Below are positions 1-56,763 of a stretch of 56,763 nt of DNA, one piece after another; positions within the stretch are counted from its first letter, which is position 1; each line of letters opens with the position of its first letter. The notes under the pieces were generated by a model, which saw only the letters and a program-made list of their open reading frames with translations, was not told the origin of the DNA and ran no database searches. A program made the position numbers and the translations under genes. The DNA is from an uncultured Candidatus Saccharibacteria bacterium (GTDB lineage: Bacteria > Patescibacteriota > Doudnabacteria > UBA920 > VMFF01). The DNA lies in the NCBI GenBank assembly GCA_964364285.1, contig CAYIKZ010000004.1, forward strand, positions 1-56,763, read 5' to 3'.

Positions 1-55
1 ACCACTGACCTTGGGCTTATGAGTCCCACGCTCTAACTAACTGAGCTACTCCGCC
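1..55 (-). tRNA. tRNA with CAT anticodon (Met/Ile2 class), 3' portion cut off by the window edge
   Basis: The reverse complement reads GGCGGAG-TA-GCTC..GAGC-G-TGGGA-CTCATAA-GCCCA. This gives the acceptor 5' strand, the D arm and an anticodon arm with CAT. The T arm lies outside the window. Confidence 0.8.
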
Positions 56-63
56 ATGTCTTT

Positions 64-85
64 AAAAAAATCCTCTGACAGAGGA
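64..85 (-). terminator. weak intrinsic terminator between the two tRNA(CAT) genes
   Basis: On the minus strand: TCCTC-TGTCA-GAGGA followed by TTTTTTT. The stem is only 5 bp. Confidence 0.4.
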
Positions 86-106
86 AATGATCTGTCACGA
101 TTATTT

Positions 107-182
107 TGGTTGCGGGGGTGGGACTCGAACCCACAACCTCAAGGTTATGAGCCTTGCGAGCTGCCAATTGCTCTACCCCGCT
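107..182 (-). tRNA. tRNA-Met (CAT), initiator-like
   Basis: Full 76-nt cloverleaf on the reverse complement: AGCGGGG-TA-GAGC-AATTGGCA-GCTC-G-CAAGG-CTCATAA-CCTTG-AGGTT-GTGGG-TTCGAGT-CCCAC-CCCCGCA-A-CCA. Positions 1:72 form an A:A mismatch and the 3' end CCCCGCAACCA matches bacterial tRNA-fMet. CCA is encoded. Confidence 0.9.
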
Positions 183-234
183 ATATATCTACTTGCGTAA
201 TTTAACATATTCTTAATCTTTTTTCAAGGGTTGT

Positions 235-268
235 AAAAAACAACACCTCCTAATTTTGGGAGGTGTTG
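235..268 (-). terminator. intrinsic terminator downstream of the 27-aa ORF
   Basis: 10-bp stem CAACACCTCC/GGAGGTGTTG (241-250/259-268) followed by a T6 run on the minus strand. Confidence 0.75.
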
Positions 269-305
269 TCTACTCCTTGCGGAGTATCGCTTGAGAAAGA
301 AGAAA

Positions 306-389
306 CTAGATTCTCTTCTTTGCAGTTCTCTTCTTAGCTTTGCGCTTTGGAGCTGCTTTCTTCTTTGCGACTTTTCTCTTCTTTGCCAT
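306..389 (-). CDS. unannotated 27-aa polybasic peptide MAKKRKVAKKKAAPKRKAKKRTAKKRI
   Basis: Translated by hand: ATG at 389, TAG at 308-306. A GGAG Shine-Dalgarno lies 8 nt upstream (GAGGAGAAAGCCGCAAATG) and a strong terminator follows. It is below the 60-aa cut-off of the ORF track. Confidence 0.55.
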   Translation of the reverse strand: MAKKRKVAKKKAAPKRKAKKRTAKKRI

Positions 390-563
390 TTGCGGCTTTC
401 TCCTCGAGTGCACTATATTTTGGTGCTCTCGATAATTATTTTTCTACATTCCAAGTAAACCTGGAAAGTAGTGTCGAAGGGAATAAATACGTTCCGTGCT
501 TCTGAGTTTTATGTTTGCTTTCGTTTCAATATGTTTTCTAGAATAATTTTAATGCTAAAACCG

Positions 564-1949
564 TTATTTGTCAAGAGATTTTCTAACTTTGTCAACAGAT
601 TTGATCGCAAGTGAATGCAAATATTTTTCCGCATCTCTTTTGTTCTTTAGAACCCCTTGAACTTGTCTCACTTTTATCTCTCGGATTACATTCCCAACGT
701 GTGGACCTGGCTTAATTTTCAAAACCTTTTGAATCATATCTCCAGAAATTAGATCTTGTTGCCAAGCTTGTCTTGCTTTCTTCCATTTATTAAACATTCT
801 CTTGTAAACATTAAAATCTTTCTTGATCACTCTCCCCTTTTCATCAGTTCTCACTGATGCTTTGCCATCTGCTAAATATAAACGTATTAAATCGCCAAAA
901 TCTTCATTTTGTGCCCATTTTACAAGCAGTTTAGTAGATACCTGCATTGAACGAGATATATCCATATGGTGCTTAATTAAGTACCCGATCTTTCTTTTTT
1001 CTTCTTTACTAAAAGGAAAATCCTTTGCTATTGATTCAAAAATCAAAGCACCAACGTCAGCATGACCAAAGAATGAAATATGTTGTCTTCCGTCTAGTAT
1101 TTTCCTTTCGCCGGTTGATACTTTGCCAATGTCATGGAATAGCAAAGCATAGCGCATTGCAAGATCAAAATCATCTGCAAATGTCATACAAAACATAGTG
1201 TGTTTAAACACATCACCCTCTGCATGGAAGTCTTTAGATTGCTTAACGCTCTTTAAGTTATCCACAGCTGGAAAGATTTCTTTTAACAAAAGAGTTTGAT
1301 CTAAGAGTTCTAATCCTCTTACAAAGCTCTTGTCAGACATTATTCGATCGAGTTCTCCCTTAATCCTTTGTCCTGATGTCTTATGAATCAACTTAGAATT
1401 CTTTTTAATGACTGATAAATCTCTTTTGTTGATGTTAAACCCAAGCTTAGATGCAAAACGAACAGCACGAAGCATTCTCAAAGGATCTTCTTTGATTCTT
1501 TTCAAGGCTGAACCAACAAACCGAACTTCTTTGTTCTTTAAATCTTTCAAACCACCATGCCAATCAAGGAACTCATGGGTTGCTGGATCGTAATATATTG
1601 AGTTGATTGTAAAATCACGACGCTTGGAGTCTTCTTCTGCTGAGGGTATGAATGAAACCTTGTTTGGTCGTCTGGAGTCAGAATACACGCCTTCTTTCCT
1701 AAATGTTGTAATCTCTATATTCCCTTTAGAACTTACAACACCAATAGTTCCAAACTTCTCCCCTGCTTCGTAAATTTTAAACCTTTGTCTATTCAAAACT
1801 TTTTTTGTTTCAAAAGGTTTAGCAGAAGTTGCAATATCAACATCATAACCAAAGATTCCTAAAAGCATGTCTCTGACAAAACCACCGACAATGTATGTTT
1901 CGTATCCTTGCTTTGAAAGCAAAGAGCAAATTTTTTCTGCTTGTTTCAT
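564..1949 (-). CDS. cca: CCA-adding enzyme / tRNA nucleotidyltransferase with C-terminal HD domain
   Basis: N-terminal GGFVRDMLLG..DVDIAT polymerase-beta motif, RRDFTIN, and an HD motif (LLFHDIGK). 461 aa. Confidence 0.9.
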   Translation of the reverse strand: MKQAEKICSLLSKQGYETYIVGGFVRDMLLGIFGYDVDIATSAKPFETKKVLNRQRFKIYEAGEKFGTIGVVSSKGNIEITTFRKEGVYSDSRRPNKVSFIPSAEEDSKRRDFTINSIYYDPATHEFLDWHGGLKDLKNKEVRFVGSALKRIKEDPLRMLRAVRFASKLGFNINKRDLSVIKKNSKLIHKTSGQRIKGELDRIMSDKSFVRGLELLDQTLLLKEIFPAVDNLKSVKQSKDFHAEGDVFKHTMFCMTFADDFDLAMRYALLFHDIGKVSTGERKILDGRQHISFFGHADVGALIFESIAKDFPFSKEEKRKIGYLIKHHMDISRSMQVSTKLLVKWAQNEDFGDLIRLYLADGKASVRTDEKGRVIKKDFNVYKRMFNKWKKARQAWQQDLISGDMIQKVLKIKPGPHVGNVIREIKVRQVQGVLKNKRDAEKYLHSLAIKSVDKVRKSLDK

Positions 1950-1965
1950 ATATCAACAGTATATC

Positions 1966-1991
1966 AAAAACCGCCACATTCGGGCGGTTTT
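1966..1991 (-). terminator. intrinsic (bidirectional-looking) terminator after atpC
   Basis: AAAACCGCC-acattcg-GGCGGTTTT hairpin 4 nt downstream of the atpC stop. Confidence 0.75.
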
Positions 1992-1994
1992 AAA

Positions 1995-2444
1995 TTATTG
2001 ATTAAAGATTCCTTCACTACTACCGTGATGACCACGGTGTGTTTTCTTTGCAACCTTAAGTCTAACCAAACTTCTTTGTAGTGCTGCTTCAGTTGCAGCA
2101 TATTCTTCTTTAGACAAAGTACTTGCTTGTTGCATTGCTTCTTCTGCGCGCTTCTTTGCTTGTTCTGCTCTTTCTGCATTAATCTCATCAGAACGCTCAG
2201 CTGTATCTGCTAGTATGACAATCTCGTTTCCTGGTCTGACTTCTATAAAGCCGCCGGAAACAGCAATGTGTTCTGTTTGATTATCATTTTTAGAAATGAG
2301 TTCTCCTGGCATTAAAGAAGCAATTAAAGGAATGTGGTTGGGCAACACAGTTATTTGCCCCATTTCAGTTGGACATGTCAAAGCATCCACTTCTTTTGAA
2401 AGGACGACTCTTTCCGGTGTAACTATTTGAAACTTAAGCTTCAT
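1995..2444 (-). CDS. atpC: F1 ATP synthase epsilon subunit
   Basis: Sits directly after atpD. The N-terminal beta-sandwich sequence (KFQIVTPERVV..) is typical of epsilon. Confidence 0.9.
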   Translation of the reverse strand: MKLKFQIVTPERVVLSKEVDALTCPTEMGQITVLPNHIPLIASLMPGELISKNDNQTEHIAVSGGFIEVRPGNEIVILADTAERSDEINAERAEQAKKRAEEAMQQASTLSKEEYAATEAALQRSLVRLKVAKKTHRGHHGSSEGIFNQ

Positions 2445-2446
2445 AA

Positions 2447-4014
<1,568 letters not shown>

Positions 4015-4015
4015 A

Positions 4016-4921
4016 TTATTCTAAAGCTATTCTTCCAGCTGTAATTTCAGACAGCTCTTTAGTAATATTTGCTTGTCTTAACTGATTGTATGCAAAGGTC
4101 AAATCATCAACCAATTCTGTTGCTGCATCAGTTGCGTTCTTCATCATAATCATACGAGCTGAATGTTCTGAAGCATCGCTTTCTAGAATTGCTTGGTATA
4201 TCTGGGATTCTAAAATTCTAGGAATCAAATGTTCCAAGACCTTGTCAGGAGTTGGTTCAAAAGTATATTCAAAATGCAATGACCTGCTTTTGTCATGTTC
4301 ATCAGCTGTTGTCATCGGAAGGTCTTTCTGATGTGTTGTATTCGTAAAAGGCAAAATCTGTTTTATGACCGGTTTTTGATTGATTGTTGAAACAAAGTGT
4401 GTATAAACTAAAACAATCTTTTCGTATTTCCCCGAAAGATATTCAGAAACAATCATTTCACTGATTGGTTCAATCTCTTTAATACCAACTGTTTTGTCGT
4501 GTTTAGGAAAATCAGCAATAATGCTTTGCTTTGTTCTTATTAGTATTTCTCTTCCCTTTTTACCAACAGAAACAAATTCCGCGATTAAATCATGAGCCTC
4601 AATGTATTTCTTTAAAACATTGTTTAAGTTTGCGTTAAAACCACCGATTAATCCTCGATTTGATGTAATTAAAATTATCCCTATTTTCTTTGGATCAATC
4701 TTAGATTCTGGTCTTTGCAAAAGCTTGTGATATTTAGGATCAATCTTTGAAGAAAGATTAGAAATTATCTGCCATGCTAAATCAGAATATGATCTGCTTG
4801 CAAGAGTTGCGACTTGTGCTTTACGCATTTTAGCTGCTGAAACCATTTGCATAGCACGAGTAATCTTTTTCGTACTCCTGATCGACTTTATTCTTCTTTT
4901 GATTTCTAATGTTCCTGCCAT
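4016..4921 (-). CDS. atpG: F1 ATP synthase gamma subunit
   Basis: N-terminal IKRRIKSIRSTKKITRAMQMVSAAKMRKAQ and C-terminal ITKELSEI..GA motifs. Confidence 0.95.
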   Translation of the reverse strand: MAGTLEIKRRIKSIRSTKKITRAMQMVSAAKMRKAQVATLASRSYSDLAWQIISNLSSKIDPKYHKLLQRPESKIDPKKIGIILITSNRGLIGGFNANLNNVLKKYIEAHDLIAEFVSVGKKGREILIRTKQSIIADFPKHDKTVGIKEIEPISEMIVSEYLSGKYEKIVLVYTHFVSTINQKPVIKQILPFTNTTHQKDLPMTTADEHDKSRSLHFEYTFEPTPDKVLEHLIPRILESQIYQAILESDASEHSARMIMMKNATDAATELVDDLTFAYNQLRQANITKELSEITAGRIALE

Positions 4922-4924
4922 GTT

Positions 4925-6421
4925 TTAAGCTTTGAAACCTTCTTTAAATTCTTTAATTGCTTTTACAATTGTTTCCTCAGTTTCTTCTGTCCAGTTACCA
5001 GAATTAATCTCATCTAAGACATAACTACCTTGAGTAGCCAAGAAGTTATGGAACTGTTCTTCAAACTGATGAACTTTTTCAACAGGAACATCGGAAAGAT
5101 GTCCATTAGTTACTGCGTAAATTATGGCAACCTGGTTAGCAATTGACATTGGTCTGTATTGACCCTGTTTCAAAACCTCTGCGGTTCTAGAACCAAGATC
5201 TAACTGTTTCTTTGTGGTTTCATCAAGATCAGAACCAAATTGTGCGAAAGCAGCTAATTCTCTGTACTGTGCCATTGTTAAACGAAGTTTGCCAGCAACT
5301 TTCTTCATCCCCTTGGTTTGCGCTGAAGAACCAACACGGGAAACAGAAATACCAACGTTAACAGCAGGACGTGTTCCTTGATAGAACAAGTCTGATTCAA
5401 GGAAGATTTGTCCGTCTGTAATGGAAATTACATTTGTAGGAATATATGCGGAAACATCTCCAGCCTGAGTTTCAATGATTGGAAGGGCTGTAATTGAACC
5501 ACCACCATACTCTTTGTTTCTTCTAGCAGCTCTTTCAAGTAAGCGAGAGTGCAAGTAGAAAACATCTCCAGGATATGCTTCGCGTCCTGGTGGACGTCTT
5601 AGCAACAAAGAGATTTCTCTGTAAGCAACAGCGTGTTTTGAAAGATCGTCATAGACAATCAAAACGTCTTTGCCTTGATCCATGAAATATTCAGCCATGG
5701 CAACACCAGAGTAAGGGGCAATATATGACATTGCAGCTTGTTCTGAAGCACCGGCTGAGACAACAATTGTATAATCCATAGCACCACGTTCTTGTAATTC
5801 TGCAACAATCTTTGCAACCTTAGATTCTTTCTGACTGATAGCAACGTAGATACAAATGACATCTTGTCCTTTTTGGTTGATGATTGTATCAATAGCAATT
5901 GCGGTTTTGCCAGTTTGACGATCTCCAATGATCAATTCTCTTTGTCCTCTTCCAATTGGAATCATGGAATCAATTGCCTTAATACCAGTTTGCAATGGAA
6001 CAGAAACTCCTTGTCTTGTTATAACACCGGGAGCAACTTTTTCAACATTGTAATATGTATCAGCTTTGATACTTGGTTTACCGTCTTTTGCCTCCCCTAA
6101 TGCAGAAACAACTCGTCCAATTAAATCAGCGCTTACAGGGACTGAAAGAATTTTACCTGTTGCTCTAACTGTTTGCCCTTGTTTAACCTTAGTTGCATCC
6201 CCGAAAATGATCGCACCAATTGAATTGTTTTCTAGGTTTAAAACAACGCCTGATATTCCGCCTTCAAACTCAAGCATTTCAGATGCTGCGACCTGTGAAA
6301 GTCCAGAAACACGTGCAATACCATCAGCAATTTCTAAAACAATGCCAACTTTTTCAACCTTGACCTCTGGACCAAAGTTGGAAATTTTTTCTTTAAGTTG
6401 TTGTATTACTTTATCGTTCAT
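4925..6421 (-). CDS. atpA: F1 ATP synthase alpha subunit
   Basis: Walker A GDRQTGKT plus alpha signature sequences. Confidence 0.98.
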
Positions 6422-6425
6422 ATTG

Positions 6426-6809
6426 TTATTTGCTAATTGCCTTTCTCAATTGTTTTAAGCTGTTCTTTATGGATCCGTCTATCAAAGTGTCATCTACTCT
6501 TACTACCACTCCACCGATTATATCTGCGTCAATCTTTTCTTTAACTTCTACTTTGTCTCCTACGATCTTGTTTAAGTGTTCTAAAATCTCTCTTGATCTG
6601 TGTGGTTGCGCTGTAGTTATCTCCACCTGCTTTATACCCTTTCCTTCTGCTTCTATTCTTTTGTATTGTTCCTCAATTTGATCGTAGAGTTTTAAATCAC
6701 CATTTTGAGAAAGTACAGCCACCAAGTTATCCAATATTTTTTCGTGATCCTCAGACTTACTTTCGTTTAACGCGTCATAGAGGGCCTGAGCGTATTGTTC
6801 TGCTTTCAT
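6426..6809 (-). CDS. atpH: F1 ATP synthase delta (OSCP) subunit, short form (127 aa)
   Basis: C-terminal [22 protein letters not shown] motif and its position between atpF and atpA. Confidence 0.8.
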
Positions 6810-6810
6810 A

Positions 6811-7365
6811 CTATCTCAGTCCTTTCAGACTCTCCTTTATTAATTCAACATCTCTTTTAGGATCAAGCTTTTCCCTTAAAATCTTTTCAGTAGCTGCGAC
6901 AATTAAAGTTGCTGCTTGTTCTCTTACTTCAACTAGAAGCTTTTCCTTTTCACTTGCTAATTCTTTTTTAGATTGTTCCAAAACCTTCTCAGCGCCTTTT
7001 TTAGCTTCTGCAATTATTTGTTCTTTATTCAACTCTGCTACTTTTTGGGCCTTTAATACAATTTCATTTGCTTCCCCTCTTATCTTTTTCATCTCAGCTT
7101 TGCGGTATTGTTCAACCTGTTTTAAGCGATCCTGTATTTCCTGTGATTCCTTAATAGACTTCTCAATCTTTGCAGTTCTTTGTTCTAGCTTTGTTCCCAA
7201 TGGTTTAAAAACCCATCTCCACAAAACTATCAATACAATTGCAAAGTTAAATAACTGGGCAATGAAAAGTTTCCAATCAAGACCAAACAAAGCAGTAACA
7301 CTGCTGTTTGTTGCTTCCGCAGCATGAGCCACAGGAATTAAAATTTGTAATATTTCGTTCATCAT
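6811..7365 (-). CDS. atpF: Fo ATP synthase b subunit
   Basis: One N-terminal TM segment followed by a long charged helix. I moved the start to the ATG at 7365 (MMNEILQ..) because the 247-aa track ORF would overlap atpE. Confidence 0.85.
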   Translation of the reverse strand: MMNEILQILIPVAHAAEATNSSVTALFGLDWKLFIAQLFNFAIVLIVLWRWVFKPLGTKLEQRTAKIEKSIKESQEIQDRLKQVEQYRKAEMKKIRGEANEIVLKAQKVAELNKEQIIAEAKKGAEKVLEQSKKELASEKEKLLVEVREQAATLIVAATEKILREKLDPKRDVELIKESLKGLR

Positions 7366-7423
7366 ATTGTTTTTAATGTATCCAAACCCCGGGCAACAAT
7401 AATGCGCCCAGAGTCTGTTTGCA

Positions 7424-7687
<264 letters not shown>

Positions 7688-7761
7688 TTAATCGTTGGTG
7701 AGTATTTAGTTAACTAATTCATTTTCTCTTTGCGACTTCAAAAAGAAAATGATCTAAGTAA

Positions 7762-8580
7762 CTAATGAACAGCTTTTTCTTTTACATGACCATGAACTGG
7801 CAATGTAGCAACTGTAATGTATGTTAAGACAAGCAATGAGAAAACTGTTGCCTGAATAAGGCCAACAAGAAGCTCTAAGGCCAAGAATGGCAATGGCACA
7901 ATGTACGCAACAATACTTGCCAACACTGTTAACAAAACCTCACCAGCAAAGATGTTTCCAAAAAGTCTTAAAGACAAAGAAACCATTTTTGCAGCCTCTG
8001 ATATTATCTCAAGAAAACCAACCATAAACTCAATGAAAACAGTAAAGATTGTCATTACTTTCTTGCTTTTGAAAGCATGCCAAACATCAGACAATTTAAT
8101 AAACTTGTTAAAGTACTTAAAGAAACCAATTGTAAACACCCCAATTATATGCGAAAGAACAACACCGCTAATTGCCATAGCTAGTGTTAAATTTAAATCA
8201 GTGTTTGCTGATCGGAACAAAGGGATAAATTCGAGTTCTCCGTGGACAACCTTATTAATACCAATAGAACCAATACCTGGTAATATACCAAGCCAGTTAG
8301 AAATTAAGATGAACAAGAACAAAGAACCAATTAAAGGAAGAAACTTTGATGACTTCTTTCTATCACCAGTAACTTGATCAAAATATCCAAGTAAAGTTTC
8401 GATTATACTTTCAAAAAAGTTCTGAATACCTCTTGGAACATCTTTAACACTTCTCTGAACAAAAAAACCAACGACAATGAACAAAAAAACTGTCAAAGTT
8501 GAATTGATGTATGTGTTGGTAACAGTAAAACTACCGATATTAAATATTGGTTCTGCCGCAAGCGGCGGTAATGCTAGCAT
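7762..8580 (-). CDS. atpB: Fo ATP synthase a subunit
   Basis: Polytopic membrane protein with the conserved LSLRLFGNIFAGE motif. Confidence 0.95.
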   Translation of the reverse strand: MLALPPLAAEPIFNIGSFTVTNTYINSTLTVFLFIVVGFFVQRSVKDVPRGIQNFFESIIETLLGYFDQVTGDRKKSSKFLPLIGSLFLFILISNWLGILPGIGSIGINKVVHGELEFIPLFRSANTDLNLTLAMAISGVVLSHIIGVFTIGFFKYFNKFIKLSDVWHAFKSKKVMTIFTVFIEFMVGFLEIISEAAKMVSLSLRLFGNIFAGEVLLTVLASIVAYIVPLPFLALELLVGLIQATVFSLLVLTYITVATLPVHGHVKEKAVH

Positions 8581-8864
8581 TATTTCTTCTCTGTATCCTT
8601 TCCTACAATCCTAGCTGCTTCTTTCAGCTTGTCTATGAATGCTTTAAATCTAGAGTACATCCAAAAACTAGTTAATATGATTGCCAGGGCAATTCCGATG
8701 TATATATAATAGCCGGTACCATACTTTGTATCCAGCCATTTACCACCTAATCCAAAAAGAACTATGGGTAGTGCAATGATGAAACCAAGCTCAAAAGCAA
8801 CGCTCATAACTCTTGCGCTTTCATAGCTGTAATTCCTATTCGGTTTTTTATCGGTTTCTGCCAT
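8580..8864 (-). CDS. AtpZ/AtpI-like small membrane protein at the head of the atp operon
   Basis: Two TM segments and a position immediately upstream of atpB, with a 1-nt overlap. Start set at the ATG at 8864 (MAETDKK..). Confidence 0.6.
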   Translation of the reverse strand: MAETDKKPNRNYSYESARVMSVAFELGFIIALPIVLFGLGGKWLDTKYGTGYYIYIGIALAIILTSFWMYSRFKAFIDKLKEAARIVGKDTEKK

Positions 8865-8974
8865 ATGGTCTAAAATTGACGAAAATAGTTTAACAGAAAA
8901 ACACGGTTTCCGCAAGACTGCCATTTTTCAGAGAAGACCAAGGGCAAAAAAGCCAACAAACGAGCTTTTTTGTA

Positions 8975-9489
8975 TAAAAGCAAAGAGGAGTCAGGTGGTA
9001 CTGGCTCCTCTGTCTTGCTTGCGCTGTTCGGCACCCTAGCATCGCTCCGGATGCGTTATACCCTCGCGTGGGTGTCTAATCCAGGCAATTGGACCATCGG
9101 TCTAAGCCGACAATCAGACGGGCAGGGTAGCACACTTCTCGCCAGACCCTGTTTTAGAACCATAACAGCAGGCATAAGGCAGGCTGAAACGCGAGATCAC
9201 TCTCGTCGCTCATACTGCTCCTACCTTCTTCCCCTCCTTTTTCTTATGCAAACGAAAACCACAAGGAAGTTCGCCCCTCTAGTAAAAACCGACGAACAAT
9301 GGAGCCACAGAGGCTCACCAACCCTCACCGGGTCTTTACGCCACCGCCCGAACTCACGGACGGGAGTGGACACCATGGTGATTCGACTAGGTGGATGTTC
9401 GTCTACATCCCCTAACCGGGTGAGGTCATTGCCTAGAGGCCCTCCTACGAGAACCTACAGACCGCGCGGCGCGTATCGCACCTAGCGGT
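8975..9489 (-). ncRNA. candidate large (~515 nt) structured RNA of unassigned class
   Basis: G+C-rich: 58% and 65% in the two 60-nt windows I counted. No minus-strand ORF of 60 aa or more. An extended -10 TGCTATCAT lies at 9496-9504. There are many helices, several with G-U pairs or a GNRA loop only in the minus sense. The segment ends in a terminal hairpin AGAGGAG/CUCCUCU plus U tract (8971-9011). The ends are approximate. Confidence 0.5.
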
Positions 9490-9519
9490 GAAAATATGAT
9501 AGCACAAATGGATATATAT

Positions 9520-9543
9520 AAACAAAAACCGTCTTCACGGTTT
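9520..9543 (-). terminator. intrinsic terminator after tRNA-Thr
   Basis: On the minus strand: AAACCG-TGAAGA-CGGTTT followed by TTTGTTT, beginning 8 nt after the tRNA 3' end. Confidence 0.7.
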
Positions 9544-9550
9544 CTATTAC

Positions 9551-9626
9551 TGGAGCCGGCTGTCGGACTTGAACCGACCACCTGCGGTTTACGATACCGC
9601 TGCTCTACCAGATGAGCTAAGCCGGC
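9551..9626 (-). tRNA. tRNA-Thr (CGT)
   Basis: Reverse complement: GCCGGCT-TA-GCTC-ATCTGGTA-GAGC-A-GCGGT-ATCGTAA-ACCGC-AGGTG-GTCGG-TTCAAGT-CCGAC-AGCCGGC-T-CCA. Confidence 0.95.
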
Positions 9627-10020
9627 AATACTGCTCGGGCGCGCATTGTTTAACTAACCAATGCGAGCCCGTCTTGCTACCACCCGAAGGAACTCAGACG
9701 CTTGGGCGAAGGATCAACTGGACGGAACCGCCGCTGGTACACCCTCTCAGCGCGAACATGGTTCACATCCAGGCCTTTTGCCTCCTTCCCAGGCTTTGGC
9801 ACATGGGCCGCGCATTTCACTCGCCACATGAAATTGGAGAAGAACAGAACTCCACCGACCCAAACCATGCCCTCTCCAGGATGCATGCGCTGCGCTGCCT
9901 TCAGGATGGACTTACGCCGCGCAATGTGCTTCTTGTCGATGTTCCGCTCGGGCTTCTTCGTGTAATACACTGCTATCCCCTTGTCCGTGTGGTCAACCTG
10001 AATCCTGCGATTGATGATGG
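9627..10020 (-). other. G+C-rich ~390-nt segment transcribed toward tRNA-Thr; holds a GTG-initiated 97-codon basic ORF (9677-9970) of foreign composition. Gene, pseudogene or RNA is unresolved.
   Basis: 60% G+C in the 9721-9780 sample. An AAGGGG Shine-Dalgarno sits 6 nt before the GTG at 9970. Third codon positions are G/C-rich in that frame. A 12-bp hairpin with one mismatch (9636-9671) abuts the tRNA 5' end. I recognised no family. Confidence 0.35.
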
Positions 10021-10021
10021 T

Positions 10022-10050
10022 ATGTTAAGGGGAAAATGAAATGAAGTCAA
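10022..10050 (-). promoter_or_regulatory. sigma70-type promoter facing the G+C-rich segment and tRNA-Thr
   Basis: On the minus strand: TTGACT (10050-10045), a 17-nt spacer, then TAACAT (10027-10022). Confidence 0.6.
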
Positions 10051-10051
10051 T

Positions 10052-10090
10052 AAAACCACTAGTTGTTGCTAGTGGTTTATCTTTTATTAT
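10052..10090. terminator. bidirectional intrinsic terminator downstream of the 387-aa gene
   Basis: AAACCACTAG-ttgttg-CTAGTGGTTT with T-rich tracts on both sides. Confidence 0.7.
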
Positions 10091-10130
10091 CTGGAACAAA
10101 ATCAACTTTTTGAACGGGTGTTTTTTATTT

Positions 10131-11294
10131 CTATTTTTTAAGATCACCTTGTCTTATCTCGCTTGCTTTATTGTTTAATCTTTCCCATAGATGATACATC
10201 ACAGCATTTTGAGGTTCTTGATAGGCGTCGTGCCATTGGGCATATTTCCCAACCATTCGCTTTTCCAGACCGTCATATCTTTTTATATTTGCAAATTTCT
10301 CTATACGCCCTCGCATTCTGCTGGGTAACACTGCCCACAAATTAATGTTCTTGTCAGGAAATTTGCCCTTGAGTTCACCTTCTTTTTTGGTAGCCTCAAC
10401 CGCTAACATTATATACGCTTCTTCTATAGAATCAGCTTCTTGTCGCAAACCATCTATTTCTATTTGGGCTGTCTGCATATCATCTAAAGACTTTTCAGCT
10501 TGCAAAGCTATTTCCCTGTTTTTAACTACTATGTAATCAATTGCGGCTTTTTCTTTACCAGCAAATAATCCCAACCTTTTTCTTTGCGCAGCTAAACGTT
10601 CAAGAAATCCTGGTTCCTCAAAAGTATTTAAAACACTCATCGTATCACCTGGTTTTAGTGCTCTGTTAGCTTCTGCAACAATTCCTCCTAAAGCACTCCT
10701 GGTACGCTGTAACATTTGCTCCGCTTTTTCTTTTCTTTCATTAAGGTTTACTTTCTTGCTTACATAGTCCGTCATTCTATAGAAAACATCGTCAGCTTTT
10801 TTTTCTTGATCTGCTTCTAATCTCTTCATTTCTCCTGTCAAATCTCTTTCCTCGTGCTCAGCATAAGCGTCTTTTAAAACTTCGTCTTTCACATCTGGAA
10901 CGCTCATTATAGCGTCATATTTCTGTGATGACTCTTCTCTCTGTTGTGTCAGAGCATATATTAACTCTCTTAAGGACGTGAGATCTGCTTTATCTTTGGG
11001 GTCTGTTAATAAACCTTGTTGTTCTTGGGCTTCAAAAAAAGTCAAAGTTTTTTTAGCCTCTTCAAGCATTGATACCAAACGCTTATCTTCAGCAACCATT
11101 GCTTCACGATCGCCAAGTTGTTTTTTGATGGTTGATGTTTTTTGACGTTTAATTTCTTCAAAACGAGCCTCTAAATCAGCTCTTTGTTTTTTAAGGTCTT
11201 CTAGTGATAAGACTGGCGTTTCCGGTCTTTGTTCTTGTCCTTCTACAGGACCTTCGGCTCCCAGTGTACCCTCCCCTGGTGGTAACTTAGTCAT
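10131..11294 (-). CDS. hypothetical coiled-coil-rich protein (387 aa)
   Basis: Long ORF rich in E/K/Q/L heptad-like sequence. No motif recognised. It has its own promoter. Confidence 0.6.
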   Translation of the reverse strand: MTKLPPGEGTLGAEGPVEGQEQRPETPVLSLEDLKKQRADLEARFEEIKRQKTSTIKKQLGDREAMVAEDKRLVSMLEEAKKTLTFFEAQEQQGLLTDPKDKADLTSLRELIYALTQQREESSQKYDAIMSVPDVKDEVLKDAYAEHEERDLTGEMKRLEADQEKKADDVFYRMTDYVSKKVNLNERKEKAEQMLQRTRSALGGIVAEANRALKPGDTMSVLNTFEEPGFLERLAAQRKRLGLFAGKEKAAIDYIVVKNREIALQAEKSLDDMQTAQIEIDGLRQEADSIEEAYIMLAVEATKKEGELKGKFPDKNINLWAVLPSRMRGRIEKFANIKRYDGLEKRMVGKYAQWHDAYQEPQNAVMYHLWERLNNKASEIRQGDLKK

Positions 11295-11333
11295 AAATGT
11301 AACGCTTTTAATACTATAAACAAACCTATCTAA

Positions 11334-11362
11334 ATCATACGCTCAAGAACAAATTTTTGCAA
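11334..11362 (-). promoter_or_regulatory. sigma70-type promoter of the 387-aa gene
   Basis: On the minus strand: TTGCAA, a 17-nt spacer, then TATGAT. Confidence 0.55.
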
Positions 11363-11390
11363 TTTTAATTAAAAGGAGGAAACACTTTGT

Positions 11391-12377
11391 CTAATGTTCA
11401 AGAATAGTTAATTCTGCTTTTTCTCCGTCTACATTCATAGCAACGACTCCTCCTATCGGAAAAGTAATTTTAGGATCGCTATGACCAAAATCCACATTTG
11501 CAATTATTGGAATTTGCGTTAATTGCTTTTTAGATTTAACTATCTGTCTTAATAGGTCTATAGTCATATTACTTTCTTTTTGAAACCTCCCAAAAACAAT
11601 TCCCTTAACATCTACGAAACCTGGTTGCTGGATCAAGGATTGTAAATCTCTATCAAAATGATGAGGTTGAGATTCAGAATCATCTTCAATAAATAGTATT
11701 GAACCTTTCAAGTCGGGCATATATTCTGTCCCTTGCAATAGATTAAAGGTACAGAGATTACCTCCTAGAAGAGTCCCTTCAGCATTGCCTTCGTTTAATA
11801 CCCAAAAACCTTCGTTACGTAGAGGATTCCTTTTATCTTGATTTCTGTACCACTCATCATCGCTCCATTCATTGCTTGGAGTTATTACAAATTTTTCAGA
11901 ACTCATCAAACACTTTTTAAAAAAATCCAAAGTATAATCAAAATTTAGTTTTTGTCCAAAGGTTGAATAATGTGGTCCAGAGTATGTAACTAAACCTGTT
12001 TTAGTAAAAAATGAATTATTCAAAACTGTGATATCAGAGAAACCACAGAAAACTTTGGGATTATTTTTAACAATATCCCAATCTATTGAGTCTAATAGTT
12101 GATTACTATTAAAACCTCCAATTACAGTAAAAATAGCCTTTACATCTTTGTCTAAAAAGGCACTGTGTAAATCAGAAATTCTCGATTCTATAGATGAGGA
12201 GTCGAAATCATTTTTTTCCTCGACATGCTCTCCAAATGTTAAAATCAACCCTAATTCGTCGAAACGAGATTTTGCAATATCTCTCAGCTCTTGACTAATA
12301 ATCGCTAATGAACGAGCTGGAGCGACGATCCTAACAGTATCGCCTTTTTTCAATTTATTTGGATATATCTTTTGCAT
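11391..12377 (-). CDS. LD-carboxypeptidase (peptidase S66, LdcA/MccF family)
   Basis: GDTVRIVAPA.. N-terminus, the nucleophile elbow GFSDIT, and a C-terminal FGH..P motif. Confidence 0.8.
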   Translation of the reverse strand: MQKIYPNKLKKGDTVRIVAPARSLAIISQELRDIAKSRFDELGLILTFGEHVEEKNDFDSSSIESRISDLHSAFLDKDVKAIFTVIGGFNSNQLLDSIDWDIVKNNPKVFCGFSDITVLNNSFFTKTGLVTYSGPHYSTFGQKLNFDYTLDFFKKCLMSSEKFVITPSNEWSDDEWYRNQDKRNPLRNEGFWVLNEGNAEGTLLGGNLCTFNLLQGTEYMPDLKGSILFIEDDSESQPHHFDRDLQSLIQQPGFVDVKGIVFGRFQKESNMTIDLLRQIVKSKKQLTQIPIIANVDFGHSDPKITFPIGGVVAMNVDGEKAELTILEH

Positions 12378-12399
12378 TATTGTATATTTCAGTTATTTT

Positions 12400-12473
12400 T
12401 GGAGCGGGTAACGGGAATCGAACCCGTATCTCAGCCTTGGGAAGGCCGCATTCTACCACTGAACCATACCCGC
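12400..12473 (-). tRNA. tRNA-Gly (CCC)
   Basis: Reverse complement: GCGGGTA-TG-GTTC-AGTGGTA-GAAT-G-CGGCC-TTCCCAA-GGCTG-..-ACGGG-TTCGATT-CCCGT-TACCCGC-T-CCA. Confidence 0.95.
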
Positions 12474-12490
12474 AACTTACAAAATGTATT

Positions 12491-13348
12491 TTACCTTACA
12501 AGACGCAGTATCGTATAGCTTGATTTTTGAGCAGCAAGCCATTGTTCAAAGTCCCCTGTTTTTATAAATATCTGCTGAACTTTGTAACGCTTTGAGTCTT
12601 TTGGTCCTTTTGAATCACTAGCAAGCACTTTGAATATATGAATACCATATCTAGAATATACCGTATGTACTTTTGTATCTTTCGCTGATTCAATCTCTCT
12701 GAAATATTCTGGAATTAGATCTTTGTAACTAACATATCCTAAGTCTCCACCAAGCTGAGCGCTTAATGCATCTTCACTGTAAGCTATTGCTACATCATCA
12801 AACCCGCTTCCTGAATCCAGCTTAGACATGATTAAGTCATATTTTGAAAAAGCATCTTTGTTTAACTTTCTGTTTGAAGCAAGCCAAACAGAAAGTTTTG
12901 TTTTAACAACATCAGGATATACAAACCAATCCTTAAACTGACTCTCCGAAAGTTTGTATTCTTTTGCTAGCTCTGATTTTTGTGTTGTCTCTTTAAGCAA
13001 TGTGTACGCTGAATCTACATCTTTACTTGAAACTGTAACTCCTTTAGCAAAAAGAAGACTGTATGCAATCTTGTTTAAAACGAGTTGGTTGATGAGTAAC
13101 TCTTTCTGTTCCGTGCTTAATTTCGTTTTCTTTACTTCTTCAGAAACATCAAAACGCGTAAAATATTCTCCTAGAGTTACCACTTTAGAGTTAACAAACA
13201 TTGCTGGTAATGGAATATATCTAAAAAGTTTTTTTCCCAAGACTGAAGAAACTGGCAAGATGTATGCTTGTAATATGAAAAGAAGAATCAAACCTAAAAT
13301 TAAAAACCAAATTCTTTTTTTTGTTTTTGCTTTTATTTTCTTGAACAT
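12491..13348 (-). CDS. membrane-anchored parvulin-type peptidyl-prolyl isomerase (SurA/PrsA-like)
   Basis: N-terminal TM segment and a C-terminal PpiC signature (GGDLGYVS...GIHIFKV). Confidence 0.75.
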   Translation of the reverse strand: MFKKIKAKTKKRIWFLILGLILLFILQAYILPVSSVLGKKLFRYIPLPAMFVNSKVVTLGEYFTRFDVSEEVKKTKLSTEQKELLINQLVLNKIAYSLLFAKGVTVSSKDVDSAYTLLKETTQKSELAKEYKLSESQFKDWFVYPDVVKTKLSVWLASNRKLNKDAFSKYDLIMSKLDSGSGFDDVAIAYSEDALSAQLGGDLGYVSYKDLIPEYFREIESAKDTKVHTVYSRYGIHIFKVLASDSKGPKDSKRYKVQQIFIKTGDFEQWLAAQKSSYTILRLVR

Positions 13349-13350
13349 GT

Positions 13351-13746
13351 TTAAGGATTACCCCCTCTTAGGAAATATGTCACCCATTTATTAAAATTAG
13401 ATTGATTTGCATTTTCTTGTCTTATTGCCTCTTCTTGATTAACAACCTCTGTTTGTGGACTTAGAGCTGAGAAAGAATAAACAACTTCTCCTTCTTTTTT
13501 GAGGTTCAACTGTTGTCTTGCTGCTTGTTCTTTGTAACTATCTGTCTTTAAATATGCAATGAAGTTTTTAACCTCTTCGTTATTTTTTTGAATCTGGTCT
13601 GCTTGTTTAGTTAAAGCATCGATCTCTTTTTGAATACTATGTCTGTTTCTAAACTGGCCGAAACTTACAACTAAAAGAAAAAGCAGAAATATTGATCCGC
13701 CTATTACAAACGCCCTACTCTGGATTATATCTTTAAACTTAGGCAT
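13351..13746 (-). CDS. septum formation initiator family protein (FtsB/DivIC-like)
   Basis: One TM segment followed by a coiled coil and the ...QQLNLKKEGEVVY motif. Confidence 0.65.
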   Translation of the reverse strand: MPKFKDIIQSRAFVIGGSIFLLFLLVVSFGQFRNRHSIQKEIDALTKQADQIQKNNEEVKNFIAYLKTDSYKEQAARQQLNLKKEGEVVYSFSALSPQTEVVNQEEAIRQENANQSNFNKWVTYFLRGGNP

Positions 13747-13749
13747 AAC

Positions 13750-14313
13750 TTAAATGCTTCTTTTAGGCTTTATAAAAACCTTAGCAAACTCAGGTTGAGT
13801 GTATGCAGTCTTAGTGCTTGAATTTGCACCATACTCTAAATGGACCTTCCAGATATAGTCTTTAACCTTTGAAGGATTAGGAATTGCTCTCAAGATTAAA
13901 GAATGATCTAATCCAACAACCTCAACTAAAACATCTCCGTAATGAAAGAGGGTTGAAGAAACTCCTGTGGTTCTAAAACTAACATTTAAAATACGATCAA
14001 GAGGTGTTTCAACAACGGTTTTTTTAAACAACCCTGTATGAACAATGTGTAAAAGTCTTTTCGAAGTAACTATATATACATTAACAGACCAAATTACAAA
14101 AGCATGCAAAGCAAACATTGCGACAAGAACTGTCCATCCAATAAAGATCTGAGCATGGGTGGTTGTTGAAAATATGAAGTCATACTTTAAACCAAGGAAC
14201 CAAGGAATGAAAATAAAAAGAAAAATCTGGAAAACTTTAGGCACAAGTGTAATCTCGTGCTTTCTATAAACCGCTAATAGCTGTTCATCACTATGAAGTT
14301 GGTGTGAAAACAT
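13750..14313 (-). CDS. membrane protein with bacterial PH (YdbT-like) domain
   Basis: Two TM segments followed by a ~80-aa bPH-like C-terminal domain. The assignment is tentative. Confidence 0.5.
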   Translation of the reverse strand: MFSHQLHSDEQLLAVYRKHEITLVPKVFQIFLFIFIPWFLGLKYDFIFSTTTHAQIFIGWTVLVAMFALHAFVIWSVNVYIVTSKRLLHIVHTGLFKKTVVETPLDRILNVSFRTTGVSSTLFHYGDVLVEVVGLDHSLILRAIPNPSKVKDYIWKVHLEYGANSSTKTAYTQPEFAKVFIKPKRSI

Positions 14314-14438
14314 TTTTGTTTCAATATACTGATGATTGAGAGAAAAGCATTAAAATCATGGACAAAACAACAAGGAATATGACTATGTTAACTACTATCT
14401 GAGCTTTTTTTCTGTTCCTAAACATATATTTAAGTATA

Positions 14439-14999
14439 TCACAAAGTCTTCATTTTTTTAGCTGCAAGCAAAATACCTACCACAGTGCTAGTGAACGTAA
14501 TCTTGCTACTTAGAATCATAGAAACAGCTTTTTTCAAAGGAACAAACTGCATTGAGCTGATTCCTTCTACAAACATGTCTGAACCAGAACCTTGTTTTTT
14601 TAAGTCCTGTGCTAAATATATATGGGTTTCTGAATTAGTATGGCTTGGCATTGGGTTACAGATACATAACCTTGACCATTTTTTTGCAACCAAACCTGTT
14701 TCTTCAAACAGTTCTTTTTTAGCTGTGAATAAAGGGGTATGATTTTTTTCTACTCCACCTCCTGGCAGTTCCAAGAACTTTCTTTTGTAGACATACCTGT
14801 ACTGTGAAATCAAACAAACTTCTTTTTTAGAATTAAGTGCAACAATTAAAACACCGTTTGCTAACTTAACATGGGTATACTCATGTTTTTTACCGTCTGG
14901 GAGATATATTTCATCAAGATAGTAAGTACGGAAAGGATGTTTATACAAAACTTTCCTAGAAATTCTTTGCCAAGCTTTGAACTTTGGTTTCTTTTTCAT
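14439..14999 (-). CDS. NUDIX hydrolase
   Basis: Nudix box GGGVEKNHTPLFTAKKELFEETG. Confidence 0.85.
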   Translation of the reverse strand: MKKKPKFKAWQRISRKVLYKHPFRTYYLDEIYLPDGKKHEYTHVKLANGVLIVALNSKKEVCLISQYRYVYKRKFLELPGGGVEKNHTPLFTAKKELFEETGLVAKKWSRLCICNPMPSHTNSETHIYLAQDLKKQGSGSDMFVEGISSMQFVPLKKAVSMILSSKITFTSTVVGILLAAKKMKTL

Positions 15000-15001
15000 A
15001 G

Positions 15002-16786
15002 CTATTTCTTTAATACTGCAAGAAACGCTTCTTGAGGTATTTCTACCCTGCCAACCATCTTCATTCTCTTCTTTCCTTTTTTTTGTTTGTTCAAAAGCTT
15101 CATCTTACGAGTTACATCTCCACCGTACAGATATCCTGTAACATCTTTACGATATGCTTTTATTGTTTCTCGAGCAATGACCTTACCACCAATTGCTGCT
15201 TGCAAAGCAATCTCAAATTGTTGTTTAGGAATTAAATCTTTTAACTTTGCAATCAAATCACGACCGTCTGATTCAGCTGTTGATCTATGAGCAATCATTG
15301 CTAATGCTTCAACAGGTTCTCCGGAAACAAGAATATCAATCTTAGAAAGTTCCCCTGTTCTACTGTCTATGAAATCATAGTTTAAAGAAGCATAACCAGA
15401 TGAAACGCTTTTAAGCTTGTCATAGAAATCAACAATGATATTTGCAAGTGGCATTTCAAATTCCATCAAAACACGATCTTGTCCTAAATACTTAATGTCC
15501 TTGCTTATGGCTCTTCTTTGTATTGAAATATCAAGGATTGAACCAATGTATTCAGCTGGTGTTAATATTTCGACTTTCATCCAAGGTTCCTGAACGCTTC
15601 CAATAATTGAGGGGTCTGGCCATTCAGCTGGTGTATGTATTACTTTTTCCTGTCCATTAGTTAACGTGATCTTGTAGGCAACGCTTGGTGCTGTTAAAAC
15701 AAGGTCTAAATCATATTCCCTTGAAAGTCTTTCCTGAACAATATCCATGTGCAAAAGACCCAAGAAACCCGTTCTAAAACCAAAACCAATTGAGGGAATG
15801 TTCTCTGGTTCAAAAGATAAAGCAGCATCAGAGAGTTTTAATTTCTCCATAGCATCTCGCAACTCTGGATAGTCTTCTGCTGAAGTTGGAAAGATTGTTG
15901 CGTAAACCATTGGCTTAACCAACTTGTAACCTGGAAGCTGTTTTACATCTTTAAACTCTTTAAGAGTCACTGTATCTCCTACCCTAGCTTTTGAAACATC
16001 ACGCAAACCTGTAACAATGTATCCTACTTCTCCTGTTTTAATTTCTGGTTGAGCTTCAAACTTTGGTCTGAAGAATCCAATCTCCAAAGCTTGTGCTTCA
16101 GTGTTTGTTCCAATCATTCTAATGGACTTGTTTTTTGTAATGCTTCCATCAAATATTCTGATAAAAGAAACCACTCCCCTATGAGTGTCATAGATTGAAT
16201 CAAAAATCAAAGCTCTTAAAGGACTATCAGGATTTCCAGTTGGCGCCGGAACTCTTTCAACAACTGTTTTTAATATCTCATCAACTCCTTCACCGGTTTT
16301 TCCAGAAGCATACAAGAGTTCTTCTTCTTTAAATCCAAATATCTTAATTATCTCCTCAGCAGTTTTCTTCCTATCAGAGTTTGGTAAATCAATCTTGTTT
16401 ACCACCGGTATTATTTTCAAGTTATGCTCTAAAGCCAAATGAACATTTGCAAGTGTCTGCGCTTCAATTCCTTGAGTTGAATCAACAACTAAAATAGCGC
16501 CCTCGCAACAAGCGAGTGAACGAGAAACCTCATATGTAAAATCAACGTGTCCTGGAGTATCAATTAAATTCAAAATATATTCTTGTCCATCCAGTTTGTA
16601 ATCCATTCTGACAGGCTGTAGTTTGATTGTAATCCCACGTTCTCTTTCTAGATCCATCTGATCTAAAATCTGATCTTTCATTTCTCTCTTTGAAACAGTA
16701 TTTGTAAATTCCAAAAGACGGTCTGCTAAAGTAGACTTTCCGTGGTCAATATGCGCAATAATGCAGAAATTACGTATGTTTTGCAT
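15002..16786 (-). CDS. lepA: elongation factor 4
   Basis: G1-G4 GTPase motifs (AHIDHGKST, DTPGH, NKID) and the LepA C-terminal domain. Confidence 0.97.
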   Translation of the reverse strand: MQNIRNFCIIAHIDHGKSTLADRLLEFTNTVSKREMKDQILDQMDLERERGITIKLQPVRMDYKLDGQEYILNLIDTPGHVDFTYEVSRSLACCEGAILVVDSTQGIEAQTLANVHLALEHNLKIIPVVNKIDLPNSDRKKTAEEIIKIFGFKEEELLYASGKTGEGVDEILKTVVERVPAPTGNPDSPLRALIFDSIYDTHRGVVSFIRIFDGSITKNKSIRMIGTNTEAQALEIGFFRPKFEAQPEIKTGEVGYIVTGLRDVSKARVGDTVTLKEFKDVKQLPGYKLVKPMVYATIFPTSAEDYPELRDAMEKLKLSDAALSFEPENIPSIGFGFRTGFLGLLHMDIVQERLSREYDLDLVLTAPSVAYKITLTNGQEKVIHTPAEWPDPSIIGSVQEPWMKVEILTPAEYIGSILDISIQRRAISKDIKYLGQDRVLMEFEMPLANIIVDFYDKLKSVSSGYASLNYDFIDSRTGELSKIDILVSGEPVEALAMIAHRSTAESDGRDLIAKLKDLIPKQQFEIALQAAIGGKVIARETIKAYRKDVTGYLYGGDVTRKMKLLNKQKKGKKRMKMVGRVEIPQEAFLAVLKK

Positions 16787-16795
16787 CCCTGAATT

Positions 16796-18355
16796 CTATC
16801 TTAAAAACCTTCTACGCACAACACCCAAAGCGCTCTTTGCTTCCTTAATATCCAAAGCAACAGCAGCTGCAAAATATATTGCTAAACCAGCAATTCCAGC
16901 AAGGAAACCTTGAGAGAATATTGTAATGACTGTGTTGTTACCAAAATGAGAAGCAAAGACCTGTAAAGAAATATATGTCACAGCAGCAAGCATTGCACTC
17001 GCTAGAATAATCTTTGCGCTTGATTTAAAAATGTAATAACTATCAAGGTCTTTAACTTTAAAAGTTAATAAAAGGTACAACAAGAAAGCATTAAGCAAAC
17101 TGGAAATTGTAAAACCCCAGATAATACCATATGCACCCAAGGTTCTTGAAAGGAAAATTGAGAAAAGCACATTCATCCCAAGACTAAACAAACCAACTAA
17201 AACCGGAGTTAATGTATTTTGCCTTGCATAGAAAGCTCTTGAAAAAAGCGGTGAAAGACCTTGCGCAAAAACACTGAATGCAAATATTCCAAGCATGTTC
17301 GCTGTTAACTTTGTTGCTTGCCAATCAAAATTCCCTGAACCCAAAACCACACGAACAATCTGAGCACGAAGTAATATTAAAAGAACTGAAATTGGAATTA
17401 AGAAAAACAATATATTAACAACTGTTCGACTTAGAGTCTCTCCGAACTTTTGATGATCTTCTCTAGAAAATTGTTCTGAAAGATCAGGAAAAGCAGCTGT
17501 TGCAAAAGAAATACCAAACATACCAATCGCAACCGCCTGTATATTATTAGCAAGATTAAAACCAGAAACAGTTCCTGACATCAAAGTTGTTCCAATAATA
17601 GACGCAACCAACAAACTAATCTGTGAGTTATCAATCCCTAAAATCCTAGGAACAAAAAGCTTTGCAACCTTTCTAACTCCAGGATGTTTAAAATCCAAAT
17701 TTGGTTTTAATTTAAATCCAGAAGCAAGAGCACCAAACATTTGGATACAAAGGTGTAACAATGCTCCAAGAATTACACCATAAGCTAAACCCTTAATTCC
17801 ATAGATTGGATACAGATATACAACACCAAAAATTATCCCAAAGTTGTATATTATAGGTGCTAAAGAAACTAAAACAAAACGTCTAAGAGCATTTAAAACA
17901 CTCCCAAAAACACTTGAGATTGTAAAGATAATCGGAGAAAGCAAGAATATCTTTGTTAGCATTACAGTGTCATCAAACTGCTTACCACTAAACCCAGGCG
18001 CCATTAAATGAGTTATCTGTGGCACAAAGATATACAACACCAAACAAACCACAGACATCCCAAAAAAAGTAACACTCAAAATTGTATTCGCAATGCTATT
18101 CGCTTCTTTTTTGTCTTTAATGAAGTAATCTGTAAAAACAGGAATAAAAGCAACAGAAAGAGTTCCTAAGATCAACAGATTAAAAACCAGATCTGGAAGT
18201 CTGAAAGCAACATAATACGTATCCAGTGTTTCTCCAATGCTAAACTTTCCTGCAAGCAAGTGGTCTCTGTAAAGACCTACTAATCTTGAAAGCAATGTAA
18301 AGAATGCAAGAATAGCTGCTGATTTTAAGATGGTTGTTTTTTGATTAACGTTCAT
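16796..18355 (-). CDS. murJ: lipid II flippase MurJ (MviN)
   Basis: Protein with 14 or so TM segments and the MurJ N-terminal LSRLVGLYRD motif. Confidence 0.9.
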   Translation of the reverse strand: MNVNQKTTILKSAAILAFFTLLSRLVGLYRDHLLAGKFSIGETLDTYYVAFRLPDLVFNLLILGTLSVAFIPVFTDYFIKDKKEANSIANTILSVTFFGMSVVCLVLYIFVPQITHLMAPGFSGKQFDDTVMLTKIFLLSPIIFTISSVFGSVLNALRRFVLVSLAPIIYNFGIIFGVVYLYPIYGIKGLAYGVILGALLHLCIQMFGALASGFKLKPNLDFKHPGVRKVAKLFVPRILGIDNSQISLLVASIIGTTLMSGTVSGFNLANNIQAVAIGMFGISFATAAFPDLSEQFSREDHQKFGETLSRTVVNILFFLIPISVLLILLRAQIVRVVLGSGNFDWQATKLTANMLGIFAFSVFAQGLSPLFSRAFYARQNTLTPVLVGLFSLGMNVLFSIFLSRTLGAYGIIWGFTISSLLNAFLLYLLLTFKVKDLDSYYIFKSSAKIILASAMLAAVTYISLQVFASHFGNNTVITIFSQGFLAGIAGLAIYFAAAVALDIKEAKSALGVVRRRFLR

Positions 18356-20532
18356 TATCTTCCTTCTAATACTAATCCTAAGAATGTGTCCTCTGAAAGA
18401 CTTGAGTTGTAATTAATCTTTCCTAGGGAGTTTTTCAAATTACCAGTGTACCACAAAACCTTAGCATTGGTTTTAAGGGAATAATCAATCTTTAAAGGAT
18501 TTGCTCCTGGCTGTTTTTGAAGCAAAAGACTATATTTTCTTGAATCATCAAGATTAAAAGGTAATCTGTATTTTAAGGTCACAACAGCTTCTTCTCCTGG
18601 TAAAACCTCAATCCAATTTGCAAAATATGTTTTCCCTGCTTCAATCCCCTCTATTGTTCCTGATGTTTGATCTACTACCTTAGAAACTGAGTCATATTTT
18701 AACAAATCAGAATCTTTCTTAAACTGATTCTTCAAAGCATCAATTAAGTTTGTAGTGTATCCACTGCCATCTGATTTGTAATATGGTTTTTTAACAAAAC
18801 CTTGTGCAGAAACAAATTTGCTCCCTTTTGGAACCAAGAACCTGACATAATCAATGTTCTTTGCTTGCTCATACAGGTTTAACTGATGTTTCCTTGTATA
18901 CGTTATGGTATTAACAACACCACCATCTTCTTGCACTTCAGAATTTAAAACCGCGCTTTGTTGAATACTTAAATCGGTTTTCCTTCCACCTAGATTAGTG
19001 TTGTAAATTGCTAAATAGTCTCTGTCTGTATCTAAAATTCTTCCAGCCCAGGAATAACTCTCAAAAATCTCCTGAACATTTTTGTTGCGGTCATAGAACA
19101 TCAGATTTTTCTTTGACAAAGAATTAAACAAAACACCAAGCAATTCTGATTTTTGCTCTGGTGTTGCTAAAGATATTTTCTGTAGAAGTAATGGTGCAAA
19201 ATCAGAAAGCATTTGTTTTGGCTTGTTTTCCTTCTTGTCATAACCAATTGAGGTATTTAACTGAACCTGCTCTCTAAAATTATTCGCATTTAAACTAACA
19301 TTGTACTTAGGAAGATCAATTGGTCCTAACACAGAAAGCAAATCAACAAACATATCTGGTGTCATCGCAACAACAGCGTCCGGAGTTTGTTTGCTTGCCT
19401 TTTCATAGAAAGAAATTGCTTTTTGTGCTGACTCCTTAAAATCAACAAACCAATTTGAATCTCTCAAACCCCAACTATCAGTTAAATCATGGAAAGGTCC
19501 TGGTGGTGCAATCTTTTCTGAAATCTGACCATCAAGATCATATACGCTGGATACTTTCTGTTCTTGTATCTTTCCATTGTTTAACTTGAAGAAACCATAA
19601 GTACCAATGAACCCACCAGTTGCTCTTAATTCATTGTTGTTTTCAAACAAAACCAGCAAGGTCTTAGAACCAGGACCCAAAAACTGTTGAAAGAGATTAA
19701 GGATTGATGAAATCTGACTTAAAGCAACACTTCCCTGCTCTAAGTTACCTTTGTAATTAACAAACTGATCTCTTAAATCCTCAGGCAAATACTTTGGATC
19801 AACCTTGTTTAAGTTTTCTGTTGCTTTCTTAATACCATCTTCTGCTGAATTCAAATATTTCTTAGCAGCATTAAGTGTTTGATACAAGCCATCAGGACTG
19901 CTAAATCCATTCTCAGAAACCTGGATCTGAGATGTCATTGCATAAAAGTTGTTCAAAGCAATACCGCTTGCTGAAAGTTCTGCTCCTGCTTCAAGCAGAT
20001 TCTGAGCTGCTTGTCCTTCAGGCAAAATCTTAATTGCGCTTGAAACCAAACCTCCCAAACTATTAATATCTTTTCTTGCTTGCTCAAAATTGTTCTGTGC
20101 AAACTCAAGTTGTTTTTGTACTCCAACAAAATCTTTTTCAGAAGCTAACACCTGCGCTTCTTTTAACTGACTAAGAGCTTGTTTGGCTGTACCAATAACT
20201 TGGGAACGGGTTTGAATACCTGACGCAACTATTGAAGCACCCTTTAAAGAAACGAAACAAAGCAACGCAAGAACACCAAAAACAAGCGTTTCTTTCTGAA
20301 CAACAGAAAGCTTAGGATATTTTGCAACAACTTGCTTGTTTAACAAATTAATATCAGCTGGAAATATTTCAGACTCTAACAAATCCTCTTTGCTTGGAAG
20401 TAATATCTTAGGACCTGAAACAATATTTTTGGTTGCGACAAAAGACTCTCTCTGAACAACAGGTTCAACAGCCTTCTTTTTCAGAAACTCATCATACCTA
20501 TTCTTTTTTGTTGGTCTTTTAATTTCTTGCAT
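18355..20532 (-). CDS. DUF4012-like membrane-anchored extracytoplasmic protein
   Basis: N-terminal TM segment and the central NNNELRATGGFIGTYG motif that I associate with DUF4012. Confidence 0.6.
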   Translation of the reverse strand: MQEIKRPTKKNRYDEFLKKKAVEPVVQRESFVATKNIVSGPKILLPSKEDLLESEIFPADINLLNKQVVAKYPKLSVVQKETLVFGVLALLCFVSLKGASIVASGIQTRSQVIGTAKQALSQLKEAQVLASEKDFVGVQKQLEFAQNNFEQARKDINSLGGLVSSAIKILPEGQAAQNLLEAGAELSASGIALNNFYAMTSQIQVSENGFSSPDGLYQTLNAAKKYLNSAEDGIKKATENLNKVDPKYLPEDLRDQFVNYKGNLEQGSVALSQISSILNLFQQFLGPGSKTLLVLFENNNELRATGGFIGTYGFFKLNNGKIQEQKVSSVYDLDGQISEKIAPPGPFHDLTDSWGLRDSNWFVDFKESAQKAISFYEKASKQTPDAVVAMTPDMFVDLLSVLGPIDLPKYNVSLNANNFREQVQLNTSIGYDKKENKPKQMLSDFAPLLLQKISLATPEQKSELLGVLFNSLSKKNLMFYDRNKNVQEIFESYSWAGRILDTDRDYLAIYNTNLGGRKTDLSIQQSAVLNSEVQEDGGVVNTITYTRKHQLNLYEQAKNIDYVRFLVPKGSKFVSAQGFVKKPYYKSDGSGYTTNLIDALKNQFKKDSDLLKYDSVSKVVDQTSGTIEGIEAGKTYFANWIEVLPGEEAVVTLKYRLPFNLDDSRKYSLLLQKQPGANPLKIDYSLKTNAKVLWYTGNLKNSLGKINYNSSLSEDTFLGLVLEGR

Positions 20533-21652
20533 AACTTAAACTCGAATGTTTGGAAATATTTAACAAAATACCAACCGCAGAAAGTAAAACAACCAAAGCA
20601 GAAGATCCAAATGAAACAAAAGGAAGTGGAATACCCGTTAAAGGCAAAACTCCAATAATAGCCCCGATATTAATCAAAGCTTGAAAAGAAATCCAAGAAA
20701 TAATACCGACAGCAAGCATTTTGCCAAATGTATCAGGAGCGTGATTTGCTATTCTTAACCCCCGGAAAGCAAGGACCAAGAATAACCCTATAATCAAACC
20801 AGAACGAAGAAAACCAAGCTCTTCCACTGTTACAGCAAAGATTGAATCCCCCATAACCTCAGGCAAATAGTTATACTTTTGCCTTGATTCTGTATATCCT
20901 CTACCAAAAAATCCTCCTGACCCAATTGCAACCATTGCTTGGTTAATCTGATACCCAGTCCCTTGTGGATCTATTCCTGGATTTAAAAACGTGGTTAAAC
21001 GTTGTAAACGATATGGCTCTAATTTAATCAAAATACCCAAAGCAACAAGACCAATAACAAAAATCCAAAGCAAATGTTTAATCTTTGAGCCTCCAACAAA
21101 AAGCATTACAAACGCAGTTACTGTTACAACTAACATTGTTCCGAGATCTGGTTGTAAGATAATTAAACCTGCTACCGCGCCAGTGATTACAAGAGTTGGA
21201 ATGATGCCGTAATAGAAGTCATTAATTTCGTCCCTCCTTTTATCAATCCAAGAAGCAATATAGAAAATGAGGGCGAGCTTCGCTATCTCAGCTGGTTGAA
21301 AAAACAATGGACCAATATCTAACCAACGTCTCGCATTACCAACTTTAAAACCAATTCCAGGAACTAAAACCAAAGCTAACAAAACAATGCTTAAGAATAC
21401 TAAAAGAGGTGCTAACTTCTGCCATCTGTGATAGTTAATCTTACTGCAAACATACATACAGAGTAACCCAAGCAAAACTCCTTGAGTTAGTTGATTGAAG
21501 AAATAATGGGTGTTATTACCAAACTTTGAAAAAGAAAGAACAGTTGATGCAGAATACAAAATAACTAAACCAACCCCAAGCAATATTAAAACAACTGCTG
21601 TTAGCTTGTAATCAACTGTTGCTTGTTTGGTTCTGTTCCTAACTATTGCCAT
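20519..21652 (-). CDS. ftsW: SEDS peptidoglycan glycosyltransferase FtsW
   Basis: SEDS topology and motifs, with dcw-cluster context. Start moved to the ATG at 21652 (MAIVRNR..), giving a 14-nt overlap with murD. Confidence 0.85.
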   Translation of the reverse strand: MAIVRNRTKQATVDYKLTAVVLILLGVGLVILYSASTVLSFSKFGNNTHYFFNQLTQGVLLGLLCMYVCSKINYHRWQKLAPLLVFLSIVLLALVLVPGIGFKVGNARRWLDIGPLFFQPAEIAKLALIFYIASWIDKRRDEINDFYYGIIPTLVITGAVAGLIILQPDLGTMLVVTVTAFVMLFVGGSKIKHLLWIFVIGLVALGILIKLEPYRLQRLTTFLNPGIDPQGTGYQINQAMVAIGSGGFFGRGYTESRQKYNYLPEVMGDSIFAVTVEELGFLRSGLIIGLFLVLAFRGLRIANHAPDTFGKMLAVGIISWISFQALINIGAIIGVLPLTGIPLPFVSFGSSALVVLLSAVGILLNISKHSSLSYARN

Positions 21653-23048
21653 ATTTTCTTGCAGCTTCCTTAAATTGATTCCCTCGATCCTTGTAATCTT
21701 TAAACATTCCAAAACTTGAAGTTGCAGGTGCAAGTAAAACAATATCCCCCTCTAAAGCAATTTCTTTAACCTGCTCAAAAACTTCAGGCATATTCTTTGC
21801 ACCAGTGTATATTTTTCCAATGAAAGTGTTTTTCAAAAGCGCTTGTTCAAGTATTCCAGATATCTGCCCTATTAAAACAACCCCCTTTATCTGTTTTAAC
21901 TTAGTTACCTCATATGCAAAAGACTCATAATCAGCACCCTTGTTAACACCTCCCATTATGACTATTTCCGGCTTACTAAACGCCTTTATAGCTGCAAGTG
22001 CGCTTTCAGGAGTTGTTCCAAATGAATCATCAAAAAACTGAACTCCATTAAACGTTCCAACCTCTTCTAACCTGTGTTCTAAACCTTTGTACTCCCTTAT
22101 GGTTTGCAATATTACCTGATCAGTAATACCAGGCTCTTCTTTTGAAACAATCTTTGAAACCATAATTGCAGCACAAACATTCTGAAGATTATGAAAACCA
22201 GGCAAAGAAAACTCTTTTGCATCAGCATAGAACTGAGTTTCTGAATCATTAACAAGATATACATGCTTTTCTAACTCTTCAGCAAATATTCCATCTTTGA
22301 TCTTTAAAAACTCTTCGGCTTTGTAAATCTTGAAAGGATCTGCTTTACCAACACTTTCTTCCTGCAATGTCTGAACAAAATATTTTTTTGCACTTCCTAA
22401 TTTTCCGATGATCATTGACTGCTCATAGTCACTGTTAATAATCGCGAAATCATTTTTGGTTTGAAATTTAGTAATTGGACTCTTTGCGTCATAGTATTCT
22501 GAAATATCTTTGTGATAGTCAAGGTGTTCTGGAACAACCATTAAAACAACCGCAATGTGGGGACTAACATCAACATCAGCTAGTTGAAAGCTTGAAAGCT
22601 CTAGAACAATGTATGCATCGTCTTCAGAAAGCAAACTTAAAACCTCTGAACCAAAGTTACCACCCAAAAAAACTTTTAACCCAGAGTTCTTAAGTATTTC
22701 ATAAACCAACTTTGCAGTAGTGCCTTTTCCTTTTGAACCAGTAATACCAATAATCTTTGCTTTAGTGTTTTGTAAGAAAAACTTCAATTGTGATGTTAAA
22801 ACAATCCCCTTTTCTTGCGCTTGAAAAAGACTTGGTTCTGAAAGCTTAATTCCTGGTGATCTAAAAAGAATTTCCCGATCAAATATCTCTGAGAAATCTT
22901 TGGCGTTTGTTTTTAATCTAACCTCTGGATTCTGATCATACACTTCAAAAGACAGAGCGTATTTAGTTAAAAAAGCAGCAACTGCTTGCCCTTCTATACC
23001 AAAACCCAAGATACCAATCTTTTTTCCTTGTAAGTCTGTAATATTCAT
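21639..23048 (-). CDS. murD: UDP-N-acetylmuramoylalanine--D-glutamate ligase
   Basis: N-terminal Rossmann sequence GKKIGILGFGIEG and the Mur ligase P-loop GITGSKGKGTT. Confidence 0.88.
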   Translation of the reverse strand: MNITDLQGKKIGILGFGIEGQAVAAFLTKYALSFEVYDQNPEVRLKTNAKDFSEIFDREILFRSPGIKLSEPSLFQAQEKGIVLTSQLKFFLQNTKAKIIGITGSKGKGTTAKLVYEILKNSGLKVFLGGNFGSEVLSLLSEDDAYIVLELSSFQLADVDVSPHIAVVLMVVPEHLDYHKDISEYYDAKSPITKFQTKNDFAIINSDYEQSMIIGKLGSAKKYFVQTLQEESVGKADPFKIYKAEEFLKIKDGIFAEELEKHVYLVNDSETQFYADAKEFSLPGFHNLQNVCAAIMVSKIVSKEEPGITDQVILQTIREYKGLEHRLEEVGTFNGVQFFDDSFGTTPESALAAIKAFSKPEIVIMGGVNKGADYESFAYEVTKLKQIKGVVLIGQISGILEQALLKNTFIGKIYTGAKNMPEVFEQVKEIALEGDIVLLAPATSSFGMFKDYKDRGNQFKEAARKYGNS

Positions 23049-24613
23049 TAGCTATGTTTTCTTAAAACTCTACCATTTAATTTTTGAGTTAATTCTCCAT
23101 TAACAAGTGCTTTTCTGCCATTTACTAAAACCAGATCAATCCCTGTTGGTTGCTGGAAAGGATTTGAAAAACTTGCCTTAGAATTAATAGACTCATCAAA
23201 AACAACAATGTCCGCATAGTTATCAACTGCCAACACTCCCCTGTGCTTTAACCCAATCTTACTTGCTGGAATTGAAGTCATCTTTTGAATTGCCTGTTCA
23301 ATACTACAAAGCTTTTCTTTCAAGACAAGACATAAAAACTTTGGCATTGAACCAAAACATCTTGGATGAACCAAAGATTCTCTTCCTTTAATCGGAAAAC
23401 CAGCACCGTCTGTTGCAATCATCCCCAAAGCATGGGAAAGCAACTCATTAACCTGTTTTTGTTCCAAGTTTCTTTCAAAGACTAAAATCTCGCTACCACC
23501 GCGCTCAACAATATTTAACAATGCTTCTTCAACACCAACTCCTTGTCTTTCCGCAATCTCTGACAAGGTTTTTCCATTAACATTCAAAGACATTGTTGTG
23601 CTTGCAATGAAGATTGCAGCATAATCAATATTTTTTCCTTGTAAATATGCTTTAACCTTGTTTCTTTGAATTGGATCCTTAAGATGACGCATCATTGCTT
23701 CTCTTCCGCCTTCATAACTCCACTTTGGCAAATATGTATACAGAACCTGCCAAACAAAATCATATGGATACACATCAAAATGAACATTGCTACCTTTTTG
23801 ATACGCGGTTTCAATGCTGTGCAAAGCATCATCAAACAAATGCCAATTTTCTTTGTTCCTAACTTTCAAATGCGATATCTTTAAATTAACACCAGTCTTT
23901 GAAGCTAAATCTAATGCTTCATTAATACTTTCTAAAAGCTCAGCGCCCTCAGAACGCAAATGCACTGCAAGCATTGCATGATGTTTTTTCAATGTCTCGG
24001 AAAGAGTTAAAAGCTCATCTGATGCAATTGTAGCTTCGTGAGCATACGAAAGACCAGAAGACAAACCAAAAGCCCCTGCTTTCAAACTGTGTTCTAAAGC
24101 TTTAATTAAAATGACCATTTCTTCTGGTTGAAGAGGACGAATCTCATCTTTAACCAATCCTCGACGAAGCGTTGAATATCCAACAAGACTTCCAATGTTT
24201 ACACCAAAGTTTCTTTTACTTAACTCATTTAAATATTCATCAAAAGTTAACCAATTAAAATTAACTCCTTCTAAATTGTGCCATTTCTGAATTGAAAGAA
24301 GAGCGTCTCTTGAAAGCAGAGGCGCTAAAGATGCCCCGCAATTACCAATGATTGCTGTTGTAATTCCTTGAGCAACCAAACTATCTAAGCTTGGACTGTC
24401 AAAAATAGTCCAGTAGACATCAGAGTGGTTTTGAATATCAATGAACCCTGGGGAAATGTATTTTCCAGTTGCATCATATATTTCCTCTGCATTTGCTTTT
24501 TGTAAATTACCTATCTGAACAATCCTGTCTTGTTCAATTGCAATATCAGCCTTAAACACAGGCTTTCCTGTTCCATCTATGATTGTTCCGTTTTTTATGA
24601 TCTTTGAATACAT
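23048..24613 (-). CDS. amidohydrolase family protein (N-acyl-D-amino-acid deacylase / D-aminoacylase-like)
   Basis: IKNGTIIDGTG..PGFIDIQNHSD metal-binding N-terminus. Start set at 24613 (MYSKII..), preceded by GAGGGAAAAA. Confidence 0.7.
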   Translation of the reverse strand: MYSKIIKNGTIIDGTGKPVFKADIAIEQDRIVQIGNLQKANAEEIYDATGKYISPGFIDIQNHSDVYWTIFDSPSLDSLVAQGITTAIIGNCGASLAPLLSRDALLSIQKWHNLEGVNFNWLTFDEYLNELSKRNFGVNIGSLVGYSTLRRGLVKDEIRPLQPEEMVILIKALEHSLKAGAFGLSSGLSYAHEATIASDELLTLSETLKKHHAMLAVHLRSEGAELLESINEALDLASKTGVNLKISHLKVRNKENWHLFDDALHSIETAYQKGSNVHFDVYPYDFVWQVLYTYLPKWSYEGGREAMMRHLKDPIQRNKVKAYLQGKNIDYAAIFIASTTMSLNVNGKTLSEIAERQGVGVEEALLNIVERGGSEILVFERNLEQKQVNELLSHALGMIATDGAGFPIKGRESLVHPRCFGSMPKFLCLVLKEKLCSIEQAIQKMTSIPASKIGLKHRGVLAVDNYADIVVFDESINSKASFSNPFQQPTGIDLVLVNGRKALVNGELTQKLNGRVLRKHS

Positions 24614-24635
24614 TTTGTTTTTCCCTCTTTTTTGT

Positions 24636-25682
24636 TTAAGACTTTGTACCAACGAAATGAATAATTACACCGAGCATTGCAAAAACCATTGAAATGATCC
24701 AAAGCCGCATAGTTACTTTTGCTTCAGGCCAACCAGAGGCTTCTAGATGATGATGAAGTGGTGATGAAAGTAATAATTTTCTGTTAAAAACCTTACGCCA
24801 AAATATCTGACCAAACAAAGAAAGAGCTTCGATCACAAAAACAATTCCAATAATCGGTAGGATAAGTTCACCGTGCAGAAGGAAGGCAATTACAGCAAGA
24901 ACAGTTCCAAGACCCATTGAACCCGTGTCTCCCATGAAAAACATTGCAGGAAAAATATTAAACCAAAGAAAAGCAAGCAATGCACCGGAGATAACTCCAA
25001 TGAAAGAAGCTAACTCATAACGTCCTTCAAGATATGCGATTAATCCGTATGCTAAAAAGGACGTTAACAATGTTCCGCCTGCTAAACCATCTAAACCATC
25101 AGTCTGATTTACAGAAAAACTAGTACCAACAGCAGCAAGAATGAAGAATGGAATGTATAGCCAACCAATATATAGGTTTCCAAAAAAAGGAACAGAGAGA
25201 TAATCAAAGCCGAGTTTGAAATAGAACCAGTAGGCACCAACTGCTGCAACAAGAGCATAGAAAATTAACTTGTATCTAAAACGAATTCCCCTATTCTTGT
25301 AACCTCTTCCTCTCCAATCTAAATAGTCATCAAACAAACCAATTAAAGAAGCACCAAACAAAGCTCCAACAGGAAGTAATGTTTCTTTACGTGTTAAAAA
25401 GTTTAATATATGAAAATATTCGATATGCAAAACTCTATCTAAAAACCAAAACAAAGAGATTAAAAAACAGGTTGTTCCCCAAACAAGGATTCCTGCCATA
25501 GTTGGTGTTCCCTGCTTCCCAGCATGCATATGACTATACACAGGAGTTGATCCATCATTACGGATATTTTTCCCAACTTTGAACTTTAAAAGAAGGCTAG
25601 TTAGCAAAGGAGTAGCTGCTAGAGCAACGCAAAAAGAAATCCCTGCCAAAATCAAAACTTTTAGGAGATGATAACTGATCAT
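24636..25682 (-). CDS. mraY: phospho-N-acetylmuramoyl-pentapeptide transferase
   Basis: Polytopic protein with the NQTDGLDGLA and HHHLE motifs. Confidence 0.95.
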   Translation of the reverse strand: MISYHLLKVLILAGISFCVALAATPLLTSLLLKFKVGKNIRNDGSTPVYSHMHAGKQGTPTMAGILVWGTTCFLISLFWFLDRVLHIEYFHILNFLTRKETLLPVGALFGASLIGLFDDYLDWRGRGYKNRGIRFRYKLIFYALVAAVGAYWFYFKLGFDYLSVPFFGNLYIGWLYIPFFILAAVGTSFSVNQTDGLDGLAGGTLLTSFLAYGLIAYLEGRYELASFIGVISGALLAFLWFNIFPAMFFMGDTGSMGLGTVLAVIAFLLHGELILPIIGIVFVIEALSLFGQIFWRKVFNRKLLLSSPLHHHLEASGWPEAKVTMRLWIISMVFAMLGVIIHFVGTKS

Positions 25683-25742
25683 AATATGTTTTTACGCTTT
25701 TTATTATACCACAAAACGAGCAATATCCTAAATCAAAAGCGC

Positions 25743-25771
25743 TTGCTACCCAAATCCATTTTCTGTAGAAT
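25743..25771 (+). promoter_or_regulatory. near-consensus promoter of the 84-aa G+C-rich ORF
   Basis: TTGCTA (25743-25748), a 17-nt spacer, then TAGAAT (25766-25771). A GGAGG Shine-Dalgarno lies at 25789-25793. Confidence 0.6.
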
Positions 25772-25797
25772 ACAGGCACACCTGAAACGGAGGAACA

Positions 25798-26052
25798 ATG
25801 GCTGGAGTAAGCATATCAGTGGAAACCGTTGAAAAGAAGCCAGCGCATATCGAAACCGTGATCGGCGTCGTCGCGCTCGTGATTGCAGCGCTCGTTGCAG
25901 CTTCGATCCTCGCGATCAACATCAATGCTGCTCACGCAATCAAGGAAGTCGGCTTCTGGACCGGGATGGCCTACCGGGTCATCACCTTCGCTTCGTGGCT
26001 TCTGGCTGCGGCCCTTGCCGGGATCGGCGCGCAGCTCGTTCGGGACAACTAG
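25798..26052 (+). CDS. 84-aa two-TM Ala/Val-rich membrane protein of foreign (58% G+C) composition
   Basis: I counted 149 G+C in 255 nt. It has a strong promoter, a GGAGG Shine-Dalgarno and an ATG. The two hydrophobic segments are VIGVVALVIAALVAASILAI and ITFASWLLAAALAGIGA. Confidence 0.6.
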   Translation: MAGVSISVETVEKKPAHIETVIGVVALVIAALVAASILAININAAHAIKEVGFWTGMAYRVITFASWLLAAALAGIGAQLVRDN

Positions 26053-26082
26053 AACCAAACCGCAACAACCCTCCGCAACAAA

Positions 26083-26116
26083 GCAAAACCCCGATGACAA
26101 AAATGATCATCGGGGT
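26083..26116 (-). terminator. intrinsic terminator after the DD-carboxypeptidase gene (hairpin shared with the 84-aa ORF)
   Basis: CCCCGATGA/TCATCGGGG 9-bp stem. The minus strand continues TTTTGCTTTG. Confidence 0.65.
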
Positions 26117-26143
26117 AAGTGGCAATCAACTGGTTGTCGCTTT

Positions 26144-27157
26144 TTAGTTCCAACTAAAATTATCAAACACGTATTTAATTACTTCTAGTGTGCTGTCGTT
26201 TCTGTCTGGTGTTCCTAAAACAATTGCAATAACTTTGTTACCATTATCATTTACTGCTTCTACAATCATGTTGCCCTGAGCTTTCGCTGTATACCCTGTT
26301 TTTATGGATTTAATATTTTTGTATTCAAAAACTAAATCATTGCTGTTTTTAATCTTGTATGTTTTTCCTAATAATGATTCGAAGGAATAACTTGCTTGCT
26401 GACTCCAAATCTGATCATACGGTAATATATCAATCCCATAGTTTACTAACTTCCTTAAATCTTTTGCTGTTGAATAGTTTGCTTCTGAATCAAAACCAAC
26501 TGGATTACTAAAGTGAGTATTTTCCATTCCAAGTTCTTTTGCTTTTGCATTCATCTTTAAAACAAAATCTATTTTGTTTGGAAAATGATTTGCAAGAGTT
26601 AAAGCAGCATCATTTGCAGAACCAAGAAGCATTGCTTTAAGTAAGTCTTCAGGATTAACTTTGTCTCCAGGAACTAAACCAAGATACGGACTAACTTTCA
26701 AAACATCTTCTTGAGTTATAGTTATTGATTCTTTAAAGCTTGGATCTTCAGAAGCAACAATTGCTGTCATGAATTTTGTTAAAGAAGCGATTGCAACCTG
26801 ATCATCAATGTTTTTCTGATACAAGATTGTCTGAACAACAGGATCATAGACTAAAAAAGCTTTTGCCTTAACATCAGGTACTACAGAATAGTTAGTTTGT
26901 TTAACAGCCTTCTCATCATTAACATCGCCTCCTCTTGGTGGAGTAGCAATTGGTCCTTGAAGTGGGGTAGAAAAATTAAAATCCTGACTTGTATCAGGAG
27001 ATGTTACGGTTGTTGTAGCACCCAAAACCTTTCCAGTCTTTGCTTGTGGTATTTGCCAATTGAAAGCAAACAACAGCAATGCAACTGCAGGGATCAGGAT
27101 TGATAGATTTTGCGCTATTTTCCTTGGCACTTTTGTTTTTGTTTTAAATCCTTGCAA
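26144..27157 (-). CDS. D-alanyl-D-alanine carboxypeptidase (peptidase S11, PBP5/6-like)
   Basis: SxxK (ASLTK), SxN (SAN) and KTG (KTGYT) motifs plus an N-terminal anchor. Confidence 0.85.
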   Translation of the reverse strand: MQGFKTKTKVPRKIAQNLSILIPAVALLLFAFNWQIPQAKTGKVLGATTTVTSPDTSQDFNFSTPLQGPIATPPRGGDVNDEKAVKQTNYSVVPDVKAKAFLVYDPVVQTILYQKNIDDQVAIASLTKFMTAIVASEDPSFKESITITQEDVLKVSPYLGLVPGDKVNPEDLLKAMLLGSANDAALTLANHFPNKIDFVLKMNAKAKELGMENTHFSNPVGFDSEANYSTAKDLRKLVNYGIDILPYDQIWSQQASYSFESLLGKTYKIKNSNDLVFEYKNIKSIKTGYTAKAQGNMIVEAVNDNGNKVIAIVLGTPDRNDSTLEVIKYVFDNFSWN

Positions 27158-27207
27158 GGATTAATTTATTTTTCTTTGTACTTTCAATATATAGTAGGTT
27201 GGGGGCT

Positions 27208-27236
27208 TTGACAACACCATTTGTTGTGGATAAAAT
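27208..27236 (+). promoter_or_regulatory. trxA promoter
   Basis: TTGACA, a 17-nt spacer, then TAAAAT. It lies downstream of the track ORF start at 27199, which argues for the 27268 start. Confidence 0.6.
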
Positions 27237-27267
27237 GAAAAGGTCATTAAAATATTTAGGAAATACA

Positions 27268-27579
27268 ATGGACCTGACAAAAGACAATTTTGACAAAGAA
27301 GTGTTACAGACGGAAATGCCTGTAATCGTTGATTTTTGGGCAGCTTGGTGCGGACCATGTCGCGCAATTAGCCCAATAGTAGAGGAAATTGGCACAGAAT
27401 ACAGCGGCAAAGCAAAAGTCGTTAAAGTAAACGTTGATGAAGAGGGTGAACTTGCGATGCGCTATGGGGTTATGAGCTTGCCAACCTTAAAATATTTCAA
27501 AAATGGACAACAGGTCGGAGAAATAGTTGGAGCTGCTCCTAAAGCAAGCATTACAGCTGAATTAGACAAACATCTTTAA
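27268..27579 (+). CDS. trxA: thioredoxin
   Basis: WCGPC active site. 103 aa from the ATG at 27268, preceded by AGGAAA. Confidence 0.93.
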   Translation: MDLTKDNFDKEVLQTEMPVIVDFWAAWCGPCRAISPIVEEIGTEYSGKAKVVKVNVDEEGELAMRYGVMSLPTLKYFKNGQQVGEIVGAAPKASITAELDKHL

Positions 27580-27603
27580 TCAACAAAAGGGAAACAAAAA
27601 CAA

Positions 27604-28044
27604 ATGAATGATATTAAAAGCCTAAGAAGATCAAAAGAACATCGTATTGTTGCCGGAGTTTGCGGTGGAATCGCTGAATATTTTGAGACTGATCCAGTAC
27701 TGGTTCGTTTAATCTTTCTTGCAATCTCTTTAATGGCTGGTTCTGGTATTGTCCTCTATCTCCTACTCATTGTCGTTATTCCTGAAAAAGGAGATAGAAC
27801 AAGTCTTGCTGAAAAAGAACTTGGTAAATTAAAAGAAGATTTTAACCGAGAAGAAATGCCAAAGTACAAACACGATCAGCACTACAGTCACACACGAGGA
27901 GTCTTTGGTTTCTTTATGATCATTATCGGTTTGATGGTTTTGCTGGATAACATGTTCCCGGAATTACGCGTTGCTTCTTTCTGGCCAATGATCTTAATCT
28001 TCCTTGGTCTTGCAATCATGATGGGAAAACATAGACACCACTAA
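27604..28044 (+). CDS. PspC domain-containing membrane protein
   Basis: LRRSKEHRIVAGVCGGIAEYF..DPVLVRLIF PspC motif. Confidence 0.8.
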   Translation: MNDIKSLRRSKEHRIVAGVCGGIAEYFETDPVLVRLIFLAISLMAGSGIVLYLLLIVVIPEKGDRTSLAEKELGKLKEDFNREEMPKYKHDQHYSHTRGVFGFFMIIIGLMVLLDNMFPELRVASFWPMILIFLGLAIMMGKHRHH

Positions 28045-28052
28045 AAGAAAAA

Positions 28053-28077
28053 AGCCCCGCGCTCGGGGCTTTTTTTA
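28053..28077. terminator. bidirectional intrinsic terminator (pspC-like / ybaB-like convergent pair)
   Basis: AGCCCCG-cgct-CGGGGCT, with T7 on the plus strand and a T-rich tract on the minus strand. Confidence 0.85.
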
Positions 28078-28353
28078 TTGAAACATATTTCCGTATTTTT
28101 CTTGCATCATTTTCTTAAAATTTTCATTTAAGTCATGCAGTGCCTCTCGAATGTCTTGAGCGATCTTTTTTCTGTCTCCGACTACACCGTCCATAACTTC
28201 AACGCTTTTAATATCCTGATTACCATCCATGATTAAACGAATCATGGCGTCATTAGATTGTCCTGTAACCTGAACCTGTGCAAGCTGCATTTGCATTTGC
28301 TTTGCTTGCTGTCGCATTGAATTTAAGTCTTTTAGCTTATCAAACATTCCCAT
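28075..28353 (-). CDS. YbaB/EbfC family nucleoid-associated protein
   Basis: 92 aa. The N-terminal ..LNSMRQQAKQMQMQL.. sequence and overall pattern match YbaB. Confidence 0.8.
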   Translation of the reverse strand: MGMFDKLKDLNSMRQQAKQMQMQLAQVQVTGQSNDAMIRLIMDGNQDIKSVEVMDGVVGDRKKIAQDIREALHDLNENFKKMMQEKYGNMFQ

Positions 28354-28391
28354 ATGTGTCCCTTTCTTGATTTAAGGAAATAATATACGAA

Positions 28392-29111
28392 CTAGTGGAA
28401 AATCTCAATCTTAATGTCTCTAATACCCCAGCCCTTTGAAATGAGCAAGCTTCTTGTATCTTTAATCATCTGTGGAGAACCACAGATGTATGCTAGATAT
28501 CCTGTAAACTTAGAGCTGTTTTCTTCAATGTATTTAGTTATTCTACCTGTTTCCCCTTTCCAATTTGCTTGTGGTTTTGAAAGCATTGGTATGAAAGTAA
28601 AGTTTGGATGCTCTTCTGCAAGCTTTGAAAACTCATCATGATAGAAAATATCCTCTTCTTTTCTAACACCAAACAAAAGAACAATCTTTTTATCAAATCC
28701 ACTCTTTAACAAATCTTTGATCATTGATCTAAACGGAGCAATACCAGCACCGGTTGCAAGAAACAACAAATCTCTGGTTTTGTCTGAAACAATGAATCCG
28801 CCATATGGACCCTCTAAATTAAAATGATCACCTGGGTTTAAATTAATCACGAGCTTTGAAGCAGGACCCATAGGAGAAACATCAATACAGAAACTTAACT
28901 CATTACCATGCTCTGGTAATGATGTTAAAGAATACAAACGCTTTTCTTTAGTTTGGAGAGCAGGACCCTCTGTCTCAGGAAGAACGTGGAAACCAACACA
29001 CTGCCCTGCTTTAAACTCTAAGTTGCTTGAATTAACTAAACGAACGTTTAATTCATAGATTTTACTGGTCAGCTGTTTTTTAGATACTACTTCTACTTTG
29101 TACACTTCCAT
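28392..29111 (-). CDS. ferredoxin-NADP reductase-like FAD/NAD(P)-binding oxidoreductase
   Basis: RLYSLTS (the RxYS FAD motif) and GTGIAP-like LATGAGIAPFRS. Confidence 0.75.
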   Translation of the reverse strand: MEVYKVEVVSKKQLTSKIYELNVRLVNSSNLEFKAGQCVGFHVLPETEGPALQTKEKRLYSLTSLPEHGNELSFCIDVSPMGPASKLVINLNPGDHFNLEGPYGGFIVSDKTRDLLFLATGAGIAPFRSMIKDLLKSGFDKKIVLLFGVRKEEDIFYHDEFSKLAEEHPNFTFIPMLSKPQANWKGETGRITKYIEENSSKFTGYLAYICGSPQMIKDTRSLLISKGWGIRDIKIEIFH

Positions 29112-29172
29112 AGTTTGTGTGTTTACACGACTGTTAAGATATTATATACTTTTAGGGCTTTTTAAGAAACTT

Positions 29173-29247
29173 TGGGGTGTCGCCAAGTGGTAAGGCAGCG
29201 GCCTTTGAAGCCGCCATTCGTAGGTTCGAATCCTACCACCCCAGCCA
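29173..29247 (+). tRNA. tRNA-Gln (TTG)
   Basis: TGGGGTG-TC-GCCA-AGTGGTAA-GGCA-GCGGC-CTTTGAA-GCCGC-..-TAGGTTCGAATCCTA-CACCCCA-G-CCA. It closely resembles E. coli tRNA-Gln. Confidence 0.95.
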
Positions 29248-29392
29248 AGAAAAATAAGTGTCGAGTGAGCGGGATGTATTTATATTTCTCATGAACACAA
29301 ATTTTACGATCGGTGTTTTTTATTTGTTTGGATCACCTATTTTCCTTGTGAAGAAAAATATAAAAATGTATAATTACAAAAAGGGTCAAATC

Positions 29393-29947
29393 ATGTTCCA
29401 ACGATACCAAAATTGGAAATATAAAAATACAAGCTTCTTAATCTTTAGCTTGGTTGTCTTTTTTTATTTTGCTGATTCAGAGGTTGTCCAAAACTTTATT
29501 AATGGTCTTGGCTCACTGGGTTACTTTGGTGCTTTTATCACTGGCATTTTCTTTGTGTCTACGTTTACAGTTGCTCCAGCAGCCGTCGTACTGTTCCACT
29601 TAGCTAATCATCTTAATCCTTTTGAGGTTGCAATCCTCGCAGGACTTGGAGCAGTAGTTGGTGATTATATAATCTTTCGCTTTTTCAAAGATAGAGTGTT
29701 TGCTGAACTCAAACCTTTGTTTGACCGCTTAACAGGATCCAGAGTATCGGAGTTAATGCGAACGCCCTACTTTGCCTGGCTTTTGCCAGTAATTGGTGCA
29801 ACTATTATCGCTTCCCCACTACCTGATGAGCTTGGTGTTGGTATCTTAGGAATTGCTAAAATGAAGCCATGGAAATTTCTTATTTTATCATTTTTCCTAA
29901 ACGCCGTTGGTATATTTATTATAGTCACTTTGGCAAAATCATTTTAA
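29393..29947 (+). CDS. integral membrane protein (possibly VTT/DedA-TVP38-like)
   Basis: Multiple TM segments and an SPLPDE motif. Start chosen at the ATG at 29393, preceded by AAGGG. The track start at 29258 abuts the tRNA. Confidence 0.55.
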   Translation: MFQRYQNWKYKNTSFLIFSLVVFFYFADSEVVQNFINGLGSLGYFGAFITGIFFVSTFTVAPAAVVLFHLANHLNPFEVAILAGLGAVVGDYIIFRFFKDRVFAELKPLFDRLTGSRVSELMRTPYFAWLLPVIGATIIASPLPDELGVGILGIAKMKPWKFLILSFFLNAVGIFIIVTLAKSF

Positions 29948-30047
29948 CCATAGCTTAAGTAGAATATATAAATAATAATCATTTATTTTTTATATTGGTA
30001 TACTATAAGAAGTTAATCATTATCAGTATTAATAAGAAAAAATTAAA

Positions 30048-32633
30048 TTGCAAGAAAAATTCTGGAATTTATCTCCCAAAGAAACAGCGGATTTTTTTGA
30101 AACCGATTCAGAGGTTGGTCTCGCTGCGGTTGAAGCAAAAAAACGACTATTGGTATTCGGAAGAAATACAATCCGTGCCTCCAAACGGATAGGATGGTTT
30201 AAAATTATTCTAAATCAGCTCAAGAGTCCTTTAATACTCGTGCTTATTTTTGCTGGCATTATAACCTTAACCATTTCCCATTACCGGGATGCTGTTTTTA
30301 TTTTCATTGCTGTAGTCGTGAATTCAGCTTTAGGCTTCTATCAGGAGAACAAGGCCGAACGCGCGCTTGCCGAGCTTAAGACATATCTCAAACAGCGAGC
30401 ACGAGTTATTCGAGACGGGCAGGAACGAGAGATTGAAGCGGAAGAACTTGTCCCCGGTGACATTATTCGTCTAGCTCAGGGCGACCGAGTTCCTGCAGAT
30501 GCCCGAGTCATGTTCATCAATGATTTTCAAGTCGACGAAGCCGTGCTAACCGGTGAGTCTTTGCCAGTCTCTAAATCCGCAGAAAAAACACCGGAATCAA
30601 CGGGGCTCTCGGATCAAGACTCTATGATCTTTGCCGGAACATTAGTCACTCAAGGAGTGTGCTCGGCCATTGTCTGCCGTACCGGTTCAAGCACCGAGTT
30701 CGGCAAGATCGCTTCGATTATCGCCACGTCGGAGAACGAAAAGACTCCTCTTCAAAAAGCGATCATCAATTTTAGTATTTACTCTAGTATAGCTCTTGGA
30801 ATTTTAACGCTTGTGGTATTCGGCATTGGTATACTTGCTGGTTATTCCGTTCTCGACATGTTCCTTACTTCTGTCGCCATAGCCGTATCGGCTATTCCTG
30901 AGGGGTTACCAATATCCATGACTGTCATTCTGGCTGTCGGAGTGGAAAGAATGGCAAAACGAAAAGGCGTAGTGAGAAAGCTAGTTGCGGCCGAAGCTCT
31001 TGGCAGTACCACTATCATTCTCACGGATAAAACAGGGACTTTGACAATGGCAAAAATGGTGATGTCAAAAATTATTCCTTTTGGTGTTAACGAACAGAAG
31101 CTGATCGCTCGGGCTCTGACCAATGCAAATGTACTTATTGAAAATCCTTATGACGACCCAGAGTCGTGGCGTATGAATGGCAGGATTATGGAAAAAGCTC
31201 TCGTTCGTTCGGCTGGTTTTCGGGGGATGGACTTTGCCGAGATCACGGCCAAAGAACACATACTTCAAACCATGCCATTTAATGCAGTAAATAAATTCTC
31301 GGCGTCATTAATCAAGGAATCTGGTAAACACTTGCTTGTATATTTCGGTGCGCCTGACATTTTAGTTAATCATTCATCTCTTAGTACAAAAGAAAAAGAA
31401 GTGATGCTCAAGCAGATTGATTCACTTGCGTTTTCCGGAGAGCGCGTGCTTGGTGTTGCGACCAAAGAGGTTGTTAATACAGAGAATTTTTCTTTTTCAA
31501 AAGATCTGTCGCCTTCGCATCTTTCATTTAACGGCCTTATTTCGTTCCGTGATCCTATTCGTCTTGGCATCAAGCACGCCATCGACCGGGTTCAGGATGC
31601 TGGGGTTAAAACAGTGATTTTAACTGGCGATCATCGTGGGACTGCTGTAGCAGTGGCCAAGGAGATTGGTATGAAAATCGACGATAATTCGGTCCTAGAT
31701 GCTGCAGAACTTTCCAACCTATCGGAAGAAGAATTACGAGCTCGTTTGCCACGCCTTTCCGTGATATCCCGCGTCACGCCATTTGATAAACTTCGCATTG
31801 CCAAACTCTATCAGGAAATGGGAGAGGTGGTAGCTATGACTGGCGATGGTGTGAATGACGCACCAAGCATCCAACAGGCAAACGTCGGTATTGCTATGGG
31901 TTCAGGCACAGAAGTAGCACAAAGTGTTGCTGACCTCGTGCTTTTAGATGACAATTTTGAGACTATTGTTGCAGCCATTGAAGAGGGACGCCAAATTCTT
32001 GGCAACATCCGCAAAGTGCTCGTATATTTGCTATCCAATGTAACCGACGGCCTAATCCTTATTGGTGGGTCGCTTTTGACTGGTCTACCATTACCTTTAA
32101 ATGCTTTACAGATTCTTTGGGTTAACTTTTTCACCGACAGCTTCCCAGCCGTTTCATATGCATTCGAGAGGGAACCAGATGGTCTCATGCACAAGCCGTT
32201 AAAGAAAGGCAAGATAGAACTATTCGATCCGGTTATGAAATTCCTGATTCTTACGATTGGTCTTTCTACTAGTGCCTTGCTGTTCGTCATTTACTACGTC
32301 CTGATGCGACTTGACTTCGATGAGACCGTCGTTCGCACATTTATCTTTGCTGCTTTCGGCACATACACATTGTTTGTCGCGCTTTCGGTTAAAAGTTTAG
32401 ACAGAAGTATCTTTTCCTATCCGCTGTTTTCAAACAAATATATTAATAGCGGTATTCTCGTCGGTCTTGTTCTTATGGCTGTAGCTATCTATGCACCCGG
32501 ATTGCAGACTATTTTCAAAACGGTGTCGTTGCCTCTAAATTGGGTGGTTGGAGTTGCATTGATCGGTCTGTTGAACATTGGTCTGATCGAGATCGCAAAA
32601 TGGTTTTTTAGAAACAGACAACTTACGCAATAA
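30048..32633 (+). CDS. P-type cation-transporting ATPase (type II, Ca2+/Mg2+-like)
   Basis: DKTGTLT phosphorylation site, TGES, TGDGVNDAP and ten or so TM segments. TTG start. 50% G+C in the 30421-30480 sample. Confidence 0.9.
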   Translation: MQEKFWNLSPKETADFFETDSEVGLAAVEAKKRLLVFGRNTIRASKRIGWFKIILNQLKSPLILVLIFAGIITLTISHYRDAVFIFIAVVVNSALGFYQENKAERALAELKTYLKQRARVIRDGQEREIEAEELVPGDIIRLAQGDRVPADARVMFINDFQVDEAVLTGESLPVSKSAEKTPESTGLSDQDSMIFAGTLVTQGVCSAIVCRTGSSTEFGKIASIIATSENEKTPLQKAIINFSIYSSIALGILTLVVFGIGILAGYSVLDMFLTSVAIAVSAIPEGLPISMTVILAVGVERMAKRKGVVRKLVAAEALGSTTIILTDKTGTLTMAKMVMSKIIPFGVNEQKLIARALTNANVLIENPYDDPESWRMNGRIMEKALVRSAGFRGMDFAEITAKEHILQTMPFNAVNKFSASLIKESGKHLLVYFGAPDILVNHSSLSTKEKEVMLKQIDSLAFSGERVLGVATKEVVNTENFSFSKDLSPSHLSFNGLISFRDPIRLGIKHAIDRVQDAGVKTVILTGDHRGTAVAVAKEIGMKIDDNSVLDAAELSNLSEEELRARLPRLSVISRVTPFDKLRIAKLYQEMGEVVAMTGDGVNDAPSIQQANVGIAMGSGTEVAQSVADLVLLDDNFETIVAAIEEGRQILGNIRKVLVYLLSNVTDGLILIGGSLLTGLPLPLNALQILWVNFFTDSFPAVSYAFEREPDGLMHKPLKKGKIELFDPVMKFLILTIGLSTSALLFVIYYVLMRLDFDETVVRTFIFAAFGTYTLFVALSVKSLDRSIFSYPLFSNKYINSGILVGLVLMAVAIYAPGLQTIFKTVSLPLNWVVGVALIGLLNIGLIEIAKWFFRNRQLTQ

Positions 32634-32750
32634 TCAAATTAAATAACCAGTTTATTCTCTCTTGGTCATGGAAGCTAATTCACAAAATAAGTAAGAAATG
32701 CAGTGTAGGGTGTATAATAGAGATAACAAAATCATTAAGAAACAAAATAT

Positions 32751-33131
32751 ATGGACACAACAACATTTTTAGCGCAGATGTGGGGACCAGCTATTTTAGC
32801 AGTTGCCCTTGGTGTATTTTTCAGCCGTGAATACTATGTGAAGATTTATCGAGATCTTCAAAAAGAAGCTTTAGCATTATTGCTCTTTGGTATGGTGGCG
32901 ATTTCTGCTGGTATTGCTCACATTCATTTTCATAATGTATGGGGATCATTCCCAGAAGTAATTATAAGCTTCCTTGGTTGGGCACTCTTGCTCAAGGGCT
33001 TAGTGATGGCAATCTTCCCGAAAATGGTAGACATGGTCGGAGACTACGAAGCTAAGTCCAATTTAATTCCTGCAGCTGGTGGGCTCATGCTTATTGTCGG
33101 TGCGTATCTCACGTGGTTTGGATTCTTCTAA
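32751..33131 (+). CDS. hypothetical 4-TM membrane protein
   Basis: Hydrophobic ORF with an ATG start. No motif recognised. Confidence 0.5.
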   Translation: MDTTTFLAQMWGPAILAVALGVFFSREYYVKIYRDLQKEALALLLFGMVAISAGIAHIHFHNVWGSFPEVIISFLGWALLLKGLVMAIFPKMVDMVGDYEAKSNLIPAAGGLMLIVGAYLTWFGFF

Positions 33132-33145
33132 ATTAATGTAAACCT

Positions 33146-33397
33146 ATGAAGAAGATTCGAAAAATCTATTTACCGAAATGGCAGAGATGGTTTTTAATCC
33201 CACTGTTCGTTTTAATTTGGGGTTTTCTAACTTATTTAAATTTCTTTGGTCCACAAGAGGCTCGTGAAGAACTTGGTATTGTTGGCTATGTCATACTCAG
33301 CATTATATTCCTCGGACTAGGCATTATGATGTGGCTATTATCGTCCGGCAAACTTCCTGCGTACCTTATTGAAGAAGGAGACGAAAATCAGAACTAG
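33146..33397 (+). CDS. hypothetical 2-TM membrane protein
   Basis: Hydrophobic ORF that follows the previous gene by 14 nt. Confidence 0.45.
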   Translation: MKKIRKIYLPKWQRWFLIPLFVLIWGFLTYLNFFGPQEAREELGIVGYVILSIIFLGLGIMMWLLSSGKLPAYLIEEGDENQN

Positions 33398-33470
33398 CCT
33401 AGGAAAGTATTAGCAAGCACGCGACCGATTAAAAAATACTTGATTATTGTTAACAAAATACTAAACCAAC

Positions 33471-34718
33471 GTGGATAAAAAGAAGCTGTTTCTGTGGAGC
33501 ATGTATGACTTTGCTAACTCCATTATTTGGATTATCTTTTTCCTATACTTTTCTCAATGGCTGACAATAGAAAGAGGCGTCTCGGATTTTTGGTACAACT
33601 TTATCTTCACAGCATCTAGTATTCTACTTGTACTGACTGCCCCTGTGGCTGCTTCTATTGCTGACAAAAAAAGAGTTAAGTTGCCCGGTTTAAGAATTAC
33701 GACCGTACTTTCTTTCATATTCTTCTTTTTAACCGGCGTAATCGCCGCTTTCTATCCTGATCATTATGTTCTTGCTTTAGTCTTTGCAACTTTAGCAATG
33801 TATCTTTATCTTTTCTGTTTTACTTACTATCATCCCCTGCTTTCAGACATTGCTCCTCCAGAAAAACAAGGGTTAGCATCTGGCTGGGGTATTTTTGGAA
33901 ACGAGACAGGACAAATATTTGCTCTATTAGCCAGTATTCCTTTAGCTTCTGGAACTATAATATTATTCCACTCATCTTTACGCGCTCAAACCCTTATTCC
34001 GGCAGCAATCCTCTTTTTCGTATTCTCTCTTCCAATGCTAATTTTCTTTAAAGAAAAAAATACTAAACTAGAAGTTAAAGCAAACCTTAAATCCGAATAC
34101 AAAAGCATTGTTAAGTCCACTGTAGAGATGTTTAAGCTACCTGGACTAGGACGTTTTTTCTTGGCTTATTTCTTTTTTAATGATGCAATAATAACTGCTT
34201 CAAATAATTTTGCAATTTATCTTGAAAGAGTCTTTCAAGTAAACGATACAACAAAATCTTTGGTGCTAGTAGGCATAATATTCGTAGGTGCTATTGGCGC
34301 ACCAATCAGTGGCTGGATTTCAGATAAATATGGCTGGAAGAGAACTCTGATGTGGCTTTTAATCGGGTTCGCGGTAATATTCCCTCTTCTCTCAGTGCTT
34401 TCTAATTTCTATATTTTCCTCGCAGTCGTTATTATTATGGGTCTTTGGTGGGGTGGCATTTGGTCAGTTACCCGCGCTATAGTCCTAGATTTAACTCCAG
34501 AACGTGACTTAAACCAAGCCTTTACTTTCTATACCCTTATGGAAAGATTTTCGACTTTGATAGGTCCTATCTCATGGGGACTAATCGTTGCTTTTGTAAC
34601 ACAAACAAATTCTTTGAATTACAAGATAGCCATAGCTAGCATGACAGTCTTTATCCTAATCGGCTTGTACATAGCTAGAAAATTGCCGGATAAAAAGAAA
34701 GTTCTTTCGAGCACATAA
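33471..34718 (+). CDS. MFS transporter (UMF1/Atg22-like)
   Basis: N-terminal WSMYDFANS motif and 12 or so TM segments. GTG start. Confidence 0.75.
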   Translation: MDKKKLFLWSMYDFANSIIWIIFFLYFSQWLTIERGVSDFWYNFIFTASSILLVLTAPVAASIADKKRVKLPGLRITTVLSFIFFFLTGVIAAFYPDHYVLALVFATLAMYLYLFCFTYYHPLLSDIAPPEKQGLASGWGIFGNETGQIFALLASIPLASGTIILFHSSLRAQTLIPAAILFFVFSLPMLIFFKEKNTKLEVKANLKSEYKSIVKSTVEMFKLPGLGRFFLAYFFFNDAIITASNNFAIYLERVFQVNDTTKSLVLVGIIFVGAIGAPISGWISDKYGWKRTLMWLLIGFAVIFPLLSVLSNFYIFLAVVIIMGLWWGGIWSVTRAIVLDLTPERDLNQAFTFYTLMERFSTLIGPISWGLIVAFVTQTNSLNYKIAIASMTVFILIGLYIARKLPDKKKVLSST

Positions 34719-34742
34719 ATCGCCTGTCTGGCGATTTTTTGT
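34718..34742 (+). terminator. intrinsic terminator after the MFS gene
   Basis: AATCGCC-tgtct-GGCGATT followed by TTTTT. Confidence 0.8.
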
Positions 34743-34754
34743 TATGCTTCCATC

Positions 34755-35453
34755 ATGAATCCAGAAAAAACTAAAAACGTCTTCAAGCTTCTCTCTATCC
34801 CCTTACTTCTTTTGGGGATATATCTTCTCCTTGCTTTGATTTGGAGAATCTTTCATCTTCCGACAGACAAAGCTTTGTTTGAAGTTCTGAGAGGCTACTT
34901 TACTGAATACGGTCTTTGGCTTATTTTCTTTGGTGCAATCATTGAAGGATTTTTGCTCTTAGGGCAATACTTTCCGGGTGGTTTAATAATCTTCCTCGGG
35001 GTTATCACTGCTGGTAATGATCTTAAAAGAGTCGTTTTGGTTATTTCTCTTGTTTCTCTTTCTTTTTTAATTGCATACTCTCTAAACTATATTGTTGGAA
35101 AATATGGTTGGTACAAACTTCTAGTTAAGTTTGGTTTAAGAGAATCTCTTGAAGATGCAAAAACAAAACTCATAAAACATGAGTTTAGCGCAATCTTCTT
35201 AAGTTATTGGGAACCTAACCTGGCATCTATAACCGCGACAGCTGCCGGTGTCTTGTTTATGCCTTTTAAACGCTTTCTACTGTATTCCCTGTTTGGAGTT
35301 ATTTTTTGGAATACTTTCTGGGGAACCTTAGTAGCTTCTCTTGGTGAGAATGCCATAAAGATTATGGGCATTAAATATGTCCTTGTAATCTTTGGCGCTT
35401 GGATTTGTATAATCTTGGTGAAAAAGTTTTTCTTTAAAAACAGGACTACTTAA
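34755..35453 (+). CDS. DedA family membrane protein
   Basis: YGLWLIFFGAIIEGFLLLGQYFPGG DedA signature. Confidence 0.75.
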   Translation: MNPEKTKNVFKLLSIPLLLLGIYLLLALIWRIFHLPTDKALFEVLRGYFTEYGLWLIFFGAIIEGFLLLGQYFPGGLIIFLGVITAGNDLKRVVLVISLVSLSFLIAYSLNYIVGKYGWYKLLVKFGLRESLEDAKTKLIKHEFSAIFLSYWEPNLASITATAAGVLFMPFKRFLLYSLFGVIFWNTFWGTLVASLGENAIKIMGIKYVLVIFGAWICIILVKKFFFKNRTT

Positions 35454-36054
35454 GAAACTCTAAGGGATCAAGCCAATTTTTTAAATCCTCCTGTTTCTGA
35501 ACATACCCTAAGATATTTATGCTATTTCCTTTGTGAATCCCAAGGTGTAAATGTTTTCTTTCACCATCTGTTTCTAAAGAATACCCTTTTCCTAAAATAC
35601 CGATTATATCCCCTGGTTTTAACAAGCCTTCTGCTTTGACGCTGGAAAGCTTTAAATGCCCGTATATGGCAGTTACAGTCTGTTCTTTGATATTACAAGC
35701 CTGAACAACAACTCCACCATAACCTGTTGCTGTTTTCTTTAAAACCAAATCCCCTTCACAAATTGCTCGAACCTGAATGTCTTTGTTTTGCTCATCTGCA
35801 AATGTTTCAAAATCAGATCCTGTGTGATATCCACTAAATTTTTCAGGTTGCACTGGTGAAGTTGCTTTTGATATTAATATTCCAAAAGGTTTTTTAGTTA
35901 TTCTCTCTTTTGCATTTTCTAAAGGAATGTTAGAAGCATTCGTTGTCTGTTCTGTAGGAGCAGTTACTTTATTATTCATCAAAAAGAAAAAACCCACAAT
36001 TAACAGAAATACTGAGAAGAACAATATCTTCTTGTTTCGTGGGCGTACAATCAT
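35446..36054 (-). CDS. M23 family metallopeptidase
   Basis: HTGSDF (HxxxD) and HLHLGIH (HxH) motifs plus an N-terminal anchor. Confidence 0.85.
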   Translation of the reverse strand: MIVRPRNKKILFFSVFLLIVGFFFLMNNKVTAPTEQTTNASNIPLENAKERITKKPFGILISKATSPVQPEKFSGYHTGSDFETFADEQNKDIQVRAICEGDLVLKKTATGYGGVVVQACNIKEQTVTAIYGHLKLSSVKAEGLLKPGDIIGILGKGYSLETDGERKHLHLGIHKGNSINILGYVQKQEDLKNWLDPLEFLK

Positions 36055-36064
36055 AGGGTTATGA

Positions 36065-36958
36065 CTAAACTTTTAGGTTTTTGAGGTACTCTGTTAATCC
36101 TTGACCGAGTTCTTGATCTTTTAATCCTAACTCAATGTTTGCTTTCATGTATTCAAGCTTGCTGCCGCAATCATAATATTTACCGTTTTGAATTTCTTTT
36201 GCGTACAGTGTTTTTCCTTGAGCAAGAAGTTTGTTTACTCCTTCCCAGATAACGAACTCATCTTTTCTTCCAGAGGCATCAAATTCTGTTCTTGCTTCTT
36301 GAAGTGCTTGGAAAAGATCAGGAGTAAAAATGCCGCTGAAAACAACCGCCATTTGTGAGGTTGTTTTTCCTGGTCCTGGCTTTTCAACGATTTTTGTTAC
36401 TTTAATAATCCCTGGTTCTACTTCCTCGCCTTCTACAAAGCCATAACGCTTGTAATCTTCTGGCTCGTTTTTTCTTTGAGTTGCAATTACTGGAGCATTG
36501 TATTTTTCATAGACCTCAACCAATTGCTGACAACGTGTTGGAGTTGCTTCAAAAATATCATCTGCTGAGAGCAAGAAAAATGGTTCATCTCCAATCAAAT
36601 CCTTTGCATTTAAAACAGGCGTACCGTTACCTAATGGTCCACGTTGGCGAAGATAGAAGAAATCAGCAATATCAGCAATCTTTCTGATGCTTTCTAATTC
36701 CTTAGTTTTACCTGCTTCTAAAAGTCTTGTTTCTAATTCAAAAGGATAATCAAAATGATCTTCTAATGCTTTCTTAAACCAACCTGTGACTATGATTATA
36801 TCTTCAGCTCCTGCTGAAACCGCATCCTCAACAATGTATTGGATGACTGGTTTGTCCACTACAGGAAGCATTTCTTTAGGAAGTGCTTTGGTTGCAGGCA
36901 AGAATCTTGTACCATAACCTGCAGCGGGAATTAAAGCTTTTCTTACTTTTTGTGCCAT
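36065..36958 (-). CDS. galU: UTP--glucose-1-phosphate uridylyltransferase
   Basis: KALIPAAGYGTRFLPATKALPKEMLPVVDKP signature. Confidence 0.93.
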   Translation of the reverse strand: MAQKVRKALIPAAGYGTRFLPATKALPKEMLPVVDKPVIQYIVEDAVSAGAEDIIIVTGWFKKALEDHFDYPFELETRLLEAGKTKELESIRKIADIADFFYLRQRGPLGNGTPVLNAKDLIGDEPFFLLSADDIFEATPTRCQQLVEVYEKYNAPVIATQRKNEPEDYKRYGFVEGEEVEPGIIKVTKIVEKPGPGKTTSQMAVVFSGIFTPDLFQALQEARTEFDASGRKDEFVIWEGVNKLLAQGKTLYAKEIQNGKYYDCGSKLEYMKANIELGLKDQELGQGLTEYLKNLKV

Positions 36959-37003
36959 ATATTAAATTAATTAATCTTTGAAAAGTATATTACAAGGTTT
37001 TGA

Positions 37004-38482
37004 TTAAGACAACTCAGGACCAAACACCTCAAAAGCAACAGCAGAAGTATCAACTCCTTGTGGAGTGTCTTTTTTTTGTAGTGTCATTTCCAAGGAAAAC
37101 TCTGTTTCAAAGGCATTCCTTAAAATATTAAGCAAAACTTCTTTGTTCTTCGCATTCTCGAGCGCGTCTTTATGAAACTTAAAATCACATTGTAAAACAA
37201 GATGATTATTCTCAGCAGATTGTAAGTAAACGTTTTTCATGACAGCAAAAAGAGTGCTTGCTTGTTCTTTAAGCTCAAGCAAAATCTTTGGCCAAGCTGC
37301 AAAAACATCAGCCTCTAATACCGCTTTATCTACCAATAGCTTTTTTTTTACTTCTTTCACTGTGTCTTTAACCGCCTCAGTAACAACTAAAGATGCTTTT
37401 ACAACAGTACCCTGCTCTGTTAAACACGCTTCCGCAGCAGCAATCTCAACTGGTAACTCAACGTTTGGACTTATTGCAAAATCTTTGTTTGCTCTCAAGA
37501 ACAACCTTATTACATACATTAAATGTTGTGGTTTTACTTCCTGTGCTTGTCTTGTTAAGTTTTCTTTTTGAGTTTGGTCTAATGCAAAATCCATGTCTGC
37601 ACCAAGAGAAATCATTAAAACCTTTCTTAAGTACTCAAGAAAATCTTTGTTAAACTGGATTGGATCTACTCCGGAATTAAAGATCTCTGAAAGAAAGTTT
37701 AAAGCATCAGCAGCGTTTTTCTTGTTTAATAGGTCTAAGAATTTCTGTGATGCAATTACATTAGTTATACCAAGTAATGCTTCTGCTTGTGCAAGGTCGA
37801 TTTTTTCAAATGTAGAAAGCTTGTCTAATATTGAAAGCGCGTCTCTAACACTTCCTTCTGCTGAGTTAACAACAAGCTCTAAGCTTTCTTTATCAATCTT
37901 AATTTTCTCTTTTTTTGAGACTTCCTCCAAATATTCTAAAAGTCTTGCGTTATCTATCTTTTTAAAGTCAAAACGCTGAGTTCTTGAAATGATGGTTGCA
38001 GGAACTTTATGAACCTCTGTTGTCGCAAGGATAAAGACTGCGTGCGCTGGTGGTTCTTCTAATGTCTTTAGAAGCGCATTAAAAGCACCCTTAGAAAGCA
38101 TATGAACCTCATCAATGATGAAAACCTTGTACTTAGCGCTTGTAGGGCTGAATTTTAAATGCTCTGTAATTTCCCTGATATTCTCAACGCCTGTATTTGA
38201 CGCTGCGTCTATTTCTACTAAATCTAAACCAGTGTTGTTTAAAAACTGCTTGCAGTTATCACAGTTGTTGCAAGGTTCTCCGTTTTTTTGTTTAGCGCAG
38301 TTTATAGCTCTGGCTAATATTCTTGCAACAGAAGTCTTACCTGTACCTCTTGTTCCTGTGAATAGGTAGGCATGCGCAAAAGAACCTGCTGCAATTGCTT
38401 TTTGCAGGGTCGTCTTAATATGCTCTTGGTTTATAACCTCGGAAAAAGACTTTGGTCTGTAATCTCTGTATAGGACTGGCAT
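37004..38482 (-). CDS. dnaX: DNA polymerase III subunit gamma/tau
   Basis: AAA+ Walker A GTRGTGKTS, a zinc module CNNCDNC, and the SRTQRF sensor motif. Confidence 0.95.
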   Translation of the reverse strand: MPVLYRDYRPKSFSEVINQEHIKTTLQKAIAAGSFAHAYLFTGTRGTGKTSVARILARAINCAKQKNGEPCNNCDNCKQFLNNTGLDLVEIDAASNTGVENIREITEHLKFSPTSAKYKVFIIDEVHMLSKGAFNALLKTLEEPPAHAVFILATTEVHKVPATIISRTQRFDFKKIDNARLLEYLEEVSKKEKIKIDKESLELVVNSAEGSVRDALSILDKLSTFEKIDLAQAEALLGITNVIASQKFLDLLNKKNAADALNFLSEIFNSGVDPIQFNKDFLEYLRKVLMISLGADMDFALDQTQKENLTRQAQEVKPQHLMYVIRLFLRANKDFAISPNVELPVEIAAAEACLTEQGTVVKASLVVTEAVKDTVKEVKKKLLVDKAVLEADVFAAWPKILLELKEQASTLFAVMKNVYLQSAENNHLVLQCDFKFHKDALENAKNKEVLLNILRNAFETEFSLEMTLQKKDTPQGVDTSAVAFEVFGPELS

Positions 38483-38526
38483 GAATAGAGTATATCAAAA
38501 AACCGGTGGTTCGGCGATTGATATTG

Positions 38527-39189
38527 TTATGATTTTAATACTATCTTTTTAAGGTCTAAAAGGTTGGTTATGATGTGGTCTGGTTTATGTTTAACAAGTA
38601 GTTTTCTGCTGTGGTATCCACCTGTAATTGCGGCTGTTTTAGCTTTAATCTCCTTCCCTATCTGTATTTCTTCTACAGTGTCACCAACAAGTAAAACTTC
38701 TTTTGATTTGAAGCCTTTCTTTTTGATGTAGGCTACGAGTTTTTCTTTCTTGCTTCTTCCATTGAAAGAACCACCTCTTCCATCATTACCGATTAAGACA
38801 TCAAAGTATTCCCCTATATCCAGTCTCTTCATCTGTTTGTCTAATCCATCCAAACTATGATTGCTGAAAATTATCACAGTTATTTTTTGTTTTTTAAGCC
38901 ACTTTAAGATGTCCCTTGTGCCTGTTCTGGTTCTTGCTTTAACTGCCCAAGCTTCGTAAGCATCGTGAAAAGCATGAACAATGTAATCAGCATTTTCATC
39001 TATCTCTTCTTGTGTAAAACCATGGGCTAGAAACATTTTTGAAATGGGAACGTCAAAAATCTCTTGATATCTCTTGAAAGACAAAAACGGTTTATTCAAA
39101 ACCTTAAAAATGTCGTTGTCTATTTTCCAACAAATAACCGCGTCTGCGAGTAATGTGCCGTTCCAATCAAAAGCTACTAATTTAATCAT
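38527..39189 (-). CDS. HAD superfamily hydrolase
   Basis: Motif I FDWNGTL and motif IV GDTVEE. Confidence 0.8.
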   Translation of the reverse strand: MIKLVAFDWNGTLLADAVICWKIDNDIFKVLNKPFLSFKRYQEIFDVPISKMFLAHGFTQEEIDENADYIVHAFHDAYEAWAVKARTRTGTRDILKWLKKQKITVIIFSNHSLDGLDKQMKRLDIGEYFDVLIGNDGRGGSFNGRSKKEKLVAYIKKKGFKSKEVLLVGDTVEEIQIGKEIKAKTAAITGGYHSRKLLVKHKPDHIITNLLDLKKIVLKS

Positions 39190-39216
39190 ACGGTTCTTTT
39201 AATATCCAAAGTATAT

Positions 39217-39243
39217 CAAAAAACCCGACGCTTGTCGGGTTTA
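39217..39243 (-). terminator. intrinsic terminator after the GtrA-like gene
   Basis: AAACCCGAC-gctt-GTCGGGTTT, with T6 on the minus strand. Confidence 0.8.
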
Positions 39244-39255
39244 AAATATTTTCAA

Positions 39256-39696
39256 TTATTTTCCTTTTTTCTCGAAGACTATGACCTTGTAACCTATGAA
39301 GTTCCAAACAAGACCAAAGGCTGTTCCGAACAAAGCGCCAATACTTGGCCAGACTGCTTGCGAAACAATGATTGGTGGAATGTAGTTAACAACTAGGCTT
39401 GATACCGCAACGTTTATTACAAAACCAACTAAACTAACAATGGTGAACTCACTGACTTCTATAACTCTGTTACTTGTTCCTTTACCTGCAAAGGTCCAGT
39501 ACTTATTCATGAAGTAGCTGTTTGTCAGAGCAGCCACAAATGATATTGATTTAAAGACTGTGTAGAAGAAGCCCTTTTCTCCTACATGACTTACTGTAAT
39601 TAAGACGTTTAAGACAACTAGATCAACGCCTGTGTTTATGACACCGACAATCGCGAACCTGACTATTTGTTGAATTAAACTTTTGCTAAATTTCAT
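39256..39696 (-). CDS. GtrA family membrane protein
   Basis: QIVRFAIVGVINTGVDL N-terminal motif and four TM segments. Confidence 0.8.
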   Translation of the reverse strand: MKFSKSLIQQIVRFAIVGVINTGVDLVVLNVLITVSHVGEKGFFYTVFKSISFVAALTNSYFMNKYWTFAGKGTSNRVIEVSEFTIVSLVGFVINVAVSSLVVNYIPPIIVSQAVWPSIGALFGTAFGLVWNFIGYKVIVFEKKGK

Positions 39697-40313
39697 TAGA
39701 TTTCATCCATTTCATGTTCTTCTGCTGGGTTTCCATTTTTAGAAACCGCACCAACAACCTCATGGTCCTGAGGAACTCCGCCTTTAATTACGTTCTCAAC
39801 CGCAGCCCAGGAAGAATCATGATCAGCAGGTACAACTATTGTAACCTGATCACCATTTTCTGCTTTAAAGTAAGTTAATGAAGCAAGAAGAACCTTAAAA
39901 GTCTTGCTATCTGCAATTACTTTGTAATTCCCAGTATCATCTTTTGTTAACAAACCAATTATTTTTCTTCTTTCTACTGGCCCTATTTGTTTGTAGATGA
40001 AAGAACCATCTTCTGAAATTGTTAACTTTAAAACATCCCCTTCTACAAGCTTGCTCTTTGAAGCATAGTTTGCAGGAACAGGATATTGTTTCCCGTCTGG
40101 TCCGATCATGTTTTGACCGTCAAAGACTCCTTCGATTATTTTACCACCCTCAGTTACTGAAAGCATCTGCGCTTTCTCTGAAAGCTTTGCGCTGTTGTCT
40201 GTTATATCTCTACCACCAAGCATTTCTCTTAGAAGCTGCTTTGCGGATCTGATGTTCTTCTCTGCAGAATCAATCATCTGCATAGCAAGAGCCAAATTTG
40301 CTAATTTGTCCAT
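39696..40313 (-). CDS. hypothetical protein (205 aa)
   Basis: Soluble ORF whose stop overlaps the gtrA-like start. No motif recognised. Confidence 0.55.
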   Translation of the reverse strand: MDKLANLALAMQMIDSAEKNIRSAKQLLREMLGGRDITDNSAKLSEKAQMLSVTEGGKIIEGVFDGQNMIGPDGKQYPVPANYASKSKLVEGDVLKLTISEDGSFIYKQIGPVERRKIIGLLTKDDTGNYKVIADSKTFKVLLASLTYFKAENGDQVTIVVPADHDSSWAAVENVIKGGVPQDHEVVGAVSKNGNPAEEHEMDEI

Positions 40314-40411
40314 TTTTCCCCTTAACTTTTATTTTTGTATTTAATGACCTTTTGTTTCAATCGAAATTAACTATGTATATTATATCACACTATAGTTTTC
40401 CCCTGCTGTGG

Positions 40412-42934
40412 TTAAACGGTTTTCTCTGTATTAAAGCCTGCTTTTGCCATATATTCAGCGACTTGGCTAGCTTCTAGAATTTCTGCTTCAACCTCTTCTC
40501 TTAAACGACCGTACTTGAGTCTTGAAAGCTCCCTTATTGCTGAAGCCATCTCTCTTTGACCCCCAGGAAGCGGTGGCATGGTCTGCATATTAAAAGGTTT
40601 TGACCCTGTCCCGTTTATCATCAACTTAACATATGCACTAAACCTATCAATATTAACCAAATCAAAATCACTAAATACTGGAGAAAATTCTTTTGCCATA
40701 GTTTCTGCATCTTCAACACCGATTCTAAAGCAGATTTCTGTACCAGCGTTTCCAAAGACAGCGTCTCTAATATCTTTGCTACCAGCGCCTTGTGCACCTG
40801 CTTGTTGTTCAAGCTGTCCTAAATATTGATGTGCAATGACTAAGTTTAAACGGTATTTTCTTGCTTCAGAAAGAATTGAAGAAAAAGCATCTGTAATAAA
40901 GTTTTGAAACTCATCAACGTATAGATAGAAATCACGACGATCTTGTTCTCTTGGAATGTCTGAACGTGAAAGAGCTGCCATTTGAATCTTAGAAACAAGG
41001 ATTAAACCAAGCAATTTTGAGTTAATCTCCCCTGTTTTTCCTTTTGCCAAGTTAACTAACAATATTTTCCCGTTATCCATAATATCTCTGAAATCAAAAC
41101 CTGACTTTGCTTGTCCTATGATATTGCGCATTGTTGCGTTTTCAACAAAACGTCCTACTTTAGAAATTAAGTATCCAAGCATTTCTGATTTGTGGAAATC
41201 AGATGTTTTTGCCATTTCTTTTTCCCAAAAGTTTCTAACAACTAAATCTTTAACTTTAGAAACCTTGTACTTTTGAAATTCTGTGTCTGTAAAGATTCTT
41301 GGAATATCAACAATTGTTCCCGGATGTTCCTGATCAGCCATTAAGGTTAGCATGGCATTCCTCATGTTGTGCTCAAACATCGGACCAAGCATTGAAGGAT
41401 CAGTAACAAGTTTGTAGAAGATTGAGATCATTTCTTGAACTGCAAAATCTTTTTGTTCCTCGCTTCTAACTTCTAGGATGTTTAATCCAACAGGTCTGTC
41501 TGTATCAAATGGTTCAAAGAGGATGACATCTTCAGCACGTTCTTTTGGAATGTGTTCTAAGATTCCTTCTACTAAATCACCATGGGGATCAATTAAACAC
41601 AAACCTTCGCCGTTTTTAATATCCTGAATTGCCATGTTTTTCAAAAGCTCTGATTTACCAGAACCAGTTCGCCCAATCATGTACATGTGCCTTCTGCGAT
41701 CATCACGAGCAATACGAATGTCTGTAACTACGTTTCTGTAAATATTTTTACCTAAAAGAATTCCTTCGGTTGGAATATTAACAGGAGCTGGGGCTCTCTT
41801 AGACAACAACCATTTAATGTTTGGTGTTTCAGTAAATGGAGTTGGTAAATGCCAGATGCTTGCAAGTTCTTCAGTGTTTAAAATGAATTTGTTTCCATAA
41901 TCATTAAAGGCTCTAAATATGTAATCTAATAAGATTTTGTTATCATTTCTTTTCTTGATCTTAAAACCATTAAACGGCAGAATGGTATATTGCATAAATG
42001 ATGCGATGATATTGCGCATGTGCACATCAGCGCTGGTTACGTCTTTTGCAGAAGTTATGATTCTAACGTTTGCTTTGTAACCTGGTCTACTTGCTTTTTC
42101 TTCTAAACGCTTAACAATCTCTTGTTGCATTGGCGTTAGATTGATCGGGTTATCCAAACCAGAGAGGTCTCTTGAAGAACGACTTGGATTTTTCTTACCA
42201 GCATTGCTTCTAAAGATTAAGTCATGAAAAGCACGAGCAATGATTCCCTTTTCAACAACTGCAGGGTTTTTCCCTTGCTGTATATCCAAAGCCATGTGCC
42301 TTGGTTTTTTCTGCCAACGATCTCCAGCTGGGCTTATGATTAACTGAATTACAGCGCCTTCGCTTTCATCCAGCTTAGACATCGCATTAGTGATTGCATT
42401 CAACGGATCTGTTTCCATCAGTTTGTAAGTTCTGAAAGGATATACGTATTTCTTTTGCAATATTAATTCAGTTGTTGCTTGAACTGCTCCTTGAACAAAA
42501 GGGTTGTAACCAGCTATCTGTTCAATCTGTGCTGTTGGATACTGAGCATGAATTTGTTTTTCAATGATATCTTTTAATGTTGAAGGGCAATTTATATAGA
42601 AGGATATCTTTTTTTCAAAAGCAGCAATCTCAAAAGAAATATAATCGCTTTTGCCAAAAAAGGTTTGTTTTGATCCTGCCTCAGAAAGTGTTGTGAAAAT
42701 CTGTTCAGCAACAGAGATGAGCTGTTTCTTTTGTTCTAAGTCTTTGTAATTTTCCTGATCCGCTGTTTCTTTAGGGATTTGCAATTCAAAGAAGACCGAG
42801 TTCTTTATCCTCGGAACAACATCTTTAGAATATTTTCTGTTTCTTAGCCAATAATGTAAAAACACAGCTACAAAAGCTGCAACAAGAACAACTAGAACTA
42901 TGTATGATCCTAAAAGTATGTTTTGCGCTGTCAT
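40412..42934 (-). CDS. membrane-anchored FtsK/HerA-superfamily ATPase, type IV coupling protein (VirD4/TraD)-like
   Basis: N-terminal TM segment, Walker A GRTGSGKS, Walker B FYLYVDEFQNF, and the C-terminal ARKYRLNLVIAHQYLGQL motif. Confidence 0.75.
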   Translation of the reverse strand: MTAQNILLGSYIVLVVLVAAFVAVFLHYWLRNRKYSKDVVPRIKNSVFFELQIPKETADQENYKDLEQKKQLISVAEQIFTTLSEAGSKQTFFGKSDYISFEIAAFEKKISFYINCPSTLKDIIEKQIHAQYPTAQIEQIAGYNPFVQGAVQATTELILQKKYVYPFRTYKLMETDPLNAITNAMSKLDESEGAVIQLIISPAGDRWQKKPRHMALDIQQGKNPAVVEKGIIARAFHDLIFRSNAGKKNPSRSSRDLSGLDNPINLTPMQQEIVKRLEEKASRPGYKANVRIITSAKDVTSADVHMRNIIASFMQYTILPFNGFKIKKRNDNKILLDYIFRAFNDYGNKFILNTEELASIWHLPTPFTETPNIKWLLSKRAPAPVNIPTEGILLGKNIYRNVVTDIRIARDDRRRHMYMIGRTGSGKSELLKNMAIQDIKNGEGLCLIDPHGDLVEGILEHIPKERAEDVILFEPFDTDRPVGLNILEVRSEEQKDFAVQEMISIFYKLVTDPSMLGPMFEHNMRNAMLTLMADQEHPGTIVDIPRIFTDTEFQKYKVSKVKDLVVRNFWEKEMAKTSDFHKSEMLGYLISKVGRFVENATMRNIIGQAKSGFDFRDIMDNGKILLVNLAKGKTGEINSKLLGLILVSKIQMAALSRSDIPREQDRRDFYLYVDEFQNFITDAFSSILSEARKYRLNLVIAHQYLGQLEQQAGAQGAGSKDIRDAVFGNAGTEICFRIGVEDAETMAKEFSPVFSDFDLVNIDRFSAYVKLMINGTGSKPFNMQTMPPLPGGQREMASAIRELSRLKYGRLREEVEAEILEASQVAEYMAKAGFNTEKTV

Positions 42935-42966
42935 TTTGTTTTTATTTTTGTTTCTGGATTAGTTTG

Positions 42967-43302
42967 CTATTCTTTTCTATTTATCAATCCATTTACCAGA
43001 TCAGCAGCACTTAATTCACCAGTCCTCTTTTTTTCAAGTAATTGCCCTGCTGTTATTTTTCCATCTAAGAAATCAGGTACTGCTGTGTTTACTCCCACAG
43101 ATTCTTGAGTCGCTTGTATTTGCTCTGGGGTTTGTTCAACAGCATCAGTAACTGGAATATCACCAGTAGTAACTACTGGTGTTTCAGGTGTTGTTGCCTG
43201 TTCTGGTCCTGGAATCTGTGAAGTGCCCTGTCTTTCGACTGTTTCGAAAGCACTTTCTGCTCTTCTCTCTGATTCTGGAATTAGTTGTTCTGGTGTGGAC
43301 AT
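42967..43302 (-). CDS. hypothetical acidic, T/P/E/Q-rich protein (111 aa)
   Basis: ORF immediately upstream of the ATPase. Low-complexity N-terminal two thirds. Confidence 0.45.
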   Translation of the reverse strand: MSTPEQLIPESERRAESAFETVERQGTSQIPGPEQATTPETPVVTTGDIPVTDAVEQTPEQIQATQESVGVNTAVPDFLDGKITAGQLLEKKRTGELSAADLVNGLINRKE

Positions 43303-43332
43303 ATCTTTATATATCTAAATTATACCATTTAT

Positions 43333-43361
43333 TTGCTATATCGTTAACAAACGATTATAAT
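43333..43361 (+). promoter_or_regulatory. promoter of the CorA-like gene
   Basis: TTGCTA, a 17-nt spacer, then TATAAT. Confidence 0.6.
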
Positions 43362-43427
43362 ACAAACACGCAAAAATGTAAAGGAGCTAAGGAAGGCTCC
43401 TGAAACCAAAACAAAGCTAAGACAAAA

Positions 43428-44348
43428 ATGAGCCTTAAAATAATCCATACTAAAAATCTTCGTTGGATTGATGTCGTAAAACCACAAACAGAGGAAATCA
43501 ATTACTTAAGAACAAATTTTGATTTCCATCCTCTTGATTATGAGCAAATTCAAGTTTCTTCGCAGCACGCTAAGATGGAAAGCCATCCAGAATACCAACA
43601 TATCGTCTTAATCTTTCCAGTTTTTAACAGGAAAACCAGAGAAATACTTCCTTCTGAAGTAGATTTTTTTGTTGGCAAAGATTTCGTTGTTACCGTTCAC
43701 GATGGTTCAATGTATACAATGCTGCATATTTTTGAGAATGTTCATAAGATTGCAACTGAACGACAAGAATTCATGTCCAAGAACTCTGGGTACCTTTTGT
43801 ATCAAATATTAGAATCACTTTTCAGGAGAAGCTTCCCAATTCTTGATCATATCACTAAGGATATGACTGAAATTGAGAAAGATATCTTTGATGATCTGAG
43901 TTTACCAATGCTTGAAAAGATTTCTTTGATGAAAAGAAACATCATAGATTTCAGAAGGATCATGAAAACACACCATTTGGTTTTGAAAAAAATCATGGTT
44001 AAAAAAGAAGTGTACATGGTGTTTCCTGAAAACAAGCCATATTACAATGCTCTTTTAGAACATGCGGAAAACATTTGGGATATTCTTTCAATCCAAAAAG
44101 AAACAATTGAAGCACTAGCTGAAGCAAACACGTCTCTTGCAACAAACCACCTTAATCAAACAACAAAGATTGTTACAGTTCTTTCTGCTTTGTTCTTGCC
44201 AGCATCTTTCGTGATGTTTTTCTTTGCACTACATCTTCCAGGACGACCTTTTGAAAATACACCTAATGGTTTCTGGCTCATCTTGGCAATCGCTGTGGGT
44301 GGATCAATCACTTTGTTTGCATTTTTCAAATCCAAAAAATGGTTTTAA
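43428..44348 (+). CDS. CorA-family-like divalent cation channel lacking the GMN signature
   Basis: CorA-like length and architecture with two C-terminal TM segments. The position of YGMNF reads FFALHL. Confidence 0.65.
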   Translation: MSLKIIHTKNLRWIDVVKPQTEEINYLRTNFDFHPLDYEQIQVSSQHAKMESHPEYQHIVLIFPVFNRKTREILPSEVDFFVGKDFVVTVHDGSMYTMLHIFENVHKIATERQEFMSKNSGYLLYQILESLFRRSFPILDHITKDMTEIEKDIFDDLSLPMLEKISLMKRNIIDFRRIMKTHHLVLKKIMVKKEVYMVFPENKPYYNALLEHAENIWDILSIQKETIEALAEANTSLATNHLNQTTKIVTVLSALFLPASFVMFFFALHLPGRPFENTPNGFWLILAIAVGGSITLFAFFKSKKWF

Positions 44349-44387
44349 CCTTTAGATTCTTTAGTAATTGTGTGATAACATAGGGGT

Positions 44388-45815
44388 ATGAATTTAAAGA
44401 TTTTCAACACTTTAAAACACTCTGTGGAGGACTTTAAACCGTCAGACAAACACAAGGTTAAGCTATATACTTGTGGTCCGACCGTGTATAACAATGTGCA
44501 TATCGGCAACCTCCGTTCATATATCAATGCCGATGTTTTAAAACGCGCCCTTGAGTTTAATGGCTATGCTGTTGATTGGGTAATGAATGTTACGGATGTT
44601 GATGACAAAACCATAAACAACACTATTAAAGAGTTTGGTAATGGCGCTAATACAGAACAATTAAAAACCTTTACCGCCAGGTATTTTGAAGGTTTTCTTG
44701 AAGATTTAGAGAAGATAAATGTAAATCAAAAAGATATTAGTTTTGTTAAGGTTACTGACAAAATTCCTGATATCCAAGACTTCATCCTTGCCCTCATAAA
44801 AAAGGGCTACGCATACAAAGCTGATGATGGTTCAACATATTTCAGTATTGAAAAATATCAAAAAGATTTTGGTGATTATGGCAATCTTGTTGGAGAAAAG
44901 TTTTTAGAAGGTAAAAAGATTGGTGCGAGAGTTAAAGTTGATGAATACGACAAGGAAAATCTTTCTGATTTTGCACTTTGGAAAGCACATGAGGATGACA
45001 ACGCTAAGATATTCTGGGAACACAAAGATCTGGGTCCAGGACATCCTGGATGGCATATTGAATGCAGCTTAATTAACTATCTAAAGTTTCCTGATGGCAC
45101 TGATATTCATACTGGCGGTGTTGATTTAATATTTCCTCACCACACTAATGAAATTGCACAGGCTCAACCAATCTACAAACCATTTGTAAATTACTGGGTT
45201 CATTCAGAACACATTTTGGTTAATGGTGCGAAGATGGCAAAATCTGCTGGTAATTACTTTGTTTTAAAGGATCTAGAGGAAGAAAAAATCGCTAATGGTC
45301 TTGCTTTAAGATATTTGGTTCTGCAATCACATTACAGAAGCAGATTAAATGTTACTAAAAAAAGTTTACTCGCTGCTAAGAATGGGTACGAAAATATTAT
45401 TAAGGAAGTTTCTCTTTTAAAAAACAAGCTTCAGGATTTTGATCCAAATGTTGGAACAGTTAATGATATTTACTATGAAAAGTTTAAAGATACGCTTAAT
45501 GATGATATAGACACACCTGCTGCGCTTGCTGTATTCCACGAGTTACTTAAATCAAAAGTTTCCGACAGTGAGAAACTACAAACAATCTACAAAATGGATG
45601 AAGTTTTAGGTCTTAGTCTAGAAAACGCTTCTAGTTCTGAAAAAGAATTAAAACCAGATCAATTCCCTAGTGACTTAAAGGATTTATACACAAAACGCCT
45701 TACTGCAAGATCAAACAAAGACTTTACGCTCTCTGATCACTTAAGAGAAGAGATTGAAAAACTTGGGTACAGAGTCATTGATACAAAAGACGGTATTCAG
45801 ATATATAAATATTAA
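44388..45815 (+). CDS. cysS: cysteine--tRNA ligase
   Basis: HIGN and KMAKSAGN (KMSKS) class I motifs plus a CysRS-specific core. Confidence 0.95.
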   Translation: MNLKIFNTLKHSVEDFKPSDKHKVKLYTCGPTVYNNVHIGNLRSYINADVLKRALEFNGYAVDWVMNVTDVDDKTINNTIKEFGNGANTEQLKTFTARYFEGFLEDLEKINVNQKDISFVKVTDKIPDIQDFILALIKKGYAYKADDGSTYFSIEKYQKDFGDYGNLVGEKFLEGKKIGARVKVDEYDKENLSDFALWKAHEDDNAKIFWEHKDLGPGHPGWHIECSLINYLKFPDGTDIHTGGVDLIFPHHTNEIAQAQPIYKPFVNYWVHSEHILVNGAKMAKSAGNYFVLKDLEEEKIANGLALRYLVLQSHYRSRLNVTKKSLLAAKNGYENIIKEVSLLKNKLQDFDPNVGTVNDIYYEKFKDTLNDDIDTPAALAVFHELLKSKVSDSEKLQTIYKMDEVLGLSLENASSSEKELKPDQFPSDLKDLYTKRLTARSNKDFTLSDHLREEIEKLGYRVIDTKDGIQIYKY

Positions 45816-45875
45816 AACTAGACTGGATAAACAACAAAATTAAAATCACCTACTCATAATTAAAATATCTTTAAT

Positions 45876-46025
45876 TTAAAAACTTTCTTCATCCTTTCCC
45901 TCTTCTGTCCCTAATAACTCCAAAGTTTCCCTATACTCTTTCACTGCCCTATCAACTGCTTCAACAATTATCTCAAAATTTTCTTTATCAGAGCAGAGCG
46001 AATTATTTATTATTTCTTTAGACAT
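45876..46025 (-). CDS. unannotated 49-aa acidic ORF (MSKEIINNSLCSDKENFEIIVEAVDRAVKEYRETLELLGTEEGKDEESF)
   Basis: Translated by hand. It starts 19 nt downstream of the dinD stop on the same strand. It is below the track cut-off. Confidence 0.35.
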   Translation of the reverse strand: MSKEIINNSLCSDKENFEIIVEAVDRAVKEYRETLELLGTEEGKDEESF

Positions 46026-46044
46026 AGTTTCAACAACATATTAT

Positions 46045-46911
46045 TTAATTTGATGCCTTATTTTGACTTTTGGACTTTGAATTCTGAATAATCTTCAACT
46101 GTTGTTTCTGTAACTTACTCACATCCTTTTTTACTTCTTTGATATGTTTTTCGGGAGGGAGTTCTTCCGGGAGTATTCCACCAATATCTTTTATTGTTTG
46201 TCTGACTTTGCCTCCAATCATAAAATGCGTTTGTATCGCGTCTCGCTCGACGTGAATTCTGTCTTTCTTTAATTTTTCACTAGTTTGAGTGATTCTAAAT
46301 AAATTAGCAGCTAACTCTGTATTCCCTGCTCTGTCCGAAAGCTCACCTTTTTTTATCTGCTTGCGAGTTTCTATATCCGCTTTTGACATCCCATATAGAC
46401 CTCTGTATCCGGCATCGTTAAATAAACCAAATTTGCTAACTCCAGCCTCTTTCGCCACTTGTGCTAACTTTTTATTTTCACCTGTTACCTCTCCGCGAAT
46501 GAAAAGTCTTTTTTCATCATCACTTAAATTTTCCAATATTTCTTGTTTCCGAGTTTGCACTGCAAAATATGTCTGTGCTAAAGCAACGTTTTCTTTGTTT
46601 GAGTCAGCATTTTGAGCAATCAGATAACACGCATATCTATCTAGCTTCCAATCAACTACCGACCTAACCGTATTAGAGCCAATTTTGACCATTTTTTCGG
46701 ATCGGACAAAATGGTTATCCACATTTTGACCGCTAGCTATAGAGCTTTTGGCCGCCTTTGCGATAACTTCTTCAAAATTAGACCATTGTGCATAGTTAAG
46801 CAACTCCATAAGTTGTCTGGCCATCCAAAATTCAACACCATTTTCATCAACACTTTTTATTGTTTCAAAGTCTTTAAATGGACCTTGAGATACCATTTCT
46901 TTATTTGTCAT
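46045..46911 (-). CDS. dinD: DNA damage-inducible protein D
   Basis: Collinear similarity to my recollection of E. coli DinD: KIGSN..R...D..L.RYACYL, QTYFA.QTR.QE, DEKRLF.R.E, TELAANLFR.TQT.EKLK, GGKVRQTI...GG..PEELP. Confidence 0.85.
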   Translation of the reverse strand: MTNKEMVSQGPFKDFETIKSVDENGVEFWMARQLMELLNYAQWSNFEEVIAKAAKSSIASGQNVDNHFVRSEKMVKIGSNTVRSVVDWKLDRYACYLIAQNADSNKENVALAQTYFAVQTRKQEILENLSDDEKRLFIRGEVTGENKKLAQVAKEAGVSKFGLFNDAGYRGLYGMSKADIETRKQIKKGELSDRAGNTELAANLFRITQTSEKLKKDRIHVERDAIQTHFMIGGKVRQTIKDIGGILPEELPPEKHIKEVKKDVSKLQKQQLKIIQNSKSKSQNKASN

Positions 46912-47022
46912 GTCTCAAGATGTTAATTAAATATAGTTTATCATAGTTTGTAGAAAGTCTATTATGATATGTAATACGTGGTTCTTGAAAATACCCTGTT
47001 TTTCCGCTAATATTAACAAGTT

Positions 47023-48000
47023 ATGAATTTTTCCTGGAATCAAATTAAAAAACCAGTAGTAGCGCTAGCTCCAATGTCTGGAGTCTCAGACTCCCCTATG
47101 CGCCTGATGGCCAAAAAGCTTGGCTCTGATTTAGAATTTTCAGAATTCATTTCAGCAGCAAGTCTTTTCTACAAAGAAGAAAACGAAAAGAGCTTTAAAC
47201 TAGCTCGTTTTGAAGAAACAGAAAGACCATATATCATTCAGCTCTTTGGTAATGTGCCAGAACACTTTGAAGTAGCAACAAAGATATTAAACGAACGCTT
47301 TAACCCCGATGGTTTTGATATTAACTTTGGTTGTCCTGCAAGATCTGTTGTAAATTCAGGAGCCGGCTCTGCTTTGTTCCGCGAACCAGAAAAAGCTAGA
47401 GCAATAATCGAAGCGGTTAAAAAAGCAAGCAATGGTAAACCAACATCAATAAAGATAAGGGCGGCTTTTAAAAATATTTCAGCACTAGAATTCATTGAGA
47501 GTATAAAAGGGGCACCATTTGAAAATGTGACTCTTCATATGCGAACATACGAACAATTACATACGGGCGAACCAAACTGGGAAATTGCAAAACAACTAAA
47601 AGAAAAACTAAAACCACTAGGAATCCCTTTAATCATCAATGGCGGATTAAACACAGCTGAGAAAGCAAAAGCTGCTTTAGAATACACAGGAGCTGATGGA
47701 GTTATGATTGCTCAAGCTTCTTTAGGTAATCCTTTCATCTTCAGGGAAATCAAAGCAGCACTAAATAACGAAGCAATTCCAACTGTTACCCTCGAAGAAA
47801 GAATTCAAACAGCACTAGAACACGCTAAACTAATGGTTCAGATTAAAGGTGAAAATTATGGAATCCTTGAAATGAGAAAACACCTTGCTTGGTATTTCAA
47901 AGGCATGCCAAATGTTTCTGAATTAAGGGCTAAACTTGTTAAGATTGATTCTCTAAAAGAGCTTGAAGAAATATTACGAACCATACCATTTCAGACTTAA
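47023..48000 (+). CDS. tRNA-dihydrouridine synthase
   Basis: LAPMSGVSD..PMR and FGCPA motifs, TIM-barrel Dus family. Confidence 0.9.
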   Translation: MNFSWNQIKKPVVALAPMSGVSDSPMRLMAKKLGSDLEFSEFISAASLFYKEENEKSFKLARFEETERPYIIQLFGNVPEHFEVATKILNERFNPDGFDINFGCPARSVVNSGAGSALFREPEKARAIIEAVKKASNGKPTSIKIRAAFKNISALEFIESIKGAPFENVTLHMRTYEQLHTGEPNWEIAKQLKEKLKPLGIPLIINGGLNTAEKAKAALEYTGADGVMIAQASLGNPFIFREIKAALNNEAIPTVTLEERIQTALEHAKLMVQIKGENYGILEMRKHLAWYFKGMPNVSELRAKLVKIDSLKELEEILRTIPFQT

Positions 48001-48686
48001 ACAAAAAGGTCTGGTGCAAACTCTTGTATACTGGTATATTCATCTGCACAAACAACAATGTGATCAACAAGCTCAATACCCATTAACTTCCCTGCATCAT
48101 AAATTTGCTTAGTTACTTCTATATCAGGATCACTTGGAGCGCTTGAGCCTGATGGATGATTATGCGCAAGCAATATCTGTGCAGCATGGGCTTTGATGGC
48201 TGCCTCAAATACTTCTCTTGGATGAATCAAAGAACCAACTAAATTACCAATTGAAATGACTTCTGGTTCTGAACAAAGCCTCATTCGTGAATCAAGACAA
48301 AAGAGCATAAGATGCTCTTTCTTTTTATGTCTTAGGTATCCAGAACACATCTTGTATGCCTCCAAAACATTAAAAATGCTCTTAGAAAGCGGCTTACTGC
48401 TTTCAAGGTGCAAACGACTCCCCAACTCCAACCCCGCCTTTATCTGAGCTGCTTTTGCAAACCCAACACCTTTGATCTGCTGAAGGTCTTTTAAGCTTGC
48501 TTGATGCAAACTTTCTAGGGTTGGGTACTTAGAAACTAAGTCTTGAGCAACAGTTAAAACAGAGGTATTACCACTCCCCTTTGCCATAACTATTTCTAAT
48601 AGCTCCCTCAAAGACAAAGAAGCACACCCAAGCGCTTCTAAACGTTCTCTTGGTCTTTCAAACTTCGGTAAATCTTGTATTGTCAT
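47997..48686 (-). CDS. radC: RadC-family JAMM domain protein
   Basis: N-terminal HhH (LSLRELLEI..) and the C-terminal HNHPSG JAMM motif. Confidence 0.9.
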   Translation of the reverse strand: MTIQDLPKFERPRERLEALGCASLSLRELLEIVMAKGSGNTSVLTVAQDLVSKYPTLESLHQASLKDLQQIKGVGFAKAAQIKAGLELGSRLHLESSKPLSKSIFNVLEAYKMCSGYLRHKKKEHLMLFCLDSRMRLCSEPEVISIGNLVGSLIHPREVFEAAIKAHAAQILLAHNHPSGSSAPSDPDIEVTKQIYDAGKLMGIELVDHIVVCADEYTSIQEFAPDLFV

Positions 48687-48701
48687 ACCCCTCCTAAAAC
48701 T

Positions 48702-48950
48702 CTACCCTTCCGTATACACTTCTTCCAATTTCCACTGCAAACTTTTAGTATTAAAAGCTAATTTAAAAAAATTAGAATCATCAGAAACTGAAAAATAGTG
48801 GATAAGAGAAGAGCCATCATTTGCTTGATGGCGCATATTAATACTCTTAATTTTATACACTCGCCCATTCCACTTTAAAAGCTTTGGCCAAACTAGGTTC
48901 TTTTTAAAGACAACGACAACATCTACTAACTCATCTACTTCTGAAAGCAT
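48702..48950 (-). CDS. hypothetical 82-aa protein in the lexA-radC string
   Basis: ORF with an ATG 4 nt after the stop of the 59-aa ORF. No motif recognised. Confidence 0.55.
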   Translation of the reverse strand: MLSEVDELVDVVVVFKKNLVWPKLLKWNGRVYKIKSINMRHQANDGSSLIHYFSVSDDSNFFKLAFNTKSLQWKLEEVYTEG

Positions 48951-48954
48951 ATAG

Positions 48955-49134
48955 TTATCTAAAAATTACGCCACGAAATTCATCATTGACAATCAAAGGA
49001 ACTCCACGAATTCCTAGAATTTGTTCTGTAATCTTTTGCACTGGACACTTATGCTCAACACCATTAACACAGTGTGCGCAAAGCCTTTGAATGTTTTTTA
49101 TTATTATATTTTTTGTTTTTTCTAACTCTGACAT
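48955..49134 (-). CDS. unannotated 59-aa Cys-containing ORF (MSELEKTKNIIIKNIQRLCAHCVNGVEHKCPVQKITEQILGIRGVPLIVNDEFRGVIFR)
   Basis: Translated by hand. AAGAGGG Shine-Dalgarno before the ATG at 49134. CxxC plus a third Cys. It fills the lexA-to-82-aa gap and is one codon below the track cut-off. Confidence 0.6.
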   Translation of the reverse strand: MSELEKTKNIIIKNIQRLCAHCVNGVEHKCPVQKITEQILGIRGVPLIVNDEFRGVIFR

Positions 49135-49151
49135 ATATCCCTCTTAAATTA

Positions 49152-49766
49152 TTACTCTAAATTACGAATGACTCCGACTACTTTTCCTTGAACAGTCCAC
49201 TCACTTTGCGGATAGATGTTCTTGTAACTATCATTCTCTGGTTTTAAATACACTCTATTCTGTATTTTTATGAACCTTTTAACCGTTGCTTCATCTCTCA
49301 ACAACGCCACCACTATGTCGTTATTCTTAACATCCTTTGTTGGCTTAACAATAACCAGATCTCCTTCTAGAATTCCCGCGTTCTTCATACTGTCACCTCT
49401 GACTCTTAGCAAAAATACATCTTGTCTGTTTCTAACTAATGTCTGAGGTAAATTAATCCAATCTTCGATATGCTCTTCTGCAAGCATTGGCATACCAGCC
49501 TGGATATTCCCTAAAATCGGAACTGAAAACATTCCTTTCTGAATTGATTTGCCAAGTGTTTCTAAAACCTTAATTCCTCTGGCTTTTCCTGAAATCTGAA
49601 TATATTCTTTTTCTTCTAGTTGATCTAACAATTTAGAAACCGCGTTCTTTGACTTAACCTTTAAAAACACTGCCATCTCTGAAATTGAAGGCGGTAAACT
49701 ATGCTCCCGTATTTCTGAAATAATGAAGTTTAAGAGACTGGCTTGTTTTTCTGTTAACTGGTCCAT
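49152..49766 (-). CDS. lexA: LexA repressor
   Basis: N-terminal wHTH, an AG-type cleavage region (IQAGMP), and S24 catalytic Ser (GDSM) and Lys (ATVKR). Start set at the ATG at 49766 because the promoter lies inside the longer track ORF. Confidence 0.9.
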   Translation of the reverse strand: MDQLTEKQASLLNFIISEIREHSLPPSISEMAVFLKVKSKNAVSKLLDQLEEKEYIQISGKARGIKVLETLGKSIQKGMFSVPILGNIQAGMPMLAEEHIEDWINLPQTLVRNRQDVFLLRVRGDSMKNAGILEGDLVIVKPTKDVKNNDIVVALLRDEATVKRFIKIQNRVYLKPENDSYKNIYPQSEWTVQGKVVGVIRNLE

Positions 49767-49779
49767 AATTTTTGGTTTG

Positions 49780-49836
49780 ATCCCAGCCGGTTGGCTGGGA
49801 TACATATATAGTAAACGAACGTTCACCTAGTGTCAA
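49780..49836 (-). promoter_or_regulatory. lexA promoter with two embedded palindromes (candidate operators)
   Basis: On the minus strand: TTGACA (49836-49831), a 17-nt spacer, then TACTAT (49813-49808). GAACGTTC lies in the spacer (49817-49824). ATCCCAGCC-N4-GGCTGGGAT lies at the predicted transcription start (49780-49801). Confidence 0.6.
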
Positions 49837-49891
49837 AATTAAAAATCCCTTTGAAAAACAAAGAGATTTAAAAACCCTGGTTAAGTTATCC

Positions 49892-49919
49892 ACAAAAAGA
49901 CACTGCCTAAGCAGTATCT
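49892..49919 (-). terminator. weak intrinsic terminator after the 44-aa ORF
   Basis: AGATACTGC-ttag-GCAGTGTCT (one mismatch) followed by TTTTGTG on the minus strand. Confidence 0.4.
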
Positions 49920-49928
49920 TTACAATAT

Positions 49929-50063
49929 TTAATCAGCCCCTTCGGCTTCCCCAGCGCATTCCTTGCACAATTCCTGCTGGGTTGTCGAACGGTTAGTTGG
50001 ATTCAGATGCCTGCCACATACAGCGCAGGTATCTTCTAAGTCCTCATCTTCGTAATCAACCAT
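49929..50063 (-). CDS. unannotated 44-aa zinc-ribbon-like ORF (MVDYEDEDLEDTCAVCGRHLNPTNRSTTQQELCKECAGEAEGAD)
   Basis: Translated by hand. AAGGGGG Shine-Dalgarno 5 nt before the ATG at 50063. Paired CxxC motifs. I counted 67 G+C in 135 nt (50%). Confidence 0.55.
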   Translation of the reverse strand: MVDYEDEDLEDTCAVCGRHLNPTNRSTTQQELCKECAGEAEGAD

Positions 50064-50093
50064 ACTTACCCCCTTGCCCCTCCCGGGTCTTAG

Positions 50094-50336
50094 TTATTTT
50101 TTAGATAAGAGGAAGTTAATAATGTTAACCACAGACTCCCAAATATTCTTCAAAATCGGCAACGAAGCTGGTAGTAAAACCACCAAAACTATAATATAAA
50201 CAAACTCTTTTTGAATTACCTTAATTATTCCGTAAACCAACAAAATAGCCAGTAAAAACGAAACTATTGGATGTAGGCTTGTTGGAAAATAATTAAGAAA
50301 TTGTGTGTATATCTTAAATATGCTATCCATACCCAA
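50094..50336 (-). CDS. hypothetical 2-TM membrane protein (80 aa)
   Basis: Hydrophobic ORF 11 nt downstream of the preceding gene. Confidence 0.5.
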   Translation of the reverse strand: MGMDSIFKIYTQFLNYFPTSLHPIVSFLLAILLVYGIIKVIQKEFVYIIVLVVLLPASLPILKNIWESVVNIINFLLSKK

Positions 50337-50347
50337 AGTATATCAAA

Positions 50348-50908
50348 TTAAGCTATTTTTTCCAAAATAATAGAATGTCGGTTATCAAACACGTCTTTCA
50401 TAAAGCGGTCAAAGATGTTTTTCCTGTACTGGTATTCAGAAGAGTCAAACAAAGCATAATTAACTTCTCCACCAACCATATCCTCAACCTTAGATATCAG
50501 ATTGTCTAAGCTTCTTTGAGAAACAGGACCAGCAAGCAACAAATCACATGTAGCATTCAAATCTCCGACAAACAAACCTGACAAAACCGCAACCTTCAGC
50601 CCCTTAACCTTTAAAATTGCTTTTTCCAATGGATCAGTTATTTGTTTAGTCTTAATTCTCTGTTTTGAAATAATACTTTCAAAATCAGCGATCAAAGAAC
50701 TCTTAGAATTCAAGATGTAAAACTTTGAAGACTTCTTAGAAAAGCTTCTTAAAAACCCTGCTTTAACAAGATCATTCAAATGTGGATTCAAATTCCTGCT
50801 ATGAAGCATCTTTTCTAATTCACGGACATTAAAACCACGTTCTTGATGGTTCAAGAAAAATATAATGGCTTTTGCCTTAACTTTGTTCTCTAAAAAATTG
50901 GCTACCAT
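50348..50908 (-). CDS. hypothetical protein with N-terminal winged-helix-like region (186 aa)
   Basis: The N-terminal ~70 aa resemble ArsR/MarR-type wHTH (..FNVRELEKML....LNPHLNDLVKAGFL). The C-terminal domain is unassigned. Confidence 0.5.
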   Translation of the reverse strand: MVANFLENKVKAKAIIFFLNHQERGFNVRELEKMLHSRNLNPHLNDLVKAGFLRSFSKKSSKFYILNSKSSLIADFESIISKQRIKTKQITDPLEKAILKVKGLKVAVLSGLFVGDLNATCDLLLAGPVSQRSLDNLISKVEDMVGGEVNYALFDSSEYQYRKNIFDRFMKDVFDNRHSIILEKIA

Positions 50909-50993
50909 ACTGATCTAAAAATTATATCACAGCCCTGCTCTTAATTGAATTTTAGCACTTTTTGTGCTATTTTTATACAGGTAAGAAAACAGA

Positions 50994-52958
50994 ATGAGCG
51001 CTCTAGAAACACAAGTCGGACAGATATTCATAAGTGACAAAAGGCTTTCAAAAAGCTTTGTTTCTTTGCTGTCAGAAAAAGTGCCAGAGACTAACGCTGA
51101 AATATACTCCCTAATTGAACTACCAGTAGCAGGAGCTGCTGCTTGGAACGAATACGAAAGACTTTCAAAGCTCATCCAAACAATTTTCAGAAAAAACTTC
51201 AGAAGTGAAAACAGCAACTCCTTTGAAAACTCAATAGCGCAAATAAACGACGAGCTTGCAAAACTAGCTGCATCAGGACAAACATCCTGGGTTGGAAAAT
51301 TAAACGCCTGTCTCGCTGTTAGGCAAAACTCTGACCTTTATGTAGCAACCAGCGGTAAAATCCACGCTTTCCTTTTAAGAGAACGACAACTTTCAGACAT
51401 AGCAGATTCCCCTGCTAAACCAAACCCCTTAAAAACCTTTGAAAACTTTGCCTTGGGCAAAGTTATTAAAAAGGATTTTTTAATTTTCAGCACAACCCAG
51501 CTATTCAACTACATCTCCATTGAACGTTTTAAAGACATCATCAGCTCAGCATCACTTGCTGCTGCTTGTCAAACAATCGCAGAAATAATCAAAAACTTAG
51601 CTGATAACAGTATTGCTTTTGGAACATTCATCCTAGAGCTAGGCGCTACTAGCGAATTTAGCGGTGAACAAATAATAAACCTTTCTCCAATACGAGAAAA
51701 CACTTCTCTAAAAAAATTCGGTGATGTAACATCAACGGGTTTCATCATGGCTGTAAATGGTTCTAAGAAAATCATCTCTAAATTAAGAAGCATTAATTTA
51801 AGAGACGTTGATCTAAATAACTTTAGACCAGTAAACATCAGAAACAGAGTTTCTGAAAAAGCAAGACAGTTCTCTGAAATGAAAAGAATAAAAGAACTGC
51901 CAAGGGCAAAAAAGTTCTTCCTTTTTTCCTCGATCATCTTTGGCATCATCCTCATAGTCAACATTTTTGTTGCAATACATGTCCACAACAAAAACAGTGC
52001 AAACACAAAATACTCTCTGATGCTAGATGACGTTCAAAGCAAACTAAATCAAAGCGCGTTTGCGTATTCTGATCAATCAAAAGCATTAAGTTTACTTGCT
52101 GATGCAAAAACAGAATTAGCGTCAATCCCAGACAAAGGTTTCAAAGAACAAAAAGACAAACTATCTTCTCAAATCATTGAACTGCAAAACAACATTGGTG
52201 GATTAAAAACAATAGATCCAAAGGAACTTACAACATACAAAGAAGCAAACTTTGACAGAATACGATTTAATAACGGAAGTCTATGGTTAATAAACTCATC
52301 TGGAAATTCAATGATCCAGTATGATTTAAAAAACAAAACTTTTGGTTCTGTATTTAGTATTTCTAACTCAACCCAAAATGCAAGCACATCATTTGAACAA
52401 AATCTCTACTATTCAAACAAAGATGGTGATCTTTTCTTAATAGACCAAACAAACAAAGCAAGCATTCAACAAGCTGGAAGACTAGCATCTAACACAACAG
52501 GACTTGTTCTTTACGGCTCACCTGCTAAAGCATATGCCTTAGACAAAGCAAATAATGCAATATCCTCTGTCACAGTTGATGCCCAAGCTCCTGCAACAAA
52601 CTACTTCAAACAAAGCGTAAACCTCTCAGATGCTCAAGATCTTGCCATAGACGGCTCTGTTTACATCTTAACCAAGACAAGCGTCCTAAAGTTCACCAGT
52701 GGCCTCCAAAAGCCATTTAGCGCTTCAGGCTTGAGCTTTAGTGACAACTCAAAGATTCTAGCATCCAAAGCTTGGAACTACGTATATGTACTTGATTCTG
52801 GAAACCACAAAGTAATAGTCTATGACAAAACCGGCAAATTAAAAGCGCAATACGACTCTTCAAAGTTCAACGACTTAAAAGACTTTGCCGTTGATGACTC
52901 TGGTAAAAATGCTTACATCTTAAACGACCAAACAGTGTATCAAATCAGCGTACCATAA
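50994..52958 (+). CDS. hypothetical single-pass membrane protein (654 aa) with cytoplasmic N-domain and repeat-rich extracytoplasmic C-domain
   Basis: Central TM segment FFLFSSIIFGIILIVNIFVAIHV. The C-terminal half is rich in short beta-strand-like repeats (..YVLD.GN.K..VYD..). Confidence 0.6.
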   Translation: MSALETQVGQIFISDKRLSKSFVSLLSEKVPETNAEIYSLIELPVAGAAAWNEYERLSKLIQTIFRKNFRSENSNSFENSIAQINDELAKLAASGQTSWVGKLNACLAVRQNSDLYVATSGKIHAFLLRERQLSDIADSPAKPNPLKTFENFALGKVIKKDFLIFSTTQLFNYISIERFKDIISSASLAAACQTIAEIIKNLADNSIAFGTFILELGATSEFSGEQIINLSPIRENTSLKKFGDVTSTGFIMAVNGSKKIISKLRSINLRDVDLNNFRPVNIRNRVSEKARQFSEMKRIKELPRAKKFFLFSSIIFGIILIVNIFVAIHVHNKNSANTKYSLMLDDVQSKLNQSAFAYSDQSKALSLLADAKTELASIPDKGFKEQKDKLSSQIIELQNNIGGLKTIDPKELTTYKEANFDRIRFNNGSLWLINSSGNSMIQYDLKNKTFGSVFSISNSTQNASTSFEQNLYYSNKDGDLFLIDQTNKASIQQAGRLASNTTGLVLYGSPAKAYALDKANNAISSVTVDAQAPATNYFKQSVNLSDAQDLAIDGSVYILTKTSVLKFTSGLQKPFSASGLSFSDNSKILASKAWNYVYVLDSGNHKVIVYDKTGKLKAQYDSSKFNDLKDFAVDDSGKNAYILNDQTVYQISVP

Positions 52959-53439
52959 CTTCAGCTGACAAATGTTTTAACGCCCGATTAATTCTTTGTT
53001 TAACAAAATTAATCGGCTTTTTTAATTTCTTTGCAACCTGCTCTGCACTCAAACCTTGAAAATACACGAGTTCCAAAATCTCCCGATCAGAATCTTTTAA
53101 ACAAGACAATGCCTCTATAATACTCTGACGCTCAAAAACCAACTCAGGATTCTCTTGGTTGTAATACGCAACAAGCTGTACATCAGAAACAGTATCTAAA
53201 GGCAGAAAAGAATTATACCTCCATCTTTTAGCTGTGTTTATCCCAATCGCAAACAACCAAGCCTTAAAGCTTCTACTCTGATCAAACTTTTCAAACTTTA
53301 TATATGCTTTAACAAAAGTTTCCTGAACAATATCCTCAACGTTCTCCTTATCAAAACCAAAACGAGAAACAAGAAAATTACGCAAAGACTTACTATGCTG
53401 ACGCATTAAAAGCTCAAACTGTTTTTCTTTGGATAACAT
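52945..53439 (-). CDS. ECF-type RNA polymerase sigma factor
   Basis: Region 2 (DIVQETFVKAY) and region 4 (LSAEQVAKKL) motifs. Start set at the ATG at 53439 because the track GTG lies inside the rplL terminator stem. Confidence 0.8.
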   Translation of the reverse strand: MLSKEKQFELLMRQHSKSLRNFLVSRFGFDKENVEDIVQETFVKAYIKFEKFDQSRSFKAWLFAIGINTAKRWRYNSFLPLDTVSDVQLVAYYNQENPELVFERQSIIEALSCLKDSDREILELVYFQGLSAEQVAKKLKKPINFVKQRINRALKHLSAEVMVR

Positions 53440-53440
53440 A

Positions 53441-53468
53441 AAAAGCACTTAATAATCTAAGTGCTTTT
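53441..53468 (-). terminator. intrinsic terminator after rplL
   Basis: AAAAGCACTTA-ataatc-TAAGTGCTTTT. The stem ends 1 nt before the sigma factor ATG. Confidence 0.7.
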
Positions 53469-53507
53469 TATTCTACTACAAAGAGATTAAGAAATTGTTA
53501 ACTTAGG

Positions 53508-53882
53508 TTATTTCAATGTTACTTTACCACCTGCTTCTTCCAATTTCTTCTTCATTTCTTCAGCTTCTGCTTTAGCAACATTTTCCTTAACTGCTTTTGG
53601 TGCGCCATCTACCAAGTCCTTAGCTTCTTTTAAGCCAACGCCTGTGATTTCGCGAACTACTTTAATGACGCCAATCTTGTTTGCGCCACTTTCAGTTAAT
53701 TCAACTGTGAATTCTGACTTTTCTTCTGAAGCTGCAACTGCTGCTGGTGCTGCTCCACCCATCATTACTGGAGCTGCTGCTGAAACGCCAAACTTCTCTT
53801 CTAAAGCTTTAACAAGCTCGGAAAGTTCTAAGACGCTCAATTTTTCAATTTCGGAGATAATACTTTGAAATTTCTCTGACAT
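53508..53882 (-). CDS. rplL: 50S ribosomal protein L7/L12
   Basis: Ala-rich hinge and the C-terminal [19 protein letters not shown] motif. Confidence 0.97.
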
Positions 53883-53898
53883 GATTGTCCTTTCTTAA

Positions 53899-54420
53899 TT
53901 ATTGTTTACTTACTTGAATTGCATTAACAACGTACACAAGCTTGCGTAGATTACCTGCCAAAACATTAACAAAACCTGAAACAGGAGCATTGATTGTACC
54001 AACAACCATACCCAATAGTTCGTGCTTACTTGGTAATGCTGCCAAGGCGCCAACTTCTGCCGATGTGATTACTTTGTTGTTCATCACACCCAACAAAATC
54101 TGAACATTCTTGTTTTCTTTGGCAAAAGCGCTAAAAACGCGAGCTGGACCAACTTCGTCTTCTTTAGATACAGCAATGGCAACTGGTGCCTTAAAATCCA
54201 TCGCAGAAATATCAACACCATGCTTTTGCAAAGCTTTCTTAATCAAAGAAATCTTCGCAACCTTAGCAAAAATGTTTTCCTTACGCAATGAACGACGCAA
54301 CTGATCAATTTTCTTAACAGTTGTGCCTCTGTAATCAGCAAAAACGATTGCTTTAGCATTTTCAAACTGATTTTCTAAATCAGTTAAAATCTTCTCTTTT
54401 TCTTTTCTTGTAACAGCCAT
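53899..54420 (-). CDS. rplJ: 50S ribosomal protein L10
   Basis: Position upstream of rplL and L10 N-terminal motifs. Confidence 0.93.
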   Translation of the reverse strand: MAVTRKEKEKILTDLENQFENAKAIVFADYRGTTVKKIDQLRRSLRKENIFAKVAKISLIKKALQKHGVDISAMDFKAPVAIAVSKEDEVGPARVFSAFAKENKNVQILLGVMNNKVITSAEVGALAALPSKHELLGMVVGTINAPVSGFVNVLAGNLRKLVYVVNAIQVSKQ

Positions 54421-54600
54421 GAGGTTTTTCCTTTATGACTTATATCTGAATAGACCGACCGGTATTCCTGTTAAAAAATAAATCTCGGTTATTAAACCGA
54501 GTGAAAATTAGCACTTAAGATGATCTTGAAATGCTTTTCCTCGGTAGGCTTACTGCTCTCACAGATTATGCCCTAAAAGGGCGCCGACTTTCTTTGGAAT
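54421..54600 (-). promoter_or_regulatory. rplJ 5' leader with terminator-like attenuator hairpin (putative L10 leader)
   Basis: On the minus strand, a G+C-richer structured part (GCCCU-UUU-AGGGC etc.) is followed by CUCGGUU-uaaua-AACCGAG plus AUUUAUUUUUU, about 60 nt before the rplJ ATG. Confidence 0.45.
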
Positions 54601-54629
54601 ATTCTATTCACCAACAATATACCAGAAAC

Positions 54630-54658
54630 AATAAAAACAGTCAACAAAACTGTTTTTA
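54630..54658 (-). terminator. intrinsic terminator after ribH
   Basis: AAAACAG-tcaacaaaa-CTGTTTT with T-rich flanks. Confidence 0.65.
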
Positions 54659-54735
54659 ATTCTAATCTGAAGTGCAACCGCCAACCGAACAAGCGATTTT
54701 TATCTTTGTTTGATAAACTTTTTGTTTATCTAAAC

Positions 54736-55200
54736 TTATCTTGCAATTTCTTTTAGTAATCTTGCATTTTGTAAAGCAGCCTCGACTGCCGCACCGCCAA
54801 CGCTTGTCCGTGCTTGGGCTTGTTTAATATTGTCGGTCGTAAGTATCCCAAAACCGACTGGAATGCCAAAATTAAGCATAATTTTAAGTATCCCTTCTGA
54901 AACTATTTTAGCCACGTAGTCAAAATGAGGAGTTTCTCCTCGCACTACAGCACCTATAGCAACCAGACAATCATATTGTTTGTTCTCTGCTAAACCTTTT
55001 AGAATAACCGGAATCTCGACGCAACCTGCGACTCGATAAATTTTAATCAAACTATCTTGGAGCTTGTAAGTCTTAAACATTTTTAGGGCACCCTCTAGTA
55101 AACGCTCGGTAACCTCCCTGTTAAACTGCGATACCACGATGGCGACTCGATAATCGCTAGCATTAAATTTTTCAAACTGGACTTGTTCAGCATTGTGCAT
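54736..55200 (-). CDS. ribH: 6,7-dimethyl-8-ribityllumazine synthase
   Basis: 154 aa with lumazine synthase motifs (VAIVVSQFN, GAVVRGETPHFDYV). Confidence 0.93.
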   Translation of the reverse strand: MHNAEQVQFEKFNASDYRVAIVVSQFNREVTERLLEGALKMFKTYKLQDSLIKIYRVAGCVEIPVILKGLAENKQYDCLVAIGAVVRGETPHFDYVAKIVSEGILKIMLNFGIPVGFGILTTDNIKQAQARTSVGGAAVEAALQNARLLKEIAR

Positions 55201-55201
55201 A

Positions 55202-55786
55202 TTATTTTTTTAAAATTAGTGTTTTTAAATATTTTGCAAGCATATCAAACTCTAAATTAACCATATCCCCCGGCTGTTTACTGCCTAAGGTCGTATGACT
55301 TAAGGTATAGTCCACCAGTGAGACGCTAAAGCATTGTTTAGAAACCGAGACAATAGTTAGGCTGATCCCGTCCACGGCTATTGAACCTTTCTCCGTAACC
55401 AGTTTCCTAAATTTACGAGGAAAACTAATTTTATAGATTTTCGCACGTCCTGCTGGTTTAACCGTTTCAATTTTTCCAAACGCATCTACGTGGCCAAACA
55501 CAAAATGCCCATCCATTCTGTCCGACAAACGTAAGGACTGTTCTAAATTCAACTCTTTAGGAACGATCTTGCTGAAATAAGTTTTTTTTAATGTTTCTGG
55601 CATCAATTCGGTTATATAACTATTTTTATTAACTTTCTTAACGGTCAAACATACGCCATCCGTGGCTATTGAATCACCTGATTTAATTACCCAGTCCTTT
55701 GGCGTTGCAATGGTCAAAAATAAGTTTCCATCCTTACTTTCAACTTTTTTAACTAGGGCTTTGGCTTTAATTATTCCGGTAAACAT
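55202..55786 (-). CDS. ribE: riboflavin synthase alpha chain
   Basis: MFTGII N-terminus and duplicated DGVCLTV / DGISLTI barrels. Confidence 0.93.
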   Translation of the reverse strand: MFTGIIKAKALVKKVESKDGNLFLTIATPKDWVIKSGDSIATDGVCLTVKKVNKNSYITELMPETLKKTYFSKIVPKELNLEQSLRLSDRMDGHFVFGHVDAFGKIETVKPAGRAKIYKISFPRKFRKLVTEKGSIAVDGISLTIVSVSKQCFSVSLVDYTLSHTTLGSKQPGDMVNLEFDMLAKYLKTLILKK

Positions 55787-55823
55787 ATGGGTGGTTTAAT
55801 TGTGTACAGTTAAACAAACAAAA

Positions 55824-56678
55824 CTATTTCAAATATTTTCGTTTGTTAATATTATGCTCATCCAAAGTTTTGGCATAAACTGCTGTACCGTCTTTCATAG
55901 TTAAGAAATACAAGTAATCTGTTTTCTTGTAATATATCGCGGCTTTAATTGCAGACAAAGACGGATTAGAAATTGGTCCAGGAGGTAAACCACGATACTT
56001 GTAAGTGTTGTATGGTGAATCAATTAATAAATCAGCAGAACTTGTTTGCGGGTTATTTTTCTTTGTAATATATCCAATCGTAGCATCACTTTGCAAAGCC
56101 ATGTTAATTCTCAAGCGATTCACAAATATCCCGGCAACTGTTTCTCTTTCTTCTTGAAGTGCCTGTAAATCTTCAGAAGAAACCTTTGAAGTATTTCTTC
56201 CAACTTCTTTTTCAATAATTGAAGCTAGAGTTAAAACCCCATAAATACTTCTATCCTGTTTAGCAATATCAACTCGCATCTGTGTTGTCATTTTTCCTTC
56301 CAAGTTATCCATCATTTTTTTAACAACGCTTGATGCTGTTGGTTTAGAAGCTATAAAATATGTATCAGGAAAAAGATACCCCTCTAAAGAACTAGGCTTT
56401 GATTTTAAATCTTTAAGCTCTCCAAGAAAATCATAATCAGTTAAAACAACTTTTAATTCAGCATTAAAATCTTTCTCAGTAACCAGACCGCGTTTTTCTA
56501 AATCAGAAGCAATGTCTGAGATTGTCCAACCCTCAACAGCACGCCAAGAAACCTGCGGTGCTTTCATATTCGCAAGCTGTTCTCTTCTTGCCTCTCTATC
56601 TGATAACAACTTTGCTCCCGCCAAAGCCAAACCAATGGCAGAAAGTATAAAGATGGCTCCAAAAATCTTGTATTTCAT
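55824..56678 (-). CDS. mltG: endolytic murein transglycosylase MltG (YceG-like)
   Basis: N-terminal TM segment, a YceG domain with catalytic-region LASIIEKE, and the C-terminal GLPPGPI..P motif. Confidence 0.85.
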   Translation of the reverse strand: MKYKIFGAIFILSAIGLALAGAKLLSDREARREQLANMKAPQVSWRAVEGWTISDIASDLEKRGLVTEKDFNAELKVVLTDYDFLGELKDLKSKPSSLEGYLFPDTYFIASKPTASSVVKKMMDNLEGKMTTQMRVDIAKQDRSIYGVLTLASIIEKEVGRNTSKVSSEDLQALQEERETVAGIFVNRLRINMALQSDATIGYITKKNNPQTSSADLLIDSPYNTYKYRGLPPGPISNPSLSAIKAAIYYKKTDYLYFLTMKDGTAVYAKTLDEHNINKRKYLK

Positions 56679-56763
56679 ATATTCATACTTTAACAGACGC
56701 GAAAGGTATGCATAAGCTCAGATACATATTGCACTCCTTGGTAGAGTAATGCCAAGGAGTTTT

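Follow-up and report, generated by a model that had tools for sequence, protein, structure and literature searches.

To our knowledge, few bacterial RNAs combine a length above 400 nt with a conserved, intricate fold. Such large RNAs of known function are ribozymes or the cores of major ribonucleoproteins, and orphan large RNAs (OLE, ROOL, GOLLD and raiA) have rewarded study; OLE is known only from extremophilic and anaerobic Firmicutes. In CPR bacteria, the RF00010 threshold was lowered to ~5 bits to detect RNase P RNA in 10 of 35 complete genomes; helices of the RNAs so detected were extended or absent (Lui et al. 2021, PMC8172020). Here we describe a segment from Doudnabacteria that meets the descriptive criteria of a large ornate ncRNA (i.e., more than 400 nt, many covarying helices, conserved nucleotides gathered at loops and junctions, and a dedicated promoter and terminator). 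It is very probably a self-contained gene, its product a stable and highly structured RNA of ~515 nt that acts in trans and whose class has not yet been described, and it would add a well-supported new RNA class from the CPR/Patescibacteria, whose ncRNA repertoire is almost unexplored.

A predicted minus-strand transcription unit between tRNA-Thr and the atp operon

The window (the whole 56,763-nucleotide stretch of DNA that was analysed) holds the segment in the following setting.

8864, minus strand: ATG of atpZ, start assigned by the gene caller
8887 to 8915, minus strand: atp operon promoter (-35 TTGCGG, 17-nt spacer, -10 TAAACT); conserved, outside the RNA and setting its downstream limit
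8975 to 9489, minus strand: RNA unit, ~515 nt, 55.3% G+C, full-length homology by nhmmer
8975 to 9010 (hairpin 9011-8984), minus strand: intrinsic terminator, GAGGAG-CCAG...CUG-A-CUCCUC then UUUGCUUUUAU, read in the sequence
9496 to 9504 (read 9504-9496), minus strand: extended -10 promoter TGCTATCAT (TG-n-TATCAT), read directly in the sequence
9551 to 9626, minus strand: tRNA-Thr(CGU), found by ARAGORN and Rfam, with its own terminator hairpin (9543-9526)
9677 to 9970, minus strand: protein B, an orphan 97-aa basic protein with its own promoter (10050-10022), upstream of tRNA-Thr in the same GC-rich block

A sequence-only reading of this DNA had set the segment apart by its composition, and recomputation at the same intervals gave 58.3% G+C at 9001-9060 and 65.0% at 9301-9360 (55.3% over 8975-9489), compared with 37.1% for the window and 35.5% for the atp flank. 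That reading had also reported no minus-strand ORF of at least 60 aa, and indeed none inside the segment exceeded 54 aa. The extended -10 element that it placed after the tRNA-Thr terminator is present at 9504-9496, and its core (TGTGCTA..AT) is invariant or near-invariant across all RNA homologues. The closing hairpin with its U tract was likewise recovered at 9011-8984 followed by UUUGCUUUUAU; the tract is interrupted, and the conserved terminator shows compensated changes, CAG/CUG being replaced by CGG/CCG in L002. Promoter and terminator sit at the same positions in all RNA homologues. From the spacing, transcription is predicted to start near 9489, the first base of ACCGC. Within the structure model described below, read in the minus sense, 98 cells are G-U and 47 are A-C, which together with the direction of promoter and terminator favours the minus-strand RNA that had been proposed. 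The transcript ends rest on sequence motifs only, and expression is inferred.

The RNA is patchily distributed within one Doudnabacteria subclade

Searches with nhmmer recovered RNAs homologous over the full length (L001-L004, L019, L020, L034 with two copies, L035, L049-L051 and L054), which fall into five sequence lineages with 53-67% mutual identity; conservation in related genomes, which the sequence-only reading had named as a check, is thus borne out. All homologues occur in close Doudnabacteria relatives directly downstream of tRNA-Thr(CGU), and this tRNA gene lies upstream in every homologous locus that reaches that far. At L034 two copies stand in tandem (57% identical); each has its own promoter and terminator, both keep the fold, and the terminator of the first runs straight into the promoter of the second. 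Comparison of window-type and L001-type alleles revealed that the 5' domain is ~55% identical, with compensated changes across it, whereas P1 and everything 3' of the P8 loop are ~100% identical; recombinant (mosaic) alleles occur in one aquifer. Wells H41 and H52 of the Hainich aquifer were sources of contigs in this set.

Most Doudnabacteria lack the RNA at the homologous site, and its family has so far been seen in one subclade only (AtpZ identity of 78% or more). Loci of more distant relatives, with AtpZ at 52-68% identity, contained no divergent copies and carried other cargo instead. In metagenomes, the pattern AAAGGAGG-N(121-151)-GGATTAGACACCC identified two true homologues (L019 and L020) and three chance matches within coding genes (L021-L023); it under-samples the family, because the L034b loop differs. 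Three pattern scans of viral contigs and BLAST found no homologue in IMG/VR or in the phage and plasmid collections, only tRNA or chance matches. That small genomes have kept a 0.5-kb RNA gene, once duplicated, over substantial divergence implies selection.

Covariation supports a fold of a 5' hairpin and three domains

The elements of the structure model are as follows.

9461 to 9489, minus strand: P1, the 5' hairpin, ACCGC/GCGGU with inner helix GUGCG/CGCGC (comparative)
9276 to 9439, minus strand: 5' domain, closed by P2 (CCUCUAG 9439-9433 / CUAGAGG 9282-9276)
9432-9427/9301-9296, 9425-9419/9329-9323 and 9414-9388, minus strand: helices P3 and P4 and hairpin P5 of the 5' domain
9399 to 9404, minus strand: conserved P5 loop AGACGA, whose GACGA is the candidate PK1 partner of UCGUC 9295-9291
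~9387-9330 and 9316-9302, minus strand: variable insert and P7 hairpin of the 5' domain
9176 to 9275, minus strand: central domain, holding P8'/P8, P9, P10 and PKx
9269 to 9233, minus strand: bulged hairpin P8'/P8 (CUUCCU 9269-9264, bulge UGUGG, UUUUC 9258-9254, GAAAA 9243-9239, AGGAGG 9238-9233)
9227-9220/9183-9176 and 9205-9192, minus strand: P9 and the P10 hairpin with its GUGA loop
9275-9272/9191-9188, minus strand: candidate pseudoknot PKx (GGCG/CGUU)
9023 to 9169, minus strand: 3' domain, closed by long-range P15 (GCUGUU 9169-9164 / AACAGC 9028-9023; comparative)
9151-9123, 9115-9092, 9086-9066 and 9054-9039, minus strand: P11, P12, P13 and P14 of the 3' domain
9072 to 9080, minus strand: nine-base P13 loop AUUAGACAC, of which GGAUUAGACACCC is invariant in four of five lineages

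The model of 20 helices and two candidate pseudoknots paired 86.2% of cells over nine sequences, compared with 41-50% in controls with slid partners; this percentage is inflated, because the structure was drawn on the window sequence. Both sides had changed at 44 of 119 pairs, against 20.7 ± 2.8 in 500 shuffles (none of which reached 44) and 7-15 in the slid controls, and an independent RNAalifold run found compensation at 25 of 79 pairs. Single-sequence folding gave only a modest advantage over shuffles (minus strand, z = -2.7; plus strand, z = -3.3), so the real structural support comes from covariation and not from thermodynamics. These results demonstrate a conserved fold, with the strong covariation by which the sequence-only reading had suggested its RNA could be judged. 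Seven of the ten helices drawn in that reading match comparatively supported ones: 9393-9410 (P5), 9302-9316 (P7), 9263-9269/9233-9239 (P8', whose 5' strand starts at 9269), 9192-9205 (P10, with the GUGA loop), 9123-9128/9146-9151 (P11), 9039-9054 (P14) and the terminator. One (9344-9363) falls in the lineage-variable insert, and two (9479-9485/9387-9393 and 9291-9297/9269-9275) are unsupported, their bases belonging to P1, PK1 and PKx. A long-range pairing of CCUCUAGG with CCUGGA, obtained from RNAalifold and favoured at first, was dropped because CCUGG fits better as the 5' strand of local P13, whose stem covaries, and CCUCUAG pairs with CUAGAGG.

In P1, ACCGC is invariant and three of the five inner pairs changed on both sides; L003 and L034b have a shorter version of the hairpin, ACCGC-hexaloop-GCGG. 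Changes on both sides affect 5/6 pairs in P3, 5/7 in P4 and 7/10 in P5; P4, for instance, is CCUCACC/GGUGAGG in the window, (A)CCCAUC(GG)/(CC)GAUGGG(U) in L001 and AUCUACC/GGUAGAU in L003. The PK1 strands are near-invariant, with 100% of cells paired, and the sole two changes (GAUGA in L034a and UCGUU in L002) keep G-U pairing; without a double compensation, this pairing is only inferred. In the central domain, three of five P10 pairs and two of four PKx pairs changed on both sides. Variation in P8' is limited to the pyrimidine strand (C and U exchanged), which faces the purine run AAAAGGAGG, invariant in all nine sequences and followed by variable bases (GGGAA, AGAA or AUAA). The evidence for both pseudoknots and for P8' consists of conservation and one-sided changes. 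We considered and rejected a small ORF that would follow the Shine-Dalgarno-like AAGGAGG: its start codon and frame are not conserved between lineages, whereas the nucleotides are.

In the 3' domain, the window has GCUGUU/AACAGC at P15, L003 and L004 have GCUGUG/CACAGC, and L034b has GCUGUU/AGCAGC; P12 changed on both sides at five of nine pairs, and at P14 the GCAUC/GAUGC of the window corresponds to GCACC/GGUGC in L002. P11 is missing in L002, as is P14 in the L004 group. The P13 closing stem covaries (UGG/CCA, CGUGG/CCACG, GUUGG/CCAGC, CCGG/CCGG and GCGGG/CCCGC), and in the fifth lineage (L034b) its loop differs (GGUUUGAUCA). A role as a CsrA-type sponge was set aside, as a hand count found GGA motifs about as common as composition predicts.

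The RNA belongs to a GC-rich accessory block with a basic protein

The tRNA-Gly/tRNA-Thr/atp interval is variable, and relatives hold different GC-rich cargo there, including a PhdYeFM antitoxin gene. Within this tRNA-flanked region, the RNA is part of a GC-rich accessory block (protein B, tRNA-Thr and the RNA) found in one Doudnabacteria subclade. Substitutions in the protein B gene are codon-like, with one in-frame 9-nt indel, and its codon usage is foreign (GC3 of 0.69, compared with 0.30 for atpB and ~0.30 for the genome's genes). Of the seven distinct loci with sequence farther upstream, six carry protein B together with the RNA, and no RNA-less locus has it; at L034 the RNA is present and protein B is not upstream. 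Since the family is known from a single subclade, this co-occurrence is confounded by shared descent. Protein B had no informative match in Pfam, NCBIfam, PADLOC, PHROGs or PDB sequences, and its AlphaFold model is of low confidence (pLDDT 59), too poor for a fold search. There are 48 B-family clusters. Protein B is a possible partner of the RNA on the strength of genomic association, without binding data. Its only tie to RNA binding is its basic composition.

The segment matches no known RNA family, and rival explanations are disfavoured

At gathering score, Rfam 15 (a set that includes ROOL, GOLLD, OLE, raiA, HEARO, RNase P, tmRNA, SRP, 6S, group I/II introns and riboswitches) matched only tRNAs and an L10 leader elsewhere in the whole window and 18 loci, and at E<=1 left the element unmatched in seven further loci. 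With lax filters and E<=10 on the element alone (window 8940-9530, L003 3145-3640 and L034 1470-2470), the only matches were chance ones to unrelated eukaryotic or short families, which scored 13-19 bits and in several cases fell on the terminator hairpin. The unassigned class of the sequence-only reading therefore stands against all of Rfam. The RNase P, tmRNA and SRP motifs that it had sought in vain were absent again in a pattern search of all nine sequences: ARAGORN found no tmRNA, the T arm GGNUCGANUCC and 5' GGGG are absent from every homologue, and so is the SRP motif.

A plus-strand gene or pseudogene could be read from the only long ORF in the segment (8970-9485, 171 aa), a stop-free frame of 172 codons that spans the whole segment and is recorded as a predicted protein on 11 contigs. 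However, as had been noticed from the start, this ORF runs against all neighbouring genes and lacks a ribosome-binding site. Its translation, searched against 5.8 billion proteins, retrieved only itself and had no Pfam match; other homologues are stop-free for only 61-109 codons on the plus strand and carry frame-breaking indels (i.e., the frame is not conserved), and substitutions are compensatory in helices rather than codon-periodic. We give a coding origin practically no credence, which has a practical side: public gene callers currently place a hypothetical protein of 171 aa here, on the wrong strand. For a minus-strand RNA, the sequence-only reading had kept two options, a structured ncRNA or a long structured 5' leader with an attenuator, from which transcription would read through into atpZ unless the terminator formed. 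In favour of the leader, the RNA immediately precedes the atp operon on the same strand wherever it occurs, and it ends in a terminator with an interrupted U tract. Yet the terminator ends (8975) ~60 nt upstream of the -35 box (8915-8910) of a conserved sigma-70-type promoter that precedes atpZ, and this promoter (GGCAGTCTTGC-N17-TA(A/T)ACT or a close variant, TAATCT or TAGAAT) is kept with and without the RNA (L005, L009, L014 and L038), serving the operon in relatives where tRNA-Thr or other cargo precedes it. The leader is also at odds with the L034 tandem, in which each copy has its own promoter and terminator, and with the unrelated cargo that fills the same gap in other Doudnabacteria; no alternative anti-terminator pairing was noticed in MFE or consensus folds, without a dedicated search. 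Because the operon has its own conserved promoter downstream of the RNA terminator, also in RNA-less relatives, we see only a slim chance for the leader, and the ncRNA option is supported by its promoter, terminator and covariation and by the absence of Rfam match and coding signal.

A strongly diverged universal RNA, above all an RNase P RNA, deserves consideration because the RNase P RNAs of some CPR genomes are known to escape default Rfam thresholds (PMC8172020), and the segment GGAAAGCCUC before P2 (as in L003) is faintly like CR-I GGAAAGUCC. Against this, no RNase P match appeared down to ~13 bits with 500-1000 nt searched, and regular expressions found neither CR-I (GNAANNUC, GNAANNUCNGNG), even loosened, nor the full CR-V (ACNNRANNNGNNUA) in the nine sequences; the sole stretch loosely like CR-V (ACUAGAGGGG) is the 3' strand of P2 and is base-paired there. 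In RNase P, helix P4 joins a 5' segment after P3 to one close to the 3' end, so that almost all of the RNA lies within it. Here the helix after GGAAG (P2) closes a 165-nt 5' domain with ~300 nt and two domains beyond it, which is not the P4 topology. As indirect evidence, drawn from locus flanks rather than whole MAGs, absence from the homologous site in most Doudnabacteria, two copies in L034 and mosaic alleles are unexpected of an essential single-copy RNA, and we consider this identity very unlikely indeed. The RNA could instead belong to a mobile or phage-derived accessory element, acquired horizontally at a tRNA-linked hot spot in the manner of ROOL/GOLLD and acting in phage/cell conflict rather than housekeeping. 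The patchy distribution within one subclade, the variable interval with its differing GC-rich cargo, the GC3 of protein B, the tandem duplication and the recombinant alleles in one aquifer all fit such an origin, but we found neither an integrase, a transposase or a phage gene nor a flanking repeat, the viral, phage and plasmid collections contained no RNA homologue, and neither protein B nor the 387-aa neighbour matched PADLOC or PHROGs. We regard it as unlikely, though worth keeping in mind. It is compatible with our best explanation of what the RNA is, and differs in the role proposed. An apparent 9-nt repeat (GAAACCGTG), with one copy behind the tRNA and another within the atp promoter, was considered as a target-site duplication and rejected because L002 does not share it.

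Discussion

Under the preferred reading, a stand-alone gene for a trans-acting RNA, the minus strand would be transcribed from its own extended -10 promoter with a start at or near 9489. The transcript is expected to fold into a 5' hairpin and three multi-helix domains, of which the 5' domain would be locked by a loop-to-junction pseudoknot (candidate PK1), the central domain organised around the purine-rich AAAAGGAGG strand, and the 3' domain held by its long-range closing helix so as to put the conserved 9-nt loop on display. Transcription would then stop at the intrinsic terminator, upstream of the separate atp promoter. Gene structure, fold and conservation of the fold are established by the comparisons above, whereas protein binding and cellular role are, like expression, inferred. 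Our leading guess, made without binding data, is a small ribonucleoprotein of the RNA and basic protein B, with the RNA as its scaffold or active subunit.

A more specific proposal, which we think improbable, is that the RNA is a new large functional class (a ribozyme or RNP core) forming a two-gene accessory module with protein B and acting on the translation apparatus. The RNA would present a 16S 790-loop mimic together with an 8-nt strand complementary to the anti-SD (AAAGGAGG); the AGACGA loop might pair with UCGU in the anticodon loop of the neighbouring tRNA-Thr(CGU), a pairing with which the internal UCGUC would compete; and the rapidly exchanged 5' domain could serve as a specificity module. 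Interest in the family is limited in that it comes from one subclade so far and its function is without indication yet.

The RNA can be set beside several known systems. With its two closing G-C pairs, the P13 loop is one base off the 790 loop of 16S rRNA helix 24 (GGAUUAGAUACCC): P13 shows GG-AUUAGACAC-CC, compared with the universally conserved GG-AUUAGAUAC-CC. The rest of the RNA has no match to the SSU rRNA model, and the resemblance is a lead that may be chance. Compared with the diverged CPR RNase P RNAs (PMC8172020), the Doudnabacteria RNA lacks CR-I, CR-V and the P4 topology, is not universal, has been duplicated once and has recombinant alleles; like them, it is structured, GC-rich within an AT-rich CPR genome, and overlooked by default Rfam annotation. 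The OLE model is unmatched, and the RNA-protein link here is genomic association only, but OLE is also a structured RNA (~600 nt) that forms an RNP with small proteins encoded alongside (OapA/B/C), as basic protein B is co-inherited here. The kinship with ROOL/GOLLD raised by the sequence-only reading fails as membership, since those Rfam models are unmatched both at gathering score and at E<=10, and prophage context and homologues in viral collections are lacking in this CPR host. As an analogy of size, ornateness and tRNA neighbourhood it holds: all are independent transcription units of the 0.5-0.8 kb class with many helices and conserved loops and junctions, lying beside tRNA genes, patchy, sometimes multi-copy and of unknown function.

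A predicted G+C-rich transcription unit lies between tRNA-Thr and the atp operon

The window is AT-rich (37% G+C) and belongs to Candidatus Doudnabacteria (Patescibacteria/CPR); its nearest public AtpB relatives are MAGs labelled Patescibacteria or Doudnabacteria, and contigs identical to it were found in Hainich groundwater assemblies. Positions 8975-9489, by comparison, contain 55.3% G+C versus 35.5% in the atp flank. An earlier sequence-only reading, which proposed a structured RNA here on the minus strand, was right about the G+C content of the two 60-mers it sampled (58.3% and 65.0%), and had correctly reported no minus-strand ORF of at least 60 aa and one long plus-strand ORF (171 aa). 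The surrounding features, all on the minus strand, are as follows.

Predicted features of the region
9970-9677, minus: ORF of 97 aa (protein B), with its own promoter at 10050-10022
9626-9551, minus: tRNA-Thr(CGU)
9543-9526, minus: terminator hairpin after tRNA-Thr
9504-9496, minus: TGCTATCAT, before the RNA segment
9010-8975, minus: terminator of the RNA
8915-8887, minus: atp promoter, followed by atpZ and atpB
8864, minus: ATG of atpZ

As judged from these sequence signals, the segment forms a self-contained transcription unit, whose product we call the RNA.

Eighteen loci were obtained by taking atp neighbourhoods from 185,579 species genomes. With nhmmer, the segment was detected in the closest four of them, whose AtpB identity is 86-97%, and not in the rest. 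Homologues were added through a motif scan of JGI metagenomes (L019, L020), look-ups of AtpZ homologues (L034, L035, L049-L051) and a look-up of P0002, a homologue of protein B (L054). Together, the RNA homologues form five lineages with 53-67% mutual identity, and in all cases the RNA sits just 3' of tRNA-Thr(CGU) and 5' of atpZ. L034 carries two tandem copies that are 57% identical, each with a promoter and a terminator; no second copy was found within the window. Below ~70% AtpZ identity, some Doudnabacteria have the atp promoter directly after the tRNA, and the remaining ones carry unrelated GC-rich cargo in the tRNA/atp gap. Conservation of the RNA is limited to a narrow clade (one subclade so far).

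The RNA has a conserved, intricate fold

Single-sequence folding was only modestly better than shuffles (z = -2.7 and -3.3 on the two strands), so that the case for structure depends on comparative data. With seven sequences, RNAalifold returned 79 pairs, of which 25 were compensated, and an all-against-all column scan revealed extra helices. We then built a model on the window sequence and mapped it to nine distinct sequences that MAFFT had aligned unguided.

Elements of the RNA model and conserved elements that are unpaired or specially constrained
P1: 5' hairpin
5' domain: P2, P3, P4, P5 hairpin, variable insert, P7 hairpin
PK1: candidate pseudoknot of the invariant P5 loop GACGA with UCGUC
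Central domain: bulged hairpin P8'/P8, P9, P10 and PKx, a second candidate pseudoknot
3' domain: P11 to P14, closed by long-range P15
Terminator: last element of the model
AGACGA: conserved, P5 loop
UCGUC: conserved
GGAAG: conserved, immediately 5' of P2
UGUGG: conserved bulge
AAAAGGAGG: conserved purine run, specially constrained, whose opposite strand varies by C<->U only
AUGCCUGCUG: conserved
UAAAACAGGG: conserved
AUUAGACAC: conserved 9-nt P13 loop

Standard pairs occupied 86.2% of 950 cells, versus 41-50% when partners were slid by 1-3 columns. Both sides changed in 44 of 119 pairs, versus 20.7 ± 2.8 in column shuffles (none of 500 reached 44) and 7-15 in slid controls, and the covariation score was 0.256 versus 0.156. 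Drawing the model on a single member flatters the paired percentage, though not the counts of compensated pairs. In the L004 group, MAFFT misaligned several hairpins, an effect that runs against the model. Some helices stand out: P4 is CCUCACC/GGUGAGG in the window, (A)CCCAUC(GG)/(CC)GAUGGG(U) in L001 and AUCUACC/GGUAGAU in L003, and the P5 helix itself comes in five sequence versions. These data demonstrate that the RNA has a conserved, intricate fold.

G-U cells outnumbered A-C cells (98 versus 47), which, together with the direction of the promoter and terminator, favours minus as the predicted sense strand, in agreement with the sequence-only reading. Seven of the ten helices drawn in that reading were confirmed, one falls in the variable insert, and two gave way to other pairings. 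The P13 loop differs in the second tandem copy of L034 (L034b). Two resemblances are untested leads only: GG-AUUAGACAC-CC is one base off the 790 loop in helix 24 of 16S rRNA, and AAAGGAGG complements the 16S rRNA anti-Shine-Dalgarno end.

The segment is neither a credible gene for a protein nor a credible atp leader

A protein-coding segment would account for the long plus-strand ORF, yet we regard this reading as virtually ruled out. That ORF had no Pfam match and no homologue besides itself in a collection of 5.8 billion proteins, and its frame is open for 172 codons in the window allele only; the other homologues have 61-109 stop-free codons and frame-breaking indels. On 11 contigs, public gene calling lists the ORF (8970-9485, plus) as a protein of 171 aa; this is almost certainly an RNA gene miscalled as coding. 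A mini-ORF after an AAGGAGG motif was also rejected: its start codon and frame are lost between lineages, and its nucleotides are conserved. The sequence-only reading had offered a structured leader of the atp operon as its alternative, which we consider very improbable. The operon's own promoter, a good sigma-70-type GGCAGTCTTGCGG-N-TAAACT, sits between the RNA terminator and atpZ and is conserved in all loci, including L005, L009, L014 and L038, which lack the RNA; the tandem copies in L034 likewise argue for self-contained units. The gene caller puts the atpZ start at 8864. In a 114-aa version of the atpZ ORF, the first 20 codons (8924-8864, minus) lie over the conserved atp promoter TTGCGG-17-TAAACT, and translation probably starts instead at the 8864 ATG (94 aa).

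The RNA resides in a variable interval and mostly co-occurs with protein B

The tRNA-Gly/tRNA-Thr/atp interval varies among Doudnabacteria and behaves as a variable island. Its cargo is, depending on the genome, an LD-carboxypeptidase, a 387-aa protein without family, a PGA_cap protein, a PhdYeFM antitoxin gene, or small GC-rich membrane proteins on the opposite strand. The antitoxin gene, a DUF2127 protein and the GC-rich membrane proteins were seen, each in different genomes, at L043:850-1668 and upstream of atpZ in L039, L041 and L042. The 387-aa protein (10131-11294, minus) is Glu/Lys-rich, had no match in Pfam, NCBIfam, PADLOC or PHROGs, and is missing from L044, the L001-type strain, in which B comes straight after the gene for the LD-carboxypeptidase. 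More distant Doudnabacteria carry a second, conserved type of GC-rich unit in the tRNA-Thr/atp gap (L038:1500-1900, L040:~2080-2400), made up of a promoter (TGCTATACT), a Shine-Dalgarno site, an Arg/Lys-rich ORF of 33-42 aa, a ~250-nt structured tail and a terminator; it had no Rfam match.

Two alleles of the RNA coexist within one aquifer (Hainich groundwater). In a comparison of the window copy with L001, L049, L050 and L051, the alleles were ~100% identical in P1 and everywhere 3' of the P8 loop, yet shared only ~55% identity over the 5' domain (9276-9439), with compensated differences in its helices. This disparity points to a putative domain-sized cassette recombined between alleles.

The ORF for B, an orphan basic protein encoded upstream of tRNA-Thr, is to judge by its codon-like substitutions and an in-frame 9-nt indel a real gene. 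Its GC3 is 0.69 versus 0.30 in atpB (~0.30 in the genome's genes), which suggests that B is of foreign origin. Of the seven distinct loci with enough upstream sequence, six have B together with the RNA, and no RNA-less locus has B; shared descent confounds this association. By exhaustive HMMER searching, B was placed in an uncharacterised family of ~100-aa proteins (48 clusters) with the motif RKRLRK..PG..W.GGILYF..VPG..VPKPG and, in most members, an aromatic residue, mostly Trp, at or near the C-terminus. B had no match in Pfam, NCBIfam, PADLOC, PHROG or PDB, and its low-confidence AlphaFold model has a basic helix, a beta hairpin and a disordered basic tail. A conserved G+C-rich hairpin without a U tract (GGGCUCGCAUUGG...CAAUGCGCGCCC, 9630-9665, minus) lies between the B stop codon and tRNA-Thr and could serve in processing or stabilising a transcript shared by B and the tRNA.

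Relation to known RNAs

The sequence-only reading had suggested an Rfam search, and with Rfam 15 (4,227 models) the RNA matches no described family. At gathering score, no family was found for it in the window or the 18 loci; at E<=10, it had no match in the 3.9-kb neighbourhood; at E<=1, seven further loci gave tRNAs only; and the element searched alone gave only chance matches of 13-19 bits. Elsewhere in the window are an L10 ribosomal protein leader (54468-54615, minus; Rfam 52.5 bits, threshold 44) and further tRNA genes at 1-55, 107-182, 12400-12473 and 29173-29247. By all tests available here the RNA is a new family, unrelated to any described one, and its class of size and complexity has few members.

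We hold it highly probable that the segment is a gene for a structured RNA. By inference, this RNA is stable and trans-acting and has an accessory, not a core, function; it may work with protein B as a small RNP, a suspicion we hold only tentatively. Little is known of RNAs in the phylum-level group from which it comes. So far the RNA is restricted to one subclade and lacks expression evidence, and the functional clues are too weak for testing any long-standing question.

An accessory or conflict role like that of ROOL or GOLLD is compatible with the gene-level reading and is possible, if unlikely. Far less plausible is a diverged universal RNA, RNase P above all, slimmer even than the atp leader, a verdict reached without a scan of complete MAGs for canonical RNase P RNA. 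One study found that diverged RNase P RNAs of CPR bacteria may fall under Rfam thresholds (PMC8172020), and RNase P was therefore tested here by its defining features. The earlier report that RNase P, tmRNA and SRP signatures are missing held up: the conserved RNase P segments CR-I and CR-V were not found in any of nine RNA sequences, ARAGORN found no tmRNA, and T-arm and SRP motifs are absent from the RNA. The distribution is also wrong for an essential single-copy RNA, with absence at most relatives' homologous site, one duplication and mosaic alleles. Finally, the RNA differs from RNase P RNA in topology: the helix after its 5' hairpin closes a 165-nt domain, not the whole molecule.

Follow-up and report, generated by a model that had tools for sequence, protein, structure and literature searches.

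The G+C-rich segment that precedes the tRNA-Thr(CGU) gene of this Doudnabacteria genome carries a small gene for a basic protein of an unnamed family, which most likely forms one transcription unit with the tRNA and belongs to a class of about 45 genes in which G+C-rich third codon positions (GC3) are maintained. We attribute to this combined reading a probability of roughly three in four. The window, i.e. the whole stretch of 56,763 nucleotides that was analysed, corresponds to one contig of a genome of 691,620 bases in 20 contigs (completeness 98.65%, G+C 37.9%). The features of the unit and of its borders are given in Table 1.

Table 1. Features of the putative gene-tRNA transcription unit and its borders (coordinates in the window)
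Feature	Coordinates	Strand	Remarks
Terminator-like palindrome closing the upstream gene 10131-11294	10053-10078		11-bp stem, then T-run
Sigma-70-type promoter TTGACT-17-TAACAT	10022-10050	-	Pattern scan; both hexamers invariant in five genomes
5'-UTR hairpin UCAAUC/GGUUGA, 6 bp	9993-10014	-	Within a nearly invariant 30-nt leader
Shine-Dalgarno sequence AAGGGG	9977-9982	-	6 nt before the start; purine-rich equivalent in 5/5 genomes
Gene of the 97-aa basic protein: GTG start, TAG stop, C-terminal Trp	9677-9970	-	pI 10.9, net charge +15
Stem-loop between stop codon and tRNA, 12-14 bp, without U-run	9636-9671	-	Conserved, covarying
tRNA-Thr(CGU), CCA encoded	9551-9626	-	61.3 bits
Intrinsic terminator AAACCGU-GAAG-ACGGUUU, then U-run	9521-9543	-	Kept in 4/4 genomes covering it

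Read along the minus strand, the upstream gene and its terminator are followed by the promoter and the G+C-rich segment, then by the tRNA, its terminator and a second promoter, which leads into an RNA-like, G+C-rich segment of 515 nt (9489-8975); beyond it lies the ATP synthase operon. This mosaic of contrasted compositions was recovered independently of the assembly. In Logan contigs from independent groundwater runs, the G+C-rich ORF is joined to the A+T-rich upstream gene, and in further contigs the tRNA is linked with the downstream segment and the atp flank, at matching depths on either side (15.6 vs 16.4; 10.5 vs 10.9). Contiguity and equal depth in independent runs indicate that the mosaic is real DNA of one organism and exclude an assembly chimera. 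A search of sequencing runs detected DNA of the locus in groundwater metagenomes from several studies, and listed no RNA run containing it. One of the runs (X7) harbours a second strain with an allele of the type seen in G004, another genome of the genus; 7 of its 10 differences are synonymous third-position changes, an observation that overlaps with the comparison including G004 itself.

The segment and the tRNA are found at 68-93% nucleotide identity in four other genomes of the genus, while the nucleotide-level match outside the genus is limited to the tRNA. Within the genus, the same frame is open in all five genomes (97, 97, 97, 104 and 104 codons), its start falls in a single aligned column (GTG, GTG, ATG, TTG and TTG), each time after a purine-rich Shine-Dalgarno sequence, and it ends in all five with a Trp codon followed by a stop (TAG at 9679-9677 in the window). 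Over the conserved first 66-69 codons, the differences counted by codon position are concentrated at third positions, with 3:1:11 in the closest pair, 19:9:36 and 16:10:30 among the distant pairs, and 10:9:27 in another one. Values of dN/dS range from 0.15 to 0.35 (NG86), for dS values from 0.25 to >2, and the indels located within the conserved part of the ORF measure 3 and 9 nt, i.e. multiples of three. By contrast with the ORF, the leader of G004 contains a 1-nt indel; the frame is thereby displaced ahead of the start codon, which means that the leader is not translated in frame. The conserved frame, the third-position bias, the dN/dS below 1 and the homologues found elsewhere (see below) indicate that the 97-codon ORF is a genuine gene under purifying selection. 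Two points were counted on the other side, namely the use of GTG as start codon in the window genome and a Shine-Dalgarno sequence that is merely AAGGGG.

The original prediction, established from the window alone, had described the sequence features of this locus accurately. The promoter, the GTG start 6 nt after AAGGGG, the length of 97 codons with its translation, the G/C-rich third positions, the very basic product of no recognised family, the hairpin placed 9 nt before the tRNA and the structured character of the adjoining segment were all recovered by our analyses. The G+C enrichment that it saw between the promoter and the tRNA (about 60% in a sample at 9721-9780) was confirmed as well: region 9627-10021 contains 55.7% G+C overall, with 200-nt windows that attain 0.575-0.59, against 0.30-0.40 in the flanks and 0.379 in the genome.

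A second long frame occupies the opposite strand. This antisense ORF of 156 aa (plus strand, 9569-10039) is uninterrupted in all genomes of the genus, and its codon position 1 coincides with position 3 of the sense codons (9569 and 9968 both leave a remainder of 2 on division by 3). Since A is rare at sense third positions, the antisense frame can hardly hold a stop. We rejected it as a gene and consider it as the shadow of the GC3-rich sense codons; it would moreover extend across the tRNA in antisense orientation.

The protein of the window had no match in Pfam or NCBIfam at E ≤ 10. When 1.84 billion cluster representatives were searched exhaustively with an HMMER profile (E ≤ 1e-3), 96 relatives were recovered, 11 of them reaching 1e-10, with lengths of 56-158 aa in all but two. 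Among the resulting 97 family members, Pfam gave three single-member matches only, to three different families. Ten members were compared with PHROGs and PADLOC without any match, and a sequence profile search of the PDB returned nothing at E ≤ 1. None of Pfam, NCBIfam, PHROGs and PADLOC provides a name for the family. A word-index search of proteins yielded a single relative, the protein of the window itself being missing from its output, and gene callers may miss this family.

The alignment of the 97 sequences revealed a conserved core. Residues R19, W37, G39, G40, L42, V51 and G66 are each conserved in at least 94% of the members, and F44, P58 and K59 each in 86-89%, within the consensus motifs RKxLxKxAxxxxPG, WxGGxLYF and VPGVxxVPKPGxxAxG. 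The protein can be described as a basic helix (RRKxLKKxAxRxxPG), a beta-hairpin (WxGGxLYF), the VPGVxxVPKPGxxAxG segment and a disordered tail rich in Arg, Ser and Pro. All 97 members have a pI above 9, the medians being 10.8 for pI and +11 for net charge. Furthermore, the last residue is a Trp in 33 of the 97 sequences, against 2.8% Trp overall, and is aromatic in 50 of them. Some relatives carry a zinc-ribbon-like CxxC...CxxC extension before this terminal Trp.

Structure prediction depended on the depth of this alignment. AlphaFold (AF2) gave a poor model with six sequences (pLDDT 64), and a model with a pLDDT of 84 overall and 91-98 for residues 11-70 when the 97-sequence alignment was used. 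This deeper model comprises a helix (14-29), a beta-hairpin (35-44) and a short helix (66-71). Searched against the PDB with Foldseek, its best E-value was 2.2, and the shallow model was also without match; a wide VIA-align comparison with 48,161 chains culminated at Z 3.2, the predicted viral structures of BFVD at an E-value of 0.25, and queries of the ESM Atlas gave no usable match. A small alpha+beta core can escape structure searches, and these absent matches do not prove a new fold. What deserves attention is the combination of an unnamed basic family of about 100 aa, a core predicted with confidence that resembles no structure of the searched libraries, and a Trp that recurs at the C-terminus. 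In length (~100 aa), pI (~11) and organization (a compact core with a disordered Arg/Ser/Pro-rich tail), the protein resembles ribosomal and nucleoid-associated proteins; it differs from them by the lack of sequence or fold similarity to any solved one in our searches, and by its occurrence in 8 of the 67 genera of the class, which makes it no core component. We know of no nameable counterpart of the conserved C-terminal Trp among small basic nucleic-acid-binding proteins. That the protein binds nucleic acid, as an RNA- or ribosome-associated factor, is a tentative suggestion to which we attach limited belief.

Several features connect this gene with the tRNA that follows it. The consensus scan recovered the promoter just after the terminator of the upstream gene; because that gene is closed by its own terminator just before the promoter, the unit has an independent start. 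From 10022 down to 9627, the scan detected no other promoter- or terminator-like site on the minus strand, a result that holds for consensus-like sites, as atypical signals or a non-canonical tRNA promoter could escape it. The first terminator downstream of the promoter is the one located after the tRNA. It was seen in the comparison of genomes, where it shows a compensatory change from U-A to C-G, and was not listed by the pattern scan. The tRNA itself is the sole CGU isoacceptor among the 40 tRNAs found in the genome, which also encodes an RNase P RNA elsewhere (173.5 bits). With both genes on the same strand, no intervening promoter or terminator found and a single intrinsic terminator after the tRNA, the ORF and tRNA-Thr(CGU) are most probably co-transcribed as a mixed mRNA-tRNA operon of the secG-leuU type. 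In the absence of recognisable internal signals, the simplest reading would be one transcript of about 490 nt. Co-transcription of a small gene with the tRNA, one of the possibilities raised by the original prediction, is thus supported by the signals of the locus, and the gene itself by purifying selection and by a family of about 100 clusters.

From the arrangement of these signals, we propose the following course of expression. The near-consensus promoter would fire into a short leader whose 5' hairpin and Shine-Dalgarno sequence stand ahead of the ORF, and the intrinsic terminator after the tRNA would close the unit. RNase P would then cut at 9626/9627, the 5' end of the tRNA, 9 nt past the stem-loop. 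The released mRNA would keep this 3' hairpin, which may shield it from 3' exonucleases and may also keep the G+C-rich mRNA from interfering with the folding of the tRNA.

The two hairpins differ in the comparative signal that they display. The predicted leader hairpin retains its 6 pairs in all five genomes, with a different loop in G001 and no covariation across the five; the leader is present as one copy, no other being found in the genome at ≤3 mismatches. The 3' stem-loop, a 12-bp stem with one mismatch in the window, forms 12-14 pairs in all genomes of the genus (-19.7 to -26.3 kcal/mol), and at 6 pairs both sides have changed while pairing was preserved. Such a covarying hairpin, 9 nt from a predicted RNase P site, offers a natural test case for the effect of a 3' stem-loop on an mRNA freed by tRNA processing.

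A precedent exists for this layout. In E. coli, 14 nt lie between the protein gene secG and the tRNA gene leuU; a Rho-independent terminator is common to both, and RNase P cleavage at the 5' end of the tRNA separates the mRNA from the tRNA, the released secG mRNA having a half-life of less than 30 s (Mohanty & Kushner 2008, PMC2241853). The present unit shares with secG-leuU a protein gene of about 100 codons, followed by a single tRNA on the same strand and one terminator after the tRNA. The differences concern the protein, which is unrelated to SecG, and the spacer, which measures 14 nt in E. coli and here extends over 50 nt from the stop codon to the tRNA, with a covarying hairpin of 12-14 bp that should make the released mRNA more stable, the processing itself being proposed here from sequence. 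The unit can accordingly be regarded as uncommon in its layout and of modest interest as an operon, and the added covarying 3' hairpin appears to be what sets it apart from secG-leuU. Its unusual character, as first claimed, holds in the sense of uncommon; an unprecedented arrangement it is not. Other operons associate tRNAs and proteins in the reverse order. In the thrU-tyrU-glyT-thrT-tufB operon of E. coli, tRNAs and a protein gene share one promoter, tying the expression of the protein to tRNA transcription; in that operon the mRNA comes after the tRNAs and encodes a core translation factor. In the present unit, the mRNA comes first, a single tRNA follows, and the encoded protein has a patchy distribution.

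This distribution was explored at several taxonomic levels. Across the class (a single order, 146 genomes), a homologue occurs in 12 genomes belonging to 8 of 67 genera, and among 401 genomes sampled evenly across the phylum no homologue was detected outside the genus of the window at E ≤ 1e-4. As far as searched, the family is confined to Doudnabacteria-like groundwater organisms. All five genomes of the genus have the ORF upstream of tRNA-Thr. Outside the genus, the gene stands alone with its own promoter, Shine-Dalgarno sequence and terminator, and no copy abuts a tRNA, so that the link with tRNA-Thr is specific to the genus and not a trait of the family. We rejected tRNA linkage as a family trait at a larger distance as well, since 4 of the 11 loci examined in metagenomes have a tRNA within 2.5 kb and the density of tRNAs predicts about 0.3 per locus, which leaves no enrichment. 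The neighbours are mostly unnamed ORFs, together with peptidase S51, IS200-like transposase, peptide deformylase-like and tRNA methyltransferase-like genes, and no functional theme recurs among them in the metagenomic loci.

The composition of the gene is likewise best understood across genomes. Its GC3 of 0.69 (0.62-0.70 over the five orthologues) is far above that of five neighbouring genes (0.24-0.30), and distant homologues from other genera also reach 0.56-0.65 against backgrounds of 0.37-0.49 G+C in their flanks. The gene is not isolated in its own genome, which contains 64 islands of at least 52% G+C: in a crude set of 669 ORFs, the main GC3 mode lies at 0.25-0.35, and 45 ORFs, totalling 26.6 kb, have a GC3 of at least 0.5. 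This G+C-rich class includes genes for an OMP decarboxylase (pyrF), a phosphoribosyltransferase, an SDR and a Big_1 protein. Orthologues of two of its genes, pyrF and a 391-aa ORF, keep a GC3 of 0.67-0.69 at 55-79% amino acid identity. Since synonymous sites are saturated (dS >1) between most species pairs, neutral foreign sequence should have drifted to the composition of the host, and GC3 has not decayed. The G+C-rich third positions characterise a class of about 45 genes in which they are maintained, and are no mark of a fresh insertion. Considered as a genomic islet, the locus is atypical in composition, but the gene occupies the same place in all five genomes of the genus, and inspection of the ORFs of 6000-14000 revealed no integrase.

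Other explanations of the segment have to be weighed against this reading. Folding of the 396-nt segment (9627-10022) gave z = -0.76 against dinucleotide shuffles, 20 of 100 shuffles being equally good, i.e. no excess of structure. Over the five orthologues, the RNAalifold covariation term was positive (+1.92) and thus penalising, with no conserved structure in the body of the ORF and clean compensatory pairs solely in the terminal hairpin. The Rfam 15 covariance models, at gathering score and even at E ≤ 10, found the tRNA as the single match of the region. Together with codon-periodic substitutions and a low dN/dS, which are unexpected of an RNA, these results render highly improbable the structured RNA or long tRNA precursor leader that had been envisaged, non-coding and with an ORF open by chance, even if structural RNAs are typically G+C-rich in A+T-rich genomes and a genuinely structured RNA lies just downstream (the 515-nt segment, z = -3.93, better than shuffles). 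The long ORFs open on both strands, which could also be invoked for an RNA, are explained by the shadow of the GC3-rich sense codons. With ROOL and GOLLD, the segment shares a G+C-rich block beside a tRNA in an A+T-rich genome, but it differs from them by its lack of Rfam match and of excess structure and by its clear coding signature. To the other possibility raised at the outset, a pseudogene or remnant of some larger gene (integrase, transposase) from a high-G+C donor at a tRNA attachment site, we give practically no credence. The ORF is intact in five species, with start and stop conserved and purifying selection acting on it; nearly all relatives are of about 100 aa in a profile search that covers any protein length; and the homology to a transposase or integrase remnant that would point to a pseudogene did not appear, Pfam, PHROGs and PADLOC giving no match to a mobile-element family. 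The relic could appeal to the frequent use of tRNA genes as integration sites, to the foreign composition and to a region between tRNA-Gly and tRNA-Thr that differs among species, but the tRNA is intact and no partial copy of it was seen beside the unit on reading the sequence.

Recent arrival of a small mobile gene, carried by a phage or an element, inserted before the tRNA and still bearing the G+C of its donor, is unlikely in view of its long residence: the gene is found in the same place in all five species with dS >1, so that its arrival predates their divergence, and its GC3 is undecayed, as is that of pyrF and of the 391-aa ORF, which behave alike. Its patchy distribution in the class and absence from the rest of the phylum sample, its G+C of about 0.53-0.60 regardless of the host background, and the metagenomic copy that adjoins the IS200-like transposase would suit such a transfer, but there is no PHROG match, no BFVD fold match, and neighbours are not consistently phage-like. 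Horizontal acquisition, as first proposed, keeps a weak claim: with the same locus in five species and saturated sites, any transfer is old, and the composition is common to about 45 other ORFs. A further idea makes the basic protein a dedicated partner of the 515-nt RNA, the two parts of a ribonucleoprotein being encoded side by side around the tRNA. ORF, tRNA and large RNA follow one another in G000, G001, G002 and G003 (in G004 the two parts are on different contigs), and a very basic protein with a disordered tail would fit this role. We nevertheless hold it quite improbable, since the 515-nt RNA has its own promoter and terminator, the distant protein homologues are stand-alone genes, and adjacency inside one genus amounts to a single evolutionary observation. 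BLAST across the class found this RNA in the genus only, and a weak covariance model (162-nt core, 1.59 effective sequences) had no match in five genomes with distant protein homologues, results that speak neither for nor against a partnership.

Returning to the reading of a maintained gene class, a minority of genes with a GC3 of about 0.65-0.70 across saturated species, in a genome with a GC3 of about 0.28, argues against a simple annotation as foreign DNA and raises the question of selection or biased gene conversion in ultra-small genomes. Our search of the literature on Doudnabacteria, and on GC3 in relation to horizontal gene transfer in CPR bacteria, found nothing relevant. A more elaborate scenario, in which selection or biased gene conversion maintains the class, the coupling with tRNA-Thr(CGU) represents a codon-supply link by which the G+C-rich genes rely on C34 tRNAs, and the protein is a nucleic-acid binder of new fold docking via its C-terminal Trp, is improbable as a whole. 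We may speculate that the use of ACG codons bears on the fusion of the gene with this tRNA: a wide range of C34 tRNAs is retained in the genome, and ACG, which is read by tRNA-Thr(CGU), represents 31% of the Thr codons in the G+C-rich class against 6% in the remaining genes.

Across the whole genome of G000, the source of the window, about 45 ORFs totalling 26.6 kb displayed a GC3 of 0.5-0.75, the main GC3 mode of this genome being 0.25-0.35. Sharing the composition type of the small basic-protein gene located 5' of tRNA-Thr(CGU), these G+C-rich ORFs stand alone or as pairs with A+T-rich genes around them, and include ordinary enzymes (pyrF, a PRTase and an SDR). Orthologues of G+C-rich genes in other species of the genus kept a GC3 of 0.67-0.69 at amino-acid identities of 55-79%. 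The codons ACG, CCG, CGG and AAG were several-fold commoner in this gene class. The 0.69-Mb A+T-rich genome G000 also carries many C34 tRNAs, with the anticodons CAA, CAG, CAC, CTT, CTG, CGT, CCC, CGC, CCT, CGG, CGA and CTC; the 40 tRNAs detected in the whole genome did not include a tRNA-Thr(GGU).

Location of G+C-rich genes (C, contigs of G000), of the structured segment and of zinc-ribbon-like family members (L, loci; P, family members)
Feature	Location	Strand	Genome
G+C-rich class, example	C2:40703-42135		G000
G+C-rich class, example	C7:8876-10051		G000
G+C-rich class, example	C8:18139-18777		G000
G+C-rich class, example	C18:7961-8995		G000
G+C-rich class, example	window 25738-26173		G000
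G+C-rich segment, ~515 nt, with a promoter of its own	window 8975-9489	minus	G000
CxxC...CxxC subfamily member	L067:2492-2908
CxxC...CxxC subfamily member	L073:523-954
CxxC...CxxC subfamily member	L074:2492-2929
Further CxxC...CxxC subfamily members	P0007, P0045, P0062, P0089, P0091

The structured segment, for which Rfam returned no match, folds far better than its shuffles (z = -3.93) and is conserved within the genus, where its copies differ by many indels of a length not divisible by three.

By comparing window 10131-12473 with loci L003 and L004, we found the interval from tRNA-Gly(CCC) to tRNA-Thr to be variable: upstream of the small ORF, tRNA-Gly(CCC) lies at a distance of ~0.5-0.9 kb in the congeneric genomes G002 and G003 and of 2.4 kb in G000, where the intervening space holds an LdcA-like gene and an orphan ORF for a coiled-coil protein of 387 aa.

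Two alleles of the small gene, of the G000 type and of the type of its congener G004, occurred together in one groundwater sample (sequencing run X7, window 9841-9977), differing at 10 positions, 7 of them synonymous third positions. Within the family of the small basic protein, a subfamily of ~140 aa combines the conserved core with a subsequent CxxC...CxxC zinc-ribbon-like module, several members ending in ...RRRTSSW.
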